Below, in pieces: positions 1-12,806 of a DNA stretch of 12,806 nucleotides (positions are counted from its first letter, which is position 1; every line of letters begins with the position of its first letter). The DNA comes from Candidatus Hermodarchaeota archaeon (lineage in GTDB: Archaea; Asgardarchaeota; Lokiarchaeia; Sigyniarchaeales; SOKP01): positions 1 to 12,806 of the forward strand of contig JBHLLG010000079.1 of NCBI GenBank assembly GCA_048885925.1, read 5' to 3'. The position numbers were made by a program, and so were the translations under genes. The notes under the pieces are model-generated. The model was not told the DNA's origin. It did not search any database and saw only the letters and a program-made list of their open reading frames with translations.

Positions 1-20
1 GTAATAAATGATTCCTTTTA

Positions 21-2111
21 TTGACAGATATGAGCTATTTTTTTGAAGTTTTAGCTAAGAAGATTGGTTATTCTAGAATAGGCCGAATTCTCTTTTCTAA
101 AGAAAGAAAATTATACATTAAAACACCTAATATTATCATTCCTATAAAAAGTACATTAATGAAACAATTGAATTTTATTCAAGAATTTGAAAATCATGAT
201 TTGTTTGAAATTACTAAGGAATTTTTTTTGAAAATTGGATTTATAAGGGAGAAATTCAGGAATAATGGATTCATTTTTACATATCCTGGTACAATTCAGG
301 AATTTCAACAAATATTAGAAAAAAATGCAAAGATATTTTCTCAAGATAATATAATCTCAATTATTCCTTTCAATATTCCTACTACTAGTATTTCCAAGGA
401 TTTTTCAGTCAAAGAAATAAAAAATTATCTTATAAATACCGAAAAAATATTAAAGATATATCCAAATATAAATTTTGGCTTATCAATCAGACTTTTTGAT
501 TATACTGAATTGTTTGAACTTTTTATTTCAACAATAAAACAATTCCAAAATATAAAAATTGTGAGCTTTATTGATCTTTTTGATAATCTTAGAAATTTTA
601 GGAGCATTTTAAAAGTAATTTTTAAACTTAAAAACGAATTGGATAACAATTTAATTGTTTTGGCTTCTGGTAGAATCATTCCAAAATATTATCCGCTACT
701 TATCTATTTAGGAATAGATCTTATCGACTGTTCTTATTCTATGTTTTTATCTGCAGAAAACTTTTATGATACAATAGAATACCTTTTACCAATATATAAA
801 GTTAAGTATTTACCTTGTTCCTGTTTAGCTTGTAAAGGTAATTTAATTAATATACTAGATAATAAATATTCATCTGAAAAGATTGAATTATTAAGCTTAC
901 ACAATTTAATTACAGCTTCTAATTACATGAAAAAAATTAATCAATATTTAAATTATGAAGATTTTAGAGTATTTGTTGAGAAATCTGCTTTTGATGAAGC
1001 AAATTTAATTTCAATGTTAAAGGTATTAGATAAAGAGTATTATGATTATCTTAAATATGAAACGCCAATAATACAAAATAATAAAACAATAAGATGTCTT
1101 GGACCTTTATCATATAATAGACCAGATTTTCAATACTTTAGAGAAAACACTATTAGAAGATTTGAACCTGAACCATGGACAACCTTAATAATTTTACTTC
1201 CATGTTCCGCTAAAAAACCATATTCAAAATCTAAATCGCATAAAACTTTTTATAATATTATAAGAAAATTCCCAGAATTTCCAAATTTTCAAGAATTTAT
1301 TTTAACTTCACCATTAGGAGTAATACCAAGACAATTGGAAAATATATATCCAGTTAATTCTTATGATATCTCTGTAACCGGTGATTGGGATAATGAGGAA
1401 ATATCTATCACAGCAGATATGCTTATTAAAATACTGGAAAAATATGATATAAAGATTCCAATTATTTGCCATTTAACAGGAGGATATCTTGAAATTATAA
1501 AGAAAGCTTCAAAAAATTTACAGCATAATTTTATTTTCTCAGAAATTCCTGATAAGACGACTTCTTTTGCATCACTTAAATCTTTAGAGAATTTAATCAT
1601 TGAATATAAAAACAAATTTCTATTGAAAAATAGTATAGTTAAAAATGAATATTTTTCAAGATCTTGGACTAGGAAATTTATTAAAATTTTAGATTATCAA
1701 TTTGGTATCGGAACAGGTAATAAAATTTTAACTAATGGATTAAAACCTATTCGTGTAAGATTTAATGATCAAATTGATTTAAAAGATCTAAAAACTAACG
1801 AAAAATTAGGGATTTTTAAATTTTCTACTGGACAAATCGAATTAACCCTTAATGGACTAAGAAGATTAAATAAAACTTCAATTTCTATTAGTTCTAATTA
1901 TATTGCCTTTGATGGAGAAGAAATTCGCGGAAATACCTTATTTCGAACAGGTGTGATTGATTACAGCTTAGATCTTATCCCAGATAATCAGGTAGTTATT
2001 GTTGATAAAAAAAAGAGAAATATAATAGGGAGTGGAAAGTTAATAGTTGGTTCAAGTTTTCTAAAAAATTCTAAAAGCGGGAGAATAGCAAATATATATG
2101 AATGGAAATAA
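21..2111 (+). CDS. arcS: Archaeosine synthase subunit alpha (ArcS; TGT-like barrel + DUF5591-type domain + PUA)
   Basis: 696-aa ORF. It has TGT-like motifs (SRIGRI..KTPNI, LGIDLIDC, Zn site CSCLAC...HN), the ArcS signature LLPCSAKKPYSKSKSH and LTSPLGVIPRQLE..YP...YDI.VTGDW, and a C-terminal PUA-like region (GNTLFRTGV...D.QVVIV...IIGSG). It lacks the DSGG motif of active TGTs and sits next to raSEA. The start may be TTG 21 or ATG 30. Confidence 0.9.
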   Translation: MTDMSYFFEVLAKKIGYSRIGRILFSKERKLYIKTPNIIIPIKSTLMKQLNFIQEFENHDLFEITKEFFLKIGFIREKFRNNGFIFTYPGTIQEFQQILEKNAKIFSQDNIISIIPFNIPTTSISKDFSVKEIKNYLINTEKILKIYPNINFGLSIRLFDYTELFELFISTIKQFQNIKIVSFIDLFDNLRNFRSILKVIFKLKNELDNNLIVLASGRIIPKYYPLLIYLGIDLIDCSYSMFLSAENFYDTIEYLLPIYKVKYLPCSCLACKGNLINILDNKYSSEKIELLSLHNLITASNYMKKINQYLNYEDFRVFVEKSAFDEANLISMLKVLDKEYYDYLKYETPIIQNNKTIRCLGPLSYNRPDFQYFRENTIRRFEPEPWTTLIILLPCSAKKPYSKSKSHKTFYNIIRKFPEFPNFQEFILTSPLGVIPRQLENIYPVNSYDISVTGDWDNEEISITADMLIKILEKYDIKIPIICHLTGGYLEIIKKASKNLQHNFIFSEIPDKTTSFASLKSLENLIIEYKNKFLLKNSIVKNEYFSRSWTRKFIKILDYQFGIGTGNKILTNGLKPIRVRFNDQIDLKDLKTNEKLGIFKFSTGQIELTLNGLRRLNKTSISISSNYIAFDGEEIRGNTLFRTGVIDYSLDLIPDNQVVIVDKKKRNIIGSGKLIVGSSFLKNSKSGRIANIYEWK

Positions 2112-3198
2112 TTATCATATGACAAAAGAAAATACTCTTGTTGAAAAAATTAATTTAATTAAACAAAATGCTCGAAATCACAGATCTCCTTATGGAGAAG
2201 AACAACTAAATCATCCAATAAGTTTTTGGGTAAAAAAGGATAGACTTTTAGATGAAATAGGAAAAGAGTTAACAATTATTTTACGAACTAGAGGATGCAG
2301 TTGGGCATTAAGTCAACATGGAGGATGTTCCATGTGTGGATATTATCTTGATGCAAATATGCAGAGTGTTTCAGTTTCACAGATTATTAGTCAATTTGAT
2401 TATGCTCTTAACAATAAAATTGAAGAAATTAAACGAGATTCCAATAACTTTATTTTAAAAATATTCAATTCAGGAAGTTTTTTGGATGAAAATGAAATTC
2501 CAGAAAAAGCTAGAGTCGATATTTATGAAAAAATCTCAAAACTAAATAAATTTAAGGAGGTTGTTATAGAATCGAGAGTCGAATATATAACAACACAAAA
2601 AATAGAAGAAATGAGAGACATTCTTAATAATAAGTATCTTGAAATAGCTATTGGACTTGAAACTGTAAATGATTATATTAGATATAACTACATAAATAAA
2701 GGAATTTCATTTAAGGATTTTAAAGATGCTTTAAACATATGCAAAACTTGTAATATTGGTGTAAAAGTGTATTTAATGTTTAAACCGCTCTTTCTTAATG
2801 AACAAGCGGCGATTGATGATTGCTCCTATTCTATAAAAGTCTTGAAGGGTTTGGGAGTGAATTCAATATCTATTAATCCGATGAATATTCAAAAAGGAAC
2901 TGTAGTAGAATATCTATGGTATCAAAATAGGTATAGACCACCATGGTGGTATTCACTTTTCAAATGCATAAAAAAATCTGTTAATCAGAATGATTTAAAA
3001 AATCTACGTTTATTATCAGATCCTTCAGGAGGAGGAAAAAATAGAGGAATTCATAATTGCCTTAAGAAGGAATGCGAAAATTCTTCGAAAATTACACTTA
3101 AAAATTTTAATCTTTCTCAAAATTTAAATGAACTAGACAAACAAAAAGATTTTTGTGAATGCAAAAAAAAATATCAATTACAGAAAAATTATTATTGA
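2098..3198 (+). CDS. raSEA: Archaeosine biosynthesis radical SAM enzyme RaSEA (TIGR01210-like)
   Basis: Motifs TIILRTRGCSW.....GGCSMCGY (atypical CX9CX2C), KIFNSGSFLD, ESRVEY, EIAIGLET, INKG, VKVYLMFKP, YRPPWWYS and RGIHNC. Overlaps the arcS end by 14 nt; alternative ATG at 2119. Confidence 0.92.
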   Translation: MNGNNYHMTKENTLVEKINLIKQNARNHRSPYGEEQLNHPISFWVKKDRLLDEIGKELTIILRTRGCSWALSQHGGCSMCGYYLDANMQSVSVSQIISQFDYALNNKIEEIKRDSNNFILKIFNSGSFLDENEIPEKARVDIYEKISKLNKFKEVVIESRVEYITTQKIEEMRDILNNKYLEIAIGLETVNDYIRYNYINKGISFKDFKDALNICKTCNIGVKVYLMFKPLFLNEQAAIDDCSYSIKVLKGLGVNSISINPMNIQKGTVVEYLWYQNRYRPPWWYSLFKCIKKSVNQNDLKNLRLLSDPSGGGKNRGIHNCLKKECENSSKITLKNFNLSQNLNELDKQKDFCECKKKYQLQKNYY

Positions 3199-3346
3199 AA
3201 TTTCTTATAGGAGAGTATTTTATTACGAATAATATAACAAATTTTTTAATTGCCATTTGTGTAGAAATCTATAGGAAAAACCATTATATTTAAATATTAA
3301 CAACCATCTTTTATTTTAATTTTCATCCATTCTTTAAGGGGATCTC

Positions 3347-3601
3347 TTGAGAAAGAACTGGGTTAAATTGAATCTATTCTATATTGGACAATCAGCTAAA
3401 AAACATCAAATATTTAGAGCAAAACAATGGAATAGTAAATTAGAAAAAATATTCAAACAACCGGTTTTTAATGAAAAATACCAGAAGGTTGGTTACATTA
3501 AAGATATTATTGGCCCCGTAGATTCTCCTTTCCTTTCAGTTAAAATAATACCTAATGCACAATTTAATCCCGATGATAAACTTTTTACTAAGATTACTTA
3601 G
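3347..3601 (+). CDS. gar1: Gar1/Naf1-family H/ACA RNP protein
   Basis: 84 aa with VFNEKYQKVGYIKDIIGPVDSPFLSVK, the Gar1 'V.D.....IG.V.DI.GPV..PY..VK' motif. It lies directly upstream of tfb, a common archaeal gene pair. TTG start at 3347 (alternative TTG 3368). Confidence 0.85.
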   Translation: MRKNWVKLNLFYIGQSAKKHQIFRAKQWNSKLEKIFKQPVFNEKYQKVGYIKDIIGPVDSPFLSVKIIPNAQFNPDDKLFTKIT

Positions 3602-3637
3602 CTTTTTAACGTTATTTAAAAAAATATTTTTAAAAAA

Positions 3638-3643
3638 AAGGTG
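3638..3643 (+). promoter_or_regulatory. Shine-Dalgarno-like AAGGTG upstream of the predicted ATT start of tfb
   Basis: AAGGTG lies 6 nt before ATT 3650. The same core precedes canonical starts in the window (AGGTG 5504-5508 before TTG 5517; AAGGTG 11760-11755 before ATG 11745). Confidence 0.7.
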
Positions 3644-3649
3644 TGTTAA

Positions 3650-4621
3650 ATTTCAAATTGGAAAGAATCAAATTCCTTAAATGAAGAGTATTCAAGTGCA
3701 GAAACTAATTTATGTACTGAATGCGGAAAAGATATATTTTTTGATGAAAATCGGGGATTAGTAGTTTGCGAGGAATGTGGTTTAGTCCATTCTGAAAAAC
3801 ATATTGACAATGGACCAGAATGGAGAGCATTTGATGCTGATCAAAAGAAGAAAAGAACAAGAACAGGAGCGCCTATGACTTATATGATACACGATAAAGG
3901 ACTTAGTACTATGATAGATTGGAAAAATCGAGATATTTTTGGCAAAGAAATACCAGCAAAACTAAGAGGTCAGATTTATCGATTACGGAAGTGGCAAAGT
4001 CGCATTAGAGTTTCTGATGCAACAGAAAGAAACCTTACATTTGCATTAAGTGAACTTGATCGTATGGCCTCAAATCTAGACCTACAAAAAAACCTAAGAG
4101 AGTGTTCAGCAAAAATATATAGAGATGCTGTTGAAGCTCATTTGATTCGTGGAAGGAGTATAGAAGGAGTAGCAGCTGCAAGTTTATATGCAGCTTGTAG
4201 AATGTATAAAGTTCCTCGAACATTAAATGAAATTGCTGAAGTAGCTCGTGTAGACAAAAAAGAAATTGGTCGATCTTACAGATTTATTTCAAATGAATTA
4301 TCTTTAGAATTAAATCCTTCTCGTCCAATAGACTTTCTTCCAAGGTTTATATCAGAATTAGGATTAACAACAAGATGTCAAAAAGCAGCCAAAAAAATAA
4401 TTAGAATGGCAGAAGAACGTGGACTAACATCTGGAAGGGGCCCTACGGGAGTATGTGCTGCGTCAATTTATGCAGCATGTATTTTATCCAATGAACGGAG
4501 AACGCAAAGAAAAATAGCACGTATTAGTTGTGTTACAGAAGTTACAGTGCGAAATCGATTTAGTGAGCTTGTAGAAAACCTTAATCTCGGATTATCATTA
4601 AAAAAAAACCATAAAACCTAA
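3650..4621 (+). CDS. tfb: Transcription initiation factor IIB (TFB), full length ~323 aa, predicted ATT start
   Basis: The ORF track starts at ATG 3875, but the same frame is open from 3650. The extension encodes the Zn ribbon (CTECG...VCEECG), B-reader [10 protein letters not shown] and RTRTGAP, followed by the cyclin repeats ([43 protein letters not shown]). There is an in-frame TAA at 3647-3649 and no in-frame ATG/GTG/TTG from 3650 to 3874. Identity is very secure; the exact start is inferred. Confidence 0.93.
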
Positions 4622-4735
4622 ATTTAAATTTATTTTACCACTTTATTAAAAGCTCATTTTATTCTATAATAGAATTTAAAAATAAAAGAATTATCAAGAA
4701 AAATTTTATCTCAAAAAAATTACAATTTTAAGCCA

Positions 4736-5329
4736 ATGCCAAAAGATCTCAATAGAAAAATTAAACCAAGACTACCCCCTGGACAACATATAACTGAAAG
4801 ATTTCCTGTTCTTCAAAAAGGAAGCGTTGTTCATATCGATAGAGAGACATATAAACTAAGAATTGAAGGTGAAATTGAACATCCTAAAACTTATTCTTTT
4901 GAAGATTTAAAAGGTCTTCAGGATCTTGAGATAATCGAAGATATTCATTGTGTGACATCTTGGAGTAAGTTTGATACAAGATGGAGTGGTATATCTTTTA
5001 GGAAGCTTTTTGATATAGTAAAACCTAAAAATACTGCTAAATTTATTGAATTCTATTGTGCAGATTATGGTTTTACTACGACTGTTCCAATGGAGAGATT
5101 AATGGTTGATAATGCTATACTTGCATTACATTACGATGGAAAGCCGATTGATGATAAACATGGAGGACCTGTAAGAGCTGTTATTCCTGATCTTTATTTT
5201 TATAAAAGTGCAAAATGGGTGATTAAAATAACTTTTCTTACTCAAGATAAACTTGGATATTGGGAAGTCCATGGATATTCAAATAAAGCTGATCCTTGGA
5301 AAGAACAAAGATATAGTACTGATGATTAA
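4736..5329 (+). CDS. Sulfite oxidase-like molybdopterin-dependent oxidoreductase (YuiH/MsrP-like catalytic domain)
   Basis: RLPPGQ, DIHCVTSWSKFD (Mo-ligating Cys), HGGPVRAVIPDLYFYKSAKWV and GYWE..GY....DPWKEQRY. Confidence 0.9.
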   Translation: MPKDLNRKIKPRLPPGQHITERFPVLQKGSVVHIDRETYKLRIEGEIEHPKTYSFEDLKGLQDLEIIEDIHCVTSWSKFDTRWSGISFRKLFDIVKPKNTAKFIEFYCADYGFTTTVPMERLMVDNAILALHYDGKPIDDKHGGPVRAVIPDLYFYKSAKWVIKITFLTQDKLGYWEVHGYSNKADPWKEQRYSTDD

Positions 5330-5516
5330 AAATTAGTATAAAATCCCAATTATATTTAAGATTTAAACATTAGTATCTGGATATTATTGGTGAAATGTCT
5401 GATTCTATCGAATATGATGCTCCATACTATAGTAAATTGATATTATCTTCATATTATAACCATTAATGTTATAATAACTTCAATTAGATCATAATAACAG
5501 ATCAGGTGCAATAAAA

Positions 5517-5852
5517 TTGGATAATTTAATAAATGAAAGTGAGGTTAATTATTTTTTATATAGGATAGAGAAAAATTTCCCTAATTTTGTTGCCGGAATT
5601 ATTACAGATAAACATGGCTTCCCTGTCGCCTCTAAAATCTCAAAGAATTTATGGATTCTAGAGAATACTTTAGCATTGTCTGCAATTACTAAAAATAGAG
5701 AGTTTATACAAGATTCTAAATTAATTCAAATTAAAAAGGATTTAGATAAATCGAAAAATTATAAACTATTAATCTTGCTGGAAAAATCGAAAGATTATAG
5801 GAGTCGATTAAAACCATTGAAACATTTAATTAAATCTCAGGAACTTTTTTAG
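5517..5852 (+). CDS. Small divergent Roadblock/LC7- or profilin-fold-like protein
   Basis: 111 aa, TTG start 8 nt after AGGTG. An N-terminal helix is followed by AGIITDKHGFPVAS, matching the Roadblock 'hhh.D..G.hh.S' hairpin. The C-terminal half is divergent. Confidence 0.55.
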   Translation: MDNLINESEVNYFLYRIEKNFPNFVAGIITDKHGFPVASKISKNLWILENTLALSAITKNREFIQDSKLIQIKKDLDKSKNYKLLILLEKSKDYRSRLKPLKHLIKSQELF

Positions 5853-6049
5853 GAAAACGATTGACTGAACGATATTTTATAACGAAGCGTAGAAAAAGAT
5901 ATCCTTTACTTAAATTTTTATATTTATAATGTCTTCATTAATTCAAGTAAGGTCTAAGATGAAGATATTAAGTTAACTTTAAATAAATATTTTTTAATCT
6001 TATAAAAATAATAATTAAAAGACTTAATAATAAATAGGTTGACAAATCT

Positions 6050-6520
6050 TTGAGTTATTCTGAGGATGAACTTCAATTAAAAAAGATTTTAACCGCAGTT
6101 ATAAATAGCACAGCAGGACTCAAGCATGCTCTTATAACTGATGATACAGGAATAACAATATTAAGTCAATCTAAATTTAAATTTTCTGATTCGAATAAAG
6201 TTTCTGTAGAAAAGATCGGCGCAATCGGGAGTGCTGTTTTTGTAGCAGGCGAGGAACAAGGACATATTTTGGGTTATGGCGGCATTGATTTACAAATTAC
6301 TGAATATATGGATGGAATGATTTTTTCAATGAAAGTTGATAAAGGAGTCCTTTGTATTGCAACGGATAAAAATGTTCAAATAGGATTTATTAGAGCTACT
6401 ATGAAGAGATGGAGTGGACAGATTAGTGCAATATTGAATAGATATTTACAAGCAGATCAAGCTGAAATGAGTAAAGAACTAAAGGAATTATTTCGATCTG
6501 ATACTATAGGTATGTTATAA
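6050..6520 (+). CDS. Roadblock/LC7 (MglB/LAMTOR-like) domain protein
   Basis: 156 aa. LKKIL....GLKHALITDDTGITILS, EKIGAIGSAVFVAGEEQG..LG.G, QITEY.DG.I and VLCIATDKNVQIGFIR are typical of Roadblock/LC7. It has a ~25-aa C-terminal helical tail. SD-like AGGTTGA lies before TTG. Confidence 0.85.
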   Translation: MSYSEDELQLKKILTAVINSTAGLKHALITDDTGITILSQSKFKFSDSNKVSVEKIGAIGSAVFVAGEEQGHILGYGGIDLQITEYMDGMIFSMKVDKGVLCIATDKNVQIGFIRATMKRWSGQISAILNRYLQADQAEMSKELKELFRSDTIGML

Positions 6521-6535
6521 ATAAAATCAGCATAT

Positions 6536-6840
6536 TATTGTTGCCTAAAACACTAACTCTTCTTTCTCATTTAACGGAATTTCCGTAAAATCGAAATAGT
6601 TCTCTCAGTGTTAGGCGGTAATTTCTATGCCTTTTTGGGACATAATCATGTTTCCTGCCTGGGTACTGACTCGAACTTCATTGCTATGGGATTTACCCTT
6701 AAATGCTAAGTTAAGAGCCCATTTCTTCAGGAAAAGTACTGATTAATTAACTCTAGTGTATGCGTATCCTTGCGCTACATAATCATGGGTTAATCATATG
6801 TGCCCTCGATAACGCAAAATTTCTATCATTGTTGTCCCAA
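6536..6840 (-). ncRNA. Candidate structured RNA: multi-K-turn box C/D-like domain followed by an H/ACA-type hairpin
   Basis: About 38% GC by hand count (113/300 over 6541-6840), clearly above the other spacers, with no ORF in the track. Terminal stem UUGGGACA/UGUCCCAA (6840-6833/6642-6635). C-like AUGAUAG, D-like AUGA, D' CUGA (6730-6727) and C' AUGAAG (6681-6676). The 3' hairpin GCCUAA/UUAGGC carries tandem GA/GA and is followed by A-ACA-AUA. A TATA box lies upstream at the expected distance. Confidence 0.7.
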
Positions 6841-6861
6841 TAAATAATAGTAATAATTTCA

Positions 6862-6878
6862 TTTTAAAATTTTTATTT
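6862..6878 (-). promoter_or_regulatory. Putative BRE/TATA promoter for the candidate ncRNA
   Basis: Minus strand reads purine-rich AAATAAAAA then TTTTAAAA (6869-6862), which is -29 to -22 relative to 6840. The AT-rich background makes chance matches common. Confidence 0.5.
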
Positions 6879-7373
6879 TTATGAGAAAGGAAAAGGATCT
6901 TTTTTATTTATTCCATTAATTTTATCTTTTATTCGTATTATTAAGCTTGTTAAACAGTTAAAAAGTATTTTTTTTATTTGTTCATACGTAAGATCAATTT
7001 CAATATCAGAATCATCACGAAAATCATCAAATTTATAAAAGGCTTTATATACATTTTTCGTTTTAAGAATTTTATAAGAGGCATCGACAATGAAGGCATA
7101 AACAAGCTCACTTTCATATTCTCTTTTCATAATCAGAGATAACATAACGAATTCTTTATTTCCTCGAGCCCACTCGGAGGGAATTTCAAAATTAAAATTA
7201 ATTATTTTCTTCTTTTTTGTTATAAGAACTATTTCAAAAAAGGTTTCATCAATCTCGAGGTCAAAGAACTTAATAAGAGATTGGATAATTTTTTCTTCCA
7301 ATTTAACCTCAGGGTAAGATATTAAGACATTTGGACCCTTTATCTGATGAAAAAATGTAATAACTAAATGCAT
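6879..7373 (-). CDS. Stand-alone longin/uDENN-like domain protein (Asgard eukaryotic-signature type)
   Basis: N-terminal LVITFFHQIKGPNVLISYPE matches the NPRL2/uDENN 'hh..FH...GP.h....P' motif. FEIPSEWARGNKEFVMLSLI resembles the 'ARG..R.h.hh' motif of folliculin/DENN-type longin domains. Confidence 0.65.
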   Translation of the reverse strand: MHLVITFFHQIKGPNVLISYPEVKLEEKIIQSLIKFFDLEIDETFFEIVLITKKKKIINFNFEIPSEWARGNKEFVMLSLIMKREYESELVYAFIVDASYKILKTKNVYKAFYKFDDFRDDSDIEIDLTYEQIKKILFNCLTSLIIRIKDKINGINKKDPFPFS

Positions 7374-7458
7374 AAGATAGTATAATTAAATTTTATTAAA
7401 GTATAAAATTAGTAAATTTAAAATTAATTTTATAGAAAAAGAGCTTTTTAACATATTA

Positions 7459-8211
7459 TTAATCATTTTTTAATAATGTTAGAATATCATCATAAGAACC
7501 AAGTAGTTCCTTAACATTTTGATTTCTTAATCCTTCTTTAGGTTCGCCGTTAAAAATAATTTTACCATCATCCAAAAATAACATAGTTTCAGCCCAGTGT
7601 TCAACGAAAAACAAATTATGGGATGTGAAAAATATCGTAATATTCATTTCTTTCCTTAATTTCTCCAAAATTTTAAGATGATTATAAATCGATTTAAAAT
7701 CAAGATTGGCAAAAGGTTCATCTAAAATAAGTAATTTGGGCTTCATTACTAACAATCCTGCTAATGCAGCTCTTTTTTTTTGCCCCCAAGAAAGATTAAA
7801 AGGGGAATAATGTTTAAATTCAAATAAATCTACCGCTTCTAAGGCCCATTTAACTCTATATTTAACTTCTTCTTCATCTAATTTCAAATTCCTTGCTCCA
7901 AAACCGACATCCTCTTCGATTGTTGGAGCAAATAATTGATCATCAGGATTTTGGAATAAAAAGCCAATTGATTTTCTAAGTTCCCATAATGATTGTTTAT
8001 CTCTTGTAAGAGTTTTATTGAAAATCTTAATTAACCCTGAGCTCGGTTTTAATAAACCTACTATCAATCTCAATAAGGTTGTTTTACCTGATCCATTATT
8101 TCCAGTTAATCCACAAATGACTTTTTCTTCTAATTTAAAAGATAAATCATGTATATTAAAACCTGAATTATAACTAAAGTTTAGATTTTCTACTTCTACT
8201 GCAAAATTAAT
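7459..8211 (-). CDS. cbiO: ECF transporter ATPase (CbiO/NikO), ~250 aa, predicted ATT start
   Basis: FLFQNPDDQLFAPTIEEDVGFG, LSWGQKKRAALAG, LILDEPFANLD and SHN. The frame continues upstream of the track start (8073) through Walker A GLTGNNGSGKTT to (I)NFAVEVENLNFSY. No ATG/GTG/TTG occurs upstream of 8073 before the in-frame stop at 8316-8314. ATT at 8211-8209 follows AAGGTG (8224-8219) by 7 nt. Confidence 0.88.
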   Translation of the reverse strand: MNFAVEVENLNFSYNSGFNIHDLSFKLEEKVICGLTGNNGSGKTTLLRLIVGLLKPSSGLIKIFNKTLTRDKQSLWELRKSIGFLFQNPDDQLFAPTIEEDVGFGARNLKLDEEEVKYRVKWALEAVDLFEFKHYSPFNLSWGQKKRAALAGLLVMKPKLLILDEPFANLDFKSIYNHLKILEKLRKEMNITIFFTSHNLFFVEHWAETMLFLDDGKIIFNGEPKEGLRNQNVKELLGSYDDILTLLKND

Positions 8212-8999
8212 GAAAATACACCTTGATAAATTAATTCTAAGTCTATAACAAAAATAAAAATGATCACCATTAAAGAGAACAAAATTATTAATCCCAAATC
8301 TGTCAATTTTAATTTATTTTGAACAAATGTTATTTTACCAGAAAAACCTCTCATTTTTAAGCTTTCATATAGTCTTTCACTTCTTTCCATATTCATTATT
8401 ATGCTTTTACCCATAATATAAGCATGAGTTTTTAATTTTTGCCAATATGAAGTGATTTTTTTACCTCTCATCTCCTGAGCATCTAATATCTTTTTATTAG
8501 ACATTGCCAGAATTGGAATATAATGTATCATTATTATTAATGATCCTACTAAAACTGAGGGTAATCTTAATTTAGTTAGAGCGTCTATAAATTCGGAATA
8601 AGTTAAAGTGGAAAAAAATGACATAAAAATGAAAAGAGCTGCAATGACTCTAAAAAAAATAAGGGAAGCTAGATATAGTCCTTCTTTATAAATTATAATT
8701 CTAAACCCAAGATTTAATATGTAAAACTTAGTATCCCCGACGTAAAATGGAATGAATACAGTTATAAGAAAAACTAATGGTATAATTACTTTTAATCTTG
8801 AGAGTATTTTTATAATACTTAATCGAAGTATTAAATTAATTATAAGAGTAACTAACAAAATTGTGAATAAAAGATAAAAATCTTCTAATAATAGAACAGG
8901 TATAACAAAAATAAATGGTAAAATTAGGCGAATAAGGGGATGAACTCTCATTAAATAACGTTTTTCGCTTTCAAGCCGAAAAGGTAGTATTATTTTCAA
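8196..8999 (-). CDS. cbiQ: ECF transporter transmembrane T component (CbiQ/NikQ)
   Basis: Hydrophobic 267 aa with HPLIRL, LRLPSVL...YIPIL, AQEMRG and ERSERLYESLKMRGFSG (the two X-R-X coupling motifs). TTG start after AAGTGA. Confidence 0.9.
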   Translation of the reverse strand: MKIILPFRLESEKRYLMRVHPLIRLILPFIFVIPVLLLEDFYLLFTILLVTLIINLILRLSIIKILSRLKVIIPLVFLITVFIPFYVGDTKFYILNLGFRIIIYKEGLYLASLIFFRVIAALFIFMSFFSTLTYSEFIDALTKLRLPSVLVGSLIIMIHYIPILAMSNKKILDAQEMRGKKITSYWQKLKTHAYIMGKSIIMNMERSERLYESLKMRGFSGKITFVQNKLKLTDLGLIILFSLMVIIFIFVIDLELIYQGVFSLILQ

Positions 9000-9042
9000 A
9001 ATTTAAATCACTTAAAGAGATTAATAGCAACTTTTTTATTAA

Positions 9043-9107
9043 TTCATACTAATTTTTAAAAAAGTAATACTTAAAACCTTTCATACTTTGTTGTATTATA
9101 GTAATAT
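9043..9107. promoter_or_regulatory. Two tandem 28-bp NikR-like operators in the divergent cbiQO / cbiM promoter region
   Basis: TTCATAC-N14-GTAATAC (9043-9070) and TTCATAC-N14-GTAATAT (9080-9107), 37 bp apart. This is the same 7-14-7 geometry as the E. coli NikR operator GTATGAC-N14-GTCATAC. Confidence 0.6.
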
Positions 9108-9151
9108 TCTAACAATTTATTAAAAATAAAATTAACCCCTATTTTTTAAAA

Positions 9152-10147
9152 ATGCATATACCAGATGGATTATTGGATCCAATTACTATTATTGTTTCAT
9201 GGGTCATAATTGTAATTATTATGATTCTAGGATATTTTAAGATGGAAAAAGTTTTTGAGAAAGAAGATTCTGATAAATTAATTCCATATATTGGTGTTTT
9301 GGCAGCAGTTATATTTGCTTTTCAATTTGTAAATTATCCTGTTCCAGGGGGAACCTCTGGTCATTTCATTGGAGGCACTCTTATTGCAGTTATGTTAGGT
9401 CCTTGGGCATCAGTTATTATCCTTTTTCTAGTTTTAGTTGTACAAAGTTTATTTGGAGATGGAGGTATATTAGCTTTAGGAGCAAATACATTTAATATGG
9501 GAATAATAGGAGGGATTATTGGATTTTACATTGTTGTAATTATAGCAAAAATCTTAAACAAAACATCTATCAAAAAAGAGATGAAAATCACAATAGCTAC
9601 AGCAATTGGATCTTATATCTCTATTGTTTTAGCCTCTTTTATCTGTGGTATTGAAATAAGTATTGCTGGAGCAGTTCCATTGGGGATAGCAATTCCAGCT
9701 ATGGTTTATTGGCACGTTTTGATAGGTATTGGAGAAGCAATTATCTCTGGTTTAATTGTATTTTATATTTATAGAGTAAAACCAGATTTTATTACAACAG
9801 AGTCAATTATGGCTGAAAAAATATTAACTATTAATATTTCTAAGTATAAAAAACCGATACTTTCAATATTGGCAATTACAGGAATCTTGCTCGTAATGAT
9901 AGCAGTAGGATTTACAATTGGAATTTTATCGGAGGCTCCTGATGGATTAGAACGTGTATTGATTGATCAAAATGGTGAATCTTGGCTTGAAAGCTTAGTA
10001 TCTCCATGGGATCCAATATTTAGTTGGATAACAAGTGATTACGGAGCTGCAATTTTAGGTATCGTTATATCTTCTCTATTGATATGTTCAGCATTCTACT
10101 TAATAGTCCGTTATAAAAAAAAGAATTCAATAAATATTATAAAATAA
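9152..10147 (+). CDS. cbiM: ECF Ni/Co substrate-binding component CbiM/NikM fused to a PDGLE (NikN-like) domain
   Basis: Metal-binding N-terminus MHIPDG, plus GTSGHFIGG, QSLFGDGGILALGAN.FNMG and HVLIGIGEAIIS. The C-terminal two-TM segment contains SEAPDGLE. Confidence 0.9.
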   Translation: MHIPDGLLDPITIIVSWVIIVIIMILGYFKMEKVFEKEDSDKLIPYIGVLAAVIFAFQFVNYPVPGGTSGHFIGGTLIAVMLGPWASVIILFLVLVVQSLFGDGGILALGANTFNMGIIGGIIGFYIVVIIAKILNKTSIKKEMKITIATAIGSYISIVLASFICGIEISIAGAVPLGIAIPAMVYWHVLIGIGEAIISGLIVFYIYRVKPDFITTESIMAEKILTINISKYKKPILSILAITGILLVMIAVGFTIGILSEAPDGLERVLIDQNGESWLESLVSPWDPIFSWITSDYGAAILGIVISSLLICSAFYLIVRYKKKNSINIIK

Positions 10148-10161
10148 AAAAAGTTGGGTAA

Positions 10162-10177
10162 TTTTTTTAAAAAAAAA
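10162..10177. terminator. Probable bidirectional oligo(T)/oligo(A) terminator between convergent genes
   Basis: T7 (10162-10168) is immediately followed by A9 (10169-10177), between the cbiM stop (10147) and the permease stop (10189). Archaeal intrinsic termination uses U tracts. Confidence 0.45.
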
Positions 10178-10188
10178 TAAGTAAAGAC

Positions 10189-10929
10189 TTATTTATTTCC
10201 AAATTTTTTGAATATCTGAATACCAATTATTACAATTACTATACTCACTATTGAAACAAATGCAATGTCAATCATAATATTTTTACTGAGTAATGAATCT
10301 CCATTAAATATTGATGTTAAAGCGTCTGTAACATAATAACTTGGAAGAAAGATTGCTAACATTCGCGTATTACTAGTTACTGGTATAAAAGTTCCTAGGA
10401 ACATTTGAGGTAATATAAAGAGAAAAGATAAGCCAGTTGCTACACCGGCACTTTTAGCGATCGTAGCCGTAATTAATCCAAGTCCAACAGAACTAAGAGA
10501 AAAAATTACCATAAGCAAAATTGCTAATAAAATACCTAGAATATCTGCCTGTGGTCTAAAGTCAAAGAATTGAGCTAAAATGAAAACAATGAGAACTTGC
10601 AGCATAGCTATTATCATATTTGAAAGAATTTGACTTAACATGAAATCAGACGCTTTCATAGGTGTAATACTTAATCTTCTTAATAATCCCTGTTCTCTTT
10701 CATCAGAAAAAGATTGTGCTACAATCATTATTATGAAAATACACGCGTAAGCAAATAATCCGGGCGCCATTGCACTAAATGACATTCCTAGTTCTGGATC
10801 ACTAAAGGTAAAACCAAAAATTATCGTGAGAACTGCTGGAAATAGAAACATTAAAAAAAGATAAGCCGGTTCTCTTATAATTTTTTTTAATTCCATCTTT
10901 AATAATGCAAAGAGTCGTTGGGTATTCAT
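10189..10929 (-). CDS. ABC-2 type exporter permease
   Basis: About six TM segments; ELKKIIREP, APGL, EREQGLLRRLSITP, PQMFLGTFIP and FLPSYYVTDAL. Confidence 0.9.
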   Translation of the reverse strand: MNTQRLFALLKMELKKIIREPAYLFLMFLFPAVLTIIFGFTFSDPELGMSFSAMAPGLFAYACIFIIMIVAQSFSDEREQGLLRRLSITPMKASDFMLSQILSNMIIAMLQVLIVFILAQFFDFRPQADILGILLAILLMVIFSLSSVGLGLITATIAKSAGVATGLSFLFILPQMFLGTFIPVTSNTRMLAIFLPSYYVTDALTSIFNGDSLLSKNIMIDIAFVSIVSIVIVIIGIQIFKKFGNK

Positions 10930-11745
10930 TTACATTCCCTCCATAATTCTTCTTCCTGTAATATTCATAAAGACACCTTCTAAATTATCTGATTCATATT
11001 TCTTCATTAATTCTTGTGGTGTACCAATATCTAGCAATTCACCATAGTCAATAATTGCGACTCTATCACATAGAGCTTCAGCTTCTTCAATATAGTGAGT
11101 TGTAAGTAACACTGTTTTTCGCTCATTTTTAAAATTACCAATAAAGTTCCATGTCTTTCTTCGTGCTCGTGGGTCCATCCCAACTGTTGGTTCGTCTAAG
11201 AAAATGATTTTGGGATTATTGATAATAGACATAATCAAATTTAATTGACTTAACATCCCTCCACTATAACCTTTCGTTTTATGTTTACTTGCATTTGAGA
11301 AATCTAACTCATTAATTAGTTCATCTGCTCTGCTTTTTATATTATCTTTCGGCATCGAATATAGGTTTCCAAAGAGTTCTATATTCTCTCTTCCCGTTAA
11401 AAATTTAAATACAGCATGCTCCTGGGGGCAAACGCCAATTAATTCTTTAACAGCTGCGCTATCATTTTGTATATCATATCCATAAATAGATGCTGTTCCA
11501 TCAGTTGGTTTAATTAATCCTATTAATATATTGATGGTTGTTGTTTTTCCTGCTCCATTTGGTCCTAATAGTCCAAAAATTTCTCCGGATTTAACACTGA
11601 AAGAAATATCATTTATAGCTTTAACAATTTCAAATTTTGTTTTAAAGTATTTCTTCAAATTACTTACTTCTATTGCATTTTCGTTATCTGGATTAAAAAT
11701 ATCTTCAGGACTCATAGATTCATATTTATTTGATTTAATTACCAT
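10930..11745 (-). CDS. ABC-2 type exporter ATP-binding protein (DrrA-like)
   Basis: Walker A GLLGPNGAGKTT, Q-loop VCPQE, signature YSGGM, Walker B IIFLDEPTVGMDP and H-loop TTHYIEEAEALCDR. AAGGTGA SD. It abuts the permease gene. Confidence 0.93.
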   Translation of the reverse strand: MVIKSNKYESMSPEDIFNPDNENAIEVSNLKKYFKTKFEIVKAINDISFSVKSGEIFGLLGPNGAGKTTTINILIGLIKPTDGTASIYGYDIQNDSAAVKELIGVCPQEHAVFKFLTGRENIELFGNLYSMPKDNIKSRADELINELDFSNASKHKTKGYSGGMLSQLNLIMSIINNPKIIFLDEPTVGMDPRARRKTWNFIGNFKNERKTVLLTTHYIEEAEALCDRVAIIDYGELLDIGTPQELMKKYESDNLEGVFMNITGRRIMEGM

Positions 11746-12093
11746 TTTTTAAGTCACCTTTATTTTAATTTATTATTGTAATTCATTAGATTTTATTGAA
11801 TTATTTATAGTCCAATATTTGATATAGAAACATTCAAGATGTTTTATAATATTAATGTAAATTGGGTAGTTCGAAGAAAATGAAAATCAATAGTCAATAA
11901 TGGGCAATCTTTCATCCACTTGGGTGATAAAAAGTAATAATATTATCTTAAAAAAAATCAAAAAACATAAAGAAATGCAGTTTAAAGAAATTTTATAACT
12001 ATTTATAAATATTACTTATAAATGAATTTTTTAAAATGGAGTCCATTCTATCTACTATATGGGTTAAAAGAGTGAATTTATAAAAATCGAAAC

Positions 12094-12804
12094 CTATTTA
12101 TTTTTTTGTTTGATCTCCTTGATTTTTGCTTCTAAAAAGGAGTCACGCCAAGTAGGGAAATTTTTTCCTTCAACTAATACAGTAACATCAACAGAATCAA
12201 ATTCTTTAGATCTAAGGAAAGTTTCAATTCCTTGAAGTTCTTTCATAACACTTATCCAAACACAAATTATTATCAGATCAGGGAGATTACTAAATGACCA
12301 AGAAAACAATATTTTTTGACCATATTGATTTTTTAATTCATCCATTACTTTTTTTTCATCTAAATTTATTCCCGGTTTTACTTTTAAAATAATAAATGAT
12401 AAAAATTCAGATGTTTTATCAGGATACCAATCAATTGTGAATAAAATGAGTTTTTTCTCTATCAATCTATCTAAATATCGCCTGATAGTTTTAGTGGAGC
12501 TTCCTATTTCATCTGCTATGTCTGCTATAGTTTTTCTTGAATTTTCCTTTAATGCATTTATAATTAAATAATCTAAATCTGAAAAGGAAATACTTATTAT
12601 ATCTTCATCTCCCATGGAAAATATTGATTTCTCGATACCTACTGTTAGTTCATTTATTTCACCTTTATCTCTTATAAACGAAATTAAATCATCTAATTGA
12701 TTTATATTTCGAATGTAAGAGTGTGTATAAAATAAATTGCTACTTGCTTGGGTGACGTTATATACACATTCATGAGAGCCAAGTATTTCAATTGTAGCTT
12801 TTGG
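12094..12804 (-). CDS. Tandem (duplicated) Lrp/AsnC-family transcriptional regulator, 5' partial
   Basis: wHTH LDYLIINALKENSRKTIADIADEIGSSTKTIRRYLDRL followed by a RAM-like domain. The frame stays open from 12615 to the window end and encodes a second RAM-like segment (HECVYNVTQASSNLFYTHSYIRNINQLDDLISFI), so the true start lies outside the window. Confidence 0.8.
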   Translation of the reverse strand, partial: PKATIEILGSHECVYNVTQASSNLFYTHSYIRNINQLDDLISFIRDKGEINELTVGIEKSIFSMGDEDIISISFSDLDYLIINALKENSRKTIADIADEIGSSTKTIRRYLDRLIEKKLILFTIDWYPDKTSEFLSFIILKVKPGINLDEKKVMDELKNQYGQKILFSWSFSNLPDLIIICVWISVMKELQGIETFLRSKEFDSVDVTVLVEGKNFPTWRDSFLEAKIKEIKQKNK

Positions 12805-12806
12805 GT

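Follow-up and report, generated by a model that had tools for sequence, protein, structure and literature searches.

Translation starts at AUU behind a Shine-Dalgarno (SD) sequence are known from E. coli, in infC (encoding IF3) and pcnB, and NCBI translation table 11 counts ATT, ATC and ATA among its starts. Mitochondria initiate at AUA, AUU and AUC, and eukaryotic eIF1 autoregulates its own synthesis through a poor start context. Among Asgard archaea, a "rare" ATT start was proposed for the tubulin AtubA of Kariarchaeaceae (Sci Adv 2026, PMC13394414); in the accessible portion of that article the deposited protein is described as too short and an upstream ATT, plausibly spaced from a ribosome-binding site, restores the conserved N-terminus. 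The accessible portion of a paper on profilin discusses uncertainty of the start and does not raise ATT. A systematic account of AUU or AUA starts in Asgard or other archaea was not found in the literature searched.

The gene considered here encodes a transcription initiation factor IIB homologue (TFB) and lies in a stretch of 12,806 nucleotides, referred to as the window. Full-length TFB is very probably made by SD-led initiation at AUU 3650 with the ordinary initiator tRNA, as one case of a lineage-wide use of ATT, ATA or ATC (ATH; AUH in RNA), a reading drawn from comparison of genomes. Like infC and pcnB, TFB would thus carry a near-cognate AUU behind an SD, be read by initiator tRNA and be missed by gene callers limited to ATG, GTG and TTG. 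It differs from them in its archaeal host with eukaryote-type factors (aIF1, aIF2) and in the frequency of the start type, which is exceptional in bacteria as opposed to 54 GGTG-led ATH candidates in one genome here. A fidelity factor appears to be placed on AUU in both settings, infC in E. coli and aIF1 in the Loki-type genus; infC is autoregulated, and the parallel with aIF1 is one of sequence. As in mitochondria, AUH starts would be accepted by a single Met initiator tRNA and, by analogy with eIF1, the weak start of a stringency factor could set its own level, although in contrast with both the code is unchanged and an SD is in use. TFB also resembles AtubA as an Asgard gene with an upstream ATT that restores a conserved N-terminus; AtubA, as far as the accessible text goes, is a single gene of another Asgard class presented with no comparative or genome-wide test (PMC13394414).

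The TFB locus and its product

When read from ATT 3650, the TFB gene is intact and full length (Table 1). GTG 3641, TGT 3644 and TAA 3647-3649 are in the same frame as this ATT, the frame remains open for 323 codons up to the stop at 4619-4621, and the earliest canonical start codon (ATG, GTG or TTG) is codon 76, so that a mechanical listing of ORFs from canonical starts yields only a 248-aa form from ATG 3875. The preliminary description had proposed that an in-frame stop directly precedes ATT 3650, that the 75 codons from there on specify an intact Zn ribbon and B-reader and lack any ATG, GTG or TTG, and that TFB can therefore be full length only from this ATT; all of this was borne out, the first point as GTG-TGT-TAA-ATT and the second by Pfam and NCBIfam matches as well as by the ORF listing. 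As judged by codon usage, the chance of 75 codons free of canonical starts (P ~0.075) is not small, so that what stands out is the stop placed immediately before a conserved, selected Zn ribbon. TTG 3658 belongs to a frame other than that of TFB, one that is shut after 8 codons.

Table 1. Features of the TFB locus, in window positions
Feature	Position	Strand	Basis
Upstream A/T-rich region with likely promoter	3601..3637	+	24-orthologue upstream alignment
Shine-Dalgarno site AAGGTG	3638..3643	+	Orthologue conservation; complementarity to 16S 3' end in relatives
Spacer TGTTAA, 6 nt, non-coding; in-frame stop TAA 3647-3649	3644..3649	+	Variability across 75 orthologues
ATT, inferred start codon	3650..3652	+	First sense codon past stop; ATT/ATC in 75/75 orthologues
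TFB CDS, 323 codons + stop	3650..4621	+	NF001658, Pfam and PDB matches
Zn ribbon, residues 22-61, Cys 22/25/40/43; B-reader region then up to Met76	3713..3832	+	PF08271; coding-type conservation
ATG, codon 76, first in-frame canonical start; false start of ATG/GTG/TTG-only ORF calling	3875..3877	+	ORF listing

The product has the domains expected of an archaeal TFB. NCBIfam NF001658 matched residues 12-315 over profile positions 6-310 of 312 with 461 bits (cut-off 384 bits), PF08271 (Zn_Ribbon_TF) matched with 47.9 bits (cut-off 29 bits) over the stretch that contains the four Cys, and PF00382 (TFIIB repeat) matched the cyclin-like core in two stretches with 157.5 bits. PDB entry 1d3u_B matched residues 121-314 (E = 2e-63). 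Thus, in common with archaeal TFB and eukaryotic TFIIB (1d3u_B, 1ais_B, 1pft_A, NF001658), the protein spans the full length of the profile, with a Zn ribbon, a B-reader/linker region and a pair of cyclin repeats; unlike these it has an ATT start and a conserved N-terminal tail, I-S-(S/N)-W, with unusually fixed synonymous sites in codons 1-3. The genome that contains the window (G000; a 3.9 Mb draft of 181 contigs, 29% G+C, 95% complete) gave 11 TFB-like matches, and all seven other TFB paralogue loci that were read carry ATG, GTG or TTG within 6 codons of the upstream stop.

Upstream of TFB, a Gar1-like 84-aa ORF (window 3347-3601, + strand; Pfam Gar1, 30 bits) ends 48 nt ahead of the TFB start in the same frame, with three in-frame stops in between. 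Downstream, a 156-aa ORF (window 6050-6520, + strand) weakly matches MAPKK1_Int (27 bits), the family to which the MAPK-scaffold (MP1) adaptors of eukaryotes belong.

The start region among TFB orthologues

A TFB orthologue was present in all 23 other genomes of the genus (85-91% identity), and a scan of contigs gave 80 further TFB loci. From 97 loci examined (L001, L009-L031, L038-L110), nine outside the motif pattern (L074, L077, L097-L100, L104, L107, L108) were left out and 13 exact duplicates dropped, which gave 75 distinct orthologues. GGTG was present in every one of these and was followed by the start position after 6 nt (68 orthologues), 7 nt (4), 8 nt (2) or 5 nt (1). At the start position ATT was noted in 70 orthologues and ATC in 5, with neither ATG nor ATA in any, from a pattern that would also have admitted both. 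The question raised beforehand, of whether the tfb 5' regions conserve ATT or ATG at this position, was thus answered in favour of ATT or ATC.

While the start was fixed as ATT or ATC, the spacer varied in length and in sequence (TAAATT, TAATTT, TGAAAT, TATTTT, GGATTT and others). Stops in the spacer were TAA, TAG or TGA, at codon -1 or -2, and GTG-TAA directly ahead of the start was the commonest form. The GTG within GGTG was unusable, owing to an in-frame stop or frame break in the spacer, in 38 of the 75 orthologues, including 5 in which spacers of 5 or 7 nt shift it out of frame. Since the spacer tolerates stops as well as changes of length, it would be non-coding and the GTG not a start codon. 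The other 37 orthologues carry an in-frame canonical codon, usually the GTG inside GGTG, from which the reading frame runs open into ATH, and for these a GTG start has to be allowed for. Among the 75, 20 have no such upstream codon but have a canonical codon between ATH and the Zn ribbon, at offsets of 5-16 codons, and 18, the window included, have no canonical start that retains the Zn ribbon. The commonest of the internal sites, codon 7, reads ATG, GTG, CTG, TTG, TTA, ATA, CTT, AAA, GGG, CCG or TCA among the 24 orthologues of the genus.

Conservation of the coding type was evident in the 54 codons from the first Cys. Thus, variable sites among 24 orthologues numbered 16, 10 and 53 at codon positions 1, 2 and 3, and pairwise codon differences were synonymous in 4715 cases versus non-synonymous in 1370, a pattern that argues that the region ahead of Met76 is translated. 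The four Zn-ribbon Cys were retained in 24/24, and stops or frameshifts within the N-terminal region were absent from all 75 orthologues. Compared with 53 of 54 variable third bases in the Zn-ribbon region, third bases of codons 1-3 (ATT TCA AGT/AAT; window 3650-3661, L009-L031) were nearly invariant, that of codon 2 (TCA) being the same in 24/24. ATA, although it accounts for 34% of Ile codons, is absent from codon 1. The fixed third base of TCA and the missing ATA suggest a constraint on the TFB start at the level of RNA.

Outside the family, the start was canonical at most loci. ATG or TTG was noted in five of six loci from other families (L032-L036), including GGTG, 6 nt and then ATG in L032, while in L037 the first canonical in-frame codon is codon 65. 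One locus, L074 (JAWOFX010000041.1), lacks 7 nt present in the other orthologues; the loss takes out ATTTCA and moves the TTG within AGTTGG into frame, at 7 nt past GGTG, and by its alignment, this is a natural swap of the putative ATT start for TTG.

Candidate ATT, ATA and ATC starts elsewhere in the genome

The occurrence of ATH behind GGTG was determined in G000 from the first 12 codon positions of ORFs of at least 150 codons, ahead of any canonical start, with GGTG 5-9 nt upstream (Table 2). Compared with pooled control codons (GGTG at 13/4219), odds ratios were 7.0 for ATT (p = 2e-9) and 7.4 for ATA (p = 8e-9), and the spacing peak was 7 for ATT and ATA as for ATG and TTG. There were 54 GGTG-led ATH candidates, 12 of them ambiguous (canonical start within 8 codons). 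A broader scan, with five-letter SD sequences and the first 30 codons, gave an excess of 25 for ATT and 9 for ATA, which was not taken as an estimate, the background being drawn from codons past real starts.

Table 2. Codons preceded by GGTG at 5-9 nt in ORFs of G000
Codon	With GGTG	Total
ATG	61	1569
TTG	25	454
GTG	5	209
ATT	28	1329
ATA	23	1035
ATC	3	281
AAT (control)	3	1212
TTA (control)	3	1083
TAT (control)	1	752
TTT (control)	6	1172

Samples of 400 kb each from G037 (another family) and G006 (same genus) gave small counts that point in the same direction: ATG 6, TTG 2, ATH 4 and controls 0/422 for G037, and ATG 6, TTG 1, GTG 2, ATH 5 and controls 1/430 for G006. SD-led ATT, ATA and ATC starts are a predicted regular feature of this Lokiarchaeia-type genus and are probably common to its order, and TFB is one of dozens of genes in the lineage with a candidate ATH start. 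The preliminary description had called AUU starts rare in bacteria; rarity does not hold for this lineage, in which ATT and ATA stand at SD spacing in dozens of genes.

Among 20 ATH-start candidates run against Pfam, the domain began before the first canonical start in 16 (Table 3); the remaining four (L127, L129, L132, L134) were not decisive.

Table 3. Pfam domains that begin before the first canonical start
Domain	Domain start (residue)	First canonical start (residue)
Short-chain dehydrogenase	5	48
RagA/Arf GTPase	6	82
BadF-type ATPase	19	33
IMPDH	17	51
AOR N-domain	5	38
Hexapeptide repeat	15	29
Receiver domain, first	5	21
Receiver domain, second	7	18
GFO/IDH/MocA	6	20
CorA	69	95
Rubredoxin-like domain	6	62
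HIT	36 (DcpS_C 24)	52
Alpha/beta hydrolase	20	23
ATPase subunit D	11	16
Nucleotidyl transferase	1	33
ABC ATPase	21	37

Comparison of single genes between loci revealed exchange of ATH with canonical codons in some and not in others. For IMPDH, the start position in 23 genus loci holds ATT in 2 (G000 and L215), GTG in 4 and ATG in 12, the remaining 5 loci starting one codon later with ATG (4) or TTG (1), and in the CorA alignment other loci have ATG or TTG where G000 has ATA. Such exchange with ATG, e.g. in IMPDH, indicates that ATH is a true start-codon state. HIT has ATT in 18 of 21 loci and ATA in 1, with ATG or TTG one codon upstream in 2, and the RmlA-like gene has ATT in 6 and ATA in 1 of 7 loci. 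By comparison, A-type ATPase subunit D (L138-L157) has ATH in 20/20 loci (ATA 10, ATT 6, ATC 4), with no canonical start at ATH or up to 12 codons after it in any of the 20; an in-frame TTG or GTG occurs upstream in L139 and L156. In 14 of these 20 loci an in-frame TAA or TAG at codon -2 directly follows GGTG, with ATH 3 nt past the stop; the upstream gene may end at this stop, which would imply translational coupling.

The gene for aIF1 (SUI1) was found at 22 genus loci, one of them unreadable (Ns), and in all 21 readable loci an in-frame ATT lies 5 codons ahead of CxxC with no canonical start before this motif. The arrangement AGGTTGTGA-TAA-GAG-AGT-ATT is conserved (G000:C24:8656-8970, i.e. 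L273 1426-1740, and L274-L295), and aIF1 thus probably starts at ATT. Loci from other families were mixed, with GTG, TTG or ATA candidates for the aIF1 start. That TFB, aIF1 and ATPase subunit D never appear to leave ATH while other genes do is a notable feature of these alignments.

A CbiO/EcfA-like ABC ATPase, encoded on the minus strand of the window beside CbiQ and CbiM genes, has GGTG at 8219-8222, followed after 7 nt by ATT at 8209-8211. Counted along the stop-to-stop frame, its ABC_tran domain begins at residue 55, and TTG 8073 (residue 81), the earliest canonical codon, is past the Walker A motif GNNGSGKT; from this layout it is a putative second ATT-start gene of the window. A methionyl-tRNA-synthetase-like ORF (KWIVTSAWPYVNYTPHLGN...; G000:C87, + strand, ~1843-3895) extends for 170 codons past the upstream stop with no ATG, GTG or TTG, and an obvious SD with ATH was not seen at this ORF.

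Probable initiation at AUU and competing explanations

A 16S rRNA gene was not found in G000, and for this reason the anti-SD was taken from relatives. The 16S 3' end reads ...GGATCACCTCC in both G021 (same genus) and G037 and is complementary to (A)GGTG(A). Distances from GGTG to the first ATG of 1991 long ORFs peaked at 5-10 nt (14, 19, 18, 14, 15 and 10 counts, against a background of ~1), and the GGTG of TFB, 6 nt ahead of ATT, falls inside this peak, with pairing judged on the 16S of G021 and G037. The SD that had been described 6 nt upstream of ATT is hence well supported by its presence in all orthologues, its spacing in 68 of them and the complementary 16S of relatives. In a scan of G000 with aragorn, 12 tRNAs were found without and 31 with introns allowed. 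One clear initiator-type tRNA-Met was noted (anticodon CAU, ends A1 and U72, GGG/CCC anticodon stem), and an initiator-like tRNA with a GAU or UAU anticodon was not found among the tRNAs of this 181-contig draft. Because the initiator anticodon is plain CAU, AUU would be read as a near-cognate codon. Taken together, initiation of TFB at AUU behind an SD is judged highly probable: AAGGUG would pair with the 16S rRNA 3' end and select AUU 3650, initiator tRNA would read it, and the protein would begin Met-Ser-Asn-Trp, or Ser-Asn-Trp after removal of Met. The GTG within the SD and the TAA that follows would serve as spacer and not as a functional mini-ORF.

An assembly or sequencing error, with a true ATG at 3650 or an indel that would put a canonical start in frame, is next to impossible in view of the sequencing runs. 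Twenty of 21 listed runs, from nine studies, contain the window stretch or part of it, and contigs from four were compared in detail, i.e., DNA runs X1 (3355-3754, 0 differences; this may be the source sample), X4 (3359-3847, 4 differences) and X6 (3301-3928, 7 differences) from three studies and the RNA library X20 (3643-3801, 4 differences). None of the listed differences falls between 3558 and 3668, and all four contigs keep TAA-ATT with no ATG at 3650, which disposes of the assembly errors at 3640-3660 that were to be looked for. An A-run (3614-3642) was skipped in the comparison, one unlocated gap each in X4 and X6 may fall there, and the site adjoins part of this run (3630-3639); against this, 3643-3668 is free of differences in all four runs and a stop or frame break ahead of ATH is common to 38/75 independent orthologue assemblies. 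A genuine sequence might still encode a short TFB from ATG 3875, lacking Zn ribbon and B-reader, with the upstream 75 codons as a decaying remnant. ATG 3875 is the sole canonical start and TFB-like paralogues are numerous in G000, but the conservation of 54 codons in a coding manner, the retention of all four Cys and the absence of stops and frameshifts among the orthologues make this explanation extremely unlikely, and GGTG, GGAG or GAGG was not seen in the 25 nt before 3875.

The remaining alternatives accept a start near ATT and differ in how it would be reached. Initiation at GTG 3641, followed either by readthrough of the stop or by termination at TAA and re-initiation at ATT 3 nt on, as in a start-stop mini-ORF, draws on the in-frame GTG of the window and of most orthologues with 6-nt spacers, on the prevalence of GTG-TAA directly before the TFB start and on the like position of the ATPase D start after GGTG-TAA/TAG. 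It is nevertheless very unlikely, as only an A-run and no SD lies upstream of GTG, GTG is out of frame in 5/75 orthologues, no stop separates the canonical codon from ATH in 37/75, the identity and position (codon -1 or -2) of the stop vary where there is one, and the genome-wide ATH peak is at spacing 7, where GTG is out of frame. Of the two views of GTG-TGT-TAA offered in the preliminary description, coincidence is accordingly retained, GTG being part of the SD and the spacer variable, and the mini-ORF is not. A start at or near ATT that is independent of the SD, with a very short or absent leader, choice of the start from the 5' end and GGTG kept for another role such as a promoter initiator region, is unlikely but merits more attention. 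Alignment of 24 upstream regions revealed a TATA-like element, TCTTTTAAAA, conserved in the genus orthologues with its centre ~26 nt ahead of GGTG and with a likely promoter role. The usual archaeal spacing from TATA to start would put the RNA start near GGTG and give TFB a short leader, one that might even start close to the SD; were this element to set the RNA start at GGTG or beyond it, the SD would be unable to act. Opposed to this are the GGTG-to-ATH distance, held at 6 nt in 68/75 and within the SD-to-ATG range of the genome, and the same GGTG-6 nt-ATH arrangement in internal operon genes such as ATPase D. Weakly opposed is the X20 RNA-library contig, which has 20 more letters upstream of 3643, contigs having no power to show an RNA 5' end. 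A start at the out-of-frame TTG 3658 with programmed frameshifting into the TFB frame has a vanishing probability: this TTG sits 14 nt past GGTG, but its frame closes after 8 codons, it is missing in L019 (AGTCGG) and L024 (AACTGG), and the codons after it vary, so that there is no conserved slippery site.

Whether SD-led initiation at AUU regulates TFB is a separate matter. Since ATT and ATA starts are common in the lineage, ATT alone is no mark of special regulation of TFB, and there is only partial support for the suggestion that AUU gives this one gene a rare means of regulation. The fixed ATT or ATC of TFB (75/75), as opposed to the swapping start of IMPDH, fits selection for a non-ATG start and is no proof of it. 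The lack of ATT/ATG swaps could also mean that Ile is required at this position, a reading that would leave 18-38 orthologues with no start. A regulatory role of the TFB start is plausible, in that a fixed ATT might lower the level of TFB or tie this level to initiation stringency. A broader scheme is possible although doubtful, in which SD-dependent initiation makes regular use of AUU, AUA and AUC, selection keeps a subset of dosage-sensitive core genes (TFB, ATPase subunit D and aIF1) on AUH, aIF1 acts as a homeostat in the manner of infC or eIF1, and the level of TFB is coupled to initiation stringency.

The ATH start type is common in the lineage and is already present in NCBI gene calls. 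Thus, 7 of 12 TFB orthologue proteins read (P0018, P0028, P0029, P0031, P0034, P0035, P0047) are of 322 aa, begin with MSSW or MSNW and start at the TFB ATT, with P0029 among them corresponding to locus L043, where a canonical start is lacking; these calls are automatic and are no evidence of use. The other five start at GTG (MCY, MCF), at an internal GTG or TTG (317 and 308 aa) or inside the Zn ribbon (291 aa). Public calls for the TFB family range from 291 to 336 aa, one being without the first Zn-ribbon CxxC, and truncated or mis-started calls include P0020, P0043 and P0121. Exact look-ups in the protein collection returned neither P0001 nor the truncated 248-aa protein. The expectation that standard callers would truncate TFB is therefore correct for calling limited to ATG, GTG and TTG and is not correct for the seven NCBI proteins called from ATT. 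Asgard archaeal proteins receive close study for what they may reveal about how eukaryotes arose, and most catalogues of them rest on callers that accept only those three codons; should ATT and ATA be regular starts in this lineage, many N-termini in these catalogues would be cut or mis-started. Frequent AUH starts would also allow a test of whether start-codon stringency is relaxed or tuned in a system with eukaryote-type factors, aIF1 itself probably being on ATT.

A further arrangement was noted in Hermodarchaeota-type TFB orthologues (L111-L113). In these the Zn-ribbon CxxC lies at codon 12-16, no canonical start comes before it, and GAGGAGG-cagaag-TAA-ACG occurs ~20 nt before position 301; ACG or ATT may be the start of TFB in this other Asgard class.

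Follow-up and report, generated by a model that had tools for sequence, protein, structure and literature searches.

A probable Asgard version of the three-motif archaeal box H/ACA guide HgcG/Pab40, with a C/D-type K-turn around its first motif

In archaeal H/ACA RNAs, the ANA box follows the rule of lying 14-16 nt 3' of the pocket. The family HgcG/Pab40/Pf7/Afu4 is described as archaeal H/ACA sRNA with three motifs, and the ANA-pocket length is reported motif by motif (PMC2377435). According to the same study, motif 1 of Pab40 targets 23S Psi2588 in domain V and motif 3 targets Psi2016 in stem-loop 69, while motif 2 bears an additional stem-loop within its 5' guide strand; eukaryotes likewise carry a pseudouridine at the Pyrococcus motif 1 site (PMC2377435). 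A second multi-hairpin archaeal RNA, Haloferax volcanii sR-h45, is a two-stem-loop H/ACA RNA guiding three 23S pseudouridines (PMC7075261). The Asgard RNA described below resembles sR-h45 as a putative multi-hairpin guide with 23S rRNA as its predicted target, but it has three units versus the two of sR-h45 (PMC7075261). Among the papers listed in our search of the literature on Asgard H/ACA guide or K-turn RNAs, none dealt with this RNA; further papers and supplements may describe such RNAs.

We analysed a 12,806-nt window of a Candidatus Hermodarchaeota genome, in which a first-pass annotation made from the sequence alone had pointed to an unannotated RNA of ~300 nt on the minus strand. Both points hold. 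In the inter-ORF gap 6521-6878, the minus strand holds a structured RNA (~6841-6523), for which Rfam gives no call. The strand assignment rests on G.U pairs whose plus-strand reading would be C.A, present in 21/24 and 18/24 sequences and in 31/43, and the TATA-like box ~26 nt upstream agrees; the folding energy (z = -3.89 on the minus versus -4.75 on the plus strand) does not by itself discriminate between strands. The 3' end, initially placed near 6536, moves to ~6523. Being on the same strand as a 164-aa ORF (6879-7373) and directly downstream of it, the RNA could in principle be a 3' UTR or cis-regulatory element of that gene. Against this, a conserved TATA box separates the two, several genera lack the 164-aa gene and have an ABC ATPase gene adjoining the RNA instead, and the RNA contigs are wholly inside the RNA, which leaves this reading with a negligible probability.

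The RNA at 6841-6523 is expressed. Metatranscriptome contigs from four runs of three studies all fall within 6545-6831, three of them one base off the window sequence; RNA ends, strand and level are not readable from such contigs. The count excludes 16 further RNA runs with small word shares. Both flanking genes are uncovered by RNA contigs, an observation that does not prove the flanks silent.

The RNA was modelled in parts, by two covariance models termed R1 and R2, rather than by one whole-length model. The conserved homologues in related genomes that the first-pass annotation had proposed to look for were found by BLASTN and by both models. One full-length copy is present in 23/23 same-genus genomes at 66-85% identity (BLASTN), and R1 detected one full-length copy in 118/130 same-family genomes from 13 genera, with 0/19 under strict filters in the other three families of the order. 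R2 recovered the RNA in 24/25 genomes of the family and, more weakly, in 43/125 genomes elsewhere in the phylum (36/43 at E <= 1e-4), nearly all of the latter matches spanning the whole model.

Comparison with Rfam (501 nt of the window) revealed nothing at gathering score, and even at E <= 10 there was no match to RF00064, the HgcG family, but only three chance-level matches to Ref70, TLS-PK6 and SOX2OT. The gathering score of RF00064 (77 bits) was reached in 0/151 genomes of the phylum, and within this family RF00064 had 0/25 matches. Using R2, we obtained 20 distant Asgard loci (27-66 bits, E 3e-16 to 6e-6), seven of which align to RF00064 end to end (positions 1-276) at 25.8-51.9 bits and E 1e-11 to 1e-3. 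All of these matches are below threshold, the best intermediate scoring 51.9 bits, and they overlap the R2 matches in the same strand and register; the only other Rfam family matched in the 20 loci was tRNA. Rfam misses the window RNA itself, so that membership rests on this two-step chain with rough model E-values, the window RNA having been compared with RF00064 through Asgard intermediates. In common with HgcG there are the pocket strands CGAGG and GCAA/GCGA, the element GUGUUA, AUGA K motifs and ACA boxes. The RNA is very probably an Asgard version, highly diverged, of the three-motif archaeal box H/ACA guide HgcG/Pab40/Pf7/Afu4; with the same high probability for the two statements jointly, a stable and independently transcribed sRNA of ~320 nt is encoded at 6841-6523 (-). 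The first-pass annotation did not recognise the family and suggested a counterpart of the eukaryotic large snoRNAs/scaRNAs, a reading that the link to RF00064 makes unnecessary.

The same annotation had named a strong Rfam match to SRP or RNase P as one outcome that would overturn it. A diverged RNase P RNA or SRP RNA would fit the size of ~300 nt and the multiple K-turns, and RF00373 is without a match in this genome. However, SRP RNA was found on another contig of the genome (73 bits), and RNase P RNA lies at other loci in 19/23 same-genus genomes (119-136 bits), which also carry the present RNA. With the P4-type pseudoknot topology absent and no strong Rfam match, such an identity is extremely improbable. 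No tRNA or tmRNA was found.

As clade effects dominate a column-pair covariation scan of the whole alignment, only pairs in helical context were used. For the 5' domain, 93.9% of cells are paired in the genus alignment versus 27.6-40.4% with partners slid, and 94.2% versus <=37.6% in the family alignment, where 23/36 pairs change on both sides, a number reached by 0/500 shuffles. For the 3' domain, and with it the 3' hairpin proposed in the first-pass annotation (GCCUAA/UUAGGC, UUUC-GA...GA-GAAA, tip ACGG/CCGU), the figures are 90.5% versus <=48.5%, with 10/25 pairs changing on both sides. A lack of conserved stems had been named as a further ground for rejecting the RNA; the covariation is strong in both domains. 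The closing stem UUGGGACA/UGUCCCAA (6840-6833/6642-6635) was correctly predicted and corresponds to P1 (helix 1), with 85.3% of cells paired and 4/7 pairs changing on both sides. The helix closing the 3' domain (GGCAUA with UAUGCU) is paired in 93.1% of cells, with 3/5 pairs changing on both sides, and both of its strands are missing together in 8/39 genomes. The coordinates of all features are collected in Table 1.

Table 1. Features of the RNA gene and its surroundings (positions in the window)
Feature	Position	Strand	Remark
gar1 (H/ACA RNP protein)	3347..3601	+	~2.9 kb from RNA gene
TATA-like promoter box	6862..6869	-	~26 nt upstream of first paired base; block conserved in 24/24 same-genus sequences
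P1, 5' strand	6833..6840	-	pairs with 6635-6642; closes 5' domain
P1, 3' strand	6635..6642	-	covariation
K-turn, bulged strand	6823..6832	-	C-stem AC, 3-nt bulge, GA, box C-like AUGAUAG
K-turn, non-bulged strand	6749..6756	-	box D-like CUAGA, then C-stem GUU
H/ACA motif 1	6761..6816	-	covariation; aligns to Rfam HgcG hairpin 1 through intermediates
Motif 1 lower stem	6816-6812/6765-6761	-	
Motif 1 5' guide	6811-6804	-	
Motif 1 3' guide	6773-6766	-	
Motif 1 K-loop	6796-6782	-	caps upper stem
Motif 1 ANA box ACA	6757..6759	-	ACA 36, AUA 4, AAA 4 of 44
H/ACA motif 2	6643..6745	-	covariation (helices 5-9); alignable with element 2 of HgcG
Motif 2 outer helix	6745-6740/6648-6643	-	
Motif 2 lower stem	6731-6728/6657-6654	-	CCUG/CAGG
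Motif 2 pocket strands	6727-6720 and 6667-6658	-	upper stem GGCUC/GAGUC
Motif 2 K-turn	6708-6705 with 6684-6678	-	
Motif 2 ANA box ACA	6651-6649	-	ACA 32, AUA 10, AAA 2 of 44
Helix closing 3' domain, 5' strand	6626..6631	-	pairs with 6529-6534
H/ACA motif 3	6543..6616	-	covariation; aligns to HgcG hairpin 3, GUGUUA element included
Motif 3 lower stem	6616-6608 with 6553-6551 and 6548-6543	-	upper stem irregular
Motif 3 5' guide	6607-6599	-	
Motif 3 3' guide	6557-6554	-	
Motif 3 tandem G.A	6592-6591/6568-6567	-	tip 6586-6574
Motif 3 ANA box ACA	6539..6541	-	ACA 32, AAA 3, AUA 1, AAA shifted one base 3 (of 39)
Closing-helix 3' strand, then U-run	6523..6534	-	UAUGCU; U-run conserved, taken as terminator

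Further analysis of the covarying helices revealed three units, each consisting of a lower stem, an internal-loop pocket and an upper stem, and all three are supported by covariation. The ANA box is found 14 nt 3' of the pocket in 41/44 sequences and 15 nt in three for motif 1, 15-17 nt in 38/44 for motif 2, and 16 nt in 35/39 for motif 3. The 3' hairpin had been taken from the outset for an H/ACA unit ending in the ACA at 6541-6539, and an ANA triplet lies there or one base away in 39/39 sequences. In addition, the suggestion of up to four L7Ae sites matches a count of four L7Ae-type G.A motifs, one in the C/D-type K-turn and one in the apical part of each unit. In motif 1 this is a K-loop, which some species convert into a K-turn by inserting a C-stem; in motif 2 it is a K-turn with AAU as its bulge, fully canonical (GA/GA) in a single clade; and in motif 3 it is a tandem G.A that is without the 3-nt bulge in this genome, and so has only part of a K motif. 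Two features are atypical for H/ACA units: motifs 1 and 2 have short lower stems, of 5 bp and 4-5 bp, respectively, and in motifs 2 and 3 further helices close the internal loops that contain the ANA boxes. Moreover, the pocket strands of motif 3 are partly complementary to each other (AAC/GUU, invariant).

Several elements read by the first-pass annotation as parts of a box C/D RNA take a different place in this fold. The ~200-nt 5' domain, interpreted as a box C/D domain, instead contains two more H/ACA units. The supposed D-like AUGA (6649-6646) is within the Watson-Crick helix UAAUCA/UGAUUA, and the C box has CUAGA (6756-6752) as its true partner; the D' CUGA (6730-6727) is a strand of the covarying helix CCUG/CAGG. 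The C' AUGAAG (6681-6676) is a genuine K-turn strand, but its assignment as a C' box fails against the covariation. Neither the internal hairpin 6795-6745 nor the stem AUGGG-CUCUUAA/UUAAGGG-CCCAU is conserved, the covariation favouring other pairings, a hairpin over 6816-6761 and the helix GGCUC/GAGUC. Likewise, the H-box hinge AUAGAA (6628-6623) overlaps the GGCAUA strand of the 3'-domain closing helix and is gone together with its partner in 8/39 genomes.

A few alternative pairings and motifs were discarded. One alifold run paired the 5' AUGAUGG with CAUGAUUAU, which is broken in 7/24 sequences with no compensation; the competing UAAUCA/UGAUUA shows one compensated and one wobble change. 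By eye in the alignment, an extra pairing of 5' and 3' ends beyond P1 is not conserved, and a sarcin-ricin or loop E motif for AGUA does not fit the opposite strand. The RNase MRP-like GAGAG and AUAGAAA, also judged by eye, mismatch in topology, and the AUAGAAA stretch is deleted in 8/39 sequences.

As in HgcG/Pab40, the Asgard RNA has three H/ACA units in the same order within one RNA of ~230-320 nt (PMC2377435; PMC4652768). The parallels extend to a motif 1 with a CGAGG-type 5' guide and a K-loop, a large and irregular motif 2 whose 5' side bears additional structure (PMC2377435), and a motif 3 with a GUGUUA-type 3' strand, an ACA box following each unit. Unlike HgcG, it has a G+C content of ~39% and lower stems of only 4-5 bp, its 5' extension places a C/D-type K-turn around motif 1, and P1 and further helices enclose the units along with their ANA boxes. 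The extra helices that tie the units together are P1, the outer helix of motif 2 and the helix closing motif 3. The lineage-specific additions are the covarying C/D-type K-turn around motif 1 and the extra closing helices.

The C/D-type K-turn is canonical in geometry, with a C-stem, a 3-nt bulge, tandem G.A pairs and position 3b.3n followed by two Watson-Crick pairs; position 3b.3n is non-Watson-Crick in 21/43 sequences. All five flanking pairs change on both sides (5/5), and 88.7% of cells are paired versus <=53.8% when slid. The C-like box proposed at 6829-6823 is thereby confirmed, the GA of the bulged strand being invariant in 44/44 sequences; the non-bulged strand has GA in 40/44 and AA in four. 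The motif is not terminal but encloses motif 1 inside P1. It is found in most Asgard homologues and is missing from the three closest to Rfam HgcG. The coexistence of a C/D-type K-turn and H/ACA units in one RNA, as initially claimed, thus stands.

Such an arrangement might represent a dual-function composite RNP, in which the C/D-type K-turn recruits Nop5-fibrillarin and the RNA also guides 2'-O-methylation, the K-loop of motif 1 perhaps serving as the C'/D' element, in an archaeal forerunner of composite scaRNAs. The box C-like and box D-like strands, their canonical geometry and the five covarying flanking pairs are in line with this proposal. Nevertheless, a test for a box C/D sRNA, namely a C'/D' motif and two ~12-nt guide spacers next to D and D', found these absent. 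Where a free ~12-nt guide would be expected upstream of the D-like box, there are the ACA box and lower stem of motif 1, and the spacing between the two K motifs, instead of two 12-nt spacers, consists of 23-26 nt engaged in mutual pairing. In addition, K-turns in H/ACA RNAs can be plain L7Ae sites. In eukaryotic composite scaRNAs such as U85, the C/D and H/ACA domains are both complete and functional, and an H-box hinge is present; the Asgard RNA is similar to U85 in having C/D-type and H/ACA-type elements in one molecule, but its putative H box is a helix strand and its C/D part is only a K-turn. A dual function is thus distinctly unlikely, even though Pab21 occurs both with a C/D box motif and lacking one (PMC2377435). 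Like the Asgard RNA, Pab21 is an archaeal RNA that unites C/D-type box elements with an H/ACA unit (PMC2377435, PMC4652768). In Pab21 the H/ACA motif stands beside a complete C/D sRNA, whereas in the Asgard RNA the C/D-like strands flank one H/ACA hairpin and no C/D guide spacers are evident. A broader form of the proposal, that in Asgard archaea an ancestral three-motif H/ACA guide gained a true C/D-type K-turn clamped around its first unit and that its particle would be a hybrid C/D-H/ACA RNP if Nop5-fibrillarin or a dedicated L7Ae-family paralogue were recruited, also seems unlikely to us.

Returning to the preferred reading as a three-motif H/ACA guide, we searched for targets on the 23S rRNA of another genus of the same family, the rRNA genes being unassembled in this genome and in 4/5 other genomes tried. 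Under strict geometry, motif 1 has a single 23S site, with 8+5 bp for the window guide and 8+3 bp for the tested genome's own guide; the window guide was equalled by 23/2000 shuffled guides. The site is at the peptidyl-transferase centre. We infer that the predicted target would be a U of that centre located two bases upstream of its universal CCUCGAUG element, in the region that the Pyrococcus homologue modifies. Motif 3 forms a weak 6+5 bp match to 23S rRNA, equalled by 209/2000 shuffled guides, and is tentatively predicted to target a U in a conserved element of domain II. Stem-loop 69, the site of Pab40 motif 3, does not suit the Asgard 5' guide GAGAGAAC; as a candidate it offers no more than 4 bp on the 3' side and, in addition, a 5-bp match that a 3x3 loop displaces. 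For motif 2, no two-sided 23S target was found under strict geometry, and only its 3' strand matches rRNA (CUGGGU).

The lack of a two-sided target for motif 2, the short lower stems, the internalised ANA boxes, the self-complementary pocket of motif 3 and the absence of an Rfam match to the window itself might also suggest an Asgard-specific structural or scaffold RNA that is only H/ACA-like and guides no pseudouridylation. Yet the ANA-distance rule is obeyed by three separate units in nearly all sequences, conservation across the phylum is highest in the pocket strands, motif 1 has only one matching rRNA site, and the homology chain to RF00064 is significant at both steps. We consider a pure scaffold very improbable.

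In the H/ACA guide that we favour, L7Ae would bind the G.A motifs, while Cbf5-Nop10-Gar1 would dock on every lower stem and ANA box. With the pocket strands paired to 23S rRNA on both sides of an unpaired U-N, the U would be isomerised by Cbf5. The extra K-turn and helices may function as an assembly scaffold that compensates for the unusually short lower stems. Family matches to TruB_N (Cbf5-type, a putative Cbf5), Nop10, Gar1 and L7Ae are all present in the genome. The sole Gar1 match (PF04410), at 3452-3592, scores 29.9 bits versus a cut-off of 29.3, and gar1 is within 3-6 kb of the RNA gene in 4/6 genomes checked.

Altogether, the range of a well-studied euryarchaeal rRNA pseudouridylation guide family would now include much of the Asgard phylum, in which the public model is silent above threshold, and the two covariance models from this analysis would allow such genes to be annotated. 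Thermococcales and Asgard archaea appear to have in common a conserved motif 1 pocket and its predicted site at the peptidyl-transferase centre; should this be the Pyrococcus motif 1 site, a very old guide-target pair becomes testable. The hybrid C/D-H/ACA RNP, if true, would mean that composite scaRNA-type particles have a precedent among archaea, in the lineage that is closest to eukaryotes. With its short lower stems, internalised ANA boxes, additional closing helices and C/D-type K-turn enclosing one unit, the lineage-specific build is relevant to the assembly of H/ACA particles on RNAs of several units.

The RNA under study is a real, conserved gene. A 358-nt BLASTN query recovered a single full-length homologue in each of 23/23 same-genus genomes (identity 66-85%), and beyond the genus a few A+T-rich pieces of 20-40 nt. 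Covariance model R1, which covers the 5′ domain, detected one full-length copy in 118/130 same-family genomes from 13 genera, and 0/19 in genomes of the order's three other families under the stricter filters for large searches. R2, a second covariance model built from 44 diverse family members, matched 43/125 genomes from the phylum's other families, almost always across the whole model (36 at E ≤ 1e-4, three between 1e-4 and 1e-3, and four weaker).

The window is archaeal and very A+T-rich, with a G+C content of 18-40% across 200-nt windows; over the RNA element it reaches 35-39%, clearly exceeding most of the window, with a few coding stretches equal to it. The element sits in a 358-nt gap between the second Roadblock-like gene and a 164-aa ORF. 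Judged from ORF translations, the window also encodes archaeosine tRNA-guanine transglycosylase-like and TFB-like proteins. The second Roadblock-like gene is the convergent downstream neighbour at 79 loci, some counted twice, and is kept across genera; in the same comparison, the upstream neighbour differs between loci.

Positions of the RNA gene and of selected protein-coding genes in the window
Feature	Position	Strand	Basis or remark
gar1, 84-aa ORF	3347-3601	+	genome's sole Gar1 (PF04410) match, at 3452-3592
Roadblock/LC7-like gene, first of tandem pair	5517-5852	+	translation only
Roadblock/LC7-like gene, second of tandem pair	6050-6520	+	translation only; convergent with RNA gene
H/ACA RNA gene	~6841-6523	-	~320 nt
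Helix P1	6833-6840/6635-6642	-	closes 5′ domain
164-aa ORF	6879-7373	-	translation only

The strand choice is not given by folding energy, since both strands fold better than shuffled sequences (z = -3.89 minus, -4.75 plus). Frequent G·U pairs (21/24, 18/24 and 31/43 sequences), which would be C·A on the plus strand, fix the minus strand and bear out the orientation chosen by the first-pass annotation. A conserved TATA-like box lies ~26 nt 5′ of the first paired base, and the last helix is followed by a U-run. Metatranscriptome contigs of 151-270 nt from four runs in three studies map within 6545-6831 only, entirely inside the RNA, three with a single-base difference from the window; they report presence in RNA libraries, as ends, strand and level are not readable from contigs.

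The RNA consists of a 5′ domain with motifs 1 and 2, closed by helix P1, and a 3′ domain with motif 3. We scored the alignment cells paired under the curated structure against the same structure with the partners slid. For the 5′ domain, 93.9% of cells are paired in the genus alignment (27.6-40.4% slid), with both-side changes in 6/36 pairs, and 94.2% in the family alignment (≤37.6% slid), which was fitted to the model and is hence biased toward the structure; here both sides change in 23/36 pairs, and 0/500 shuffles were as high. A MAFFT alignment of the 3′ domain gave 90.5% paired versus ≤48.5% slid, with both-side changes in 10/25 pairs. This domain is closed by the covarying helix GGCAUA/UAUGCU, both strands of which are jointly absent in 8/39 genomes. 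The AUAGAA previously proposed as an H box belongs to this helix and its adjoining loop, and that assignment is abandoned. Overall, the observation of a C/D-like domain joined to a 3′ H/ACA hairpin was confirmed in part, and the interpretation placed on it is partly supported.

Each motif has an ANA box, with distances measured from the upper-stem base in sequences of the window's family (n=44 for motifs 1 and 2, n=39 for motif 3). Motif 1 carries ACA in 36, AUA in 4 and AAA in 4, at 14 nt in 41 and 15 nt in 3; motif 2 carries ACA in 32, AUA in 10 and AAA in 2, at 15-17 nt in 38/44; motif 3 carries ACA in 32, AAA in 3, AUA in 1 and AAA one base off in 3, at 16 nt in 35/39. In some species, insertion of a C-stem in the correct register converts the motif 1 K-loop into a K-turn. 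The K-turn of motif 2, whose bulge is AAU, is fully canonical in one clade and has A-U at the second G·A position elsewhere, and motif 3 has tandem G·A pairs without a 3-nt bulge. The genome has protein-family matches to TruB_N (Cbf5-type), Nop10, Gar1 and L7Ae, the Gar1 match being barely over its cut-off (29.9 vs 29.3 bits). The gar1 gene adjoins the gene read as TFB, with ~2.9 kb separating it from the H/ACA RNA gene. Of six genomes checked, four have both genes within 3-6 kb of each other, and in the remaining two they lie on different contigs or 1.2 Mb apart.

A further, canonical K-turn surrounds motif 1. Its two strands are an AUGAUGG-type box on the 5′ side and, directly 3′ of the motif 1 ACA, a CNGA box. 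The C-like box of the first-pass annotation is real, whereas the D-like partner assigned to it was wrong. The K-turn comprises a C-stem AC/GU, a 3-nt bulge, tandem G·A pairs, a 3b·3n position that is non-Watson-Crick in 21/43 sequences, and two Watson-Crick pairs. Its flanking pairs change on both sides in 5/5 cases, three without any unpaired cell among 43 sequences. At a junction, the K-turn meets P1 and motif 2's outer helix. It is found in most Asgard homologues and missing from the three nearest the Rfam model. Such a C/D-type element might suggest a hybrid C/D function, which we consider quite improbable; the RNA contains no C′/D′ pair with 12-nt spacers, and we therefore read the K-turn as a putative L7Ae-binding scaffold element.

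Rfam gave zero matches to the window RNA at gathering score and chance-level matches alone at E ≤ 10, leaving no strong match to a known class such as SRP or RNase P. Identity with SRP RNA was rejected, as the SRP RNA is located on another contig of the genome, at G000:C1:322149-322451 (+); scoring 73 bits, under the gathering score of 96.5, it would escape standard annotation. RNase P RNA was rejected as well: 19/23 same-genus genomes hold separate RNase P RNA loci (119-136 bits) in addition to the window RNA. The genome assembly itself, at an estimated completeness of 95%, yielded no RNase P RNA match and no rRNA motifs; stable-RNA genes seem under-assembled in it. In the same-genus genome G016, two full-length RNase P RNA matches (G016:C66:15325-15647 and 15651-15981; 130.1 and 90.8 bits) lie on the same strand with 4 nt between, which looks like a tandem duplication.

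The family link comes from more distant homologues. Among 20 R2 loci fetched, seven match RF00064, HgcG RNA (Pab40), over model positions 1-276 with 25.8-51.9 bits (E 1e-11 to 1e-3; gathering score 77 bits), each overlapping a same-strand R2 match; tRNA was the only other Rfam family matched. Across the phylum, RF00064 gave 14/151 sub-threshold matches, four coinciding with R2 matches, and 0/151 above threshold, with none in genomes of the window's own taxonomic family. HgcG-Asgard alignments have in common the pocket strands CGAGG and GCAA/GCGA and the K-loop in hairpin 1, GGGCUCUU, AAUGAG and GAGUCA-ACCC in the large middle element, GUGUUA in hairpin 3, and an ACA box after each element. In the three Asgard homologues nearest Rfam HgcG, the H/ACA RNA is followed ~60 nt downstream by a tRNA gene in the same orientation (L118 710-781, L116 716-791, L122 263-191).

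PMC4652768 equates Pab40 with HgcG and RF00064, and PMC2377435 reports three H/ACA motifs in the sRNA Pab40/Pf7/Afu4. Motif 1 makes 23S Ψ2588 in domain V and motif 3 makes Ψ2016 in stem-loop 69; motif 2 has a weak helix 2 and, in the 5′ guide strand, an extra stem-loop. As rRNA is unassembled in the window's genome, targets were searched on the 23S of a same-family genome of a different genus, under a strict geometry (pairing beginning beside the unpaired U-N, at least 3 bp per side). Motif 1 found one site, a U two bases 5′ of CCUCGAUG, where the window's guide pairs over 8+5 bp and the 23S genome's own guide over 8+3 bp; equally good shuffled guides numbered 23/2000 and 114/2000, respectively. 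The best motif 3 site is weak, a domain II element (6+5 bp) equalled by 209/2000 shuffled guides, and differs from Pab40's site in stem-loop 69. In motif 2 the 3′ strand alone matches rRNA, at three CUGGGU sites of that 23S. One CUGGGU copy lies 6 nt 5′ of the U predicted as motif 3 target (L130, the 23S rRNA, 975-997). Altogether, through a transitive link below the Rfam threshold, the RNA is most probably a member of a known H/ACA guide family, strongly diverged and structurally elaborated.
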